Assembly (NCBI GenBank): GCA_003504275.1
Contig: DOAO01000006.1
Coordinates: forward strand, 66,588 to 130,587
Source: Patescibacteria group bacterium
Lineage (GTDB): Bacteria; Patescibacteriota; Minisyncoccia; Phycocordibacterales; UBA12445
DNA: 64,000 nucleotides
Direction of reading: 5' to 3'
Every line of letters starts with the position of its first letter. Within the stretch, counting starts at the first letter, position 1. The position numbers and the translations under genes are program-made. Shown one piece after another: positions 1-64,000 of the stretch. The notes under the pieces are model-generated. The model saw only the letters and a program-made list of their open reading frames with translations, did not search any database and was not told the origin of the DNA.

Positions 1-20
1 CATCGTTAGGGTTTTTAATA

Positions 21-85
21 CCCAAAGAGGGACAACGAAGCGACTTTTTGTTGCTACACAATAAGTCTCGTTGTCCCTCTTTGGG
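21..85. repeat. 18-bp perfect inverted repeat (hairpin)
   Basis: CCCAAAGAGGGACAACGA (21-38) / TCGTTGTCCCTCTTTGGG (68-85). Confidence 0.85.
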
Positions 86-134
86 CACAAAAATGTTGTC
101 GTTTATTGTCTTATTGTGTAGCTTGTTCATAATA

Positions 135-749
135 TCATTTTTTCTTCTTTGTCGCCCTCAAGATACGCTTAGCTTTTCCACTTAATAACCTAGCTATTCC
201 TATAAAAGATTGCTCTGCACGCTCATCCATCTTCAAATATCGCAAATATTTTTTTGTTGGCTTTCCTTTGTAATTGGTCCGTTTAACCTTCTCTCTCATT
301 TTTTCAATCTCTCGGATATTGATAACTCTGCCAAACGGCTTTGCTAGACCGCTTATATTTCTGCTTGAATAAGTAAGGTTGTAACAATGCCGACAGCCAA
401 ACAAATCACCATTTTTATAAAGGACACCGACACGCCTTCCACAATAGACACCATTCTTGTAAAGTAAGCACCTGAACCAATATCTACTTCCTCCGTATCG
501 GCACGGAGTTGTGGTGAGGGGCACCTTGTAATCAAAGTCCTCTTTCTCACTAGTATCTCTGCTTGTTTGTGCGTAGTAAAATCTAACAAACTTCTCATCG
601 CCCCAAAGATTTACTTCACAGCCAATACTTCCTTTGTCCCCATTAGTTCCCCATAAAATAGTCGTATCTTTATATTTACTATTTTTCATATCACGCAGTA
701 GCCACCATATTTCTATTTTCTTACACCAATCTGCTTCTGTTTTACTCAT
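135..749 (-). CDS. Hypothetical mobile-element protein with Cys cluster (zinc-ribbon-like)
   Basis: 204-aa ORF with CRYGGSRYWFRC...CGRR...CRHC, located downstream of the primase. Confidence 0.7.
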   Translation of the reverse strand: MSKTEADWCKKIEIWWLLRDMKNSKYKDTTILWGTNGDKGSIGCEVNLWGDEKFVRFYYAQTSRDTSEKEDFDYKVPLTTTPCRYGGSRYWFRCLLYKNGVYCGRRVGVLYKNGDLFGCRHCYNLTYSSRNISGLAKPFGRVINIREIEKMREKVKRTNYKGKPTKKYLRYLKMDERAEQSFIGIARLLSGKAKRILRATKKKK

Positions 750-780
750 AATTTTTTATAGTTGCCGAAATCAATAGAGA

Positions 781-2952
781 TTAGGAGTCATCTAACCTAA
801 TTTGATTATCTGATAATGTTTCAACCCCACACTCGTCATCACTATTGTTTTGCATTTGTTGTGGATTGAAAAAAGTAGACGGAGAAATAAGTATTTTTCT
901 CTTGTCATTTGGGTCTTGTTCTTGATAAATAAGCCCTGAGGTTTCAAGAATGGGAATAATCTGCTGTCGGAGCTGTTGAGCATCTAACATGCGTCCATAA
1001 GCCTTGTAGTGCTTCTCTAGGATGTCTTGGCGAGTGATACCTAGCTTTGGTGTCTCATTGAATACTTGCGACTGAAGCTCATTTTTTTCTTTGTATACAG
1101 GAACAATGATTTGAGTATAAATGTCGTAGATAAATGGAGGCAGATTGAGCTCTTGGCTGATTGATATTTTTTCCCAAAGTTTGAAAGCTTGCTCTATATC
1201 ATCATCGTTCGCTGTGATAGTGGACCCGTTTCGTTCTCTCCACCATAGATTAAGTAATGCGAACGACTTCACAAGCGAAATAAGTCTCTTTATGTCTCGT
1301 TGGTGGCGAGGTTGTAATTTCTTATCCTGCTTGAAAAATCTCTCAAAGATTTTTTCTTGATTTGATATCTTGATGTCATCAATGTGTTCTTGTCTGATTG
1401 CTTGGATACGGAGCTTGAGTTGTTTTCTCTTTGGGTCGTTATCAAGCCATGCTTTGTATTTTTCATTGTCTGCTTCTTTGCGGATTGTGTTTGAAATACC
1501 TGCGTGAATTTTTTCTTGATTGACTTCGGGGGAAAGTAAGATGAAGCGTGTTTGTTCTTGTGGGTCCATACGAAGCCCTGCCGTGCAGAATATAACTGAT
1601 GGATAGCCCTTGAGTGCGATTGTCTTTGTGCGGTTTCCACCTTTCTGGTTCTTGTCTGTTATCTTGGAATACATTATCTTTTCATCGTGTGAAAGAAATG
1701 AACGGAGCCCCTCTAGCAATCCTGTATGTGGCATATCTGTGAATATGAGTATCTTTCGTGAAAGGTCTACGGTAATTTCATTCGTTTCTTTGTTGTAGCT
1801 TCCTTGCTCGTGGAAGAAAGCCGTCTTTGAACAGTTGCCGAGCTTTATAACATCCTCATTCGGGAAAAGTTTTGATACTTCCAAAGCAATGTAGCTTTTA
1901 CCCGTGCTTGAAGGACTATTAAATGAGACATTGAATTGAGCATCTTCCGTATAAGCCGAGAGCTGACAGAGAAAAGTAACGATTTTATTTTCATTGTCAT
2001 TTTTAATTGTGAGCTCAAGTGCTTTTGATAGTTCCTCTGGTGTGAGGGATTGAAATTGAGATGGGTCAATGCGTTCAGGATATTCCTTTGCATATTTATC
2101 AAATAGGTCTGGGATTAAAAGGTTAAGTTTTGTTAAGTAGTCTGTTATGTCTCCGCCATCTCCGACTTCTTCGGGAAGCGTGATGTGATAGAGGTTCCGT
2201 AATCCAACATTTTCCAATATTTTAAGCACCTTTATGGACCCTTTTTTACCTGCCCCATCGTTATCAAAACAAATATAGATTTTCTGACATTTTCTGATGT
2301 CCGCATCAATCCATTCTTCCTTAAATGTGCCTGCCCCGTGCGTAGAAGTAAGAGCAAAGCACCCCTCTGAGATGAGAGCTAGTGCATCAAGTTCTCCTTC
2401 GCAGATAATTTGATTTTCTTCTGATGGTGCATACATTCCAAATAATTGTGCCTCTGCACCTTTTGGATATGTGATTTTTCCGTCGCCGTCTTTTGGGTCC
2501 TGTCGTAGTTTGAAGAATTTATAGCCATCATCGTCCATTACTGGAATAGTGATGTAATTCTTGCCGTAGAATGTGCCATAGCCGAGCCTGTAGCTGTCTA
2601 CAATGCCATTTATGATGCCTCGTTCGTTGAGATATGTTCGTATACGGTCTGGCATTTGCTCGTGGCATTTCTGCACGAGTTCATCTGTAAATCTTGGTCC
2701 ACGATATGATGATGCACGCTGTGGGGTAGTTTTATCTCCGAAGTGTTTTTGTAGCGTGATAATGTTTCCTTTCTCTCCGCATTTTTTGCACTCGTATTGC
2801 GAAGTGTCTTTGTTGAAGTAGAGATGTGCTTCGCTTCCAGTGCTGTTTTTATCGCAGTCATTAAAAATACATTTGGCGATAAGTTCCTGTCCGTTCTCAT
2901 GATGGGTGATACCTTTTTGTGAGAGATATTCTGCTATGTTTATTTTCGTCAT
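781..2952 (-). CDS. Primase-ATPase (Zn finger + TOPRIM + P-loop domain), element replication protein
   Basis: N-terminal C..C/H..CKKC zinc finger, TOPRIM motifs ICEGELDA and CFDNDGAG, Walker A-like SPSSTGKS. ATG at 2952 preferred over the ORF-track start at 3000. Confidence 0.85.
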   Translation of the reverse strand: MTKINIAEYLSQKGITHHENGQELIAKCIFNDCDKNSTGSEAHLYFNKDTSQYECKKCGEKGNIITLQKHFGDKTTPQRASSYRGPRFTDELVQKCHEQMPDRIRTYLNERGIINGIVDSYRLGYGTFYGKNYITIPVMDDDGYKFFKLRQDPKDGDGKITYPKGAEAQLFGMYAPSEENQIICEGELDALALISEGCFALTSTHGAGTFKEEWIDADIRKCQKIYICFDNDGAGKKGSIKVLKILENVGLRNLYHITLPEEVGDGGDITDYLTKLNLLIPDLFDKYAKEYPERIDPSQFQSLTPEELSKALELTIKNDNENKIVTFLCQLSAYTEDAQFNVSFNSPSSTGKSYIALEVSKLFPNEDVIKLGNCSKTAFFHEQGSYNKETNEITVDLSRKILIFTDMPHTGLLEGLRSFLSHDEKIMYSKITDKNQKGGNRTKTIALKGYPSVIFCTAGLRMDPQEQTRFILLSPEVNQEKIHAGISNTIRKEADNEKYKAWLDNDPKRKQLKLRIQAIRQEHIDDIKISNQEKIFERFFKQDKKLQPRHQRDIKRLISLVKSFALLNLWWRERNGSTITANDDDIEQAFKLWEKISISQELNLPPFIYDIYTQIIVPVYKEKNELQSQVFNETPKLGITRQDILEKHYKAYGRMLDAQQLRQQIIPILETSGLIYQEQDPNDKRKILISPSTFFNPQQMQNNSDDECGVETLSDNQIRLDDS

Positions 2953-3027
2953 ATATTGTAATTTATTAGTGATGAATGATGATTGGTATGTCTTTCGCAA
3001 ATGAATTGTTTGCGAGGCTGTTTTACC

Positions 3028-3255
3028 CTATTTTTCGGTCGTCCTCAATGGGTCTGAGAGATTGTCCAAGTGTGCCAACACAGCCCTTTTTTCTTTTTTT
3101 ACATAATCATCTTTATCAACTAACTTTTGAAACCAGCGATGAGTTGTTTGTTTGTTAAAACGCTGTCCTTTTATGGTTCTGACAAAATAAGCGTAAGAGC
3201 TCAAATTTGGATTTTTTTCTGCAATGTTATTGAATCTTCTTTGAAGTGATTTCAT
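3028..3255 (-). CDS. Hypothetical protein
   Basis: 75-aa ORF in the operon; its AT-rich leader (ATAAATTACAA-TATATG) matches the primase leader. Confidence 0.65.
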   Translation of the reverse strand: MKSLQRRFNNIAEKNPNLSSYAYFVRTIKGQRFNKQTTHRWFQKLVDKDDYVKKEKRAVLAHLDNLSDPLRTTEK

Positions 3256-3281
3256 ATATTTGTAATTTATTGATGAGTAAT

Positions 3282-3572
3282 TTATTCGGAAGAATGGATA
3301 CGATTTTTTAACATTCTTAAGGCATCAAAATAAACTAAAGATTTTATTTCTAGTCTTCCATTCCAGTGGTCATCAATATCTTGTTCAATTCCGACCTCTC
3401 GTTTGAATATGAATAAAACTTTTCGCTGGTCTTGCTTATCTAAGGCGACTAGCTCAAACCCACGAGAAACTAACGAACTGCTCAAACCCAAATCTTGAGT
3501 CTGAAAATACTCTTTTGAGTTTTCCAAAGAGGTATATTCAAAATTATTTTTTTCTTTTTTTGTGTTTTGCAT
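3282..3572 (-). CDS. DUF5659-like small phage/island protein
   Basis: Pattern TQDLGLSSSLVSRGFELVALDKQDQRKVLFIF...LKNRI recognised from memory; ATG at 3572. Confidence 0.65.
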   Translation of the reverse strand: MQNTKKEKNNFEYTSLENSKEYFQTQDLGLSSSLVSRGFELVALDKQDQRKVLFIFKREVGIEQDIDDHWNGRLEIKSLVYFDALRMLKNRIHSSE

Positions 3573-3712
3573 ATAGTTTTGCTTAATAATTTGTAATATT
3601 GAGAGTGTTCCTGCTCTCAACCTATGTGCTGAAAAAACAGTGAAAAAGAAAAAACCGCTATATTTCAAGCAGTTTTTGTCTTTATTTGTCGCTGAAAACT
3701 TCAGTCAATCAA

Positions 3713-6160
3713 TCAAACTTCAGTGAGGTATTGCATTGCTCTCGTATCTTGGATTTCAAGATTTCTCAACTCTTTTTCTGGGGTGATTTTCAACAAAGGA
3801 TTGTATCCTCGCACTGTCTTATCAAAAGGTATTGGTTCTTCTGTTATTTCAAAATACTCACACAATGCTTTTGAGAGAGCTGACTTGTATGTTTGAAATA
3901 AACCTTTCTTTTCCTTGCTCCTTGAAAAAGCATTTTTACAGAAATTGAACATATTATCCGGGGTCAAATAAAAATCTGTATTGCCTTGTCTTTTAGTTTT
4001 AGTAAATGAGAGTGCTTGCAGTATTTTCCAAGAGACATTATCTGATTTTTTGAAGCCGAAGATTTCGTAATCTCCTTTGTTTTTTAGTTTTCCTTTTACA
4101 AGTATTTCAATGTTGTTGTCATCTGTGAACTTAATTTCAATATCGGACCAGCTCAATTTTGGTTTTTGAGCCGTATCGGCTTTATTGTTTTTGTGAAGAT
4201 TACTTTTCTTTACAGAAAACATCCTTTCTTTGTTTCTGTTTATGAGCTCTTGTTTTTCATCAGTTAGCTCAAAAGCTCTAGTGATGGTTTCTTTTGCTTT
4301 TTTCACATCTCCTTTTTCTTCATAAATCAAAGCAAGATTGTTCAATATTGAAGAACTCGTGTCCTCAATGCTCTCGTATACTTTTTGAGCTTCGTCCACT
4401 CTTTCTACCTCGTTGAGAGAGTAGGCAACCTCAAACCTTCTGTCAAAGAAAGTGTATCCGTCCTCAAGTTCTTCTGGTGCAAAGAAAAGCTCCAGCGTTT
4501 GGCCTTCAAGCAAGGAATAAATATCAGAGATTGTGTTGTGTTGTTTTTTCTTGAAAAGTTCTTCAATATCCTTGCTGAACATTTCCTTGAAATATCTTTC
4601 TGCCCGCACATCACGGCTTGGCGGTTTTGCTATTTCTTCTTTGATAGTTGTTGCGTAATTATACAAGAAATCGTCACTACATTCTGCAATGTCTGTATAA
4701 ATCCACTCCTTTCCTCCAGAGAGAACATATTTGAGCTTGTAGACAACGGCATTGTCATACTGTTTTATACGATAATACCCGTGAGCCAACAGATACAGGT
4801 CAAAGAGAGTTTCTTTTGTATTTTTCTTTATTTCGTTGAGTAGTCCTTCAATCTCTTTTTTGTTATTTTCTGACAATACAGTTTCGTCTTGGTAAAGAAA
4901 CTTCTTGAAAAGATAAATTGCCGTTAATTTCGTTTTATCGCTGATATTATTTTTGATTGCATACTGGATTTCATCAAGGAAGAATTGTTTTGTAGGTAGC
5001 TCCATTTGGAATACAAAATAATCATTCATTGATATGCTCTCAATTTGTTTACACATCTGGGATAGGGTGTTTTCTATGCCGACATCGTCCTTGAGTTTCA
5101 GATAGATAGAAAACATATAAATATGGCATCCCAAGAGCAATTCTGTGTCGCCGATATTTTCTATAGTTTCCTTGAAATATTTCAAACTCTCACTATATTT
5201 TTCTTGCTCGTAATAAAGAACGCCTCGCAAATATGAGTTGATGTTGTCGTTCAAATAGTTCCACGGAGTATGTATTTCTGGTTCGTTCTGTAGTATCTCC
5301 TTACACATATCAAACTGTTTGCTTTTCAAGAAAAAGACAAAAGATAGGCGAACAAAGTCGTTTGAGTAGATAGCTCTTTTTAATTCTTCATAGTTCTCCT
5401 TATAAAATTTTTTGAAGTTCTCAACCTCTTGATTATCTGATTTTGTGTAGTAATCAAAAGTTGCCCTGAGAGCTGGCTCGTATTTGGAGTTTTTAGTCAA
5501 AACTTTCTTTGCAAGATTGAACCTTTTGAGTAGACTGGTTTCTTTTTCAAAATAAAGCCCAATGTATTCTTGTTTTGCGAGCATCAAGTTTTCTGGCTTT
5601 TCGTCGTAAAGGTTTGAGAGTTTTCTGAGAGCAAATGACTTGTGCCAGTAGTTATCATCGTAGTTCGTGAGCGTATCATCAAGGTTATTTTTCATTAAAA
5701 TAAATAAAAGATTTCCTTCTATTTTTTGAGTTGAAACTTTGAGAAAATCTGAACCAGTCAAGAAACGTAAAATCTCTGATTGAGGAGATTGGATACTTTC
5801 AACATAGATATGAAATAGGGTTTCTTCGTAATCTTTTTTTATTTCTTCAATAGAAATTGTTTTTGTTTTTTGGATATGAAAATTACCGTTCAGTAGGTCC
5901 AGTGTTGTCATCGTGTGTGTGATTTCAAACTTGTTATTTTTATCTTTTTTATATTCTTGTTTTGTAACGTCTATGAGTAAATAATCTATATCATCTTTTC
6001 GGAGCTTCTCTATTTCTTTTTTGTCTAAGACTCCGATTCTTCCCAAGAAATCAATAGAAAACCAAAGCATGTTTTGGTCGTTTGAGAAATTTATTTCATC
6101 AAAGAATGATTTATCATCATTCTTGTCTATTGTTTTATCTACTGGTTTTATTTTGGGCAT
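3713..6160 (-). CDS. TPR-containing protein with a possible C-terminal DNA-binding domain
   Basis: TPR-like helices (YLRGVLYYEQEKYSESLKYF; ILNNLALIYEEKGDVKKAKETITRAFEL); ATG at 6160. Confidence 0.7.
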   Translation of the reverse strand: MPKIKPVDKTIDKNDDKSFFDEINFSNDQNMLWFSIDFLGRIGVLDKKEIEKLRKDDIDYLLIDVTKQEYKKDKNNKFEITHTMTTLDLLNGNFHIQKTKTISIEEIKKDYEETLFHIYVESIQSPQSEILRFLTGSDFLKVSTQKIEGNLLFILMKNNLDDTLTNYDDNYWHKSFALRKLSNLYDEKPENLMLAKQEYIGLYFEKETSLLKRFNLAKKVLTKNSKYEPALRATFDYYTKSDNQEVENFKKFYKENYEELKRAIYSNDFVRLSFVFFLKSKQFDMCKEILQNEPEIHTPWNYLNDNINSYLRGVLYYEQEKYSESLKYFKETIENIGDTELLLGCHIYMFSIYLKLKDDVGIENTLSQMCKQIESISMNDYFVFQMELPTKQFFLDEIQYAIKNNISDKTKLTAIYLFKKFLYQDETVLSENNKKEIEGLLNEIKKNTKETLFDLYLLAHGYYRIKQYDNAVVYKLKYVLSGGKEWIYTDIAECSDDFLYNYATTIKEEIAKPPSRDVRAERYFKEMFSKDIEELFKKKQHNTISDIYSLLEGQTLELFFAPEELEDGYTFFDRRFEVAYSLNEVERVDEAQKVYESIEDTSSSILNNLALIYEEKGDVKKAKETITRAFELTDEKQELINRNKERMFSVKKSNLHKNNKADTAQKPKLSWSDIEIKFTDDNNIEILVKGKLKNKGDYEIFGFKKSDNVSWKILQALSFTKTKRQGNTDFYLTPDNMFNFCKNAFSRSKEKKGLFQTYKSALSKALCEYFEITEEPIPFDKTVRGYNPLLKITPEKELRNLEIQDTRAMQYLTEV

Positions 6161-6300
6161 AGTGTAATTGTAATTTATCTTTAAGCATCCTAGCATCTTT
6201 TACTATGAAAATTAAGTATTTTTTGTTACACTAGAACAGTCTTAAAAGACACACAATTTAGTTACCTAAGGTCTACTCAAAATAGATACGGTACAAATAA

Positions 6301-6446
6301 ACCCCATCCCTGATACTGAACCCCGTGTTCAGCTACTCAGGGATGGGTCATTGTCGGGAAACTGATAATGGAGTCGCAAGGCTCAAGCTGGCACGGGGTT
6401 CTGTGCTTTCTCGGTCCAGCTTTATTAGACAAAACCCATCCCTTTT
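6301..6446 (+). promoter_or_regulatory. GC-rich structured 5' leader of mod with alternative pairings
   Basis: 6303-6313 pairs 6337-6347 (11 bp). 6340-6348 can instead pair 6434-6442 next to the ATG. 6318-6327 pairs 6392-6401. GAAA- and GCAA-looped hairpins lie between them. Confidence 0.5.
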
Positions 6447-8204
6447 ATGTCTACAAACAAATTACAATCAATAGAAAAAGCTAAAGGTAGAGCTATGCTC
6501 GTATGGGCTGGCAAGAAGCCTTTAGAGAGCATTGAATACTATCCTGCTCAAGAGAAAGAAATATACGGCAACAAGAAGTCGCAAGATTTTAATAAATTAT
6601 TTTGGGGAGATAATCTCCAAGTTCTCGCACACTTACTAAAAGAGTATCGTGGTAAAGTTGATTTGATATATATAGACCCTCCGTTTGATAGCAAGGCGGA
6701 TTATGTTAAATCAGTAAAAATGAAAGGTGAAAAGGTTGAGGGGGTTGAGCAAGGACTGCTTGAAGAAAAACAGTATGGCGATATTTGGGAAAAGGATGAG
6801 TATCTTCAATTTATGTATGAGCGTTTTTTAATTTTGAAAGAACTTTTGTCTGAAAATGGAAGTATATATTTACATTGTGATTGGCATAAAAACTCCCATC
6901 TTCGCTTGTTAATGGATGAAGTATTCAGTGAAGATAATTTTAGAAATGAAATTATCTGGCATTATTTTGTATCTGGAAAATATCCAAGTGAGTTTGCAAA
7001 AGACCACGATAATATCTATGTATATTCAAAAAGTAAAAACTCCACATTTAACTATGAGAAACAAGTAGACAAATATCTATATTATGAAAAGTTTTACAAT
7101 AAACAAATTGTTAAAGGAAAGGATGGAAAAGAATACTATGAATATAATGGAGAATTAAGAACGTTTGAAAAACAGGTTTCTGAAACTTGGAATATAAATA
7201 AAATTAAAAGAGACGGCAAAGAAATTGTTGGCTATCCTACACAAAAACCAGAAGAATTACTAGAAAGAATAATTAAAGCATCTTCAAATGAGGGCGATGT
7301 GGTCCTTGATTGTTTTTGTGGCTCTGGAACCACGATGGTTACCGCTCAAAAATTAGGTCGCCGATGGATTGGATGCGACATAAATCTCGGAGCGATACAA
7401 ACCTCCACAAAACGCCTCAATCAGATTATTGAGGAGCAGAAAAATGCTCTCGGTTTCAAAGTGCTCAATGTGAATGAATATACAGCGTTCAAAAATGAAC
7501 TTGAAGCGAAAGATATTGTGATGGAAATGTATGGCGTGGAGCCAATGAAGCGAAGTTATTTTGACGGAGTGCTTGATACTTCGTATGTGAAAGTGATGCC
7601 AATGAACAGGGTCCTCAACAAGCTAGATATGAAAACCTTGCTCAAGAATGTGAATGACAAGCTCGCTGATTTTACAGTCAAAAAGAAGTCCAAATCTGGC
7701 GAGGCGGTGTATGACGAGGGTGTGCTTGTCATCTGCTCTGGTATGGACCTTGAAGTTGCCGACTATCTCAAAAAAGAGAACAAGACGGGCGTGAAGATTG
7801 ATGTCCGAGACATTGCCACAGACAAGAAAAATCTCGTCTTTAAGAAACCACCAGAGGCAAATATTGAGGTGAAAGTAAAAGACAAAAATCTCTCCGTGTC
7901 GCTCAAAGAGTTCTATTCGCCTATAATGATGCGAAAATTAGAGATTGAAAACAGTAAAGCTCTCAAGAAAGAATACCAAGCAAAAGTTGAAGATTTCCGC
8001 CAGATTATTGATAGCGTGGCTATTGATGTGGATTATACAGGCGACCTTTTTAATGCCGAGATTATGGACCTGCCGACAAAGCGTGAGCTCATCAAAGCTG
8101 ACTACTCTTGGGGATATCCAAAGAAAGGCAAATACACTGTGGCAGTCAAAATCGTGGATGTGCTTGGCGAGGAATACTTTGAAACTTTTAGAGTAAATGT
8201 ATAA
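6447..8204 (+). CDS. mod: Type III R-M amino-methyltransferase (Mod), beta class
   Basis: Motif IV IDPPF precedes motif I DCFCGSGT; YPTQKPE; next to res. Confidence 0.88.
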   Translation: MSTNKLQSIEKAKGRAMLVWAGKKPLESIEYYPAQEKEIYGNKKSQDFNKLFWGDNLQVLAHLLKEYRGKVDLIYIDPPFDSKADYVKSVKMKGEKVEGVEQGLLEEKQYGDIWEKDEYLQFMYERFLILKELLSENGSIYLHCDWHKNSHLRLLMDEVFSEDNFRNEIIWHYFVSGKYPSEFAKDHDNIYVYSKSKNSTFNYEKQVDKYLYYEKFYNKQIVKGKDGKEYYEYNGELRTFEKQVSETWNINKIKRDGKEIVGYPTQKPEELLERIIKASSNEGDVVLDCFCGSGTTMVTAQKLGRRWIGCDINLGAIQTSTKRLNQIIEEQKNALGFKVLNVNEYTAFKNELEAKDIVMEMYGVEPMKRSYFDGVLDTSYVKVMPMNRVLNKLDMKTLLKNVNDKLADFTVKKKSKSGEAVYDEGVLVICSGMDLEVADYLKKENKTGVKIDVRDIATDKKNLVFKKPPEANIEVKVKDKNLSVSLKEFYSPIMMRKLEIENSKALKKEYQAKVEDFRQIIDSVAIDVDYTGDLFNAEIMDLPTKRELIKADYSWGYPKKGKYTVAVKIVDVLGEEYFETFRVNV

Positions 8205-8206
8205 AT

Positions 8207-8653
8207 ATGCAAAACGACACTATAAAAATAAGCAAACAACTCTTACACCAAGCCGAGCTGATGGGTGGAAATAGCGAATACGCTAAGGCTATTACAAAAC
8301 TCAACGAAGCAATCAACCATCTTGTCTATTTTTCACCACCAGAAGAGCAACAACACGAAAAAATATCGTTGTTACACCAGTGTTTCTTTGACGCAGGACG
8401 GTATCATTCTGAATTAAAACATTTTGCCACTGCGATAGAAAATTTCATTACAGCAAAGCTATTTGCTGTGTCAAAAGATAACACAGACCAATTAGATAGA
8501 TGGATTGACGGGTCTTTAGATGAGTATGAATTTTTGATACAGGAGCCAGCCACGAAAGATATCGCACTTTCTGAATTGGATGAATTGCAAGACAAATTGT
8601 TTAAAAATAACATACCCGTTCTACCTCGTATTGAGAAATTGTTAAAACAATAA
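8207..8653 (+). CDS. Helical/TPR-like hypothetical protein between mod and res
   Basis: 148-aa ORF tightly coupled to both neighbours (TAATG overlap with res). Confidence 0.65.
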   Translation: MQNDTIKISKQLLHQAELMGGNSEYAKAITKLNEAINHLVYFSPPEEQQHEKISLLHQCFFDAGRYHSELKHFATAIENFITAKLFAVSKDNTDQLDRWIDGSLDEYEFLIQEPATKDIALSELDELQDKLFKNNIPVLPRIEKLLKQ

Positions 8654-11196
8654 TGGAAAATCTATTTTTACAGAGTATAAAAGTCAAAGTATCCGAGTGG
8701 CGAGAAAACGGGTATCAAGGAGGCTTCAAGGAGAGCATAAACATTTTGAACTATGTGAAGCGTGTCGGCTTTTTACACGAGCCACAAATTGAAGCTCTTG
8801 AAACTTATATCTATATCAAGGAGGTTTTGGAAAATAAGCCAACGGGTGAAATTTTCAAAGACGCTTTTTCAAAGAAATCCGATTTGCTTCGTTCTCTTGG
8901 TGTGCCAGAGAGAAATATTTCGGACATTATGGAAGCCGATAATCGTGACGAGCAAATAACTGAAATCATTAAGGAAAAGTTTGGTTCTCAAGATTACGCA
9001 AATCAAGTTTATGCTCTTACAATGGGTTCGGGTAAGACAATTTTAATGGCGACTTTTTTAATATACGATTTCGTTCTTTCATACTATCATCCAGACGATG
9101 CACGCTTTGCAAAGAATGCTCTAGTCTTTGCTCCCGATACGACCATTATAGAGAGCTTAAAAGAGATAAAAACTTTTGATTATTCAAGGGTCTTGCCAAA
9201 GGAATATCAGAATATTTTGCTTAACATTAAGTATCACTACCTAGAGAGCACGGAAACAGGGCTCTCTCCGATTGGTAATTACAATGTCATCGTTTCAAAC
9301 TCGCAAAAGATAATTCTCAAAACAAGAAATAGTGATACGGACAATGGGGTAAAAAAGTTATTTGGAGATAAGGGGGAACTAGCAAAGCGTGAAGTAGAAA
9401 ATGCCCGTCTGCGTGCTATCCGAGAGCTCAATAACCTCATTATATTTGTAGATGAAGCTCATCACTCTTATGGTGTGAACCTTGAGGGTGCTTTGAAAAA
9501 GACACGCCAAACAATTGATTACTTGCACGGCAATACTCCGCTTGTGGGTGTTGTAAATCTCACAGGAACACCATATCTCAATAACAGGATGATAGACGAT
9601 GTTGTATATCACTTTGGGCTCAAACAAGGTATAGAAAAAGGCATCTTGAAACAAGTGAAGATATTGGATTTCGGAGAGGTCCGCTCGGAGATTTTCATTG
9701 AAGAAGTGCTCTCTACATTCTGGTCCGAGTATGGAGAAAATCGCCTCGAAGGTCGTCTGCCTAAAATGGCTTTCTATGCTCCTAATATTGATAATTTACA
9801 AAATGAACTCAAGCCTCGTATTGAGAGAATTCTCGCTGAGATGGATATACCTATTGATAAAGTCCTTGAGTATCACACCGAAGCAGAAGACAGTAAAGAT
9901 GAGTTTCGAATACTTGATACTATAGATAGTAAGAAACAGTTTGTGCTTCTTGTTGGTAAGGGGACCGAAGGATGGAACTGTCGCTCATTGGTTGCTTGTG
10001 CTCTCTATCGTAAGCCATCTAGCTCAATTTTTGTGCTCCAAGCATCTACACGCTGTATGAGGTCCATTGGAGATAATTCTACACGAGCCCATATATTCCT
10101 CTCAAAAGAAAACTATAAGGTATTAGATAAAGAGCTTAAGAACAACTTTGCTTCAAGCATTCAAGACATCAACAACCAAGAGCAAAAGAGCTTCGAGTTT
10201 GAAATTAAAGTTGAAAAGAAAAAGACCATCAAGGTAAAAAAGCTCATCCGAGATATTATTTCCACACAGGCAACAAATACAGACGATATCAAGATTGATA
10301 TTAAGAAATATAAACCAGAGAAATACGAGCACTATATCTTGGGTTCAGAACTTGTTGTAGATACTTCTGGCAAGGCAATTTTTAAGCACGATACGCTTGG
10401 CTCAAAGAAAATAAAAGAGAGTAATTCATATACCTATTATGAAATCGTAGAGCTTATCAATCGCTACACACATTTGCCATGTTTAGCGATAGGTAAATTA
10501 TTGGAAAATATCGGATTGTCTAGGAATGAGCTAGCAAGTAAAGTGAATACGAGTGTGGGGTTTTTACCCTTCATTATTCAATCTGTTCTTGAAACTGTTT
10601 ATCAGTATACGGAAACAGAAACAGCTACCGAAGAAGAAATTGAACTTACTAAAGAATACCCGTTTAAGATGAGCCGAGAGGAGGGTAAAAAAGCCCTTGT
10701 TGTATTTAAAGAAAAAGAGGAAGCAGACGGAGCTACAAGTCGTATCGGTTTTCATATCAACCCTTATAATTTTGACAGTAGCGATGAACGGGACCTGTTC
10801 CGACAATTCCGACAGCTTCTGGTAGATAAAGAGACGATTAAGGATGTTTACTTTAATGGTGGAGTTACTACCATTGCTCACAATGATTTTTATGTTGAAT
10901 ATTGGAACCCTACAGAACAGCGTATATCCAAGTATTTTCCAGACTTTTTGATAGAAACTGATAAGGGTCGTTTCTTGGTTGTAGAGGTAAAATCTGGGTC
11001 CGAAAAGACAGAGTATGAAGCAAACAAGAAACGCTACAATGGGACCAACACATCACTCTTTAATGAGGTATATGCTAAAGAGGTTGGCTTCCTAGATTTT
11101 CAAAAAGTGAATAAGGATTTTGAATACAAAGTCATCTTTGACGCTCACTTGCAAGAAAGACAGCGAGAGCTCTTTGAGATGATTAGAACTCTGTAA
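8653..11196 (+). CDS. res: Type III restriction subunit (SF2 helicase + PD-(D/E)xK nuclease)
   Basis: TMGSGKT Walker A, DEAHH, EGWN, C-terminal PDFL...VEVKS. Confidence 0.88.
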   Translation: MENLFLQSIKVKVSEWRENGYQGGFKESINILNYVKRVGFLHEPQIEALETYIYIKEVLENKPTGEIFKDAFSKKSDLLRSLGVPERNISDIMEADNRDEQITEIIKEKFGSQDYANQVYALTMGSGKTILMATFLIYDFVLSYYHPDDARFAKNALVFAPDTTIIESLKEIKTFDYSRVLPKEYQNILLNIKYHYLESTETGLSPIGNYNVIVSNSQKIILKTRNSDTDNGVKKLFGDKGELAKREVENARLRAIRELNNLIIFVDEAHHSYGVNLEGALKKTRQTIDYLHGNTPLVGVVNLTGTPYLNNRMIDDVVYHFGLKQGIEKGILKQVKILDFGEVRSEIFIEEVLSTFWSEYGENRLEGRLPKMAFYAPNIDNLQNELKPRIERILAEMDIPIDKVLEYHTEAEDSKDEFRILDTIDSKKQFVLLVGKGTEGWNCRSLVACALYRKPSSSIFVLQASTRCMRSIGDNSTRAHIFLSKENYKVLDKELKNNFASSIQDINNQEQKSFEFEIKVEKKKTIKVKKLIRDIISTQATNTDDIKIDIKKYKPEKYEHYILGSELVVDTSGKAIFKHDTLGSKKIKESNSYTYYEIVELINRYTHLPCLAIGKLLENIGLSRNELASKVNTSVGFLPFIIQSVLETVYQYTETETATEEEIELTKEYPFKMSREEGKKALVVFKEKEEADGATSRIGFHINPYNFDSSDERDLFRQFRQLLVDKETIKDVYFNGGVTTIAHNDFYVEYWNPTEQRISKYFPDFLIETDKGRFLVVEVKSGSEKTEYEANKKRYNGTNTSLFNEVYAKEVGFLDFQKVNKDFEYKVIFDAHLQERQRELFEMIRTL

Positions 11197-11200
11197 AAAT

Positions 11201-11389
11201 ATGCAAATATCAGACAAACATTTCTTGGAGTTTAAGAAGTTAATGAGAGATAAGGTGGGGGAGGAAAAATACAATAAAATGACAGAACAAGAACTCCTTG
11301 CAAGTGCAATCGCCTTAATAACTATGATGAAAGCGGTCTATAAACCAATCACAAAAGAGGCTTATGAAAAATACAAGAAAGCAAATTGA
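11201..11389 (+). CDS. Small helical hypothetical protein
   Basis: 62-aa ORF directly after res; resembles ORF 11563-11802. Confidence 0.6.
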   Translation: MQISDKHFLEFKKLMRDKVGEEKYNKMTEQELLASAIALITMMKAVYKPITKEAYEKYKKAN

Positions 11390-11396
11390 AGATAAA

Positions 11397-11555
11397 ATGC
11401 CACAGTGTAAGGAGGCAGATTGCAATGAGCTATTAGTTGCTGATAATGACGGATATTGTCTTCGCCATATTTGTCCGCCTCCCATACCTTTGATACTTCA
11501 GTATCTTAATGAACAAGATACAAAGAAAAAAGAAAAGAATGAGGAAGTAAAATAA
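11397..11555 (+). CDS. Small Cys/His-rich hypothetical protein
   Basis: MPQCKEADC...GYCLRH; ATG at 11397 follows the previous stop. Confidence 0.45.
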   Translation: MPQCKEADCNELLVADNDGYCLRHICPPPIPLILQYLNEQDTKKKEKNEEVK

Positions 11556-11562
11556 AAAAACT

Positions 11563-11802
11563 ATGGTCCATATATCTCCAGATACTGTTGAGAGGTTCAA
11601 ACAGATATTCAAAAGAGAATATGGTGTTGAATATTCTGATAGTGAAGCGTGGGAAGCTACTCATAATCTACTAGGGGCTTTTAATATTTTATTAAAAGAA
11701 GACAAAAAACAACATCCAGAGAATTATAAGAAGAAAATATATAGTGATGACGGAGGTGGGGTGATTATACAGACAAAATCTGATAAAATAATCTCGGAGT
11801 AG
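11563..11802 (+). CDS. Small helical hypothetical protein
   Basis: 79-aa ORF (ISPDTVERFKQIFKREYG...EAWEATHNLL). Confidence 0.6.
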   Translation: MVHISPDTVERFKQIFKREYGVEYSDSEAWEATHNLLGAFNILLKEDKKQHPENYKKKIYSDDGGGVIIQTKSDKIISE

Positions 11803-11981
11803 CCAGAGTTGATATTTTATAGCTTCGGTTATAAACGGGGGTTGTGAATTAAGTCCGTCATCCGCCTCGTGCGGTGGATTTGTCCGAAAGGGCAGAGGGT
11901 AGCGGTGAAAAGCGATAACTGGCTTACGGGTGTATCAAGAGTGTTACTCTGACAAAGAACTTCCATCTGTGGGAGTTTTTT
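11794..11981 (+). ncRNA. Candidate structured small RNA with intrinsic terminator
   Basis: TG-A-TAAAAT upstream, closing stem AGCCAG/CTGGCT, TTCG and GAAA tetraloop hairpins, terminator AACTTCCA...TGGGAGTTTTTT. Confidence 0.4.
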
Positions 11982-12090
11982 GTTTTATAATTACTTTGTT
12001 TTATCCGCTTCATACTCTCGCATAATGTGCATTAAGTAATCACACTCCTTCGCAAATTGGTTCCAAAATTGGCACCCTAAGTCCACAAAC

Positions 12091-12114
12091 AAAATCCGCT
12101 TTAGCGGATTTTTT
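12091..12114. terminator. Intrinsic terminator hairpin
   Basis: AAAATCCGCT-TT-AGCGGATTTTTT. Confidence 0.7.
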
Positions 12115-12115
12115 A

Positions 12116-12373
12116 GTGGGCCGTAAGTAAGCAAACTTCTTTGCTTACGTCAGGACTCGAAAAGGCTCTCCCTTATTTCTGAAGATTTTTTAATCTGAAG
12201 AAATGGGAAGCCTATACCGTCCCCGTAGGGGAAGAGTCCTACCGTACAGGACTCGAAAGCCGCAGTCGGGCCCCTTGCTGAAAGCAAGGGAGACGAGGCG
12301 GGGTCGCGAGTACTTTGATTTATGTAAGGCGAAGCCGATACAGAAAGCTTAGTAACTCGTGACCGAGTCCTGT
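12116..12373 (+). repeat. tRNA-associated structured repeat (antisense tRNA 3' end + module A + module B)
   Basis: GTGGGCCGTA-[hairpin]-CAGGACTCGAA ... GAGGCGGGGTCGCG ... CGTGACCGAGTCCTG; homologous to 33465-33692 and to the minus-strand array at 51179-51758. Confidence 0.8.
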
Positions 12374-12408
12374 TAAAAAATCAATCGATGTCAGCATAAA
12401 TAACTTTT

Positions 12409-12672
12409 TCAGTTCCCCTTGATTTTAAAATATCGTCTTAGTATTAAAACAACTCCCAAAGTAAAAAGCATGATGCCTAACACTTTATAATTAGTATGGT
12501 AATCAGTATACCCACCATAATTATCAAAGGGGTTGCATAGTCCCGAGCAGACATAATTAGCGGGGCGTAAAAAATTATATGAGAAAATTAAAACACCAAA
12601 GAGCACTAAACCATCTGGCAAATATTTTTTTATAATTGAAGGTAAGTTTTTCATATCTTTATTATTGTACAT
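12409..12672 (-). CDS. Small membrane protein
   Basis: 87-aa ORF with two hydrophobic segments. Confidence 0.55.
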   Translation of the reverse strand: MYNNKDMKNLPSIIKKYLPDGLVLFGVLIFSYNFLRPANYVCSGLCNPFDNYGGYTDYHTNYKVLGIMLFTLGVVLILRRYFKIKGN

Positions 12673-12786
12673 TAATACGTGGCATAAGCCCAGGGTTGTT
12701 TGTTGTGTAATAAAACCCCCTGCCTTTTCCCTTCCCTCAAAACTTTTGCTATACTATTAAAATTAATTATTAGATAAAAGATATAT

Positions 12787-13461
12787 ATGGAGGTAGAAAA
12801 AACAAATAATAAAAACAAGATTATTGTCGCGGTGATTTTGGTTATTTTGGTGATAGGAGGCTATTTTTATTTTGGAGGCAATGATATGGGTGATAACGTG
12901 GCTGTTGTAAATGGTGAGAGTATATCCATGTCGACATACAATACTCAGTTAGACAGCGCTATTGCTCTATATAAATCGCAGGGCCTTGATATTACAAATG
13001 CGGACAATGTTTCTAGAATCAAAACAGAAGTTTTGGGTGGTCTTATAGATAATGAATTAGTATCACAAAAAATATTAGAGGCTGGAATAAAAATAAATTC
13101 AGAAGAAATAGAGAGACAATTCCAGTCAATTTTAACACAAACAGGTGGAATTGAGGGACTTAATGCTGAATTAGCTAAAAATAATATTACAGAGGAGCAG
13201 TTGCGAGAAAATATATCTAAACAACTTGCTGCTCAGGCATATCTGACACAAAATGTTGATATGAAATCAATAACCGTTAGCGACGATGAAGTTGTGCAAT
13301 TTTACTCAAATTATAGTAAGACCCAGGAGTCTGTACCGACACTAGAAGAAATCGGTGCTCAGATAAAACAGCAGATTGTTTTAAATAAACAACAGGCAAT
13401 GGTCAAAGAGTTTATTGCTTCTCTTAGGACAGGTGCAAAAATAGAAACAATAGCTATTTAA
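12787..13461 (+). CDS. SurA N-terminal domain / PrsA-like membrane-anchored chaperone
   Basis: N-terminal TM helix, VAVVNGESI, VLGGLIDNELV, C-terminal FIASLRTGAKIE. Confidence 0.8.
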   Translation: MEVEKTNNKNKIIVAVILVILVIGGYFYFGGNDMGDNVAVVNGESISMSTYNTQLDSAIALYKSQGLDITNADNVSRIKTEVLGGLIDNELVSQKILEAGIKINSEEIERQFQSILTQTGGIEGLNAELAKNNITEEQLRENISKQLAAQAYLTQNVDMKSITVSDDEVVQFYSNYSKTQESVPTLEEIGAQIKQQIVLNKQQAMVKEFIASLRTGAKIETIAI

Positions 13462-13576
13462 ATATCTTTTTAGGAAAATTTATATTTTATTTTAAAAACC
13501 GTCCAAAAATTTTGACGGTTTTTAAAAACACTCTTTATTTAGATGAATTTTCTTTTTTTAATGATAATATAAGTAT

Positions 13577-14065
13577 ATGAACCTTTTCTTGATGGTGTTG
13601 GGAATAATTGCGGGTATCATTGGAATAATTGGCAGTGTGTTACCAGCTCTTCCTGGACCATTACTAACTTATTCAACCCTCTTTATTCTCTACTATATAG
13701 GCGGAGAGAATTTAATGCCTTCTTATAACTTGATATATATAGGTGTAATTGCTGGTCTTTTGGTAATAATTAGCAATCTTATTCCTGTGGCTGCTACGAA
13801 AATAAGCGGTGCTTCTAAGAGTGGGGTTTATGGTTCTATCATTGGCTCAATTGTCGGTTTAATAATGTTCCCACCACTGGGTGTTTTCTTGGGTGCAGTA
13901 ATAGGTGCTACGCTAGGGGAATATTATGCCTTCAGTGATGTTAAGAGGTCTATCAGCGCAGGTGTAGGTTCCACGCTTGGCACTATCGCTGTTCTGTTTA
14001 TTCAATTTATTTTTTCTATCTCCGTTTTTGTCTATTTTCTAATTAAAGCACTCTCTTTACTGTAA
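13577..14065 (+). CDS. DUF456 family membrane protein
   Basis: GSVLPALPGP, GASKSGVYGSIIG, FPPLGVFLG...GEY. Confidence 0.8.
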   Translation: MNLFLMVLGIIAGIIGIIGSVLPALPGPLLTYSTLFILYYIGGENLMPSYNLIYIGVIAGLLVIISNLIPVAATKISGASKSGVYGSIIGSIVGLIMFPPLGVFLGAVIGATLGEYYAFSDVKRSISAGVGSTLGTIAVLFIQFIFSISVFVYFLIKALSLL

Positions 14066-14134
14066 AAAAACCATAAAAAATAAGGGTTAAAAAACCGCAC
14101 ATAAGCGGTTTTTTACTTAATTCGAGCTCCTCTA

Positions 14135-14163
14135 TTGCAACAATCTTAAAATAATTGTATAAT
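14135..14163 (+). promoter_or_regulatory. Sigma70-type promoter for uvrA
   Basis: TTGCAA-17 bp-TATAAT. Confidence 0.65.
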
Positions 14164-14283
14164 GCATCGCTTTAATAAAATACCATGAAAAACGACAATT
14201 TACCCGCCAAAATTTTTTAAAGACAAAAAATCATCGCAATAAAAAATAAGGTCGAATAAAAATAACTTAAACTTAAAAATAAT

Positions 14284-16881
14284 ATGGATAAAAATTTAGG
14301 AGGGCAAGACAAAATAAGAATTAAGGGGGCTCGAACACATAATCTAAAAGATATCGATCTCGAGATTCCTCGTGGTAAAATGATTGCTTTTACGGGTCTT
14401 TCTGGATCAGGAAAGTCATCCCTTGCTTTTGATACCATTTTTGCCGAGGGACAGAGACGCTATGTAGAATCATTGTCTTCTTATGCAAGACAGTTTTTGA
14501 AGCAATTTCAGAAGCCTGATGTGGATGAAATTACAGGTTTGTCTCCAGCTATTTCTATTGACCAAAAGTCACATTCTGCTAATCCACGTTCTACGGTCGC
14601 AACTATCACAGAAATATATGACTACCTCCGTGTTCTCTTCGCAAGGATAGGGTTACCTCACTGTCTTATTTGTAATGAGCCGATAAAGAAGCTTTCTACC
14701 GATGAAATCATTCAGTTTATAATGGAGAAAATAAATAATTCCGACCGAAAGGATGAGTTATCTCGTGTTCTCATTTTCTCACCAGTTGTTCGTGGTAGAA
14801 AAGGAGAATATTATCAGATGCTTTATGACTTTCTCGGTAAGGGTTTTTATAAGGCGAGGGTTGACGGTACGTTATGTCACCTCCGAGAACAAATAGTTTT
14901 AGACAAAAATAAAAAACACGATATTGATATTTTGGTTGATGAGATACCTGTCAGCGATTTTGGAGTTGATAATCAGAAGGTTAGAGACCGTCTCGCCGAG
15001 TCTGTTCCTCTAGCACTCTCTCACGCAGAAGATACGGTAAGGGTTATTTTTTCATATGATGGAGGTAAACTTCGTCTCACTGACCTTGGTAAAAAGTGGG
15101 AGGAATTCGCGATGTCTGCCAAATATACTTGTCCCAACGACGGATTTTCTTTTATTGAAATAGAGCCGAGACTTTTTTCTTTTAACTCTCCATACGGAGC
15201 GTGTCCCGAGTGTCATGGTATTGGTACTGAGTCTCTTTGGAGTGATGAGGTCTGTAAAGAATGTAATGGTCTCAGATTAAGAAAAGAGGCGCTACAGGTG
15301 CGAGTCGGTGGTAAAAATATAGTAGAACTTTCGTCTCTTTCCATAGAGGAAGCTTTTAGATTTTTTAATGAAATCAAGATGACACCAAGAGAGGTGGAGA
15401 TCTCAAAAGTTTTGACTCGAGAAATAAATTCAAGACTTAAATTTATGTTAGATGTTGGACTTAGCTACCTTTCTCTTGATAGACGTGCTGGTACTCTTTC
15501 TGGTGGAGAAGCTCAGAGAATCCGTTTGGCTTCACAGCTCGGTTCGCATCTTGTAGGAGCGCTCTATGTGCTTGATGAACCAACTATCGGTCTGCACTCT
15601 CGCGACAACGAACAGCTTATAAAAACTCTTAAGAGATTGAGGGACCTCGGAAATACAATAATCGTTGTTGAGCACGATGAGGATACTATTTTTTCTTCCG
15701 ACCACTTAGTAGATATTGGACCTGGTGCGGGGATTCATGGCGGTAAAGTTGTTATTTCGGGTGATACAGATGAACTTATAACAAATAGGAAATTAGCCCC
15801 CGTCGGCAAGTCTCTTACTCTAGATTATTTAAGGGGAGATAAGAAAGTACCTGTTCCGGAAAAAAGAAGAAATAAAGAAAAGGGTTCACTAAAGATATTG
15901 GGTGGTCATGCAAATAGCATAAGCGGATTAAATTTAGATATTCCTCTTGGAAGACTTACTTGCTTTACAGGTGTTTCTGGTTCTGGAAAGTCTACTCTTA
16001 TGTACGACATCATTCACAAGAATCTTGATGCGCGTCTAGAGAGGTGGAGAGGTTCTAAAGATCCGATAAATTGTAAAAACTTTATGGGCGCAGAGTATCT
16101 TTCTAGAATGGTGCTTATAGACCAGTCACCAATAGGTAGAACACCTAGGTCAAATCCGGCTACTTACACGGGCACATGGACCCACATTCGAGACATGTTC
16201 GCGGAGACGGTTGATGCTAAGGTTCGCGGTTGGAAACCTAGCCGATTTTCTTTTAACGTGAAAGGAGGTAGGTGCGAGACCTGCCAGGGTAATGGAATGA
16301 TAGGAGTAGAAATGCACTTTTTGCCGACAGTATATGTGCCATGTGATGTCTGTCTCGGTAAGAGATTTGATAAAGAAACTCTTCAGGTAAAATATAAGGG
16401 CAAAAATATTCACGATGTTCTCAAGACAACCATTGAGGAAGCAGCTGTTTTCTTTAAAGATATTCCTGCGATTTCAGACAGATTGGAGTGTTTGGTTGAT
16501 GTCGGTTTAGGTTATCTTGAGCTTGGACAATCCGCGACTACTCTTTCTGGAGGAGAATCACAGAGGGTAAAAATTGCTTCTGAATTTTATAGACCACACA
16601 CAGAGAAAACAATATATCTTTTAGATGAGCCTACTATTGGTTTGCATTATGAAGATGTTGGTAACTTGATCGGAATACTTCATCGACTAGTAAATAGGGG
16701 AAACTCCGTAATTGTTATTGAACACAATATGGATGTTATTAAAAGCGCCGACTATATAGTAGATATGGGTCCTGAAGGAGGGGATAATGGTGGGCAAGTG
16801 ATTGCGACAGGTACTCCTGAGGATGTGGCAAAAAATCTTAAATCCCATACGGGTAGATACCTTAAAAAGGCTCTTAAATAA
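14284..16881 (+). CDS. uvrA: Excinuclease ABC subunit A
   Basis: GARTHNLK, TGLSGSGKSSLAFDTIFAEGQRRY, two ABC cassettes (LSGGEAQR, LSGGESQR), zinc fingers. Confidence 0.97.
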   Translation: MDKNLGGQDKIRIKGARTHNLKDIDLEIPRGKMIAFTGLSGSGKSSLAFDTIFAEGQRRYVESLSSYARQFLKQFQKPDVDEITGLSPAISIDQKSHSANPRSTVATITEIYDYLRVLFARIGLPHCLICNEPIKKLSTDEIIQFIMEKINNSDRKDELSRVLIFSPVVRGRKGEYYQMLYDFLGKGFYKARVDGTLCHLREQIVLDKNKKHDIDILVDEIPVSDFGVDNQKVRDRLAESVPLALSHAEDTVRVIFSYDGGKLRLTDLGKKWEEFAMSAKYTCPNDGFSFIEIEPRLFSFNSPYGACPECHGIGTESLWSDEVCKECNGLRLRKEALQVRVGGKNIVELSSLSIEEAFRFFNEIKMTPREVEISKVLTREINSRLKFMLDVGLSYLSLDRRAGTLSGGEAQRIRLASQLGSHLVGALYVLDEPTIGLHSRDNEQLIKTLKRLRDLGNTIIVVEHDEDTIFSSDHLVDIGPGAGIHGGKVVISGDTDELITNRKLAPVGKSLTLDYLRGDKKVPVPEKRRNKEKGSLKILGGHANSISGLNLDIPLGRLTCFTGVSGSGKSTLMYDIIHKNLDARLERWRGSKDPINCKNFMGAEYLSRMVLIDQSPIGRTPRSNPATYTGTWTHIRDMFAETVDAKVRGWKPSRFSFNVKGGRCETCQGNGMIGVEMHFLPTVYVPCDVCLGKRFDKETLQVKYKGKNIHDVLKTTIEEAAVFFKDIPAISDRLECLVDVGLGYLELGQSATTLSGGESQRVKIASEFYRPHTEKTIYLLDEPTIGLHYEDVGNLIGILHRLVNRGNSVIVIEHNMDVIKSADYIVDMGPEGGDNGGQVIATGTPEDVAKNLKSHTGRYLKKALK

Positions 16882-16979
16882 AAGTTCTTTCTTGTGTATT
16901 GATAAATCGTTAAATACGTGGTAGCTTTACATTTATTAAGTTTTTTGAAAATTAAAAAATAGAAAGGGGTGAGGGGGAT

Positions 16980-17441
16980 ATGTCGCAAGGAAATTGGAGT
17001 TTTGTTGATCTCGTCAAAAAAATGAATGACGAATTAGAAACAAAGGAAAATAAAACTAAGAAAGCAAAACGTTGCTATCTTTTTAAGGGAGATATTCTTT
17101 CCTATAAAGGCAAGAAAGTTTCTGGAGTAAAGATAGAGAATGAAGAAAGTTTTGTGATCATCTTTGACGAGGATATTCTTGTGGTGGAGTTGGATCAGGA
17201 ATACGAGAAAACGAATAGACCTCCGAGATACAGCCTTTTTACATCTCTTATAGATAATTTGAGAGGCAAGAAGGTTGTGGATACAGAATTGCTGTCAAAA
17301 GACAGTTTCAAGCTTGTTTTTGATGATGGAGATTCTTTTATTGTCAGAACAAAATTGATCAACGAAAAGTCAAAGGACAAAAATAGGACGCTTGAAGCCG
17401 TTTTAATTTCAAAAGACGGAAACAAAATAGTGCTGTTTTAA
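16980..17441 (+). CDS. Hypothetical protein with internal duplication
   Basis: 153-aa ORF with its own promoter and SD; two similar halves (KGKKV...SFVIIFDED / RGKKV...SFKLVFDDG). Confidence 0.65.
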   Translation: MSQGNWSFVDLVKKMNDELETKENKTKKAKRCYLFKGDILSYKGKKVSGVKIENEESFVIIFDEDILVVELDQEYEKTNRPPRYSLFTSLIDNLRGKKVVDTELLSKDSFKLVFDDGDSFIVRTKLINEKSKDKNRTLEAVLISKDGNKIVLF

Positions 17442-17460
17442 ATAAAAAAGGAGGTTTTTT

Positions 17461-17670
17461 ATGTTTTATTATCGTGAGACAAGACCCTGCCTTTGCAAAA
17501 AATGTGGTTCTGTTGTTTATGTGAATCAGGAATGTTGCAAAAAATGTAATAAAAAAATTGATGGCAACGAAAGATTGTTTACCCCAGAAAATAAAAGAAA
17601 TTTTAATTCGCTTCCAAAAGACCCGACGCTCACAGAAGAAATAACAGAGCTTTTAAAAATGATTATTTGA
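17461..17670 (+). CDS. Small zinc-ribbon protein
   Basis: CKKCG...CKKC; AAGGAGG SD. Confidence 0.65.
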   Translation: MFYYRETRPCLCKKCGSVVYVNQECCKKCNKKIDGNERLFTPENKRNFNSLPKDPTLTEEITELLKMII

Positions 17671-17721
17671 AAATAAAGGAAGTGGATAATCTATTAAACT
17701 TTGAAGTAGGGAGGAAAATAA

Positions 17722-17934
17722 ATGTTTATAATCTTCATGAGAATAATGTACGGCATTGGTTGCCTGTTATTTTTAACAGGTATTTCAATCCAGACATATA
17801 GAGCGCTGAACGGATACATCAAATTCGAAACCAATCAAGTGGAGGTTGGTGAAAAGATAATGATAACTGGCGCACTTATTTGTTTACTGGTTATACTTAT
17901 CGCCTTACCCGGTATTTTGTTTGGGTTTGTTTAA
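17722..17934 (+). CDS. Small two-TM membrane protein
   Basis: GGAGG SD; two hydrophobic helices. Confidence 0.6.
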   Translation: MFIIFMRIMYGIGCLLFLTGISIQTYRALNGYIKFETNQVEVGEKIMITGALICLLVILIALPGILFGFV

Positions 17935-18071
17935 TGTTTTTTAAGGAGTAGGAAAAACATCATTGGTTCGGCGTCTCTCACAAGGAGGCGCCTTTTTATT
18001 TAGAAACAAACTTCCTACGGGGTAAATGGTATTGGTTTTATATCTTTCTGAAAAATTGATATACTTAATAC

Positions 18072-20225
18072 GTGAACCTGAAACGACTCGAACTATTAGG
18101 TTTTAAATCTTTTGCAAAAAAGACGGTTTTGGATTTTGAGTCTTCTATTACCTCTATTGTTGGTCCAAATGGTTCCGGTAAATCAAATGTTGCCGAGGCT
18201 TTCCGTTGGGCGCTTGGTGAACAATCTTTAAAATCGCTCAGAGGAAAAAGGGGCGAAGACCTTATTTTTAACGGATCCGCAGGACATCCAAAATTAAATC
18301 ACGCTAGTGTGGAAGTAGTTTTTGATAATAAGCAAAGACAGTTTGCACTCGATTTTGATGAGGTTGCCGTGTCTCGTCATATTTACAGAGACGGAACAAA
18401 TGAGTATTTTATAAATGGCACAAAGGTGCGATTGAAGGATGTTATCGAGCTTCTTTCCGCAGTTTCTCTCGGTGTTTCAAGTCATCATATAATCAGCCAA
18501 GGTGAGGCGGATAGAATACTTAATGCCAATATGTACGAGAGGAGAGAGATGATAGAAGATGCTCTCGGATTAAAAGTTTTTCAATATAAAAAAGAAGAAT
18601 CAGAGAAGAAGTTGGAGAAGACACGTGAGAATATAAAAGAAGTAGAATCGTTAAGGAGAGAGATTGCTCCGCACCTCAGATTTTTACGAAAACAAATTGA
18701 ACAAGTAAAGAAGGCTGAAGAGATGAGGGCTGAGCTCGTAGCAATTTACAAGGAATATTTTAAAAGAGAAGAAAATTATTTAACTCAATTTAAACAGCTT
18801 CTTATCAAGGAAAAAGGAGATCCCGAAACAAAGCTTCAGACTATAGAGACTGAAATTTCAAGACTTTCTGCTATTTTGTCATCTGCCAACACAGCTGATC
18901 CATCCAAGATATCTCGTCTCAGGGAATTGGATTCTAACATTTTTGAAATAAGAAATAAGAAGAATAACCTTGAAAGAGAGATTGGTAAGCTAGACGCGCT
19001 TATAGAGATTAAATCTGTTTCAGACGACAAAGGTAGGAATGATAGAAATATTAGGGTTAATGAAAAGGGAGAGAGGATTTGTCTTTATTGCGCACAGGTT
19101 GTTCCAAGGGTAGTAGATGAAGTCCGTGAGGATGAGCTCCGTCAGGCTAGAGAAAAAGAAGTATCTGAGATAAGAATAAGAAGAGATGAAGTAGAAAAGA
19201 TGATACATTCTCTACATGAGAGTGAGGCCCGTGTACTTGCAGAGATGGACACTGTTCGTGCCGGTATAGAATCCAAAAAAGATGAGTTCCGTGATTCAGA
19301 GAGGATGCTTTATGAACTTCGTGCTGAGAAAAGTAATTTAATGTCACTCCTTAACTCCGCCAGAACAAAGGAAGAAAAGTTTAATATGGAAGAGGGGGCT
19401 TTCAAGATGGAACAAACCGAAGCCGTTGTTCTTGCGGGAAGAGAAGCTGTAAATTTCCGCGACTTTATTATTCCAGCCGGAACAGAGAACGAGCCTCGCG
19501 TAATACAGGAAGAAAGACGACGCAAAATAGAGAGAATAAAAATAAGATTGGAAGATATGGGTAACTCCGGCGAGGATGTTTTGAAAGAATATAATGAGAC
19601 AGAAGAACGAGACAGATTCCTTGAGAAAGAAATCGCCGACTTGATGAGTAGCGCTGAAGGACTTGAAAGTCTCATGGTTGAACTTTCTGAAAAAGTTAAT
19701 ACCGAATTTAAAAAAGGAGTTGAAAAGATAAATAAGCAGTTTCAGGAATATTTCTCCCTTATGTTCGGAGGTGGTTCAGCCGAGCTTGTACTCGTTTTAC
19801 CTATGAAGAAGAAGTCAGCAGAAGAGGTTGCTCTTGGTGTATCTATTCCAGATGAAGATGAAAATAAAGAAGAAGGAGTAGACATAAATGTTAATTTGCC
19901 TAGAAAGAAAATAAAAGGACTTCAAATGCTTTCCGGAGGAGAGAGGGCGCTTACTTCTATTGCACTTTTGTTTGCCGTATCACAGGTTAACCCCCCGCCA
20001 TTCCTTATTTTGGATGAGACAGATGCAGCACTTGATGAATCAAACTCAAAGAAGTATGGAGATATGATTGAGAATTTATCAAAAATATCACAGCTTATTG
20101 TTGTGACACACAACAGAGAGACAATGTCTCGTGCGGGTATTCTTTATGGGGTGACAATGGGTGGCGATGGCGTGTCCAGGCTTCTTTCGATTAAATTTGA
20201 TGAAGCAGTGAGAATAGCAAAATAG
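18072..20225 (+). CDS. smc: Short SMC-family ATPase (no hinge; central CxxC)
   Basis: GFKSF, GPNGSGKSN, ISQG, LSGGE, ILDETDAALD, VVTH; only 717 aa. Confidence 0.9.
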   Translation: MNLKRLELLGFKSFAKKTVLDFESSITSIVGPNGSGKSNVAEAFRWALGEQSLKSLRGKRGEDLIFNGSAGHPKLNHASVEVVFDNKQRQFALDFDEVAVSRHIYRDGTNEYFINGTKVRLKDVIELLSAVSLGVSSHHIISQGEADRILNANMYERREMIEDALGLKVFQYKKEESEKKLEKTRENIKEVESLRREIAPHLRFLRKQIEQVKKAEEMRAELVAIYKEYFKREENYLTQFKQLLIKEKGDPETKLQTIETEISRLSAILSSANTADPSKISRLRELDSNIFEIRNKKNNLEREIGKLDALIEIKSVSDDKGRNDRNIRVNEKGERICLYCAQVVPRVVDEVREDELRQAREKEVSEIRIRRDEVEKMIHSLHESEARVLAEMDTVRAGIESKKDEFRDSERMLYELRAEKSNLMSLLNSARTKEEKFNMEEGAFKMEQTEAVVLAGREAVNFRDFIIPAGTENEPRVIQEERRRKIERIKIRLEDMGNSGEDVLKEYNETEERDRFLEKEIADLMSSAEGLESLMVELSEKVNTEFKKGVEKINKQFQEYFSLMFGGGSAELVLVLPMKKKSAEEVALGVSIPDEDENKEEGVDINVNLPRKKIKGLQMLSGGERALTSIALLFAVSQVNPPPFLILDETDAALDESNSKKYGDMIENLSKISQLIVVTHNRETMSRAGILYGVTMGGDGVSRLLSIKFDEAVRIAK

Positions 20226-20326
20226 AATTAAATTTGATTTGACCGCCAAAATTTTTTCTTTTAAAAAATTTAGGATGACGAAGCAGTAAAAATCGCAAAA
20301 TAATTTTTATTAATTAGTAAAAATTT

Positions 20327-20620
20327 ATGTTTAAAGTAAATGAAAGCATAATAGATAGATTGTTGAGATTAACTTTTGGAGAGATATTTTTTGTTTCGGC
20401 AGCACTTAATGGGGAAATAATTTTAACTTACACTTTTTATTTCCTGTCTTTTGCCATGGTATTAACAGCTATTACTGGACACTCTTTTGTATATCAATTT
20501 GGAAAAATAAATACCAAAGCAAAAACTCTTCCAATTTTTCATAAACTGCCATTATTGTTGTATATATGTTTGCCACTTATAATTCCTCTTGTGTTTTGGT
20601 ATGTATTAACACAAAAATAG
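20327..20620 (+). CDS. DUF2892/YgaP-like membrane protein
   Basis: NESIIDRLLR...LTAITG...Y..GKINT pattern. Confidence 0.6.
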   Translation: MFKVNESIIDRLLRLTFGEIFFVSAALNGEIILTYTFYFLSFAMVLTAITGHSFVYQFGKINTKAKTLPIFHKLPLLLYICLPLIIPLVFWYVLTQK

Positions 20621-20696
20621 TTAAAATATTAAAAACACCACACTTATCGTGTGGTGTTTTTAGTAAAGTGACCATTCAAGCAATACTTATAAATGC

Positions 20697-20826
20697 CGTC
20701 ATTGCGAAGCCGAAGGCTTGGCCGTCCACAGGTGTCGACGACGATTCCGTCGACCAATCCAGATTTATTTATGTTGAATTACTGGATTGCCACACCGAAG
20801 CTAAGACGCTTCGACTCGCAATGACG
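20697..20826. repeat. Palindromic repeat, GTCATTGCGA...TCGCAATGAC family
   Basis: 11-bp terminal IR, internal CAATCCAG/CTGGATTG; related copies at 31981, 41290 and 42502. Confidence 0.85.
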
Positions 20827-20832
20827 AGCGGA

Positions 20833-22821
20833 TTAATTAGGGATGGTATTAGGGACAAGTCTGAAGTCTATTGATCTTCTCCTTAAATTTGCAGATATAA
20901 GTTCTATTTTGATTCTGTCGCCTATTCGATATTCTTTCTTCGTTTTTTGTCCTACAAGCTTCATTCCTTTTGAGTCGGGTGCGAAGTAATCTTCCTTTAT
21001 GTCTCTTAGTGCCACCATTCCTTCGCAGAGTATTTCTTCGGCCTCTACATACATACCCCAATCGGTTACGCTTGTGATGATTCCTGTAAATATTTGTCCT
21101 ATTTTATCCATAACATATTCAACTTGTTTGAATTTTATTGATTCTCTTTCGGCGTTCATTGCGCGACGTTCCATATCCGAGCAATGATTACATAATTTTT
21201 CATATTCTTTTTTGTCTTCTATTACCATTTTACCGGATAAATGTGATTCAAGGAGGCGGTGTACCATTACATCAGGATATCTTCTTATTGGGGAGGTAAA
21301 ATGAGTGTATGAGTCATACGCGAGACCAAAATGTCCGATATTATCGGTAGAATAAACCGCCTTGGCCATTGATCTTAATATGATCCACATAATAAGAGAT
21401 CTTTCGCTTTTGCCCTCAAATGCATCAATTACAGCATTTATCTCTTGACCTGTGAGCCCAGTACCGGCCCCACGTGGCTTATATCCGAAGTTTACAAGGA
21501 CTTCTTTTAGGTCGCTTATTTTGTCGCTGTTTGGTAACTCATGATTTCTGTAGATGAAAATTTTACCTCCATCTTCTCCACGTTTGAATATTTTCTCAGC
21601 CACTTTCTTGTTGGCGAGGAGCATATATTCTTCAACTAATTTATTTGCGTCTTTTTGTTCTTTTTTATAGATTGAAATCGGTTTTCCTTTTTCGTCTAAT
21701 TTAAATTTTATTTCAGCTGAATCAAGATATATAGAGCCTTTGGCGAATCTTGTAGCTCTCATTTTTTTGGCTATTTTATCGAGAGTATGAATTTCTTTCT
21801 CATATTTATTACCCTCTCCTTCTATAACTTTTTGGACATCCTCATACGTAAATCTCTTGTCGGAATGAATAACAGTTTTTCCGAACCATTCATCTGTTAC
21901 GTGTCCGTTATTGTCTATCGTGAAAACGGCTGAGAAGGTGAGTCGGTCTTGATTTGGGAGAAGACTGCAAAGATTATTTGAAAGTATTTCTGGTAGCATT
22001 GGTATAACTCTATCTACAAGGTAGACCGAAGTGGCTCTCTTTCTCGCTTCTTTGTCTAAGGCACTTCCTGGTTTCAAATAATGTGAGACATCTGCTATGT
22101 GTATACCTATCTCAAATTTATCTCCAACAGGACGAATAGAAATAGCATCATCAAAATCTTTTGCATCCTCAGGGTCAATGGTAAATGTTGTTATATCTCT
22201 GAAATCTCGTCTACCGCTTATATCACTTTCTCTTATACCTGTTTCGTTTAAATTTTTGGCTTCAGTCGTGACCACATTTTCATGTGAGGTACGGAATCCG
22301 TGCTCTTCAGAGATCGCTTCCATTTCTGTATCGTTTTCTCCGACCTTGCCGATAACTCGGATTATTTCTCCTTTTGTTTCTTCTTTGCCATTACTCCAGT
22401 TTGTTATTTTTACAAGAACTACATCATCTTCTTTTGCCCTAAAAGTATTTTCTCCCACAATCATTATTCCGGCAGTTGGGGCCTTAAGGTCCTTCGGTGT
22501 TATCCAAAGAGAGTTTTTCTCTTCGTGTATTGTTCCTACAAATTGTTCTTTGGCACGGGTTTCAATCCGCGTAACTCGTCCTTCAAAATATTTTTCATTT
22601 TCTATTTTTACCCATGCAGTGTCTCCATGGAAGGCACCTCCCAGTTTATCTGAAGCTATAAAAATATCCTTTTTTAATCCTTCCGCCATACCAAATCCCT
22701 CTCCTTTTTTGGTTAAGGATATAGTACAAAGAAATTCTCCGTTAGTAGGGCGAAGTTCGTTGCCGGATTTTACCTTTCTTTCTTTTCCTCTTTTTTTGTT
22801 GTTTGATCTTTTTTTATTCAT
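20833..22821 (-). CDS. rnr: Ribonuclease R
   Basis: TIDPEDAKDFDDA, HIADVSHY, HFTSPIRRYPD, C-terminal S1 domain. Confidence 0.95.
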   Translation of the reverse strand: MNKKRSNNKKRGKERKVKSGNELRPTNGEFLCTISLTKKGEGFGMAEGLKKDIFIASDKLGGAFHGDTAWVKIENEKYFEGRVTRIETRAKEQFVGTIHEEKNSLWITPKDLKAPTAGIMIVGENTFRAKEDDVVLVKITNWSNGKEETKGEIIRVIGKVGENDTEMEAISEEHGFRTSHENVVTTEAKNLNETGIRESDISGRRDFRDITTFTIDPEDAKDFDDAISIRPVGDKFEIGIHIADVSHYLKPGSALDKEARKRATSVYLVDRVIPMLPEILSNNLCSLLPNQDRLTFSAVFTIDNNGHVTDEWFGKTVIHSDKRFTYEDVQKVIEGEGNKYEKEIHTLDKIAKKMRATRFAKGSIYLDSAEIKFKLDEKGKPISIYKKEQKDANKLVEEYMLLANKKVAEKIFKRGEDGGKIFIYRNHELPNSDKISDLKEVLVNFGYKPRGAGTGLTGQEINAVIDAFEGKSERSLIMWIILRSMAKAVYSTDNIGHFGLAYDSYTHFTSPIRRYPDVMVHRLLESHLSGKMVIEDKKEYEKLCNHCSDMERRAMNAERESIKFKQVEYVMDKIGQIFTGIITSVTDWGMYVEAEEILCEGMVALRDIKEDYFAPDSKGMKLVGQKTKKEYRIGDRIKIELISANLRRRSIDFRLVPNTIPN

Positions 22822-22878
22822 TGAATGTTTTTCTGGCCTGTTATATATTTATATTATATTAGCATTAAAGCAATAAAC

Positions 22879-23502
22879 ATGGATACAACCAATAAATATT
22901 CTTATTTAGCAGTATCGGTTTTAATTGTCGGACTCGCTTTTATGATGTTTGAGGGAAGGACACCCACCGCAGAAGAGCCGAAGGTAGAGATTAACACTAA
23001 TGAGGTAAAAATAGAAGATAAAACTATGTATCAAGCAACAATGAAGACAAATATGGGGGATATCGTTCTTGAGCTTTACAAAGACAAAGCTCCTGTGACA
23101 GTAGAGAATTTTGTGAAATTAGCTAACGAAGGATTCTATAATGGAACAAAATTTCACAGAGTTATTAAGGATTTTATGATCCAGGGAGGAGATCCAAACA
23201 GTAAGCTTGAGGATTGGTCTACACACGGAATGGGTGGTCCTGGATATCAATTTCAGGATGAAATAAACGACGTTAAGCTTGTCGCAGGAGTTCTTGCGAT
23301 GGCGAATTCCGGACCAAATACAAATGGAAGTCAGTTTTTTATTGTTACTGCTGAGTCTACTCCATGGTTGGATGGTAGGCACACTGCTTTCGGAAGAGTC
23401 GTTGGTGGAATGGATATTGTTAATAAAATTGAGGCTGTTAAGGTGGGTGCTAATGACCATCCGGTTGATGACGTAGTCGTTCTTGGTGTGGAAATAAAAT
23501 AA
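22879..23502 (+). CDS. Cyclophilin-type peptidyl-prolyl isomerase, membrane anchored
   Basis: FHRVIKDFMIQGGDP, AMANSGPNTNGSQFFI, WLDGRHTAFG. Confidence 0.95.
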   Translation: MDTTNKYSYLAVSVLIVGLAFMMFEGRTPTAEEPKVEINTNEVKIEDKTMYQATMKTNMGDIVLELYKDKAPVTVENFVKLANEGFYNGTKFHRVIKDFMIQGGDPNSKLEDWSTHGMGGPGYQFQDEINDVKLVAGVLAMANSGPNTNGSQFFIVTAESTPWLDGRHTAFGRVVGGMDIVNKIEAVKVGANDHPVDDVVVLGVEIK

Positions 23503-23677
23503 ATAGATTTACAACTAGCTACTTTTTAAAACACGGCTTCCGACATAAATCATTGGCCGTGTTTGCTTTTTTTAAAAAATATTGTAATATTTCTATTTGA
23601 AAAGAGTTTTTTGAAAAATATACATATTTCACGGAAGTTAACCGTAGTTAGTGTAAAGTAATAAGGAGGGGTTGTGT

Positions 23678-24928
23678 ATGAGAATTAATAATTTACCATT
23701 AATTTCCTTATTCGTTTTGGTTCTCGTTTCTTTTTCCTTGTTTTTGGGTGGTTGTGCTTATGCCGACAATGAAACCATTAATAAAAACAAATTAGCTGAA
23801 ATTACAAACGATACCACTTCTAGTTTTTTAAATGAACCCTTTGACCTAGAACTTCTTGTAGAGGTTATTGTTGTTGCTTACACGAACCATGTAAATCGTA
23901 AAAATTTTGACAAGAACAAGATAACCAAAGGTATCGTTCGTGGTTTTATGCAAAGCTTGGATAAACATTCTAATTTTCTTGATCCGGAAGAGGCGGCAAA
24001 TCGGTTAGAATCTTCATCAGGTAAAATTGATGGGGGAATTGGTATTGTTTTTAGCGCTCAAAAAAGAAGTCTTCTTGTGGATGAGGTTAATAAAGACTCT
24101 CCGGCAGAAAAAGCTGGCATCAAGGCTAGAGATAGAATAATAGCTATTGATGGTGTTTCTGTTAAAAATATTCAATTAATAGAAATAACAAAAAAGATTC
24201 GCGGTGAAATCGGAACGAATGTTGTTCTTAAAATAGTTCGCCGTGGAGAAAAAAAACCGATTGATATAACCGTCACTCGTGGAATAATAACAGTTCAGAG
24301 TGTTTCTTGTGATGTCGTAAAAAAAGAAAACAAGATTATTGGCATCATTAAAATTACTGGTTTTCGAGAAAATACATATGCTCAATTTTTGTCAGAAACT
24401 TCTAAGTTGATGGATAAAAAACCTGATTATATCATATTTGATCTTCGTGAAAATCCGGGTGGATATGTAAATAGTGTACGTGACATTATGAGTGAAATAG
24501 TGGGTCCTGGCCATGTTCTTTTTCAAGAAGAATTTTGGGATGGAAGAGTGACTAAAATATCTTCCAATCTATTGACTACAAGCAGTATATTCTATAAAGA
24601 TTCTTCTATTAACAAATTCGCTTGTCTTGTGAATGAAAATACGGCTTCTGCTGCTGAAATTATGTCGTCCGGGCTTCGCGATATTCTTGGAACAAAGATA
24701 ATTGGAGAGGCTACGTACGGTAAGGGTACTGGATGGGTTCCTATTGACCTTAAGTCTGGTAAGGGAACTTGCAATGTTACCTGTTTCAGGTGGTTGACCC
24801 CAAGGGGAAATTCTATAGAAGAGGTAGGCGTTGAACCAGATATTGAGGTTTTTATGGAGGAAGAAGATGTGTTCTTGAAAAAAGATCCGCAAATGGACGT
24901 AGCTTTTGAGGAATTGTTGAAAAAATAA
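23678..24928 (+). CDS. S41 C-terminal processing protease (CtpA/Prc-like)
   Basis: Signal sequence, PDZ (GGIGI...SPAEKAGI), DLRENPGG, TASAAEI (catalytic Ser), TYGKG (catalytic Lys). Confidence 0.92.
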   Translation: MRINNLPLISLFVLVLVSFSLFLGGCAYADNETINKNKLAEITNDTTSSFLNEPFDLELLVEVIVVAYTNHVNRKNFDKNKITKGIVRGFMQSLDKHSNFLDPEEAANRLESSSGKIDGGIGIVFSAQKRSLLVDEVNKDSPAEKAGIKARDRIIAIDGVSVKNIQLIEITKKIRGEIGTNVVLKIVRRGEKKPIDITVTRGIITVQSVSCDVVKKENKIIGIIKITGFRENTYAQFLSETSKLMDKKPDYIIFDLRENPGGYVNSVRDIMSEIVGPGHVLFQEEFWDGRVTKISSNLLTTSSIFYKDSSINKFACLVNENTASAAEIMSSGLRDILGTKIIGEATYGKGTGWVPIDLKSGKGTCNVTCFRWLTPRGNSIEEVGVEPDIEVFMEEEDVFLKKDPQMDVAFEELLKK

Positions 24929-25145
24929 TAAATTTAAGCGGCACTGACAGGTGCCGCTTTTTATATTGACCCGAACGAGAGGTGTGCTATATTTCGAAGT
25001 AGATAAGTTATTTGAAAACTCGCCCGCCAAAATTTTCGGATACAACTTATATTGCCAATAAAATTATATTTTAATCAAATATTAATACATTTTGTGGTTA
25101 AGGTTAGTTTGGTAAAAAATTTAGGAGGGTAAAGGAAGGTGTAGT

Positions 25146-25388
25146 ATGGATGAAAAGTTTAGAAAAATTTTGAGAGAAATTTTTGAGAATCCGCCCTTGA
25201 GAGAAGCTATTAGAAGAGGAAAAGAAGAAGGAGATCGTTTTCGTTCTGACCGAGAGTATCCTGGCGTATTAACAAAATGTTTGGGTGTTCCTGTCAAAAC
25301 CAAAATTGTTTCCGATGAGGTGGATGAAAAATCAGAGGTTCCAAAAATCGAAATAATAGAGACTCTGATAACCCTTAACGTCAGTTGA
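25146..25388 (+). CDS. Hypothetical protein
   Basis: 80-aa ORF with AAGGAAGG SD, downstream of a promoter. Confidence 0.55.
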   Translation: MDEKFRKILREIFENPPLREAIRRGKEEGDRFRSDREYPGVLTKCLGVPVKTKIVSDEVDEKSEVPKIEIIETLITLNVS

Positions 25389-25415
25389 TTGTGCGTTACG
25401 TCGAGGAGGCGATTT

Positions 25416-26099
25416 ATGAAAAGATTTTTGTTTGTTCTCATTCTGCTCGTTTTTTTAATGTCGGGCGGCATCGTGTTTGGTGAAAACGAACGCTTTATTT
25501 TACCGGGAGATAGACCAATCGATTCTGTGGCAGATGGAATTGCTTATATTAAAGTAAGCGATTACTTTGAATGCGGATTTTCTCGCTTTCACGATGTAGT
25601 ATCAGAAATAAAAAGGAAGAAATTAAACAGTAAGATTATTCTTGATTTTCGTGGAAGTTCCGCTGTTGATCTTAAAGGAGCCATAGAGGTAATTGAGACT
25701 TTTATTGGTCCAGGAAAAGTCGCCTATATTAAAGAGAACAAAGAAGACGGAGTCAGAGAAAAAACAATGACGGGCTATCCAAAGGAAAATATAAAGATTG
25801 GCAAAATTGTTTGTCTTGCGGACACAGATACAAATGTGCCATCAGAGATAATTGTTTTAGCCTTAAAATATCATTTGTTTAACTTTACCACTGTCGGCAA
25901 ACAGACAACCGGTAATCTTGAGTGTTACAGATACTTTCCATCAGGCATAGCAAGGTTGCCTTATGGGTTTAATTGGCTTTCTTCTTCGGGGGTTAAGATA
26001 ACCAATACCGGTATTACTCCTGCTTATGAAGTTGTAGAAGATGAGCCGGGTAGGGATTTGGCGACAGAAAAGGCAATAGAACTTTTAAATAGAGAATAG
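25416..26099 (+). CDS. Degenerate S41-peptidase-like secreted protein (no PDZ, catalytic motifs altered)
   Basis: IAYIKV, IILDFRG, TNVPSEII, TTGN, W...G..I...GITP; GAGGAGG SD. Confidence 0.7.
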   Translation: MKRFLFVLILLVFLMSGGIVFGENERFILPGDRPIDSVADGIAYIKVSDYFECGFSRFHDVVSEIKRKKLNSKIILDFRGSSAVDLKGAIEVIETFIGPGKVAYIKENKEDGVREKTMTGYPKENIKIGKIVCLADTDTNVPSEIIVLALKYHLFNFTTVGKQTTGNLECYRYFPSGIARLPYGFNWLSSSGVKITNTGITPAYEVVEDEPGRDLATEKAIELLNRE

Positions 26100-26163
26100 T
26101 TTTTATAAACGACCCATAATCATGGGCCGTTTTTCTTACTCTGTAGGAATTTTTTCCCATGAA

Positions 26164-26229
26164 TTTATTTCCTCTCAAGAAGTCTTCCCAGCCCATTTCT
26201 TTCTTTCCTTCGGGGGTTACTTTTTCGGG
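26164..26229 (-). pseudogene. Displaced duplicate of the fmt 3' end
   Basis: 62/66 identical to 28046-28111; all four differences are synonymous. Confidence 0.9.
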
Positions 26230-26339
26230 TACAAACGTATCACTTTTCTTTCGTTTGATTAATCCGTGTTGTGATTTTTAAAGAAATGTATTTTGTGGTC
26301 TGTTTTTGGTATTATTTGTTATATATTTAAATAATTACC

Positions 26340-28013
26340 ATGGAGACGTTACCAATAAGAGAAAAAAATAAGAAGGAAGAAATCGGGGATATACGAGATA
26401 TACACCCCAATGGATTGAATGATTTTTTTGAGAAACAATATAATTCCGGTGATTTGGAAAAATATCTTGATAAGATTGCCGAAGAACCTTCCGTTATTGC
26501 ACACATAAGTTATTGGGAAAAATACCTCAATCCAAAGTACAAAAATCTTTTTGAAGAAATGTATAAGGAAAAAGTGTTGCCAGAGATTAAAAATTCAGAA
26601 CTCCCCCTTGCTCTAGAGAAAAGGTTTTCCGAAAAAGAATTAAAAATGATTTTTGAAGACATCCAGACAATCCAATTGACATTTGGTTGTTCGAAAGGAT
26701 GTAAGTTTTGCGGATTAGATGCCGTGCCGGGCGTTAGTGATCACATACCATTTGAACAATTAAAAAATTTTTTTTCAAAATACGGCAAAGAGCTTTCTGT
26801 ATCCGAGCCATTTTTATATTATGCATCTGAGCCGGCCGACTACAGGTCTGAGGATAAGGAAGGAAGGGTTGTTGCTTATAAAGATGTTGAGGCACTTGCT
26901 CATGACAACTCGGGATATATTCCCACTATCACGACGAGGGAGATCAATGACGAATCGTGGTTAAATTTTTTGGGCGAAAGAACAAACAAGGAAGATGTTA
27001 GGGTAAGCGTTTATGGTAAGTTTAAGGATGTCGATATTCCCGATCAAATAGATGCGTCCAAAACTTTAATATACAAACATGACAAGATACCTCTCGGTAA
27101 GGATATTACCAGGGAAAATCAAGAGGGTTCATTGGTGGGAATAGGCTGTTTTGATGGGATTCTTGTGACCCCGCGGGGCATCTATAATGTTATGCAGATC
27201 CCTGTATCCATTGAATATCCCCAGGGACAAATGATCGTCCCTCTTCGGGAAATATCAAAAGAGCCGATATGCATAGGGCAGAGTTTTGAATCAGTTTTGT
27301 CGTGTGCAGTCCTACAGAATAATGTCGAATTATATGTTGATCGTTTTTTGATTAAGCCATATGTAACGGTTGAGACAGGGGCAGGGATGTTTGATATTGT
27401 TCTGGATAATGAACTTAATGTGAAAAATGTCATTCCTAGCGATGAAAAAGTTGAAGAGCTTATGGGCAGGATGGAACGCTTTAGGAAATTACGCAGAATT
27501 ATTATTTCTAAGGACAAACAAATATTAGTTGATTATCTAGGATCGTTAGAAGAAGGAGATGGGGAAGTTCTTGTCGAGATTTGTCACCAAATAAGCGGTA
27601 TGGAGATAGTTGATATTGAAGACAAGAATAAATTAGCTGAAAATTTAATTAGTTTGAGACGATTGGCATTCAATCGCATTAATATAAAAATTGGAGAATT
27701 TGAAGACGAAATTGGGGAATATTCTAAAAAACAAAAGGACAAATTGGGCCCAGGTTGGTTTGATAGTAGAGATTTCGTTTTGGGACCAAATAGTAATTTT
27801 TATGTGAATGCATCTCGCTCAATGATTCAAGTAGACAGCGATGGTAAAAAATATTTTAGATTAGAGCGACCTGGCGATGTAAATACAGCTGAAATACTCA
27901 TTTATCCCCCAGAAGGATTTAAATGGGAAAATGCAGGGGATTTTTGGAATATCAGGTTACTGTACGGGTCTAGAGTAAAGGTCAGGCTAATTGATAGCCA
28001 GAAAGATAAATAA
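26340..28013 (+). CDS. Accessory protein with a radical-SAM-like CxxxCxxC motif
   Basis: LTFGCSKGCKFCGLDA; LYYASEP. Confidence 0.7.
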   Translation: METLPIREKNKKEEIGDIRDIHPNGLNDFFEKQYNSGDLEKYLDKIAEEPSVIAHISYWEKYLNPKYKNLFEEMYKEKVLPEIKNSELPLALEKRFSEKELKMIFEDIQTIQLTFGCSKGCKFCGLDAVPGVSDHIPFEQLKNFFSKYGKELSVSEPFLYYASEPADYRSEDKEGRVVAYKDVEALAHDNSGYIPTITTREINDESWLNFLGERTNKEDVRVSVYGKFKDVDIPDQIDASKTLIYKHDKIPLGKDITRENQEGSLVGIGCFDGILVTPRGIYNVMQIPVSIEYPQGQMIVPLREISKEPICIGQSFESVLSCAVLQNNVELYVDRFLIKPYVTVETGAGMFDIVLDNELNVKNVIPSDEKVEELMGRMERFRKLRRIIISKDKQILVDYLGSLEEGDGEVLVEICHQISGMEIVDIEDKNKLAENLISLRRLAFNRINIKIGEFEDEIGEYSKKQKDKLGPGWFDSRDFVLGPNSNFYVNASRSMIQVDSDGKKYFRLERPGDVNTAEILIYPPEGFKWENAGDFWNIRLLYGSRVKVRLIDSQKDK

Positions 28014-28030
28014 AAATAGTTTTAACTAAA

Positions 28031-28909
28031 TTATTGTAGAGGGATTTTATTTCCCCTCAAGAAGTCTTCCCAACCCATTTCTTTCTTTCCTTCAGGAGTT
28101 ACTTTTTCGGGAATGAATCTGTCGTTCTCTATTTTTGCTTTAGTTATTTTTACGCGCATTTCCTTGTCGCGAATATTTAAAATTGTGAAAGTCCCTGGGT
28201 CTGGATTTAGCGCCCTGACCTTTCTTTCTGCCTCAATAATTTTTTCTCTAGAAACATTATCTGAAGTTATAATTTCAGATTCTATGAAGCCGTCTTTTTT
28301 GTCTATTTTTTTACAGTAGGTAGCCGCCCCGTGGTCTTGTTGTTTGGGTTCTATCTCACCATTTATATAAGAGGGAATAGACTCACAAAGAATTTTTCCT
28401 CCGACTTCGCCGAGTTTTTCTTCTAGTTCACTGTAGGATAAATTTTCTGAATTTATTTTTTCTGTCTTTAAGATTGGCCCATGGTCCATTTCTTCGTCTA
28501 GGAGCATTATCGAAACACCCGTCTCTTTTGCGCCTTCTAATATTGCCGATTGTATTGGGCTAGGACCTCGTAAGTGTGGAAGAAGCGAAGGATGTACATT
28601 AAGGATGCCATATTTTGGAATATTCAATATTCTTTTTGGGACAAGTTTTCCGTATGCGGCTAAAATGAATATTTCATAATCGCCGTCAATTTCAAAATCC
28701 TTTAAACTTTTTGGTTGGAACACCTCAATGCCTCTTTTAACCGCCCATTCTTTAACTGGCGGAGGAGTAAGGACGAGATGCCTTCCTTTTGGCTTATCTG
28801 GCGAAGTTACGATTTTGTCTGGTAGGAAACCACATGCTTCAAGTTGGTCTAAAATAATAACCGCAAAGTGCGGTGTTCCAAAAAAGACGAATTTTGGTTT
28901 AGTGTTCAT
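28031..28909 (-). CDS. fmt: Methionyl-tRNA formyltransferase
   Basis: FFGTPHFA, AAYG, NVHPSLLP..RGPSPIQ, MDHGPI; adjacent to def. Confidence 0.96.
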   Translation of the reverse strand: MNTKPKFVFFGTPHFAVIILDQLEACGFLPDKIVTSPDKPKGRHLVLTPPPVKEWAVKRGIEVFQPKSLKDFEIDGDYEIFILAAYGKLVPKRILNIPKYGILNVHPSLLPHLRGPSPIQSAILEGAKETGVSIMLLDEEMDHGPILKTEKINSENLSYSELEEKLGEVGGKILCESIPSYINGEIEPKQQDHGAATYCKKIDKKDGFIESEIITSDNVSREKIIEAERKVRALNPDPGTFTILNIRDKEMRVKITKAKIENDRFIPEKVTPEGKKEMGWEDFLRGNKIPLQ

Positions 28910-28912
28910 TTT

Positions 28913-29464
28913 TTATTTATTCTTGCTCTTTTTCTCCGGAACTTCATTTTCTTGTGTGAGCTGATATAGGTCTGTGGCTTTGTCTACAAACAAGATGCCG
29001 TCGAGGTGATCTGTTTCGTGTTGAAATATTTCCGCCAGAAGACCGCTTGCCCCACGTGATATTTTTTTACCGGTTTCGTCAATAGCTTCTATCGTAGCTT
29101 TTTCAGATCTTCGTATTTTTCCAAAAATTCCACGTACGCTGAGACACCCCTCATCTAATCTTACTGTTTTGGTAGAAAGTTTAGTAATTTTAGGATTTAT
29201 AAAAATGAGATGTTTGAATTTCTTTAATTTCTCATCCGTTATTTCTTCGTCTGGGGGTATGAATGCTTTTGGTGATACCATGAATATTCTAAGCGATTTT
29301 CCTATTTGAGGAGCTGCAATAGCCACGCCATCATAACAGGCGTCCATTGCTTTTTTCATGTCGTCTATAATTTTGTTTAATTGTGGAGTTCCTATCTCTT
29401 CTGGGGCGACTTCTCTAGCTTTTTGCCTTAGTACAGGATTATCCAATTGAACGACTTTAACCAT
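28913..29464 (-). CDS. def: Peptide deformylase
   Basis: GVAIAAPQIG, EGCLS, QHETDHLDG. Confidence 0.97.
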   Translation of the reverse strand: MVKVVQLDNPVLRQKAREVAPEEIGTPQLNKIIDDMKKAMDACYDGVAIAAPQIGKSLRIFMVSPKAFIPPDEEITDEKLKKFKHLIFINPKITKLSTKTVRLDEGCLSVRGIFGKIRRSEKATIEAIDETGKKISRGASGLLAEIFQHETDHLDGILFVDKATDLYQLTQENEVPEKKSKNK

Positions 29465-29496
29465 GTGGTTTATGATACTGAATTACCGATTATGTG

Positions 29497-31443
29497 TCAA
29501 AGAATACTTTCGGCATCTACTTTGACGGCAAAGCGGGGAGGCAATATTTTTAATATTTCAGGTAGAGACATTTTTTCAGGATCTTCACTGCCAGATGATT
29601 TTTCCGGCCAATTTACGGGATTAACTTTGATTAGGAGGTTCATTCTCGCTTTTCCTCCCGGAAGATTACTGGAGGATCGGAATTTTTCCGGATTCCATTT
29701 TTTTAGGAATATCGCAAGTTCATCAAATTCTTTTGTAACCACTTCTTCTTTTCCTTCGCCGGTTATCTTGATAAAAAGCCTGAAGGGCGGATAATTGAAA
29801 TTTTTTCGGAGTAGTATTTCCTCTTTGTAGAACTGAAGAGCATCACCCCTTACGATTTTTTCAAAGATCGGATTATCCGCACATCTAGTTTGAATAATAA
29901 AATTATTTTCCGCCATTAATTTTGCGCTTACTAGAAAGTTGAATACTCTTTCATTTATTTTGAAATCAGGCACAAAGAATAAACTGTCGGTGGATACTAT
30001 TGCGATATTTTCTATGGGTTTAGTTAAATAAAACAGTGCCATCTCTGTCCCAATCATCACAGAACCCTTATTCTCCTCGAAGCTAGTCATCATTTCTTTG
30101 CTTTGCCTGTGGGTTTTTACCGACTCCCCATCCATTCTTAAAATATTTGCATCTGGGAAATTATCTCTTAATTCATCTTCTACTCGTTCTGTGCCGAATC
30201 CGACCGGTCTTAGATTCCAGCTTCGGCATTTATTGCAAAGTACATTTGTATTTTGGCCTGTTCCGCATTTGTGACAGAAAAATACATTTGAACTGTCTCT
30301 TCGATGTAGAGTTGTTGTACTTCCACAATTTTTGCAGGATACGATTGTTTTACAGTCTCCACAGATAGTAGCGCTAGAAAGACCTTTTTTGGTGGTTAAT
30401 AGAAGAGTATTCTTTTTTGCTTCAATAGAGTTCCTTACAACATCTAGTAAATCTTCGGATATAGCTTTAGTGTCAAAATTATTTTTGTCTTTCTTTGTAT
30501 CTAATATTTTTGGTATCACTCTACTTATCAGGCGGTATTTAAAAAGTAAGGACGGGGAGTATTCATCTATTTCTTTTTTGTGCAGGGTTTCAAGACGAAG
30601 CACGGTGTCTCCTAAAATTAATCTAAGGGACAATTTTTTGGCTAACTTTTCTATAAATAATCTTGAGTCTATAAAAGGTCGAGAGAGAGTCTTGTGTGCA
30701 TTAGAGCTTTCTTTTTCTATAATAACTGTTTCAAAGCTATCGTCTAAAAAACACGAGAATATCGGCGTAGCAATAATGAGGAGTGGGTGAGATTTATCTC
30801 TGGCTGTCTGCCTTGCGTTCACTAATTTCTTCGGAGAGTCTTCGGGTCTTAATAGTAAGGTGTAATCTTCTATCCCTTTTTTAAGATTGTCCGCAAAAAC
30901 ATTTACTTCGTGCGTGGTCGGTAGACACAGGAAGACTGAAGACTTTCTGGCAAAATTTTCCCTTATAAGACTTTTATAAAAAGCGATTCTGTCTTCTATT
31001 GGAGCTTGGACGAGTTCCACGATATGTTTTTTTTCTTCGGCAATTTCTTTGACCGCAGTATCTTTTGCCTTTATTTTTACCTTTTGTATATTTTTCTCGT
31101 ATCCTTTAAAAAGATTGTTTGGTACATAGCAACTTATAACTTGGCCCAGATTAGTGCCAAAATAATCAGCCATCTCTTCAGCTGTCTCCATAAATTCTTT
31201 TGAAAAGAATTTTTCATCTCCGGCCTTGTCTATTTTTTTAAGCTCAAAGTCTGATCTTTTTATTTCTGTCTTTGCGTCTTTGATCGATCTTGTAGAAATA
31301 AGTATTGCGGGTATCCTTCTTTTCCTTATAGGCACAAAAACAAGCGAACCTGGTTCGATATCTTTCATTGTGAAATAGGAGAGTGATTCTTTGAAGATGG
31401 AATCTCCTATTGGTATAACTGTCGCCATTTTTATTTCGGCCAT
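29497..31443 (-). CDS. priA: Primosomal protein N' (PriA) with degenerate helicase motifs
   Basis: N-terminal 3'-binding-domain pattern, four CxxC pairs, GFGTERVE, RMDG, NYPPF; upstream of def-fmt. Confidence 0.85.
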   Translation of the reverse strand: MAEIKMATVIPIGDSIFKESLSYFTMKDIEPGSLVFVPIRKRRIPAILISTRSIKDAKTEIKRSDFELKKIDKAGDEKFFSKEFMETAEEMADYFGTNLGQVISCYVPNNLFKGYEKNIQKVKIKAKDTAVKEIAEEKKHIVELVQAPIEDRIAFYKSLIRENFARKSSVFLCLPTTHEVNVFADNLKKGIEDYTLLLRPEDSPKKLVNARQTARDKSHPLLIIATPIFSCFLDDSFETVIIEKESSNAHKTLSRPFIDSRLFIEKLAKKLSLRLILGDTVLRLETLHKKEIDEYSPSLLFKYRLISRVIPKILDTKKDKNNFDTKAISEDLLDVVRNSIEAKKNTLLLTTKKGLSSATICGDCKTIVSCKNCGSTTTLHRRDSSNVFFCHKCGTGQNTNVLCNKCRSWNLRPVGFGTERVEDELRDNFPDANILRMDGESVKTHRQSKEMMTSFEENKGSVMIGTEMALFYLTKPIENIAIVSTDSLFFVPDFKINERVFNFLVSAKLMAENNFIIQTRCADNPIFEKIVRGDALQFYKEEILLRKNFNYPPFRLFIKITGEGKEEVVTKEFDELAIFLKKWNPEKFRSSSNLPGGKARMNLLIKVNPVNWPEKSSGSEDPEKMSLPEILKILPPRFAVKVDAESIL

Positions 31444-31516
31444 GCCCCTATTCTGTCAAAAAGGAACACAAGGGACACTATTGACCTGGTTAGATTTAAT
31501 ATGTTACTTTCTGTTG

Positions 31517-32755
31517 ATGGTAAGTCTTTCTAAGTCCAAAAAAGATAATAAAGAAAAGCCCCCAAAGAGGGTTTTTGTCGGAATGTCCGGAGGAGTAGAT
31601 TCTTCTGTGTCCGCAGCTCTTTTAAAAGAGGCTGGTTTCGAAGTGATAGGCGTTTTTATTAAAGTTTGGTCTCCTGACTGGCTTCCATGTGATTGGCGAG
31701 AAGAGAGACGTGATGCTATGAGATGTGCAGCTATACTTGAAATACCCCTACTTACTTTAAATTTAGAAAAAGAATACAAAGAGGAGGTTGTGGATTATAT
31801 GATTCGCGAATACAAGGCGGGTCGTGTTCCAAACCCGGATGTTATGTGTAATCGAACTGTTAAGTTTGGCGGTTTTTTTAAAGAAGCGATGAATATGGGA
31901 GCTGATTTTGTGGCGACCGGTCATTATGCGAGAACAAGGGGGGTTGATGGTAAAAGTATTGATAGTGCATCCTCCTTATCGTCATCCGCCCGGATGAATG
32001 CGTTCATCCATTCGGACGGGTTGCGAGGGCGAGGCGTCCTAGCCGAAGACCGTGGCAATCAAATTAAAAATTCAAAAGTTAAATACAATTTACTTGCAGG
32101 GGTTGATGGTAACAAAGACCAGTCATATTTCTTATGGACACTCAAGCAGGAGCAATTATCAAAAACACTATTTCCTGTCGGTCATTTTAAAAAAGAAGAA
32201 GTGAGAGTCGTTGCGGAGAAATTCGGACTTCCGACAGCAACAAAGAAAGATAGTCAGGGATTATGCTTCTTGGGAAAGATAGATGTTAAAGACTTTTTGA
32301 AAAGATATATAAATGTTAAAAGCGGGAAAGTTCTTAATGAAAAAGGGGAAACAGTAGGAGTGCATGACGGTGCCGTGCTATATGCGATAGGAGAGAGACA
32401 CGGTTTTTCTATTGAGAACAAAAAACCAGATGACGCACCTTATTATATTGTGGGTAAGGATATTAAGAAAAATACTTTAGTTGTTTCTAATAATAAGAGT
32501 TTTGGAAAGTCGGCTCAAAAAGAAATAGAAATAGGGGATTTGAATTGGATCAAAGGTGTCTCCCCTCTTAAAAATAAAAAATATTCAGCCAGGATCAGAT
32601 ATAGAGAAGAACTCAAGAATTGTAAAATAAAAAATATATCGCCTAAAAAGGCAACTATTGTTTTTGATGAACCAGAAGAATCCGTCTCGTTCGGGCAATC
32701 TCTCGTCCTTTATGACGGAGATGTGTGTCTCGGCGGGGGCGTAATAAATAAATAG
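31517..32755 (+). CDS. mnmA: tRNA-specific 2-thiouridylase with a ~40-aa repeat-derived insertion
   Basis: GMSGGVDSS, PNPDVMCN, ATGHYAR, KDQSYFL, DSQGLCF; ATG at 31517. Confidence 0.95.
   Translation: MVSLSKSKKDNKEKPPKRVFVGMSGGVDSSVSAALLKEAGFEVIGVFIKVWSPDWLPCDWREERRDAMRCAAILEIPLLTLNLEKEYKEEVVDYMIREYKAGRVPNPDVMCNRTVKFGGFFKEAMNMGADFVATGHYARTRGVDGKSIDSASSLSSSARMNAFIHSDGLRGRGVLAEDRGNQIKNSKVKYNLLAGVDGNKDQSYFLWTLKQEQLSKTLFPVGHFKKEEVRVVAEKFGLPTATKKDSQGLCFLGKIDVKDFLKRYINVKSGKVLNEKGETVGVHDGAVLYAIGERHGFSIENKKPDDAPYYIVGKDIKKNTLVVSNNKSFGKSAQKEIEIGDLNWIKGVSPLKNKKYSARIRYREELKNCKIKNISPKKATIVFDEPEESVSFGQSLVLYDGDVCLGGGVINK
31981..32060. repeat. In-frame nested palindromic repeat inside mnmA
   Basis: GTCA[36-bp palindrome]TTGCGAGGGCGAGGCGTCCTAGCCGAAGACCGTGGCAATC, near-identical to the reverse complement of 41340-41383. 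Confidence 0.85.
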
Positions 32756-32789
32756 GTAATAAAAAATCCGGCGAAAAGCCGGATTTATC

Positions 32790-33044
32790 CTAAAATTTAA
32801 TAGGATAATTATTTCTTAACCAATAAAGGCCTTCCTGAGTGGAAAGCTCAAAGTAGTCTACTTTTAGGTGTGTTAAGAGAAAATCCATTTCTTTTTTCAT
32901 GTTTTTGTCCATAGGTAAGTCGCTAAAATATCTCTCGACAAAACTCCCTATACTTAATATTTCCGAAACACTACCTTTAAGGAAAAATCTTTTGATATCG
33001 TTATCAAAATTTTCTGCCAGTTGTCTATATCCTTTAATAATCAC
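32790..33044 (-). CDS. Hypothetical protein
   Basis: GTG start with GGGGAGGTG SD and an AGTTCTTTAAAA leader motif. Confidence 0.6.
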   Translation of the reverse strand: MIIKGYRQLAENFDNDIKRFFLKGSVSEILSIGSFVERYFSDLPMDKNMKKEMDFLLTHLKVDYFELSTQEGLYWLRNNYPIKF

Positions 33045-33229
33045 TTAAAACACCTCCCCGTCACTTAATTTCAGTTAAATGGTAATTTTAAAGAACTTAA
33101 GATGTTTCCATATTTATAATAATCAAAAATCGATATAATACAAATGTTTTTCATGAATATTCAGTGCAGGTAACCAAGGCGGTTGATTTTAAAAAAGTTT
33201 TTAGTTAATATAGAAAAACAAATTTAAGA

Positions 33230-33304
33230 GGGCCGTTAGCTCACTTGTCCCGATATTTTGTAAAAATATCGAGGATCCTCGACCCGAGGGGTCGGGAGTA
33301 GAGC
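33230..33304 (+). pseudogene. Duplicated 5' fragment of tRNA-Ala interrupted by a palindrome in the D-loop
   Basis: GGGCCGTTAGCTCACTTG-[TCCCGA...TCGGGA, 50 bp]-GTAGAGC. Confidence 0.85.
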
Positions 33305-33349
33305 ATTGTAGTGGTGGAAGTGATAGTATCATTTATATTGATATATATT

Positions 33350-33422
33350 GGGCCGTTAGCTCACTTGGTAGAGCGCATCCATGGCATGGATGAGGTAGCA
33401 GGTTCGATCCCTGTACGGTCCA
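33350..33422 (+). tRNA. tRNA-Ala(GGC)
   Basis: Acceptor GGGCCGT/ACGGTCC with G3:U70, anticodon arm CATCC-ATGGCAT-GGATG, T-loop GGTTCGATCC; CCA not encoded. Confidence 0.95.
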
Positions 33423-33464
33423 CTGGTAAAAATATTAGCGCCCTAAAAGGCGCTTTTATTTTTT

Positions 33465-33692
33465 CAGTGGACCGTAAGCAAAGCATTTTAAATGCTTTGC
33501 GTCAGGGATCGAAAAGCTTTTGAGCATTTTTTGGAGTGCTTTTGCACGAATAAAAAATCCAAAAGGTATACTGCCGCCGTAGGCGGAGATCCCTAAGATC
33601 GAAAGCCGGAAGCGGGACCCATTCTGTAAGAATGGGAGCTGAGGCGGGGTCGCGCAAAATTTTCGAAGAAAATTTATGCGTGACCGATCCCC
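33465..33692 (+). repeat. tRNA-associated structured repeat (antisense tRNA-Ala 3' end + module A + module B)
   Basis: CAGTGGACCGTA-[hairpin]-CAGGGATCGAA ... GAGGCGGGGTCGCG ... CGTGACCGATCCC. Confidence 0.85.
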
Positions 33693-33733
33693 ATATGCCT
33701 CCACAAAATAATAGAACAACCGCACGGGGGTTG

Positions 33734-33819
33734 ACCCCGTAGTAGAATTTTGGCTCAAAAAATATTTACAATATTTTTTATGATTACGGGGTAATCAAGC
33801 CGAAATTTCACTACGGGGT
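33734..33819. repeat. Palindromic repeat, ACCCCGTAG...CTACGGGGT family
   Basis: Terminal IR; related copy at 43757-43814 and a half-site near 18015. Confidence 0.7.
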
Positions 33820-33854
33820 TGACTCATAAAAGGCTTTTTGTTAGTATGTCCTTC

Positions 33855-34190
33855 ATGTTAATGATTAGATTACAGCGAGTTGGCAAGAAGCACGATCCAT
33901 CTTTTCGTGTACTTTTGACTGATTCCAAAAACAGCACAAAGAGCGGTAAGTTTATTGAAGTACTTGGTCACTATGATGCTAGAGGCGGAAAGGCTGAGCT
34001 TAAGAAAGATAGGATAAAGCACTGGCTCTCTGTTGGCGCAAAGACATCTATAACACTTCACAATATATTAAAAAACAACAAAGTAGTTGAGGGCAAGAAA
34101 ATCAACGCTTTACCTAAGAAGAAGAAAGGTAAGGAAGAAGCAGCTAAACCAGTTGCAGCCGCAACTCCAGCCCCAGCACCTGCAGTATAA
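33855..34190 (+). CDS. rpsP: 30S ribosomal protein S16
   Basis: MLMIRLQRVGKKHDPSFRV...GKFIEVLGHYD...WLSVGA. Confidence 0.95.
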   Translation: MLMIRLQRVGKKHDPSFRVLLTDSKNSTKSGKFIEVLGHYDARGGKAELKKDRIKHWLSVGAKTSITLHNILKNNKVVEGKKINALPKKKKGKEEAAKPVAAATPAPAPAV

Positions 34191-34241
34191 AATATTAAAC
34201 ATAAGAATCCCTGATTAAAATCGGGGATTTTTTGTATTTCA

Positions 34242-34285
34242 CCATACACAAATAACTTAGCGACCACTAAGTTATTTGTGTATGG
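34242..34285. repeat. 19-bp perfect inverted repeat
   Basis: CCATACACAAATAACTTAG-6 nt-CTAAGTTATTTGTGTATGG. Confidence 0.8.
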
Positions 34286-34405
34286 GAGTGGCAGAATATT
34301 TTTCCACAATCACCTAAGTTGCTAGTTTTATCTTGTTTGTGCTATAAATATATCCAGCAGTACGAGGTCGAATGACTGCATTTTACAAAAGATTAGAATT
34401 GCAAA

Positions 34406-34741
34406 ATGGAAAAAGATCAGGAATTTCTAGAATTGGTTGCAAAGTCTTTAGTTGATAATCCTCAGGATATCAAAGTAAAGAGAGTTGTAGACGAGATGGG
34501 AGTCCTCCTTACGCTCGATGTAAATCCAGCGGATATGGGAAAGATCATTGGACGAAGCGGTAATACCGCAAAGGCCATGCGAACTCTTCTTCGTGTTGTA
34601 GGAATGAAGCACAACGCAAGAGTTAATCTCAAGATTAACGAACCAGAGGGAAGCACAAGACCAATGAGTCCTATGAGCTCTATGAGCCCACAGTCAGCTT
34701 CTAAGACAGTTGACGAGGCTATGCAGGATCTCAAGCTCTAA
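34406..34741 (+). CDS. khpA: KH-domain RNA-binding protein
   Basis: LVDNP, DMGKIIGRSGNTAKAMRTLL; follows rpsP. Confidence 0.9.
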   Translation: MEKDQEFLELVAKSLVDNPQDIKVKRVVDEMGVLLTLDVNPADMGKIIGRSGNTAKAMRTLLRVVGMKHNARVNLKINEPEGSTRPMSPMSSMSPQSASKTVDEAMQDLKL

Positions 34742-34863
34742 ATTTAATTTAGAATAAAAACAGCTCCGAGTAATATCGGGGCTGTTTTGCTTTTCGAAAG
34801 TTTTGTGATTGAATGAGGCGGAAATAGGTAATTAGTACCTTGAAAATAAAAGGAGGGGTTTGT

Positions 34864-36114
34864 ATGGGAAAGATCAAACAAACAGTCAGACAGGACGGTC
34901 TTCGTATAATTACAAAAAAATTGACCTATACTCAAAAAGTAATGTTCTCCGTTACTTCTCTTATGGGTAGCGCTAATGATTCAGAAGAAAGTTTAGGACT
35001 AGCCCATTATTTTGAGCATATGGTTTTTCAGGGGACAAAGAATCGGGACAAAGATGAACTCGAACGTCTACTCGCTCTTTATTGCATAACACACAATGCT
35101 GATACCTCACACCTTCGTACTCGCTATTATGGTGAGTCCGCTAAGATCAATTACAAAAAGATGGTTGAGGTCATTCTGGATATGTATTGTAATCCAATTT
35201 TTCCGGAAGATAGAATCGAGAATGAAAGAGGCGTTATTAATAATGAGATTATTATGAGACACAGTAGTGATGATATTACCGTTTCAGAAAATATCATCAC
35301 AGCTCTTTATGGCGACAAGAGTCTTGCCGGAAGAGGTGTCATCGGTTCGAAAGAAACTATTGCCACTGTAAACCGCGAAGTTCTTCTTAAGATGCATAAA
35401 GAATATTATTCCCCGGCAAATTCTGTAATTGTTGTGACGGGGGATGTGTCTCATTCCGAAGTCGTTAAGATGGTCAACCGCTTTTTTCCAAGAATTGTCG
35501 GTAATTACAAGAGTCAAAAGATTGAATGGAATAATGATTCCTGCTCATTGCCCAGCTCTCAAATTATTCAAGAGGAGAGGCCCGGCAGAGAATGTGCTCT
35601 TTTGTGTCTTGGTGTGAAGTTGAAAAATTTTGATTTCAAAGAAAGGGTAATACTAAGTATTCTTGTAAAATATTTCAGGAAGATAGTTTTCGATGAACTT
35701 CGCCAAAAGAGAGGGCTTGTCTATACGGCTGGTGCATATCTAAATAGCGAAAGACCTTTGTATAATACCTTTTGCCTTTACGCAGAGACAGCCGTCGCTA
35801 ATTTAGACGAGATTAAGAAATTAATGACGGAGATAATTCTCAATAAAGTGTGTCTTGAAAAATATATCGAAGATATTAAACAGAGAATATTGGCTGAGTC
35901 CTCAGTATCTCTTGAGACCACGGGGGATTGGAATAGGGCAATTCTCGGTCGAGTTGTATTGGGAGAAGATGATGTTTCCTCCTTGGACAATTATTTTAAG
36001 AATATTTCAGAGGCTCTTAACAGTATCGATCTTGGTATGGTCGAGCGAATTTTCTACGAAAATTTGAACCATAAAGACAACCTCGCATTTTCTATAGTCA
36101 CAAATAAAATATAA
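34864..36114 (+). CDS. M16 family zinc peptidase
   Basis: GLAHYFEHM (HxxEH), ELRQKRGLVY; AAGGAGGGG SD before ATG 34864. Confidence 0.9.
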   Translation: MGKIKQTVRQDGLRIITKKLTYTQKVMFSVTSLMGSANDSEESLGLAHYFEHMVFQGTKNRDKDELERLLALYCITHNADTSHLRTRYYGESAKINYKKMVEVILDMYCNPIFPEDRIENERGVINNEIIMRHSSDDITVSENIITALYGDKSLAGRGVIGSKETIATVNREVLLKMHKEYYSPANSVIVVTGDVSHSEVVKMVNRFFPRIVGNYKSQKIEWNNDSCSLPSSQIIQEERPGRECALLCLGVKLKNFDFKERVILSILVKYFRKIVFDELRQKRGLVYTAGAYLNSERPLYNTFCLYAETAVANLDEIKKLMTEIILNKVCLEKYIEDIKQRILAESSVSLETTGDWNRAILGRVVLGEDDVSSLDNYFKNISEALNSIDLGMVERIFYENLNHKDNLAFSIVTNKI

Positions 36115-36201
36115 TAGTTATTTATTTATCCGCTCCAATATTGGAGCGGATTTTTTATAAAAAAAACCTTAAGTGTAAACACTTAAGGTCAAGGCTTCTT
36201 T

Positions 36202-36720
36202 TTAATCATAGGAGAATTCAATTTTCAGTTTTTTGTTTCTTTTTTCGTAAATTTTTCCCAGTTTCAATTTTCTTCTTTCTTTTTCTCTCCAGGTTTTTAC
36301 TTCTTTTGTATTGTTGGATTCTCTGCCCTGAATATCTTTTTCAAGTTCGGCGATAATTTTTCCCGCGTCGATTTCGTCAATATTTTCGAGAAGTTCTTTT
36401 ATGATTTTTTCATCCGAAGCGAGAGGAGCTTCGTCCATGATACAGACGATATCCCCATTTAGCAGATCCACTGCTAAGCGATAATACTGTTGATTGGGTC
36501 GGCAGTAATTTAAAATCCAATATCCGTCGGTGTAGGCTGCGCTATATAGGCTTAAATAACCACCTCTGCCGTCGGCTTCAAGGGCCAGATTTGGCACTAA
36601 TTGCCATAAATCTTTTTGGCTTCGGCAAAATTCTCTGATGGTTTCCGCAAGTTCCCTGCTTAGCTTTTTGGTCTTTTTCTCAACTTCTTTCTTATTTGTT
36701 TCCGGAAAATTATTTTTCAC
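36202..36720 (-). CDS. Hypothetical protein
   Basis: 172-aa ORF, GTG start with AAGGAG SD. Confidence 0.6.
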   Translation of the reverse strand: MKNNFPETNKKEVEKKTKKLSRELAETIREFCRSQKDLWQLVPNLALEADGRGGYLSLYSAAYTDGYWILNYCRPNQQYYRLAVDLLNGDIVCIMDEAPLASDEKIIKELLENIDEIDAGKIIAELEKDIQGRESNNTKEVKTWREKERRKLKLGKIYEKRNKKLKIEFSYD

Positions 36721-36877
36721 TAAACACCATCTCCTTTTTTTTAATTTTTTAAAAATACTAATTATCTACCACTAAGCTAACATATAAGATAAAAATAATC
36801 AAAAGATTAGTTAAGACAAAATATGCAAGAAGAAGTGTCCTTGCATTTTTAATGAAATAATGTAATATTCTTCCCAT

Positions 36878-37096
36878 ATGGTAGTAAGAATGAGACATAC
36901 GCGGGCTCACACCGCGAACAGGAGATCCCATCACGCTCTTAAAGGAGCGGGCCTTACAAAGTGCGTTAAGTGCGGGGCGATGACAAAGATGCATCAGGTT
37001 TGCCCGGCTTGCGGATACTATAAGGGTTCAGAAAAAGTGAACACGATGGCGAAGATCCAGAAGAAAAATAAGAAGGAGACAAAGAAGTCTAAGTAA
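36878..37096 (+). CDS. rpmF: 50S ribosomal protein L32
   Basis: RRSHHAL...CVKCG...HQVCPACGYYKG. Confidence 0.95.
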   Translation: MVVRMRHTRAHTANRRSHHALKGAGLTKCVKCGAMTKMHQVCPACGYYKGSEKVNTMAKIQKKNKKETKKSK

Positions 37097-37177
37097 TTTT
37101 AATTTTACGTAGAACTTTGTAGTCTGCCGGATTTTATTTGTATTGGGATTACCGGCACCCTGTAATTTTGAAATATT

Positions 37178-38080
37178 ATGGCCAATAGGCACCTAGCGAG
37201 AAGTATAGTTTTACAAACCCTTTTTGAGTGGGACTTCAATGGCTGTGATAATTCTAAATTAAGAGAAATTCTTCATAAAAATGTAGAGGAGTTCGGTCCT
37301 GGGTTGACCGACTTTTCTTTTATCGAATCACTTCTAGAGAGTGTTATTAATAAAATAGAGGCGATGGATTCTATTATTGTTAAAGCTGCTCCTGAGTGGC
37401 CAATAGATAGGATTTCAATAATAGATAGAAATGTTCTTAGAATGGGTCTCTATGAGCTTATTTTTGTTGATAAGGAAGAAGTACCTGCAAAAGTAGCCAT
37501 AAATGAAGCGATTGAACTCGCAAAGACTTTTGGAGGGGAAAGTAGCGGTAAATTTATAAATGGAGTTTTGGGAACTATATATAAGGAAATGGGTGAACCG
37601 GGTAAGGATGAAGTTTCCAGACCAAAGAAAAATAGCGCAGGTGTTGATGTCTCTAAGCTCCCAGTAGATAAATTGGGTGGCGCTGTTGTTTATGCGGTTA
37701 AGGATAATAAAATATATCTCGCATTGGTTCATGATGTGTTTGGATATTGGACCCTCTCCAAGGGGCATATAGAAGATGGAGAATCAGAGGAGGATGGTAC
37801 GAAGAGGGAAATTATGGAAGAGATAGGATTAGAAATAGAAATAGGAAAAAAGATTGGAGAGAATGAATATGTAGCGAATGACCCAGAGAGAGGTAAAATA
37901 AGAAAGAGTGTTTCTTATTTTTTGGGAAAAACAGATAAGGAGGAATTGAAACTCAGAGAATCTGGTGGGGGTTTGGATGATGCAAAATGGTTTGAGGCAG
38001 AAGAAATACTGGATCTTAAAATTTATAATGATATTGTTCCAATAATCACTGAGGCGATAAAAGAGATCTCTCTATTATAA
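37178..38080 (+). CDS. nusB: NusB fused to a C-terminal NUDIX hydrolase
   Basis: DRNVLR, VAINEAIELAKTFG, FINGVLG, then Nudix box KGHIEDGESEEDGTKREIMEEIG. Confidence 0.9.
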   Translation: MANRHLARSIVLQTLFEWDFNGCDNSKLREILHKNVEEFGPGLTDFSFIESLLESVINKIEAMDSIIVKAAPEWPIDRISIIDRNVLRMGLYELIFVDKEEVPAKVAINEAIELAKTFGGESSGKFINGVLGTIYKEMGEPGKDEVSRPKKNSAGVDVSKLPVDKLGGAVVYAVKDNKIYLALVHDVFGYWTLSKGHIEDGESEEDGTKREIMEEIGLEIEIGKKIGENEYVANDPERGKIRKSVSYFLGKTDKEELKLRESGGGLDDAKWFEAEEILDLKIYNDIVPIITEAIKEISLL

Positions 38081-38094
38081 ATAAATTTAGATAG

Positions 38095-38802
38095 ATGAAA
38101 TTTATGAATATTCCGGATTTTTCTAAATTTGAAAAAAAATTAGCGATAGATTTTAAGAATAAATCTCTGCTTAAGCAGGCTTTTACCCATCGTTCATATA
38201 TAAACGAAAACAAAGGCAGTGGTCTTTTTCATAATGAGAGACTAGAATTTCTTGGTGACGCCGTATTAGAGCTCGTTATAACTGAATTTTTGTTTAATAA
38301 GTTTCCAGATAAACAGGAGGGTGAGCTTACTAGCTTACGCGCCGCTCTCGTAAATACTGTTACAATATCAAAAGTGGCGGGGGATATTGGTATGAATGAT
38401 TTCTTGCTTTTATCCAAGGGAGAATCTAAAGATACGGGCAGAGCAAGGCAAGTTATTTTGGCGAACACCTTTGAAGCCTTTATTGGTGCAATATATTTGG
38501 ATCAGGGGTATGAATTAGCAAAGAAATTTGTTTCTGATAATCTTTTTCCAGAATTAAATATTATTGTTGAGAAGTCTCTTTGGAAAGACTCCAAAAGCGC
38601 CTTTCAAGAAAAGGCCCAAGAGCTACTGAGTATTACCCCTGTGTATAAGACTATTAACGAGACAGGACCTGATCATAATAAAATATTTACAGTAGGCTTA
38701 TTTCTTGGAGAAGAGCAGTTGTCTGAAGGAAAAGGACACTCTAAACAAGAAGCACAAGAAGATGCTGCTAAGATTGGTTTAAAAAAACGGGGTTGGCAGT
38801 AA
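38095..38802 (+). CDS. rnc: Ribonuclease III
   Basis: NERLEFLGDAVL, dsRBD. Confidence 0.97.
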   Translation: MKFMNIPDFSKFEKKLAIDFKNKSLLKQAFTHRSYINENKGSGLFHNERLEFLGDAVLELVITEFLFNKFPDKQEGELTSLRAALVNTVTISKVAGDIGMNDFLLLSKGESKDTGRARQVILANTFEAFIGAIYLDQGYELAKKFVSDNLFPELNIIVEKSLWKDSKSAFQEKAQELLSITPVYKTINETGPDHNKIFTVGLFLGEEQLSEGKGHSKQEAQEDAAKIGLKKRGWQ

Positions 38803-39012
38803 AGATTAACGGTTGGATTTGTGTTGTAATATAAAAACAAAGACCAATTACTTGAAGTGGCTTTCTTTAATTTATCACTGTTTTATATGATTAACTTCTC
38901 GTTAAATTCCAATATATTTTTCTTGGAGGTGGGTTGCTTGACTTATTCTCTTATCTAAGTAGAATGACGTTATTGACGATTTTAATAATATATTATCACC
39001 TATAAAAGAATC

Positions 39013-40050
39013 ATGTCTAAGCAACACAAACTAACGTTTAATCCAAAGAAAGTAACCAAAGATCTGTTGGGAGTTTTGCCGATAAGGGCCAGAGACATAA
39101 TAAAGAAAAGATATGGACTTGACTCTGTTTCTGGTGGAATGACTTTGGAGGCTATTGGAGAGACATACGGTATTACCAGGGAGAGGGTTAGACAGATTGA
39201 AAATTTTGCTCTGAATTCCATTAGAAAATCTGATGCTTACACAACGAACGTTGTTTCTTTCGACGAATTAAGGAAGCATATGGATGAATACGGCGGAGTT
39301 GTTCATGAGCAGGATTTCTTGGATCATCTTACCTCTGACAAAGAACTTCAAAATCATGTCAGTTTCTATTTAGAACTTGGAAATGATTTTATTAAATTAA
39401 AAGAAGATGAAGAATTCTCTCACAGATGGACCATTGATGAAGGGCTGAGTAAAAAGGTTCATGACTCATTAAAAAAACTTTACGAAAGTCTTTCAGAAGA
39501 TGATCTTATTTCAGAGAGTGAGATGATAATAAAATTCCTCGATCATTTGGAGGATACTGTTAAGGATATAAGAAACGAAGAACTTGCTAAGAGGTGGATT
39601 AAGATGTCTAAAAAGATAGGAAAGAATGCTCTCGGAGAGTGGGGTGTCGCTCACTCACCAAATATTAGAGTGAGGGGGATTAGAGATCTTGCTTATTTAG
39701 TTTTGAGGAAGCATGGTTCCCCAATGCATTTTAGAGAGGTTGCCAAGGCAATAAAGCAGATATTCGGCAAGAATGCTAACGAAGCAACATGTCATAATGA
39801 GCTTATAAAAGACAAGAGATTTGTGTTGGTTGGACGAGGCCTTTATGCGCTTTCTAAGTGGGGATATAGTCAAGGAACAGTTCGTGATATAATAAAGACT
39901 ATAATAAAAGATAAGGGCCCACAGTCCAGAGATGAAATATTAAAGAAGGTTTTAAGGGAGAGGTACATAAAGGAAAATACTGTTTTGGTAAATCTCCAAA
40001 ATAAAAAATATTTCAAGAAGGACAAAAACGGCAAATATTTGATCGTATGA
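39013..40050 (+). CDS. Sigma70 region-4-like HTH + HARE-HTH protein
   Basis: TLEAIGETYGITRERVRQIE; PMHFREVA...HNELIKDKRFVLVGRGLYAL. Confidence 0.8.
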   Translation: MSKQHKLTFNPKKVTKDLLGVLPIRARDIIKKRYGLDSVSGGMTLEAIGETYGITRERVRQIENFALNSIRKSDAYTTNVVSFDELRKHMDEYGGVVHEQDFLDHLTSDKELQNHVSFYLELGNDFIKLKEDEEFSHRWTIDEGLSKKVHDSLKKLYESLSEDDLISESEMIIKFLDHLEDTVKDIRNEELAKRWIKMSKKIGKNALGEWGVAHSPNIRVRGIRDLAYLVLRKHGSPMHFREVAKAIKQIFGKNANEATCHNELIKDKRFVLVGRGLYALSKWGYSQGTVRDIIKTIIKDKGPQSRDEILKKVLRERYIKENTVLVNLQNKKYFKKDKNGKYLIV

Positions 40051-41273
40051 TCCCAGAAATTTTGATTCAATTTTTTAAACCTGTAGGCGGGGTGCTGATT
40101 CAGGCTTTTTCTTTCGCTCTACCGTTTCTCACTATTATTTTAGCTTGGAGCTCGTGGCGCCATTATATTGTTAAAAGTTTTATTTCTAAGGCGGAATGGG
40201 TAATGCTTGAAATAAGACTACCAAAGGAACACCAAAAAACACCACTAGCAATGGAGGTGGTTTTGGGGGCTTTTCATCAATTTCCAACACCGCCCACTTG
40301 GTATGACTATTGGTGGTTAGGTAAAGTTCCGCTTTGGTTTTCTCTTGAACTCGTTTCAATAAATGGCAAAGTACATTTTTTCTTGAGGATACAGAAAGGA
40401 CAAAAAAGTATAATTGAAAATCATATATATTCTCAATATCCACAAGTTGAATTACACCAAGTTCCAGATTATGTCGGAGCTGTTAATTTTGATGCTCCCG
40501 AATCTGACTGGAAAATGTTTGGAATGGAGCATGTCTTAGTAAGAGAGGATGCTTATCCTATAAAGACTTATATTGATTATGGATTAGATAGAGAACTTCT
40601 AAAAGAGGAACAAAAAGTTGATCCAATAACTTCAACTATTGAATTTCTGGGTTCCCTTGGGGAAGGTGAGCAGGCTTGGATACAAATAATCATAATGGCT
40701 GCCCAGGCAAGATTTCCAAAGCCGGGTACATGGTTTCAAAAAGAGGATTGGAAGGGAAATGCAAAAGAGCTTATCAAAAAGATAATGAAGCGAGATGCGC
40801 CTGGCTCTGGTCCCAGCGCACTGTCTCCAGGAGAAAGATCCACTGTGGAAGCTATAGAGAGAAGTATGTCTAAGCTCGGTTTTGATTGTGGAATAAGAAC
40901 GCTTTATCTTGCAAGTGGAAAGGATAAAGAAGGAAAACATAGGTTTAATCCGGGAAATATATCATCTCTTTTTGCTACATTTAGACAATATGGTTCCGTG
41001 ACTTTGAATAGTTTTAAGCCAACAAGAATCACTCAATTTAATTGGTGGGTTGATCCTTTCGGCTGGAGAGTGGCTAGGATAAAGAGAGAATTATTTGAGG
41101 CCTATGTTAATAGGGGTTATTTTTATAGACCACACAATAAAGTCCCGCCATTTGTTTTAAGTACCGAAGAATTGGCTACGATATATCACTTCCCAGGAGC
41201 GGTATCTGTCACTCCGACATTTAGTAGAATTGAGTCAAAGAGGTCTGAAGCTCCTGTTAATCTTCCTATTTAA
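40047..41273 (+). CDS. Membrane-anchored hypothetical protein of a type common in CPR
   Basis: N-terminal TM, FSLELVS, IYSQYP, YPIKTY, ELATIYHFP, EAPVNLP (recognised from memory). Confidence 0.7.
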   Translation: MIPEILIQFFKPVGGVLIQAFSFALPFLTIILAWSSWRHYIVKSFISKAEWVMLEIRLPKEHQKTPLAMEVVLGAFHQFPTPPTWYDYWWLGKVPLWFSLELVSINGKVHFFLRIQKGQKSIIENHIYSQYPQVELHQVPDYVGAVNFDAPESDWKMFGMEHVLVREDAYPIKTYIDYGLDRELLKEEQKVDPITSTIEFLGSLGEGEQAWIQIIIMAAQARFPKPGTWFQKEDWKGNAKELIKKIMKRDAPGSGPSALSPGERSTVEAIERSMSKLGFDCGIRTLYLASGKDKEGKHRFNPGNISSLFATFRQYGSVTLNSFKPTRITQFNWWVDPFGWRVARIKRELFEAYVNRGYFYRPHNKVPPFVLSTEELATIYHFPGAVSVTPTFSRIESKRSEAPVNLPI

Positions 41274-41289
41274 TCCCATTAGTTTTCTT

Positions 41290-41383
41290 GTCATTGCGAA
41301 CGAAGTGAAGCAATCCAGATTGTGTTGTAAAAAAAGCTAGATTGCCACGTGCTTCGGCTAAGACGCCTCGCCCTCGCAATGAC
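41290..41383. repeat. Palindromic repeat, GTCATTGCGA family
   Basis: GTCATTGCGAACGAAGTGAAGCAATCCAG...AGATTGCCAC...CTCGCAATGAC. Confidence 0.85.
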
Positions 41384-41461
41384 GATAAGGAGAATACGCT
41401 ATTTATAATTTTTAATTCTTAAAAAGTGCACCCTAATTTATCTAATATCTTAATGTTAAGA

Positions 41462-42481
41462 ATGGAGCTCGAAGAACCTGGTGGGTTTAGGGGCGAGAAT
41501 GTTTCTATGCCCCAAAATAAATTTCATTTTGAAGATAAAAAGAGAAAATTTTTATTATTTATCATAACTATTTTTATCGCACTTTATGCGATAAATTATT
41601 TTTTATTTTCCGCACCGTTTGAACATCCGAGAGGTACTAAGTTTACTATTTCCTCCGGTATGACAATTTCTGAAGCAGGTGAGTATCTGAAGAAGCATGA
41701 CATAATTAGGTCTCCAATCGCCTTTAAGGCCCTCGTTTATATAATAGGAGGGAGAAGTGGGGTGATTGCCGGAAGCTACTTTATAGAGAATCCTGTCTCT
41801 GTCGCTAGAATAGCTATGATGGTAACGACAAACGGATATGGAATAAAAATGTATAAGGTTACTATTCCTGAAGGTCTTTCAAATAAACAAATAGGGGATT
41901 TACTTGAGAAAAATTTAGATAATTTTGATAAGGCGAAGTTTTTGAAATTGGCAAAAGATAAAGAAGGTTATCTATTCCCTGATTCTTATTTCTTTGAGCC
42001 TGATTCAACGCCAGAGAAGGTTATACAGATGATGAACGATAATTTTAAAGAGAGAATTAAACTGATAAATATTGATCTCGCTTTCTTTAATAAACCGCTG
42101 AAGGATGTGATAATAATGGCGTCAATTTTGGAAGAAGAAGCTCGTACGGAGAATACCAGGAGAATGATAGCTGATATATTGTGGAGGAGAATTGAAAAGG
42201 GGATGCCACTTCAAGTAGATGCTTCTTTCGTATATTTACTTGGTAAGGGTAGTGCGGAATTAACATTGGACGAGCTTAAAATGGACTCCCCATACAACAC
42301 ATATAAATATAAGGGATTACCTCCAGGTCCCATAACAAATCCCGGTCTTGCCTCTATTTTGGCCGCTACAAAGCCTCTAAGGAACAAATACTGGTTCTAT
42401 CTTTCTGATAAAGAAGGAAATATGCATTACGCTGTGACTTTTGAGGAGCACAAGGCAAATAAGGCGAAATACATAGACTAA
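41462..42481 (+). CDS. mltG: Endolytic transglycosylase MltG (YceG)
   Basis: TM, VTIPEG, EGYLFPDSY, ASILEEE, LQVD, SPYNTY...GLPPGPI; start uncertain (41426/41462/41507). Confidence 0.92.
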   Translation: MELEEPGGFRGENVSMPQNKFHFEDKKRKFLLFIITIFIALYAINYFLFSAPFEHPRGTKFTISSGMTISEAGEYLKKHDIIRSPIAFKALVYIIGGRSGVIAGSYFIENPVSVARIAMMVTTNGYGIKMYKVTIPEGLSNKQIGDLLEKNLDNFDKAKFLKLAKDKEGYLFPDSYFFEPDSTPEKVIQMMNDNFKERIKLINIDLAFFNKPLKDVIIMASILEEEARTENTRRMIADILWRRIEKGMPLQVDASFVYLLGKGSAELTLDELKMDSPYNTYKYKGLPPGPITNPGLASILAATKPLRNKYWFYLSDKEGNMHYAVTFEEHKANKAKYID

Positions 42482-42501
42482 TTTTTATCGCTTCTTTTTG
42501 C

Positions 42502-42614
42502 CGTCATTGCGAGATCGACGGAGATTAACGTCGACAGCCGATGGGGATTAACATCGGCACTTGTAGACAGCCCGTAGACGGCCGAGGCGTCCTAGCCGAG
42601 TTGTGGCAATCCAG
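42502..42614. repeat. Half palindromic repeat (GTCATTGCGA family) with nested small hairpins
   Basis: CGTCATTGCGA...CGAGGCGTCCTAGCCGA...GTGGCAATCCAG. Confidence 0.75.
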
Positions 42615-42695
42615 TTTTTAAAGTAATAATCATTTTGTTTTTATCACCATATGAAGTAAAATATCCTCATAGTCATTAGGAGAATATTTTTATAT

Positions 42696-43709
42696 ATGAA
42701 AATTGCAATAAATGGTTTTGGAAGAATTGGAAGACAGTTTTTAAAAATTGCTCTTAACGATCCGACATTGGAAATCGTCGCAATAAACGACCTCGGTGAA
42801 CTTTCCAATCTCGCTTACCTTTTGGAATTTGATAGCGTTTATCGCGGATATGATAAAAAAGTTGAAACGAAAGATGGTAATTTAGTTGTTGATGGAAAAA
42901 TAATAAAATTCCTTCAAGAGCCAGAGCCGATGAAACTTCCTTGGAGAGATTTGGGAATTGATGTTGTTGTTGAGTGTACCGGCAGGTTTACATCTTCCGA
43001 CACAGCTAAAGTGCATTTAGATGCCGGAGCAAAGAGAGTTGTGATATCGGCTCCCGCAAAAGATGACGCGACACCAACCTGTACACCAAATGTAAATGTA
43101 AGTGCGCTTACTGGTTCAAAGATAACCTCAAATGCTTCTTGTACAAGTAACTCTATAATTCCTATAGCCTCAATACTTGGCGCTAAGCCTGGAATAAAAT
43201 ATTCCCTTATAAATACTGTTCATGGATATACAGCCGAGCAGTCTCTCGTAGATGGTCCGATGCCGAAGCTCCATAAAGATTTTAGAAGAGGAAGAGCTGC
43301 TGCTCAGAATATAGTGCCGACAACAAGCGGTGCTGCTAGTGCAGTTGGCAAGACAATACCTTCTATGGTGGGAAAGTTCGATGGTATGGCTCTTCGTGTA
43401 CCTGTTCCTGCTGGTTCAATTCTTGATTTTACATTTATTGCCGAGAACAAAACTTCCGTCGAAGAGATAAACGCTATTTTGATAGAAGCTTCAGGAAAGC
43501 CAGAGTGGCAGGGTATATTTACTGTCACAGATAAGCCGATCGTATCATCTGATATCCTCGGTAGTCCATACGGTTCTATTGTAGATTTGAATCTAACGAA
43601 AGTGGTGGGAGGGGAGTTGGTGAAAGTGATGGCGTGGTATGACAATGAATGGGGATACGCAAGTATGCTCGTAAAGCATGTATTGTCATTAAAGGACTTG
43701 CTTGATTAG
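42696..43709 (+). CDS. gap: Glyceraldehyde-3-phosphate dehydrogenase, type I
   Basis: INGFGRIGR, SNASCT, RVP, WYDNEWGY. Confidence 0.96.
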   Translation: MKIAINGFGRIGRQFLKIALNDPTLEIVAINDLGELSNLAYLLEFDSVYRGYDKKVETKDGNLVVDGKIIKFLQEPEPMKLPWRDLGIDVVVECTGRFTSSDTAKVHLDAGAKRVVISAPAKDDATPTCTPNVNVSALTGSKITSNASCTSNSIIPIASILGAKPGIKYSLINTVHGYTAEQSLVDGPMPKLHKDFRRGRAAAQNIVPTTSGAASAVGKTIPSMVGKFDGMALRVPVPAGSILDFTFIAENKTSVEEINAILIEASGKPEWQGIFTVTDKPIVSSDILGSPYGSIVDLNLTKVVGGELVKVMAWYDNEWGYASMLVKHVLSLKDLLD

Positions 43710-43720
43710 TAAAAAAAATA

Positions 43721-43750
43721 AAAAATCCCCACTTATTGTGGGGATTTTTT
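43721..43750. terminator. Bidirectional intrinsic terminator
   Basis: AAAAATCCCCAC...GTGGGGATTTTTT between convergent genes. Confidence 0.75.
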
Positions 43751-43815
43751 CTCTGTCCCGTAGTGTAATTTGGCAATTTTTTGGCGATAGCCGTTGCCAA
43801 ATTCTACTACCGGGA

Positions 43816-44265
43816 TTATTTAGCTGTGATTTTCTTATAGCATGACCAATGATTTTCTTTATCGTTGGCGAGAGCCCAAATGGCTAATTTGATATTGTCT
43901 TCAGGGTTGTAGTAGTCCAATTTTTCTCCCTTGAGCCTTGAGAACATTTCAAAGGTTGGTTTGTGGAATTGATAAACTCCATAAGCCTTACCATTGTCTC
44001 CACGGGCGTTTGGTACGTAGTTTGATTCACAGTACGCAATAGCCCTTGCCATCTTCTCGGAATAATTAAATTCTTTTGAATATTTTTTTATTAGGCTTAA
44101 TACACATTCTTTTTCTTTTGCATCACATTCTACCACTACCATATCTACAGGGGAGATGGCATCGCTTTCAATTATCTTCAACATATCCGTAGTTACCGGA
44201 ACAGTTGTAGAAGATATCAAAAACATAGTACCGACTACAGTGTTTGTGAATAATGCTGTTAACAT
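43816..44265 (-). CDS. Lytic transglycosylase (SLT/lysozyme-like) protein
   Basis: AIAYCES, GVYQF, NPEDNI, HWSC. Confidence 0.8.
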   Translation of the reverse strand: MLTALFTNTVVGTMFLISSTTVPVTTDMLKIIESDAISPVDMVVVECDAKEKECVLSLIKKYSKEFNYSEKMARAIAYCESNYVPNARGDNGKAYGVYQFHKPTFEMFSRLKGEKLDYYNPEDNIKLAIWALANDKENHWSCYKKITAK

Positions 44266-44560
44266 AATTTATTGTTAATTGATTTTCATCCTTGTTCTCT
44301 AAAGAGGTTTTGGACGACTAGCCCTCTAACCCTCTTTTGCCTTTCAGCCCTAAAATTAATACTATTTAAAGAAAAAATCCGTACTTTCGTATGAATTTTC
44401 TCGTTCTATGATTCTATCATATCAAGGATTAAATGTCAAGCTTTTTATTGGTAAAAAGGACATAAAAGGGTGGCTTAGGTTAAGTTAAAATACCCTTAAA
44501 AATCAAGTTAATAATAGGATAAAACCACCCGATTGGGGGTGGTCTTTATAAACTAAAAAT

Positions 44561-45136
44561 TTAGAACCTATTTTCTATCTTGGGCCAGTTTAGATTTGAG
44601 AGATAGGCTTCAATATACTCTTTTCTTTGTGAGGGCAAATAATCAAAAAGAAAGGCGTGTTCCCAGACGTCTAGTGCAATGAGAATCTTGAGTCCTGCGA
44701 GGTGTCCGATCTCGTGACTGCTTACCCAAACACTAAAGAATCTTTTTATTTCTTCGTCGTAGTAGAGAATGGCCCATCCGGTACCTCGCATCATCGCTGT
44801 CGCCTTGAAGTCTTTTAGCCAATTTTCAAAGCTCCCATACTGAGAAGCAAGGGCGGATTTTAATTTTCCATCTTCTGTAATGACGCCGTTTCCTCCAAGA
44901 TCGCCAAAATAGAAGTCGTGTAATCTCATCCCGTTAAACTCAAATCCAATTCTTCTCTTTAGCTCGGCTATTATGTATGCATCAGCGTTTGCGTCCATCC
45001 GCATCTTCTCTAGCTTTTCGTTGAGACTGTTAATATTTTTAACATATCCTGCGTACAGTTTAATGTGCTCGGAAATCTGTTTTTCAGATAATCCCGGTAG
45101 GCTTGTTAGTCCAAAATTTTTTTCTGGATATATCAT
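44561..45136 (-). CDS. sod: Fe/Mn superoxide dismutase family protein
   Basis: H...YAGYV, NGMRLH, GTGWA, DVWEHAF. Confidence 0.9.
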   Translation of the reverse strand: MIYPEKNFGLTSLPGLSEKQISEHIKLYAGYVKNINSLNEKLEKMRMDANADAYIIAELKRRIGFEFNGMRLHDFYFGDLGGNGVITEDGKLKSALASQYGSFENWLKDFKATAMMRGTGWAILYYDEEIKRFFSVWVSSHEIGHLAGLKILIALDVWEHAFLFDYLPSQRKEYIEAYLSNLNWPKIENRF

Positions 45137-45254
45137 ATTTTTCTGTTTAGTTATATTTTAATAATGTTTAAATATTATCATATCTAAACATTATTAAAAT
45201 ATAAAAATACCCACTTTTGAAAGTGGGTATTTTGAATTGGTAAAGATTGTTTGT

Positions 45255-45938
45255 TTATTTATTTGGGAAACAGCTTCTACATGCGTCTTGGGCTTGTCCG
45301 GCCGGTACATAAGAACAGCTAGGGACAGAGCTAAACATAGAGCAATCTACACTAGGCGCACCGGAAGGTGCTGATCCGACCCCTGTTTCAGGTGGCACGA
45401 CGCCAGTGCTCGGAGGTGCGGAGATTTCACCCATATCAGTAGGTGCACCTGTCTGCGTAGGTATTGTTGGGATAGTGATATTCGGAGGAATGCTTCCGCC
45501 GGTCGGGATGGAGGGAATGGAGATTTGTGGCATCATGTTTGAGAGGTTTGGTGTACCAAGATTTATATTACTTGCTTTTACAACAGATACTTCGGTGTTG
45601 AAGTTAGTATTAAAGTCTCCAAGCTTAGGAGTGGCAATTTCTGGCATACGGAGGTTAAGCGCATTTAATTCAAGTTTTGGGAGAGGCGATACTGACACGT
45701 CAAAATCAGTACTTTCTATTGAGAGATTATCTAGCGCCTCCTCTTTTGTTTCTCCGCCGAGTATATTTTCTCTGACAGAATCTACGCTAATAGGTTTACC
45801 CTTAACCGCTAAATATGTTACCCCTCCGCCTCCTGCCAACAGCGCCACAATGAGGATAATTATAAGCGGAGCAATACCCCTCTTTAGATTATCTGTTTTC
45901 ACTCTCCCAAATTTTTCTTTGTTAATTTTTGTGTTCAT
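45255..45938 (-). CDS. Pro/Thr/Ser-rich surface protein with a pilin-like N-terminus and Cys-rich tip
   Basis: KRG|IAPLIIILIVALL class III-like signal; four Cys at the C-terminus. Confidence 0.65.
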   Translation of the reverse strand: MNTKINKEKFGRVKTDNLKRGIAPLIIILIVALLAGGGGVTYLAVKGKPISVDSVRENILGGETKEEALDNLSIESTDFDVSVSPLPKLELNALNLRMPEIATPKLGDFNTNFNTEVSVVKASNINLGTPNLSNMMPQISIPSIPTGGSIPPNITIPTIPTQTGAPTDMGEISAPPSTGVVPPETGVGSAPSGAPSVDCSMFSSVPSCSYVPAGQAQDACRSCFPNK

Positions 45939-46037
45939 ATGATTATTTTTTCCGTTATTTAGTTTTTACTCGTCCAATATCTTTTTATAAAAATTTAGGC
46001 GGGTAAATTTTATTTTTCATTATTTTGGTGTTGAAAA

Positions 46038-48890
46038 TTATCTCTCTGGTGGAACCTCGTTTCCGCTTGTAATATAGAAAGCGTCCAAAATGGCCGCTCC
46101 GGCTGTTGTTGCTTCCTTTTCGACTTTTAATGTATTTGCGCCACCACTGATCTTTATCGGACCAGCTATCTTGTGCCAACCGAATATTCCTTTGGCAGGA
46201 TCTATTTTTCTACTTGAAGCTGATAACTCCGCGAGGGAAATTTCCGGCGCTGTAACTATTTTGTTTCCATTAATATAGTACGTAGCTCTTCTGATTCCCT
46301 TTGCTTGGAAATTGTCTACATAGTCCCTAACCCAGATGTAATAGTGTGTAGAAATTGGTAATTCGAACCTATAAGAAAGGCTTTCTTTGCCACGCGATAG
46401 ATACCATACTCCGCTACCGTAATATGGTGGCCTCCAGCTTGGGTTCGTTTCCTCTCTAGAGTGCCAATCAGCTGTCTTCGGGAGGAGGCTCTTTGCGATC
46501 TCATCTTCGGCTTCTATCTTTACACCCTTAGGGGAGAAGAGAGATGCTTTTGTCTGTAGTTCTTCCATTTCTCGAACAAGCTTCTTTATTGCCTCGCCTT
46601 CTTCTTTGAGGCCACTCGTTTCGATAGCTTTCAGGAATGCGCCACTTGGTTTCTCTGATTTTGCGGAGTCACAAGTGTTTTTGATGTTTCCGAATTTGTT
46701 AATTATATTTTCCGATTTTGTTTTTATCTCGTCGAATTTTGTCTGAAGTTTTTGTATCGCTACACACTTTTCATCATTCTTTCCGTTGCAGGCGTTTTGG
46801 GTATCGGAGATCTTTTTGATACCAACACTTATATCAGCCTTAGCGCTTTCTGTCTGTGGAAGAACGGCTTTACAGATGGCGCGCTCACTTATTGTTGTCG
46901 CTTGTTCCTCCTGCAATTCTTTCGCCATAAGCTTCAATTTTTCCCCATCTTCTTTCAGTGTGTTAAATGAGGTACCTATCTTCTCAAAATCTTCTTCTCT
47001 TGGATTACTACAAAAAGCCGATACATCTTTCGCCCTTGTTGAAAAGGCGCTCATTTCGCGATTCAGTGCTTCATACTTGGTGCGTGTCTTATTTATGAGA
47101 TCGCAGTCCTCGGATGTATTACCAACACACTTTGCAAGATTATTTTTTAAAACAGAAAGATCGTTCTTGGTAACTTCAGTCTCGTATGCATTAAGCTGGG
47201 GGAGTACTTTACCACAAATAGCCTCTGCGCTGTCTGCTATGGCTTTGGATTTCTCAACTTCAAGCGCTTCCCCAAATACTTTCAGATCCTCACCATCACT
47301 TTGGATCTTTCTCATCAGAGAGATGAGTGTCTGGATATCGGCTTTTTCTTCATCCTTGCACATATTCTCGGCCATATTCATACCCGCGAGAAGTTCACTC
47401 ATTTTAGAACTAAGCGTCTCAAATCTGCCCGAGAATTGGTTCACTTTCAAACAGTCGTCGGAGGCGCTTCCCGCGCACTTCGCCTGAATATCATCTACTT
47501 TTTTAATATTCGTTTGCATTTGAGCTCTTGCTCCTTGGAACTTAGCGAGAGCTGTGGTGCAGACCTTGGAGACCGACTGTTGCATTGCTTTTTCTCCTTC
47601 CGCTCTCATTGTTTCCCACTTCATTTTGAATTCGTTGATCGCGTTCTGGAAGGCATTCTCATCTCCGGCCTCAAGCGCAACGTCCAGCCTGTCTGCAAGT
47701 ACTTTTTTGTCCTGATTCAATTCCGCTTTTATGCTCGCAACATTTTTAATCGTTGGATCATCTTTTCTGGCGGCCTCAATGTCTTTTTCCGAGGCATCGA
47801 GTTTCTTTAGTCCATCTTCAAGATTCTTGTCTAGTACTTTCATCACCATCTCTCTTCTTAGATTGAATGCTTCTTCTTTGTATTTGTCATATGCACCAAG
47901 ACCCGCATTTATGTCCGCTTGTATTTTGCCGTCTATTCCTTCGAAAAGTTTACCGAGCTCAATGAATTTACCTGCTTCACCTTGCTTCACTTCTTCAATT
48001 TTCGCTTGTACTTTCTGGGTAATCTCTTGTTTTTTGGCTTCAATGATAGGTTTTAGTCTTTCTTCTATCTGTGCCCTCATCGCAGCTATGTCGGCATCTG
48101 TGGGTTGTTTTGTAAATTTGAACGTGCCGGCAATTCTTCTTGCTTCGGCGTCGATTTCTGGTTCCATCTTCTTGCTTTCTTCGTCTATTGTTGGCTGAAT
48201 ACTGTCCTCAATCTTCTTTCTAAGTTCATCTCCTTTTTCTTTCATCTTCTTTTCAAATTCCGACATGAAAGTGCCGATGTATTTTGAGTCTATCTCTTCT
48301 CCCCATATTGAAAATTCTTCCGTTACTTTTTCAGCATCAGCAACAGTTTTGGCGTTACAAATATCATCAATTTTTCTTTGGCCTTCCGCCTGGATATCGT
48401 CAAAACTTGGGATGTTTGTGGTTATGCCAAGGATACTCTTAGCTTGTTCCATTTTTGGTGCCAAATTATTCTTGAGAGAATTCATTGCGCTGAAAAACAT
48501 TCCTGTTTTCCATTTTGCCATCGCACAGTATATTGGCACGATTTCCGCATCAGTTAAATATTTTCTGGCCTCTTCTGGAACCTTACCAGGTTTTTCTATT
48601 TGGGGTTTTTGTGGTTTGTGTTCCTGATATGCTTCCGGTGGAGCGCCAAATTCACTTTCAAATTGAGCTCTAGCTGCAGCGGCTTCTGATTGGGCTCTTG
48701 CTGATGCTTCACTTTTTGCTTGACCCTCTACTTGTGCTTTGTCGGCGTCAGATGGACCTTGTTGTTCAGGAGATACTCCTGTCGGACCGCCGTTTGGAGA
48801 TAGGTCGGCTAATGCTTTGTTGCCTGAAAGCAAAAAGCTAAAAAGAGCTAAAATTGCAATTGATAAAATATATATATTTTTTCTCTTCAT
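46038..48890 (-). CDS. Large secreted coiled-coil protein with Cys-bracketed repeats and a C-terminal beta-rich (CBM-like) domain
   Basis: Signal peptide ending ALA, three C...C.G....C...C helical repeats, terminal IEAED...YYIWVR...LDAFYIT. Confidence 0.7.
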   Translation of the reverse strand: MKRKNIYILSIAILALFSFLLSGNKALADLSPNGGPTGVSPEQQGPSDADKAQVEGQAKSEASARAQSEAAAARAQFESEFGAPPEAYQEHKPQKPQIEKPGKVPEEARKYLTDAEIVPIYCAMAKWKTGMFFSAMNSLKNNLAPKMEQAKSILGITTNIPSFDDIQAEGQRKIDDICNAKTVADAEKVTEEFSIWGEEIDSKYIGTFMSEFEKKMKEKGDELRKKIEDSIQPTIDEESKKMEPEIDAEARRIAGTFKFTKQPTDADIAAMRAQIEERLKPIIEAKKQEITQKVQAKIEEVKQGEAGKFIELGKLFEGIDGKIQADINAGLGAYDKYKEEAFNLRREMVMKVLDKNLEDGLKKLDASEKDIEAARKDDPTIKNVASIKAELNQDKKVLADRLDVALEAGDENAFQNAINEFKMKWETMRAEGEKAMQQSVSKVCTTALAKFQGARAQMQTNIKKVDDIQAKCAGSASDDCLKVNQFSGRFETLSSKMSELLAGMNMAENMCKDEEKADIQTLISLMRKIQSDGEDLKVFGEALEVEKSKAIADSAEAICGKVLPQLNAYETEVTKNDLSVLKNNLAKCVGNTSEDCDLINKTRTKYEALNREMSAFSTRAKDVSAFCSNPREEDFEKIGTSFNTLKEDGEKLKLMAKELQEEQATTISERAICKAVLPQTESAKADISVGIKKISDTQNACNGKNDEKCVAIQKLQTKFDEIKTKSENIINKFGNIKNTCDSAKSEKPSGAFLKAIETSGLKEEGEAIKKLVREMEELQTKASLFSPKGVKIEAEDEIAKSLLPKTADWHSREETNPSWRPPYYGSGVWYLSRGKESLSYRFELPISTHYYIWVRDYVDNFQAKGIRRATYYINGNKIVTAPEISLAELSASSRKIDPAKGIFGWHKIAGPIKISGGANTLKVEKEATTAGAAILDAFYITSGNEVPPER

Positions 48891-49025
48891 TTCTTTTTTA
48901 TGACTAATATTAACTTTTAATTTATTCGTTAATTATAACCTTACAAAAACGACAAAGCAACGTTATTTTATAAAATAAAAATCCCAAAGGTTTGTCCTTT
49001 GGGATCTGATTTTTTATTTGCGATA

Positions 49026-49610
49026 TTAGGAATTTATTTTCTCGGGTTTTGGTTTGTGATCTATCCAGATTCCATTTCTCCAGAGATAGAGATAGGAACC
49101 TTGAACTCTTGGTCTCTCAAAGCGCCAATGGGTAATTTCTAGATTAGGGTTATCGTCTTCAAATTTCTTAAGAGCCAACAGTACGGATTTGGCGATTTCC
49201 TCTCCCAAACCATATCCTAGCTCTATCTCAACAAAAGAATGATTACCAATTGTGATTATTTTTTCTACTTCAATCTTACTATCGTCCTCGTCGTCACCAT
49301 CTGTCTCATTTTCTTCTGTTTCCTCACCGTCTTCTTCGTTTTCGGTTTCATTTTCTTCATCTTCATTGTTATCGTTGTCGCTTTCTTCTTCTGTCGTATT
49401 ATTGTCGCTATCGTTTTCTGTATTATTGGTATTTCCTTCCTCTTCTTTGTCGTTATTGAAAACATCGTCACGATTCTCTCCGAGTGGAACCGATTTTATG
49501 AGCCAGTCGGGTTCTTTGGGTTTCAAGGTGACTTTACTGCATTTAAACAAGATAAGGATTACCACCACTATTATCGCGAGAATGAGTAAAAAAAATGTTG
49601 AAAAATTCAT
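49026..49610 (-). CDS. Membrane-anchored acidic hypothetical protein
   Basis: N-terminal TM, E/D/N-rich linker, AAGGAGG SD. Confidence 0.7.
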   Translation of the reverse strand: MNFSTFFLLILAIIVVVILILFKCSKVTLKPKEPDWLIKSVPLGENRDDVFNNDKEEEGNTNNTENDSDNNTTEEESDNDNNEDEENETENEEDGEETEENETDGDDEDDSKIEVEKIITIGNHSFVEIELGYGLGEEIAKSVLLALKKFEDDNPNLEITHWRFERPRVQGSYLYLWRNGIWIDHKPKPEKINS

Positions 49611-49754
49611 TTATACCGCCTCCTTTTAAAGTTCTGATTTTCTGAGGTTATAATACAGATTTGTTTGATTGTTGTCAAACAAAAACGGGAGTGCTTATAT
49701 AAAAAAATGACCCCATAAAAATGAGGTCAATTTAACCATGTAGCTATTTACTAT

Positions 49755-50987
49755 TTAGTTGCTTTGGGGGTGGTCCATCAAGATAATCTTTGCTATTTTT
49801 TTAATCATTTTTCCATTCTCGGGACTCTCGTATTCAACGGTCACCATATCCCCAGCTTTTTTGTTGGAGTAAAGTAAAACCATTCTTATGTCGGCCCCAC
49901 TTTTGACGGTCTTGTTGTCGATTTTAAGTATTAAGTCGCCCTTTTTAAGTTTAGTGGTATGACCGAGAAGTGAGACTGTCTGAAAAACATTAAATTGGTT
50001 ATACTCATAAACGACAATAGCTCCTCTTTCGAAGCTCCCTTTTGCCAGTGCTATTAAATTTTTAATTTCTGTAATTTTTGTAATTTCCCTTAGTATTTCA
50101 ATATCTTCTTTGTTTACAATTATTTCTTTACCGAGTCTCGTGCTGCTACGCGGAAAGTCTTTAAGCATGGCTTCAACACCGAGACAAGGAACTTCTTTTT
50201 GTCCTTTCGCATTCTTGAGTGTCTTGAAAAGATTTATGGGAATTACGAAATTAAGATCATCGCTTGGTCCACCTTTTAACATGGCAATAACCTCACCCTT
50301 GTAATTAAAAATAGGTGAACCACTATTGCCGGGATAAAGTGGAGCCATTGTTTGTATGAAGTCTTCTAAATAACCAAAACCGATAACCCTGTGTGTTTGA
50401 CTGACTATTCCAGTCGAAAGCGTTTGTGAAAATTCGCCATAGGAATTTCCGATAGCCCATATCAAGTCGCCGGTTTTTACCAAATCAGAATTTCCAATTT
50501 TAACACCGCCATGATCTTCTTTTTTTATTCCAATACACCTTACGATTGCTGCATCAATATCATGACTGAAAGAGATAACCTCGCCTCTATACACCTTACC
50601 ATTTAAAATTATTTTGTTTGTGTATTTTTTTATCTTTATCGTTTCGGGAGGAATACCCATTAAAAAACTCATGATATCATTAGTCACGATTTCGTCGTTT
50701 TCAACTCTGACCATGTGGGCGTTCGTGTAGAGGATATTTTCTTCACCTTCAATAAAATATCCTGTTCCACGAAATCTTTGGGTTACTGCGCTGGAGACGC
50801 CATTATCATCGGTCTCCTTTTTGTCTAATTCAATGACCGTTTCAATGTCGCATATAGCGGACACATTTTCTTTAAATATCTTATTCCCAATATTTTGTAA
50901 TTCGGGAGTTGCTAAACATGGGGTTACTCCCATAGAGAAAGATACTGCCAAAATGATGGACAAACAAAGTAAAAATCTTTTACCCAT
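49755..50987 (-). CDS. HtrA/DegP-like trypsin protease with PDZ
   Basis: TNAH, DAAI, PGNSGSP, KGDLILKID; AGGAGGTG SD before ATG 50987. Confidence 0.9.
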   Translation of the reverse strand: MGKRFLLCLSIILAVSFSMGVTPCLATPELQNIGNKIFKENVSAICDIETVIELDKKETDDNGVSSAVTQRFRGTGYFIEGEENILYTNAHMVRVENDEIVTNDIMSFLMGIPPETIKIKKYTNKIILNGKVYRGEVISFSHDIDAAIVRCIGIKKEDHGGVKIGNSDLVKTGDLIWAIGNSYGEFSQTLSTGIVSQTHRVIGFGYLEDFIQTMAPLYPGNSGSPIFNYKGEVIAMLKGGPSDDLNFVIPINLFKTLKNAKGQKEVPCLGVEAMLKDFPRSSTRLGKEIIVNKEDIEILREITKITEIKNLIALAKGSFERGAIVVYEYNQFNVFQTVSLLGHTTKLKKGDLILKIDNKTVKSGADIRMVLLYSNKKAGDMVTVEYESPENGKMIKKIAKIILMDHPQSN

Positions 50988-51178
50988 AACCACACCTCCT
51001 CAGTGAGTCTTGTTGTATGTTTTTGTTTTTGATGTTTGTTAAAGGTGCTCTTCTATAAGAATTTACATATTTTTTAATGATGTCCAAAACCCCCTCCTTT
51101 TTAATTATTTTGTTTTCAATGTTCCTTATGTTTTTAGACTATCATGTGTTAAAAATTTATGCTAGGAGGTAAAGTTTG

Positions 51179-51758
51179 GAGGGGAATTGGTCATGAGTAA
51201 ATTTGCTGACGCAAATTTTTGATACGGGAAGAGAATCGATCACAACTCTTTTGCTTCGCAAAAGGTCGCAGCCCCGCCTCAGCTCCCATTCTTGCAGATA
51301 GCCGCGGGAGGAATCGGTCACAAACAAATCAGTTTGTGCCACGGAGAAGAATCGGTCACAGATATTTTGCTTCGCAAAATTCCGCGACCCTGCCTACCGG
51401 CAGGCAGGCCCGCCTCAGCTCCCGTTCTTGCAGAACGGGTCCCGCTTCCGGCTTTCGATTCTGATTTTTGCACTACAAAAATCATGTCGTAAGATTTAGC
51501 GCAACGAAGTTGTACTAAATTTACGACGCGTCCCGCTGGGCCGTGGGTATGTCGCGGGAGGTAATCGGTCACGAGTAGACTTGCTCCGCAAATCTCTCTC
51601 GGCCCCAGCTCAGCTCCCATTCAGCCGCGGGAGGAACCGGTCACAAGTTCCGCCTTTGGCGGACTCGCGACCCCAGCCTCGCATTCTGCTACGCAGAATA
51701 TGCTCCGGCTTTTCGATTCTCTCACGCAAGGTGTGCAGACACCTTGCTCCGCGGCACA
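51179..51758 (-). repeat. Degenerate array of tRNA-associated structured repeats downstream of tRNA-Leu
   Basis: About six copies of (plus strand) GCCGCGGGAG-AATCG-GTCAC, i.e. the tRNA-Leu 3' end fused to the module B end; core CGCGACCCCGCCTC shared with the 12.2-kb and 33.6-kb loci. Confidence 0.85.
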
Positions 51759-51796
51759 AATTAAAAAACCCAGCAGAAGCTGGATTTTTTAATTTG

Positions 51797-51880
51797 TGCC
51801 GCGGGAGAGAATCGAACTCTCATGACCTTGCGATCGATAGATTTTGAGTCTATTGCGTCTACCAATTCCGCCACCGCGGC
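51797..51880 (-). tRNA. tRNA-Leu(CAA)
   Basis: GCCGCGG/CCGCGGC acceptor, GGCGGAATTGGTAGACGC D-arm, ATAGA-CTCAAAA-TCTAT anticodon arm, long variable arm, GTTCGATTC. Confidence 0.95.
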
Positions 51881-51884
51881 ATTT

Positions 51885-52121
51885 TTATGTTAAAGATTTT
51901 AAAAATTCCTTACCACATCCCGTCTTTAAATACTTCTCATGATTTCTTGCCTCTTGCCTTGTTATAAACTCTTTTGTGAATATTACCCTAAATGGTCGAT
52001 AACTTCTAGTGGTTTTTTCTTTGCCTGTGTTGTGCTGATCGAAACGCCTTTTTAAATTATTAGTAAGACCAACATAAATATAATTTTTACTTTCACTTTT
52101 AAGTGCATATATAAAAAACAT
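51885..52121 (-). CDS. Small GIY-YIG nuclease
   Basis: FIYAL...YVGLTNNLKRRFDQHN.G....T..YRP...EA...EKYLK. Confidence 0.92.
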   Translation of the reverse strand: MFFIYALKSESKNYIYVGLTNNLKRRFDQHNTGKEKTTRSYRPFRVIFTKEFITRQEARNHEKYLKTGCGKEFLKSLT

Positions 52122-52126
52122 AATTA

Positions 52127-52182
52127 TGAGTCTATTGCGCCTGTCTGCCGGTAGGCAGGTCTACCAATTCCGCCACCGCGGC
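52127..52182 (-). pseudogene. Duplicated 5' half of tRNA-Leu (up to the anticodon) with a 20-bp palindrome insertion
   Basis: Identical to 51845-51880 apart from CCTGTCTGCCGGTAGGCAGG inserted at 52140-52159. Confidence 0.9.
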
Positions 52183-52243
52183 ATTATTCAGTTGTTTAGA
52201 CAATATACAAGAAAGGGGTAATTTTTGCAAAAATAGAATACTT

Positions 52244-54443
52244 TTAAACTATTTTTAAATTTGGATACTTTTTTCTGAGTTCTTTTCCTTCGTTATAAGG
52301 GATTTGGTCGAGAAAAATATATCCACCCGCTGTTTCAGGTAGTTTCAACCCCTCAGAGGACTGGAGACTGCTAAGATTAAGATTACCACCCACTGTTTTA
52401 GGTAGCTTCAATCCTTCTGCTGATAGGAGATTGCTGAGATAAAGATTACCACCCACTGCTTCAGGTAGCTTTAACCCTTCGGCGGATTGGAGGCTACTGA
52501 GGTAAATATCACCATTTATTGTTTCTGTTAGTTTCAACCCTTCAGCGGATTCTAGACTACTGAGATTAAGATTACCGCCCACTGTTTCCGGTAGTTCCAA
52601 TCCTTCAGCGGATTCTAGACTACGGAGATCAAGAGATCCACCCACTGCTTCAGGTAACTTCAATCCTTCGGCGGATTGAAGATCGTTTAGATTAAGATTA
52701 CCACCCACTGTTTCCGGTAGTTCCAATCCTTCAGCGGATTCTAGACTACGGAGATCAAGAGATCCACCCACTGCTTCAGGTAACTTCAATCCTTCTGCTG
52801 ATAGGAGATTGCTGAGATAAAGATTACCACCCACTGCTTCAGGTAGCCTCAATCCTTCGGCAGATTTTAGACTACTGAGATCAAGGCTAGTACCCACTGC
52901 TTCAGGTAGCTTCAATCCTTCGGCAGATTTTAGACTACTGAGATCAAGGTGTTCGCCTATTTTTTCTGGAAGTTCCAATCCTTCTGCAAAACGGAGGCCA
53001 CGAAGAGACAACCCTCTACCGATTATTTTCGGTAATTTCAAATCTTTGGCAGATTCTAGCCCATCAAGACTAAGACTACCACTTATTCTTTCTATAAATT
53101 TCAATCTGTTAATCGACTCAATTTTATAAAGACGAAGACCGCCGTAATGAAACTTAATTCCTTCACACATAGCTTCCTTTTCTGTGCCTATACTAATTTC
53201 TTCTTCAAGATAACCGGTTATCGAAGAGAGGTCTGCTTTAATTTTCCTACCTTTCGTTATCTCCTCAGTCCTTGGATCTTCTCCATATCCAAACCCTTCA
53301 ATCCTTGAATCTAGCTGATACAAAAAGGTAAGATCGTCTTTCGTCAGTTCTTCTCCTTTTGCTTTTTTCTTGTCTATCTCGGTAAGCTTCTTCATATCTC
53401 TCTCTTTCTTTTCATACTTCGCGCCGTCGGGAAATTCCTTAAGCTTACTCTTTACAACCTCACCAATATATGGATCGAGATTTTGTTCTTTAGCGATACC
53501 TCTCACTTCTCCAATTTTTGAATCACTCATACGAATAGCAACCCTGGGGATAGTGGGCTTACCTTGTTTATCGTTGGAGTAATAGACATAGAAGTCTCCG
53601 CCTTCAAGTTGAATTTTGGCTGTTGATTCTCCTGCAGTACACCATCCGGTACCATGACCTTGGAGTGATTCTACGAGTGGCATGTGATCAGATTTCTGAG
53701 GATATTTAATCCACCTTCCTTCAGTGTTCAGTAATTCATTCTCTTCTGTCGGTGTTACTTTTTCGATAGCATAGGCGTAGAGTTTACCGAAGTTTGAACC
53801 TTCAAGAAGTTTCTTAAATTCAGGATTATTTTCTATGTCCGGTATTTCTTCATTACCGGCTTTTTTGACAATGGCATCTACTACATAGGCGAGTGCTTCG
53901 CGATTGAGATCGGGAAATGGAGCGACAGTACCTTTATCTCTCTTACCAAAGGCATGTTTCTCTTTGTCGAAGGTAGATAGCTTGAGCATATTATTAAATG
54001 CCCAGTATTTAGCCCACATAGGATAACTATCTGAATCAGGAGAGGAGAGGTAATTGACCCAATTGTCTAATGTAGAGTTTTGGTCATTGATGATTACTTC
54101 GCTCAGCTGTTCTTTTGTCTCGTCGGTAATCTCAATATCGCCGTGTCCTTGTTCACGAGCTAATCTTTTTTGATTGTCATAATAGCTTTCAGGAATGTCT
54201 TCTGGTTTAATGACATATTCTTTGTGATAATGTTCCTTGATTCTTTCTAATACTCTAGGGTCATCTCTATGTCCTGTGTGAGTTCTTTTGATGACTTCTA
54301 GGAAGTCAGAGATCTTGTCTATCGGTTTTTTGTGAGATTTCTTCACCCGCTATTTTCTTCCTTTTCATTTCGTGCTCTACCTCTTGGGTTTTGTGAAGAT
54401 TTGAGTCTTTTTGATGTAAAAATTGTTCACCTGGATTTTTCAT
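52244..54443 (-). CDS. Leucine-rich-repeat protein (22-aa units) with an apparent +1 frameshift near the 5' end
   Basis: Repeats LxLSSLxSAEGLKLPExVGG. ATG at 54443 (MKNPGEQFLHQ...GEEISQK) joins the 700-aa ORF if one base is removed from the T6 tract at 54326-54331. Confidence 0.75.
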
Positions 54444-54547
54444 CAATTTATTATATATTTTTCAATGTTGAAAGCAAACTGATATTTTTTTGCAAAAAGC
54501 TAAGTTGATGATAAAATCAGAGCATCACTAGTTAATTTTCTCATCAT

Positions 54548-55531
54548 ATGGAACCACTCGAAAGTAAAAACAATATAAGCAATTCTATATTCTGGATTGA
54601 GACGAGTAAAATCAATCCAAATCCTTATCAACCGAGAAAAGAATTTGATGAAAAGGCCCTCAGAGAACTTGCCGACTCTATAAAACAATACGGAATTTTA
54701 CAGCCACTTGTCGCTACAAGAAGGGAGATAGAGAAGCCTGATGGTGGACTTGCTGTTGAGTATGAACTTATTTCAGGAGAAAGAAGGCTTCGTGCCTCTA
54801 AACTCGCAGGACTTGCACAGGTGCCTGTCGTTATAAGAACAGGGGAACAGTCCGATGTTCTTAAATTTGAATTAGCCATTATTGAGAACCTCCAAAGAGA
54901 AGACTTAAATGTAATAGACAGGGCTAAGGCATTTCAGCAACTCGCCGAGAAATTCAATTACAAACATGTGGAAATTGCCGCTAAGGTGGGTAAAAGTCGT
55001 GAATATGTTTCGAACAGTATCAGGGTTCTCGCATTACCAGCCGATATTCAAGACGCTCTTACAAATCGCAAAATAACAGAAGGACACTGCCGACCGCTCC
55101 TCATGCTTTGTGATAAACCAGCCGAGCAAATGACCTTGTATAAGGAAATTGTTTACAAAAAGCTCACAGTAAGAGAGGCGGAATCTATTTCTAGGCATAT
55201 TGCGACCGATAAGGTACGAAAGAAAGAGTATATTATGGATCCTGATATTCTTGATATGGAATCTAAGCTTACAGAGAAGCTGGGTACACGTGTTCATATT
55301 GAGAAGAAAGATTTTGGCGGTAAGGTCACAATAGACTTTTTCTCTAAGGAAGATTTAAGGAGTTTGCTTGACATGGTCTCAAAAGGAAAGATTGCGTTGC
55401 CTAAAAATACAGTCATTACGGTAGAAGAGACATCCGCTGTTGCAGAGAATGGAGTTCCTGTAGATGACAGTACACCGGAAGATACTGTAGACGATTCCGA
55501 ACTATATTCAATAAAAAATTTCTCACTTTAA
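54548..55531 (+). CDS. parB: Chromosome partitioning protein ParB/Spo0J
   Basis: NPYQPRKEF, GILQPL, ISGERRLRA, IENLQREDLN, HTH. Confidence 0.95.
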   Translation: MEPLESKNNISNSIFWIETSKINPNPYQPRKEFDEKALRELADSIKQYGILQPLVATRREIEKPDGGLAVEYELISGERRLRASKLAGLAQVPVVIRTGEQSDVLKFELAIIENLQREDLNVIDRAKAFQQLAEKFNYKHVEIAAKVGKSREYVSNSIRVLALPADIQDALTNRKITEGHCRPLLMLCDKPAEQMTLYKEIVYKKLTVREAESISRHIATDKVRKKEYIMDPDILDMESKLTEKLGTRVHIEKKDFGGKVTIDFFSKEDLRSLLDMVSKGKIALPKNTVITVEETSAVAENGVPVDDSTPEDTVDDSELYSIKNFSL

Positions 55532-55691
55532 TTATCATATAATTTTCCGATAAATATTATATATGGTGTGGTTTTTGTCTTGTTAATAACTTTTTTGACA
55601 AGATTATTTGTAAAAGAGATAATCAAACAAAACTATTTGATATTTGAAAAATAAAACAAATTATATTTTCCAAGAAAAGGAGGTTTTTATT

Positions 55692-55871
55692 ATGACCGAA
55701 AAAGAAGTCATTGATTTAATGAGAAGTAGTAAGTCTCTGAAGCAATGGAATGCAAATTGCGATAAGGTAAAAAATGCGCATGGCGGTTTTTATCCTCCGT
55801 TTTGGTTTAGTACTATTGTTCAATCAGGTTTCGCCGCCGAGGTAATTTCTAAATTTGTTGATTTGGCTTAA
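55692..55871 (+). CDS. Small hypothetical protein
   Basis: TTGACA-17-GATAAT promoter, AAGGAGG SD, ATG at 55692, terminator at 55894-55919. Confidence 0.7.
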   Translation: MTEKEVIDLMRSSKSLKQWNANCDKVKNAHGGFYPPFWFSTIVQSGFAAEVISKFVDLA

Positions 55872-55930
55872 CTTGTTCTTCGTTAAAACGGAGAAAAACC
55901 CACAATATCGTGGGTTTTTATTTTGGTTTT

Positions 55931-57439
55931 TTATCTCTCCAATCTTTCTTTGTTCTTTTTTGTATTACCCAGTGATATACGAATCCTTTTTATTGCTTCA
56001 GAAGTTTTTGCATACTCAAGCCACTTTGGACTAGGGGTACTTTTTTCTCTGGTTATTATTTCAACAATATCACCATTTTTTAGAGCAGTATCAAATGATG
56101 CCATTTTGCCATTTACCTTAGCTCCAAAAGCATGACTACCTATGTCTGTATGAATCAAATATGCGAAATCGAGAGGACTTGCGCCCTCGGGAAGTTCTAC
56201 AACGTCGCCCTTTGGGGTAAAGACGAATATTTGATTATTGAAAAAATCCGTTTTTAGATTGTCTAAAAAGCTTTCAGACTCGTGGACTCCTTTTTGCCAC
56301 TCAATAAGTTGGGTTATCCATTTTAATTTTTTACTAAGTTCGCCTCCCGTTTTTTTCTTTCCTGATTCATCGTATGCGAGGTGCGCAGCTATACCATATT
56401 CTGCTTCGTTGTGCATTTGTTCGCTTCTTATCTGTATCTCCACAATTCCGCCATCTCCTGTGAAAATGACTGTATGAATGCTTTGGTATCCGTTTGGCTT
56501 TGGCACCGCGATATAGTCTTTTAGGCGCTCAGGAAGGGGTCTCCATGTGTTGTGAATAATACCTAACACTCGGTAACAGTCTTCTGTCGTGGGTACCATT
56601 ATTCGCAAAGCAGAAAGATCATATATCTTGTCGATATCCATATTTTTCTTTTGAAGCTTTAAGAAAAGGGAATATATATGTTTTACACGGAAGTCGGTTT
56701 TAAATTTTGTGATACCTGCTTTAGCCAACCTCTTGCACAAGAGGCGGTTTATTTTTTCCAATCTCTTCATGATTTCTTTCGACTTTTTCTGTCTCAGACG
56801 AACAGTTTCCTTGTATTCATTCGGTAATATATAAGGAAAGGCGAGGTCTTCAAGTTCTCCTTTTATGTGTCCCATCCCAAGTCGGTTTGCAAGTGGCGCA
56901 TATATTTCCAGTGTCTCCAAAGCTATCCTCCTGCTTTTTTCCGGTCGCACTTTATGGAGACTTTCTAGTGTGGCAGCGTTATTGAGCCTGTCGGCTAGTT
57001 TAATCAAAAGAACACGTATGTCTCTCGCTGTCGCAATAAAAAGTTTTCGCAGACTTTCAGCATGTCTCTCTACTCCGTGATATTTTATTTTTCCGAGCTT
57101 TGTGACACCTTCTATCATAAATGTAATATCATCACCAAACTCTCTTACGACATCTTCTTTTTTTGTTGTGGTGTCTTCGAGTACGTCATGAAGTAGTCCC
57201 GCTGCGATGGTCTCAGCATCGGCTTTTATCTCCGCCAGGTTTTTCGCTGTTCCTACCAGGTGAACAATATATGGATCACCGGAAAGTCTCTCGAAATTTT
57301 TGTGAGCTTCTTTTGCGAATTTGTATGCTTTAGTGATCAGTTTTTCGTCTTCTTCGGAATGTTTCTGCATTAAATCAAAAATCGCACGAAGGTCATTTGT
57401 GTTATCTTCTGTTTCTTTTTTAATAATTTCCTCGGGCAT
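55931..57439 (-). CDS. rel: RelA/SpoT family (p)ppGpp synthetase/hydrolase (HD + synthetase + TGS)
   Basis: R.SGDPYI.H, LLHDVLED, KLADRL.N, KPNGYQSIHT, EIQIR, TGS VFTPKG. Confidence 0.92.
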   Translation of the reverse strand: MPEEIIKKETEDNTNDLRAIFDLMQKHSEEDEKLITKAYKFAKEAHKNFERLSGDPYIVHLVGTAKNLAEIKADAETIAAGLLHDVLEDTTTKKEDVVREFGDDITFMIEGVTKLGKIKYHGVERHAESLRKLFIATARDIRVLLIKLADRLNNAATLESLHKVRPEKSRRIALETLEIYAPLANRLGMGHIKGELEDLAFPYILPNEYKETVRLRQKKSKEIMKRLEKINRLLCKRLAKAGITKFKTDFRVKHIYSLFLKLQKKNMDIDKIYDLSALRIMVPTTEDCYRVLGIIHNTWRPLPERLKDYIAVPKPNGYQSIHTVIFTGDGGIVEIQIRSEQMHNEAEYGIAAHLAYDESGKKKTGGELSKKLKWITQLIEWQKGVHESESFLDNLKTDFFNNQIFVFTPKGDVVELPEGASPLDFAYLIHTDIGSHAFGAKVNGKMASFDTALKNGDIVEIITREKSTPSPKWLEYAKTSEAIKRIRISLGNTKKNKERLER

Positions 57440-57491
57440 TTTTGAGTATTTGAACTTACTACAATTATAACACAATAAAATTGATAAAAGA

Positions 57492-57522
57492 TTCTACTTA
57501 GACCCCAGGGGTCTAAGTAGAA
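57492..57522. repeat. Perfect 15-bp inverted repeat with a 1-nt centre
   Basis: TTCTACTTAGACCCC-A-GGGGTCTAAGTAGAA. Confidence 0.8.
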
Positions 57523-57548
57523 AAGGTAGTAAATATGTTGTGCGAGTT

Positions 57549-59738
57549 TTATTCTTTGGCGAGGGTCCTCTTGTTTGGCAAATCAGGTCTATTATTCTCA
57601 CACTCTTTACGGCTACATCTCTCGGGAATAGTCTTCGTACCTTCCATCATAAGTGCACCACATTTGTCACAGACGCGTCCGGTCGGCTTGGATTTCATTA
57701 TGAACTTACATTTAGGGTAATTATTACAGCTAAAGAATGTTCCAAATCTTCCTTTTCTTTCAGATATCTCTCCCTCTTTACATTCAGGACATTTTACGCC
57801 GGTTGAGTTTGCCTTCTTGGCTTCTTCTGATTCGTCTTTTTTAATGTACTTACATTTCGGATATCTTCCACAAGCGACGAATTTTCCGAATTTTCCCGTT
57901 CTCTCTACGAGTTTGCCTTCTTTACATTCAGGACAATCTTCACCAGTTTCTTTTGGGGCTTCCATAATTTCTCCGTCTATTGTTCTCGCTCCTGTACAGT
58001 CGGGGAATTTATCACAGCTCAAGAATTTTCCGGTTCTTCCAAGTTTTATAACCATTCCACTTCCGCACTCAGGACACTTTATATCCTTAGGCGCATCTCC
58101 TAATGTTGTAACTTTAGGAACTTTATTTTTTGATTCAACTTCTTTTTTGAACGGTCCGTAAAATTCTTTCAGTATTTTTCCGTAATCTTTTGTACCATTT
58201 GCGATTTCGTCCAAATCTTCCTCCATCTGTGCCGTAAAGGTATCGCTTATGATATTTGCAAAATGCTCCTCAAGGAAATTGCTAACTACCTCGCCGGTAT
58301 CTGTTGGCTTGAGTGCTTTACCGTCTTTTTCCACATATCCTCTTGTTATAATCGTATGGATGATAGCGGCATAGGTACTTGGTCTTCCAATACCTCTTTT
58401 TTCAAGCTCTTTTACCAGTCCCGCTTCTGAGTATCTTCCCAGTGGCTCTGTTTGTTTGCCCTCAGAGTTTATTTCGGTAATCTTTAATTTTTCTCCCTTT
58501 TTAACTTCCGGAAGTATGGTATCTTCTCCTTTTGCGTATTCGTCGCACAAGAGCCAACCAGGATTAATAAGACGAGAACCATTGGCGTGATAAGGTTTTA
58601 CTGTACTGTCGCCTGTCTCAGCCACTATTTTCGTTCTTATGAAATTTGCGTCAGGCATCTGACTAGAAACAGTTCTTCTCCATATGAGGTCATAAAGTTT
58701 ACTGTCCTCTCCACCACCTGGAATATTTCTTTTTTCAAAGTGTGTTGGTCTTATTGCTTCGTGCGCTTCTTGGGCATTTTTGACCTTAGTCTTATATTCT
58801 CTATATGACCAAAATTTTTCCCCATACTCTTTTGTGATGACATTTTTTATCGCATCCATCGCATCCTGAGAGAGTGTCGTGCTGTCGGTTCTCATATATG
58901 TGATATGTCCGCTTTCGTAGAGCTTCTGCGCAATCTTCATTGTACGAGCAGGGGAGAAACCGAGCCCGGAACTTGCAGCTTGTTGGAGTGTGGAAGTTGT
59001 GAATGGGGATTTTGGTTTTCTTGTATAATCGCTTTCTTCAATATCTGTAATTTCTAGATTTGAAATTTTTGAAAGAGCGACAACGCGGTCGGCTTCTTCT
59101 TGCGTTTTTGGTTCTTCAGAATAAGCAAATTCAATCGCACTATTTTTAGGCGATTGAGTCTGTGCTTTTATAACCCAGTAACCCTCCGGAATGAATGCAC
59201 GTATCTCTCTTTCTCTTTCCATTAAGATACGAAGAGCGGGGGACTGTACACGACCCGCAGATAGTCCATACCTTACTTTTTTCCAGATAAGTCCGGAGAG
59301 GTCGTATCCCACAAGTCTGTCTAATACACGCCTTGCTTCCTGAGCTTTTCTTAGGTTTTGATCTATCTCGCGTGGGTGTTTTACGGCTTCTTTTACGGCT
59401 TTTTCCGTAATTTCATGGAAAGTGACTCTTTTTGGATTTTTAATTTTTAGAGCTTCGGCCACGTGCCAGGCGATCGCTTCTCCTTCTCGGTCGGGGTCAG
59501 TTGCGAGTAAAATTTCACTGGATTTTTTTGCCAACTCTTTTAGTTCGGAAACAACTTTTTCTTTGCCTTTAGAAATTTCATATTTGGGAATAAAACCGCC
59601 ATCTATATCGATGGCTTCTTTGTTACTTTTTGGCAGATCTCGAATGTGTCCCACACTCGCTTTTACCGTATATTCGTTATCCAAATATTTGGATATCGTC
59701 TTCGCCTTTGCAGGTGACTCTACTATTAATAATCGCAT
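57549..59738 (-). CDS. topA: DNA topoisomerase I
   Basis: IVESPAKAKTI, DPDREGE, SAGRVQS, ITYMRTDS, C-terminal zinc ribbons. Confidence 0.97.
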   Translation of the reverse strand: MRLLIVESPAKAKTISKYLDNEYTVKASVGHIRDLPKSNKEAIDIDGGFIPKYEISKGKEKVVSELKELAKKSSEILLATDPDREGEAIAWHVAEALKIKNPKRVTFHEITEKAVKEAVKHPREIDQNLRKAQEARRVLDRLVGYDLSGLIWKKVRYGLSAGRVQSPALRILMEREREIRAFIPEGYWVIKAQTQSPKNSAIEFAYSEEPKTQEEADRVVALSKISNLEITDIEESDYTRKPKSPFTTSTLQQAASSGLGFSPARTMKIAQKLYESGHITYMRTDSTTLSQDAMDAIKNVITKEYGEKFWSYREYKTKVKNAQEAHEAIRPTHFEKRNIPGGGEDSKLYDLIWRRTVSSQMPDANFIRTKIVAETGDSTVKPYHANGSRLINPGWLLCDEYAKGEDTILPEVKKGEKLKITEINSEGKQTEPLGRYSEAGLVKELEKRGIGRPSTYAAIIHTIITRGYVEKDGKALKPTDTGEVVSNFLEEHFANIISDTFTAQMEEDLDEIANGTKDYGKILKEFYGPFKKEVESKNKVPKVTTLGDAPKDIKCPECGSGMVIKLGRTGKFLSCDKFPDCTGARTIDGEIMEAPKETGEDCPECKEGKLVERTGKFGKFVACGRYPKCKYIKKDESEEAKKANSTGVKCPECKEGEISERKGRFGTFFSCNNYPKCKFIMKSKPTGRVCDKCGALMMEGTKTIPERCSRKECENNRPDLPNKRTLAKE

Positions 59739-59948
59739 AAATTTAAAAAATTATTTATTGAGTATTTAACTATAGTAATGCGATTTTTGAGAGAATGTCA
59801 AATTTTATGACTAAATTTTGCCAATAAAATCCCGATTTAGCTTGACATAATCTATTAAATATGTATATAGTGTAAGTAGATTCTAGATAAAGTTCTTTTA
59901 CAAAATCTGCCAATTGGTGGCGGATAATATAAGTGTAAAAGAGAAAGG

Positions 59949-60773
59949 ATGGAAATGCCTATGAAAAACAGGAATGTCCAAAATCACGGGAGTGGTTTAA
60001 CACGTGAGGCTGATTGTGCGGTATTGAAAGCCCTCTCCGTCGTCTATGAAGAGATAACCCCCGAGGAGCTTCAGGCCTTCATCGGACTGAAACAACCCGA
60101 GAGAATCGACAGACTTCGCGGAGCAGTGTTGGGTAGAGCGGTGCTGGGTAAATCAAAAAAGAGTTATGTTTCTCTGAAAGCATCAAACCTTCTCGGAGGG
60201 AAAGAAGTTTCTTACGATATCTTGGAGTTCACCGCTATCTGGTCAAATTTCTACAAAGAGGTCTTGGGCATCACGCTCGAACATCCGATAAGTATTCCGG
60301 GACACAAAGACGGTTTCGACTTCTTAATAATCATGGCTAAGGGTCTGACCCATAAAATGATTTCGAATGTCGAAGTCAATCTTTATTCGACATACAAGTA
60401 TCAGAGCGACCTCGACAACGCCACTGACCAGACCAAAGAAGAAAGAACGACCAAGAAATCATACGCTATCTGGATCCAGGACTCGATCGAAGCTCCTGAA
60501 GACCTTAAAAACGTTTCCGCATCTGAAATAGAGAGAAGAAAACTAAAGACAATGACACTCCTCGAACGCCGTCTTCTCGAGCTGTTCTACTACTGGACGA
60601 CTAAAAAACATCTGGATATCGATAACTGGACACTCTGCGCCGGCTCCCGTTATTCCGATGGCTACGTCCCGCGCACGTGCTGGTTTCCGTCGGATGGCAG
60701 GTTCCACGTCGGTTGGTGCTACGCCAGTTACTCGTACTCCTACTTGCGGGCTCGCACAGTAGTTTCCTACTAA
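59949..60773 (+). CDS. Putative DGR target protein (CLec-like fold) with a C-terminal variable region
   Basis: C-terminus WTLCAGSRYSDGYVPRTCW...FHVGWCY......LRARTVVS; 41 consecutive codons (60633-60755) with no A in position 3. Confidence 0.7.
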   Translation: MEMPMKNRNVQNHGSGLTREADCAVLKALSVVYEEITPEELQAFIGLKQPERIDRLRGAVLGRAVLGKSKKSYVSLKASNLLGGKEVSYDILEFTAIWSNFYKEVLGITLEHPISIPGHKDGFDFLIIMAKGLTHKMISNVEVNLYSTYKYQSDLDNATDQTKEERTTKKSYAIWIQDSIEAPEDLKNVSASEIERRKLKTMTLLERRLLELFYYWTTKKHLDIDNWTLCAGSRYSDGYVPRTCWFPSDGRFHVGWCYASYSYSYLRARTVVSY

Positions 60774-60928
60774 ACCTTTTACCTTATATCTTTTACCCTG
60801 TTGAGTAAAATTTTAAGTCGTTAGGCTTAAAATTTAGATTTGAAATCAAATCCTCAACAGTGTGAATCTTTGAAGAAAGGAGAAAACTGGTTTTTAAAAA
60901 GGTATTTCGTCGTAAAGGAGGACGTTTA

Positions 60929-61084
60929 ATGAAAGAAAAAAAGACAGAAAAGACTCCGAAAAAATCCACAGAGGCGACTAAAAAAGTTTTTGTGGTTGAT
61001 TTGAATGGGGTTACCACCGTAGTTGTTTCTGACACTGATAACAAGGAAAAAGATTATCGCCCCATAGACTTTCTCGGTTTCTGA
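60929..61084 (+). CDS. 51-aa hypothetical protein (below the ORF-track cutoff)
   Basis: AAGGAGG SD, ATG...TGA, followed by a terminator at 61119-61149. Confidence 0.55.
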   Translation: MKEKKTEKTPKKSTEATKKVFVVDLNGVTTVVVSDTDNKEKDYRPIDFLGF

Positions 61085-61174
61085 TCATTAACATAATATT
61101 TAGTCATTGTTCATGTACCCCCAAGCTTAAATGCTTGGGGATTTTTTTTATAAAAATGTGTTAAAATCATCTCT

Positions 61175-62128
61175 ATGAATAATGTAGTGAAAAATATTGA
61201 AATAAGCCAACATCTTAATTTTGGGGTTGGGGGTAAGGTAAGTCATTTTGTTACGGCTTCAAATAAAGAGGATATTTTGTCGGCTGTGGCATACGCCAAA
61301 AAAGAAAAAATACCATATTTAATATTGGGAGGTGGAAATAATATTGTTTCTTGTGATAAAAAGATAAAATGTCTCGTTATTAAGATTTCGAGTGAGCCTG
61401 ATAGTGTGGGCGGAGAAATAAAAATAAAAGATAATAAAATTTATACTGATGCCGGTATTCTTCTGTCTGATTTAGTTAGTACTACGGTAAAAAATGGTTT
61501 TGTTGGATTAGAGACTCTTTCTGGTATACCAGGCACGGTTGGCGGTTCTATATATGGTAATGCCGGTGCATACGGTCACTCTATTTCGGAATTTATTTCT
61601 TCGGTCACCATTTTTGACGGAAAAAAAATAATAAAAACAGGAAACAAGGACTGTCATTTTGGGTATCGCGAAAGTGTTTTCAAAAAAAAGAAATGGATAA
61701 TTATCGGTGCGGAATTTAAATTTAAAAAAGGAGACGCAAAAGAGCTCACAAAAATATCTGAAGATATAATTGAAACAAGGTGGAAAAAATTCGGTCCTAA
61801 ACCAAAATGTCCGGGAAGTTATTTTAAGAACATTATCGTGAAAGATATTTCTAAAAAATCTCTCGCCTTTATTGATCCTTCCAAAATAAAAGACGGGAAA
61901 ATTCCCGTGGGTTATTTATTGGAAGAAGTTGGCGCAAAAGGTATGAGGGAAGGGGGTATATATGTGTCTGATTTTCATGGGAATATAATATTGAATGATG
62001 GAACAGGAAAGTATAACGACCTAACGAAATTGGTTAAAAAATTAAAATCGCTTGTAAAAAAGAAATTTGGAATAGAAATTGAGGAAGAAGTGCAATATTT
62101 GCATGAAAAGATATTAAATTCTCGATAA
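61175..62128 (+). CDS. murB: UDP-N-acetylenolpyruvoylglucosamine reductase
   Basis: LGGGNN, GIPGTVGG, NAGAYG, FGYRES, GSYFKN, EVQ. Confidence 0.93.
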   Translation: MNNVVKNIEISQHLNFGVGGKVSHFVTASNKEDILSAVAYAKKEKIPYLILGGGNNIVSCDKKIKCLVIKISSEPDSVGGEIKIKDNKIYTDAGILLSDLVSTTVKNGFVGLETLSGIPGTVGGSIYGNAGAYGHSISEFISSVTIFDGKKIIKTGNKDCHFGYRESVFKKKKWIIIGAEFKFKKGDAKELTKISEDIIETRWKKFGPKPKCPGSYFKNIIVKDISKKSLAFIDPSKIKDGKIPVGYLLEEVGAKGMREGGIYVSDFHGNIILNDGTGKYNDLTKLVKKLKSLVKKKFGIEIEEEVQYLHEKILNSR

Positions 62129-62237
62129 AAACATACCTTGATTTTAATTAGATTGTGTGTTTTTTGCAGATAAGGCTTCTTTAATTTAGGGAGTTTTTTT
62201 GCTATATTTATTAAGTTATACTTATAAAATAATTAAA

Positions 62238-62870
62238 ATGATCATTACATATTACGGAAATTTATGTACTAAGGCGCAAATAGGAGACATGTCGGTTTCT
62301 TTTAATCCGCCACTTAGGGCTGATGGTAAGACACCTCGATTTACTTCAAACATCGCTCTTTTTAGTACGAAAGAAAAAGACCAGAACTTTTCCCACTCAT
62401 CTCCCGAAAAAGATGTTTTTATAATTGATGGTCCGGGAGAATATGAAGTTGGTGGTATTTTTATAAAAGGAGTTCTTGTTGAAAAGGAGATAGACGGAAA
62501 GAAAAAAATGAACACCGTTTATTCAGTTTTATTTGATGATATTAATTTGTGTCATTTGGGCGCCATTTCATCAGCCGATCTTAAGCCGACAGTTCTCGAG
62601 ACCCTTGGTTCCGTAGATATTTTATTTGTTCCTGTTACTGGTGGCGACGTTGCCACACCTGCAGTAGCTAGTAAGTTAGCCACTGCTTTTCAGTCACACG
62701 TCGTTATACCTCTTTATGGTACAGATAAGGGCGCAAGTGCAGACTCGTTGAAAATGTTCTTAAAAGAAGAAGGTGCTGAAGGTGCACAGCCAACTGACAA
62801 ATTAACGATTAAAAAGAAAGATATAGAGGGTAAAGACGGGGAAATAATAGTTTTATCTCCGACAGCTTAA
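62238..62870 (+). CDS. MBL-fold protein with degenerate metal motifs
   Basis: MIITYYG, IDGPGEYEVGG, HLG, VDILFVPV, VIP; no HxHxDH. Confidence 0.75.
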   Translation: MIITYYGNLCTKAQIGDMSVSFNPPLRADGKTPRFTSNIALFSTKEKDQNFSHSSPEKDVFIIDGPGEYEVGGIFIKGVLVEKEIDGKKKMNTVYSVLFDDINLCHLGAISSADLKPTVLETLGSVDILFVPVTGGDVATPAVASKLATAFQSHVVIPLYGTDKGASADSLKMFLKEEGAEGAQPTDKLTIKKKDIEGKDGEIIVLSPTA

Positions 62871-62876
62871 TTTATA

Positions 62877-63110
62877 ATGTTAAGATTTATTGAAAAATTA
62901 AGAAGTAGACCGGAGTCAGATAGAGAGAAAATGCTGATCGTTCTTGTAGTTTTATTTATGATGTCGGTTGTATTTTTGTGGATAACGAATTTAGATAAAA
63001 TTTTCCCTGTTGCTTCTGTTGAAAATAATGATGCCAAAATTTCCAGTGTTTCTCCGTTCAAAATATTTTCAGACAAGATATTGTATATGAAGGATGCTAT
63101 TTTAGAATAA
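62877..63110 (+). CDS. Small membrane protein
   Basis: 77-aa ORF with a single TM. Confidence 0.6.
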   Translation: MLRFIEKLRSRPESDREKMLIVLVVLFMMSVVFLWITNLDKIFPVASVENNDAKISSVSPFKIFSDKILYMKDAILE

Positions 63111-63188
63111 TTTAATGCAGTTACAGGCGGGGGACAATAAAAAGAGGACTTTATAACATTATAACTTTTAACTTTATAACCAGTTCAA

Positions 63189-64000
63189 ATGGCTAAGGAA
63201 AAGAAAAATAAAAAAGGGAAGGATGCACATTTTCATGGTGACATGCCCCCAGATGTAGTTAAGGTAGAGCCAAAGATCGTGAAAATAGACATTGTGCCGG
63301 AGATGAAGACATCTTATTTAGACTATGCTATGTCCGTTATTGTTTCTCGTGCTTTGCCCGATGTCAGAGACGGTCTTAAGCCTGTGCACAGAAGAATTCT
63401 TTTTTCTATGTATGATTTAGGCTTGACCGCTTCCGCTAAGTTCAGAAAATCCGCTATGATCGTCGGAGATGTGCTTGGTAAATATCATCCACACGGTGAC
63501 TCTGCTGTTTATGATGCGATGGTTAACTTGGCTCAGAATTTCAAAACCAGATATCCTCTCGTCTTTGGTCAAGGAAACTTCGGTTCTATTGACGGAGACA
63601 GCGCCGCTGCTTACAGATACACAGAGGCCAAAATGGCTAAAATTACTTCGGAGATATTGGGTGACCTTGAAAAGGATACCGTGGATTTCATTCCAAACTT
63701 CGATAACACCAGAAAAGAGCCGAGTGTTTTTCCTTCTGCAATACCAACACTTCTTCTTAATGGAACATTGGGTATCGCTGTAGGTATGGCCACAAAGATT
63801 CCTCCTCATAACTTAGGAGAGATAATGGATGCATTGATACATCTAGCCGACAATGGAGATGCTACAACCGAAGATTTATTTAAATTTATAAAAGGTCCGG
63901 ACTTTCCGACGGGAGGAATTGTTTTCAATGAGAAAGATATTTTAAGAGCTTCTGCTACAGGAAGAGGCGGAGTGGTTGTCCGCGGTGAAGCGGAGATAGT
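63189..64000 (+). CDS. gyrA: DNA gyrase subunit A (5' part, runs off the window)
   Basis: [59 protein letters not shown]. Confidence 0.95.

Follow-up and report, generated by a model that had tools for sequence, protein, structure and literature searches.

A tRNA-Ala(TGC) tail module that was most likely cut off from its gene by a serine-recombinase island in a Patescibacteria genome

A repeat that holds antisense copies of a tRNA 3' end, and that stands in a Patescibacteria genome with no tRNA beside it, is interpreted here as the tail module that belongs to tRNA-Ala(TGC) and that a serine-recombinase island most likely split off from this gene by inserting at its last six bases (probability about 0.9). 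The locus is a tRNA-targeted serine-recombinase island, i.e. a known design in a new setting, together with a module family. The window is the whole stretch of DNA that was analysed (64,000 nucleotides); positions without a contig label refer to it, and the genome to which it belongs (G000) comprises 887 kb and is 98% complete. The positions of the features are summarized in Table 1.

Table 1. Features of the island, of its two ends and of the repeat module
Feature	Position	Strand	Remarks
tRNA-Ala(TGC)	C1:64960-65033	+	left island end, outside the window
Serine recombinase gene (515 aa)	C1:64971-66518	-	Pfam Resolvase and Recombinase; left island end
Right 12 kb of the island	1..12080		left end outside the window
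Toprim-domain protein (739 aa), likely the element's primase	781..3000	-	domain match
LOOT RNA motif (Rfam RF03000), island cargo	6263..6384	+	53.1 bits; gathering score 46.4
Type III restriction-modification cargo	6447..11196	+	methyltransferase 6447-8204, 148-aa ORF, ResIII-domain protein 8653-11196
Stranded 31-codon recombinase C-terminal tail	11991..12086	-	starts VDLGCQFWNQFAKEC; in-frame join expected in the excised form
GGTTCC of the element arm, putative distal (ZD-type) integrase binding motif	12059..12064	+	16 bases from the core
GTCCAC core, direct repeat of the six-base 3' end of tRNA-Ala(TGC)	12081..12086	+	far island junction
Displaced tRNA trailer	12087..12115	+	terminator-like: an A-rich arm, then a 9-bp hairpin and a run of T
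First antisense copy of the tRNA 3' end	12116..12161	+	acceptor part with A>G at position 70; 25-base hairpin insert; exact T-arm part
Module core type 1	12162..12241	+	contains two hairpins (loop of one: C(GTA)G); partial sense copy GAGTCCT closes it
Second antisense copy	12242..12257	+	16/16 identical to tRNA-Ala(TGC)
Module core type 2	12258..12373	+	GGGGTCGCGA ... GTGACC, closed by sense copy GAGTCCTGT
SurA-like host gene	12787..13461	+	homologue downstream of tRNA-Ala(TGC) in same-genus genome G002

The repeat and its tRNA gene

The motifs that the initial annotation had read in the repeat were all recovered in place (GTGGGCCGTA at 12116-12125, followed by a hairpin from 12126; CAGGACTCGAA at 12151-12161; CCGTACAGGACTCGAA at 12242-12257; and GAGTCCTGT, which pairs with the antisense copy, at 12365-12373), and the same architecture was found, as described there, 3' of the Ala(GGC) and Leu(CAA) genes. 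The architecture was kept and the start of the element was corrected; it sits behind GTCCAC at 12081-12086, which had not been flagged. No tRNA is located at the repeat, in agreement with the initial annotation: ARAGORN and Rfam gave two tRNA genes in the window only (33350 and 51796), no cloverleaf or Rfam family was found at the repeat itself, and the search of 11300-12800 against Rfam at E<=1 returned two matches far below threshold. The segment 12081-12380 folds far above shuffled sequences, both as DNA (z -10.4) and as RNA (z -10.9).

The sequence TTCGAGTCCTGTACGG occurs twice in the genome, once in the repeat and once in tRNA-Ala(TGC), which is the sole tRNA of the genome that matches the 16-mer (two matches in the window at <=2 mismatches, with 0.00 expected from 100 shuffles) and is one of the 18 of 43 tRNAs without an adjacent module. 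The gene lies on the plus strand, ends 1,555 bases left of the window and stands at the far end of the island, where a tRNA had been predicted. The search of the genome for the repeat sequence bore out the location and not the suggested identity, which was Val, on the ground that an implied G3:C70 pair argued against Ala. The G3:U70 pair marks alanine tRNAs; tRNA-Ala(TGC) ends TACGGTCCAC with G3:U70 intact and matches the repeat, and Val with G3:C70 was therefore rejected. The suggestion had arisen because of a single A>G difference, the apparent C70, in the first antisense copy; the second copy is identical at 16 of 16 positions and does not cover position 70. The change recurs at two other loci (L015 and L059); since it was seen in none of the 29 adjacent modules counted, it is treated as drift. 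That the repeat records a lost or unassembled tRNA with a true C70, of Val or of another kind, is scarcely credible: the first copy does read GTGGGCC, and the identical change at the two other loci would fit; however, the matching tRNA-Ala(TGC) is present at the island end, both tRNA-Val genes differ in their T-arm ends and have modules of their own, no tRNA in the genome ends in TACGGCCCA, and the genome is nearly complete.

Island boundaries and contents

The island comprises 13,640 bp (G000 C1:65034-78673) between tRNA-Ala(TGC) and the repeat. The tRNA is intact at one end, GTCCAC is repeated 13,640 bp further on as a short core of 6 bp, and the integrase gene lies at the island edge. Over 282 bases the end of a related island (L057) shows 86.5% identity, which stops exactly at the core. 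A 14,017-base contig from the probable source run spans both junctions with zero differences. No empty-site or circle joint was found in the contigs of four runs, contigs being a form of data from which rare forms are dropped; a scan of viral contigs gave no relative, and the GC content of the island (0.371) equals that of its flanks (0.368) and lends no support to an island.

In related islands (L032, L039, L046), the Toprim-domain gene and the ORF at 135-749 adjoin the recombinase gene. A TPR protein is also encoded in the island; the main text of PMC5737381 makes no mention of the LOOT motif. Two ORFs by the far junction (11201-11389 and 11563-11802) have no homologues in the fetched loci and no PADLOC family, and the latter has no Pfam family, so that no directionality factor can be proposed from among them. 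The right end of the island (11820-11990) is a GC-rich, hairpin-like, non-coding segment that is shared with L057 and gave no Rfam family above threshold.

A module directly behind tRNA-Ala(TGC) was found in three of three same-genus genomes, which is the island-free arrangement; separation of the tRNA from its repeat by integration, as had been supposed initially, is from the junctions the most likely history. In one of these genomes (G002, L065:1709-5330), tRNA-Ala(TGC) and its module are followed by 3.5 kb of small genes, by a broken far-end remnant and then by SurA; owing to this older remnant beyond the module, G002 is not a clean empty site, and an older integration appears to predate its module. 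The synteny with SurA was seen in this one of the six relatives' stretches checked.

The reading in which the module belongs to the arm of the island (as a spare inverted att copy) and arrived together with it, and is not a displaced host tail, is very improbable and has been largely refuted. The module does contain an inverted copy of the host att arm, and the first hairpin of the trailer is closer to those of other families (G044, G049, G016) than to the same-genus trailers. However, the identity with L057 ends exactly at the core, most other junctions then run into unrelated host DNA, modules stand behind 25 of the 43 tRNAs without any island, and a similar core type 1 lies directly behind the tRNA in same-genus genome G001 (80% over 97 bases).

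A recombinase gene that spans its own attachment site

The recombinase contains an N-terminal resolvase catalytic domain (PF00239, E 1.4e-31) and a recombinase domain (PF07508, E 3.6e-09). Its frame stays open as far as the tRNA, from whose antisense strand the final 20 residues are read. The tail that is stranded at the far end of the island matches the natural full-length tails of L039, L040 and L044 as well as the far-end tails of other islands; a conserved 31-codon tail in this position places attP inside the recombinase gene. Related loci are mostly labelled Patescibacteria. The comparison covered 111 of them (31 from genomes and the best 80 of 522 from metagenomes), 13 without the 3' end of the gene; at 69 (duplicates included) of the 98 with that end, a tRNA on the opposite strand overlaps it. 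Four close homologues on contigs labelled Bacteroidota (L040, L044, L047, L058; 59-74% identity) carry the full-length tail with no tRNA nearby; in some of them, extra sequence is inserted between the codons of the core and the helix of the tail. At L057, L195 and L054, far-end tails are followed by recombinase-like 3' remnants, or two tails stand in a row; these arrangements are read as signs of tandem integration at the same tRNA.

In the structure model of L040 the natural tail forms a confident helix (residues 245-269, block pLDDT 77-91), and the tRNA-derived C-terminal end was modelled at pLDDT <50. The best Foldseek matches were serine integrase structures, including 9dxd and 4kis, at TM-scores of only about 0.27; a coiled coil is present, and the zinc cysteines are missing in most of the alignment (A1). 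As the sequence shows, the crossover falls within the recombinase gene, the integrated enzyme ends in the antisense-tRNA residues, and the helical tail of 31 residues remains at the other island end; this swap likely lowers or changes the activity of the recombinase after integration. It is rather unlikely that the tail is kept only for the DNA binding motif that overlaps it and that the protein is unaffected by the swap. In favour of this reading, W-N, the tail residues that are conserved best, are encoded by the GTTCCA motif itself, and McMurdie et al. give a trivial reading for DsiB (PMC3146451); against it, an amphipathic helix pattern is retained through the remainder of the tail, also in homologues that lack W-N, the tail models as a confident helix, and the swapped form of the Mx8 integrase is reported to be less active (as cited in PMC4701971).

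Probable site recognition and a possible terminator

On the left arms, the T-loop GGTTCG of the tRNA lies 11 bases from the core, and GGTTCC of the element arm 16 bases. For the LI integrase, the distal motif is described as shifted by 5 bp between attP and attB (Rutherford et al., PMC3783163); the two spacings differ here by 5 bp likewise, and the T-loop is the presumptive distal binding motif of the host site. The 16-base spacing was first seen in tails that had been found by peptide similarity, and was then built into the far-end search pattern. No inverted distal motif is visible on the right (opposite) arms, so that the site departs from the symmetric att site of the textbooks. As the host right arm is, in addition, free to vary, recognition of the site may be one-sided. 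A search for attR-like patterns gave matches in 50 of 401 genomes (including G257, which was left out of the later analyses), compared with 12 control matches; since several of the matches are ordinary coding genes, the tally is not a count of islands. Within the recombinase gene (L001:5092-5145), an inverted repeat that spans about 50 bp is made up of GGTTCC and the inverse GGAACC; in most relatives GGTTC is again present at the equivalent place, synonymous positions included, and the repeat is a possible accessory binding site.

The antisense strand of the recombinase gene holds a hairpin and T run directly behind the tRNA. These beat synonymous-codon controls (p<=0.05) in 17 of 61 loci, compared with 5 of 61 for an upstream segment, and the hairpin shows some covariation (71% paired, up to 66% in slid controls); RNAalifold gave no consensus for it from 22 sequences, because the stem occurs in two registers.

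From these observations, the following series of events is proposed. The module would have formed behind the tRNA by local copying of the 3' end of the gene, as at most tRNA genes in this genome. A circular element would then have recombined with the tRNA end, where the T-loop is likely the distal binding motif of the host site, leaving the tRNA intact and shifting everything downstream by 13.6 kb. After the exchange of recombinase tails described above, the antisense hairpin and T run in the 3' end of the recombinase gene may have replaced the displaced terminator, a replacement that is plausible only.

The module family and its stranded copies

An antisense copy of its own T arm was found behind 25 of the 43 tRNAs in the genome, the 18 without one including tRNA-Ala(TGC). 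The module-like copies number 26, of which 21 lie within 900 bases of a tRNA; two of the other five are at the locus described here, one is behind the tmRNA, one is a probable chance match and one is a probable second stranded module on contig C10. The module on C10 (L222, C10:83200-83410) ends in the T-arm sequence of tRNA-Ser(TGA) and lies 22 kb behind that tRNA, which has no module; between the two is a restriction-rich island that encodes a further serine recombinase (C10:62988-64310). The antisense copy of this module has decayed, a search for a core repeat of >=8 bases gave none, and the module is a probable second, older case. The copy at the tmRNA (L223, C3:8400-9100) follows a tmRNA-like gene that was missed by ARAGORN and identified by eye, and its module carries an antisense copy of the 3' end of that gene.

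Copies of 5' ends were observed as well. Before both tRNA-Ala genes (window 33230-33312 and L001:4838-4920) stands a copy of the 5' end of the respective gene, broken by a near-identical hairpin insert, and at tRNA-Ala(TGC) a small GIY-YIG gene stands before this copy. At tRNA-Leu(CAA) (window 51885-52185, minus strand), the gene follows a 5'-end copy that contains a short palindromic insert, and a GIY-YIG gene of 78 aa.

The islands with a tRNA number 63 after removal of duplicates; a script flagged 28 far-end candidates among them, and about 25 were accepted. Full stranded modules that match their own tRNA are present at about four of these 25 located junctions (L034, L049, L059, L134), and one further module is partial. 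An exact adjacent T-arm copy was found at 5 of 29 tRNA-Ala(TGC) loci of relatives, which are kin and hence not independent. From the module counts at filled loci and at the loci of relatives, modules neither prevent integration nor are needed for it.

Prediction of the target tRNA from a stranded module succeeded in three of five tests in other genomes (G335, G289 and, with one mismatch, G332). It failed in G349, where no matching tRNA was found in the 90% complete assembly, and in G094, where the antisense half is unlike the RNA that precedes the module. In G094 (L215:1400-1600) the module stands behind a tmRNA-like end, and its sense half does match that RNA; the mismatch of the antisense half suggests that modules can move between loci. 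In G289 the same trailer stands behind a tRNA-Ala end at a contig end and behind the far-end site on another contig (L220, L201), as would be expected either of a mixed population of filled and empty sites or of a regenerated trailer.

The module as folded single-stranded DNA or as RNA

Among the perfect hairpins of the modules, C(GNA)G triloops were counted 22 times on the strand of the tRNA and a single time on the opposite strand (background 9 and 11), these loops being copies of a few module types and not independent. The bias towards the tRNA strand points to single-stranded DNA in folded form. GNA triloops are described as very stable DNA mini-hairpins, one quoted RNA counterpart (a tetraloop) being much weaker (PMC13037366). 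In the 29 adjacent modules, mismatches affect 1 of 319 positions of the T-arm copy and 25 of 232 positions of the acceptor copy. No wobble-type (G:U) bias was found among the mismatches of these modules (A>G 0/159, C>T 4/117, G>A 3/187), in a test that admitted <=2 mismatches per part and ignored indels.

The modules might instead act as RNA, in which case a read-through transcript would pair with the tRNA 3' end, for processing or termination, and the stranded copy would be dead. Such a role is unlikely, though it accords with the constant orientation of the modules along the tRNA, with the better conservation of the T-arm copy than of the acceptor copy, with a fold that is equally good as RNA and with the decayed antisense copy of the probable older case on C10. 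On the other hand, the absence of wobble-type bias, the excess of C(GNA)G triloops over GNRA tetraloops (22 and 8) and the exact T-arm copies of stranded modules (window, L034, L049, L059, L134) all speak against it; the latter fit pairing inside the module, and the conservation of the T-arm copy is accounted for by its pairing with the sense copy of the same module. The module is, with odds of clearly better than even, a folded single-stranded DNA element; it is most likely a REP-like non-coding element that is copied by a trans-acting ssDNA enzyme and persists without a neighbouring tRNA. Candidate enzymes encoded in the genome are small GIY-YIG genes and two Y1-family genes (PF01797).

Comparison with known systems

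A displaced tRNA 3' fragment marks the far end of tRNA-targeted genomic islands, and here, too, a tRNA-like piece stands at the far end. In contrast to such fragments, the direct repeat comprises only 6 bp, and the long tRNA-like pieces are in inverted orientation and broken up by hairpins. Because of this orientation, and because they occur at tRNAs without an island as well, the long copies do not qualify as a classical displaced fragment, which is a direct repeat of the tRNA 3' portion.

There is a close likeness to DsiB of the Dehalococcoides ssrA islands, described in PMC3146451 as a serine recombinase of about 500 aa at the island edge, whose 3' end overlaps the att site and whose frame reads into the antisense strand of the target RNA gene; its authors suggest that a complete integrase exists only in the circular form or in tandem arrays. 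Unlike DsiB, for which that source gives the tmRNA as the target, the recombinase here targets the 3' end of tRNA-Ala (in relatives Glu, Arg, Leu, Val and others); no partner like DsiA was seen, and the stranded tail is identifiable and conserved. An att site inside the integrase gene, with a C terminus that is altered by integration, is also reported for the serine integrases of streptococcal rumA ICEs and for Myxococcus phage Mx8 (PMC4701971); the Mx8 integrase, however, is a tyrosine integrase, and rumA is a protein gene. With the LI and A118 phage integrases as described in PMC3783163 are shared the resolvase and recombinase domains, a modelled coiled coil, a short core and a putative distal motif 5 bp nearer to the core in the host site; unlike in these, the motif was found on one arm only, and zinc-binding cysteines are missing from most of the subfamily alignment.

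The modules resemble REP-type hairpins and the Ssn/SRM repeats of PMC11893778 as non-coding, multicopy DNA hairpins in a genome with GIY-YIG and Y1 genes, and differ from them in that each copy carries sequence from its own tRNA. The degenerate SRM consensus gave no match in 12081-12380 and seven elsewhere in the genome. In literature outside subscription journals, no description of the modules or of a tRNA-targeting CPR integrase family was found.

Conclusions

The stranded module is in itself ordinary, an island having parted a tRNA from its trailer, and is still useful as a natural experiment; it indicates that tail modules are copied locally, persist without the tRNA and do not block integration. 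By the three successes in five tests given above, stranded modules link island ends to their target tRNA in fragmented assemblies.

A joint reading of the locus, put forward tentatively and at less than even odds, would combine a large Patescibacteria clade of serine integrases (with the universal tRNA T-loop as distal motif, a free second arm, a direction switch by tail swap and a built-in replacement for the tRNA terminator) with an independent ssDNA-folding element that repeatedly writes inverted copies of tRNA 3' ends behind the genes; stranded copies would serve as address labels that connect island ends with their tRNA across contigs. As part of the same reading, exchange of the tail for antisense-tRNA residues would stand in for a separate directionality factor. 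Should the tail swap indeed replace a directionality factor, and should a tRNA T-arm suffice as the host site, the integrase family would be of relevance to biotechnology and to the control of directionality.
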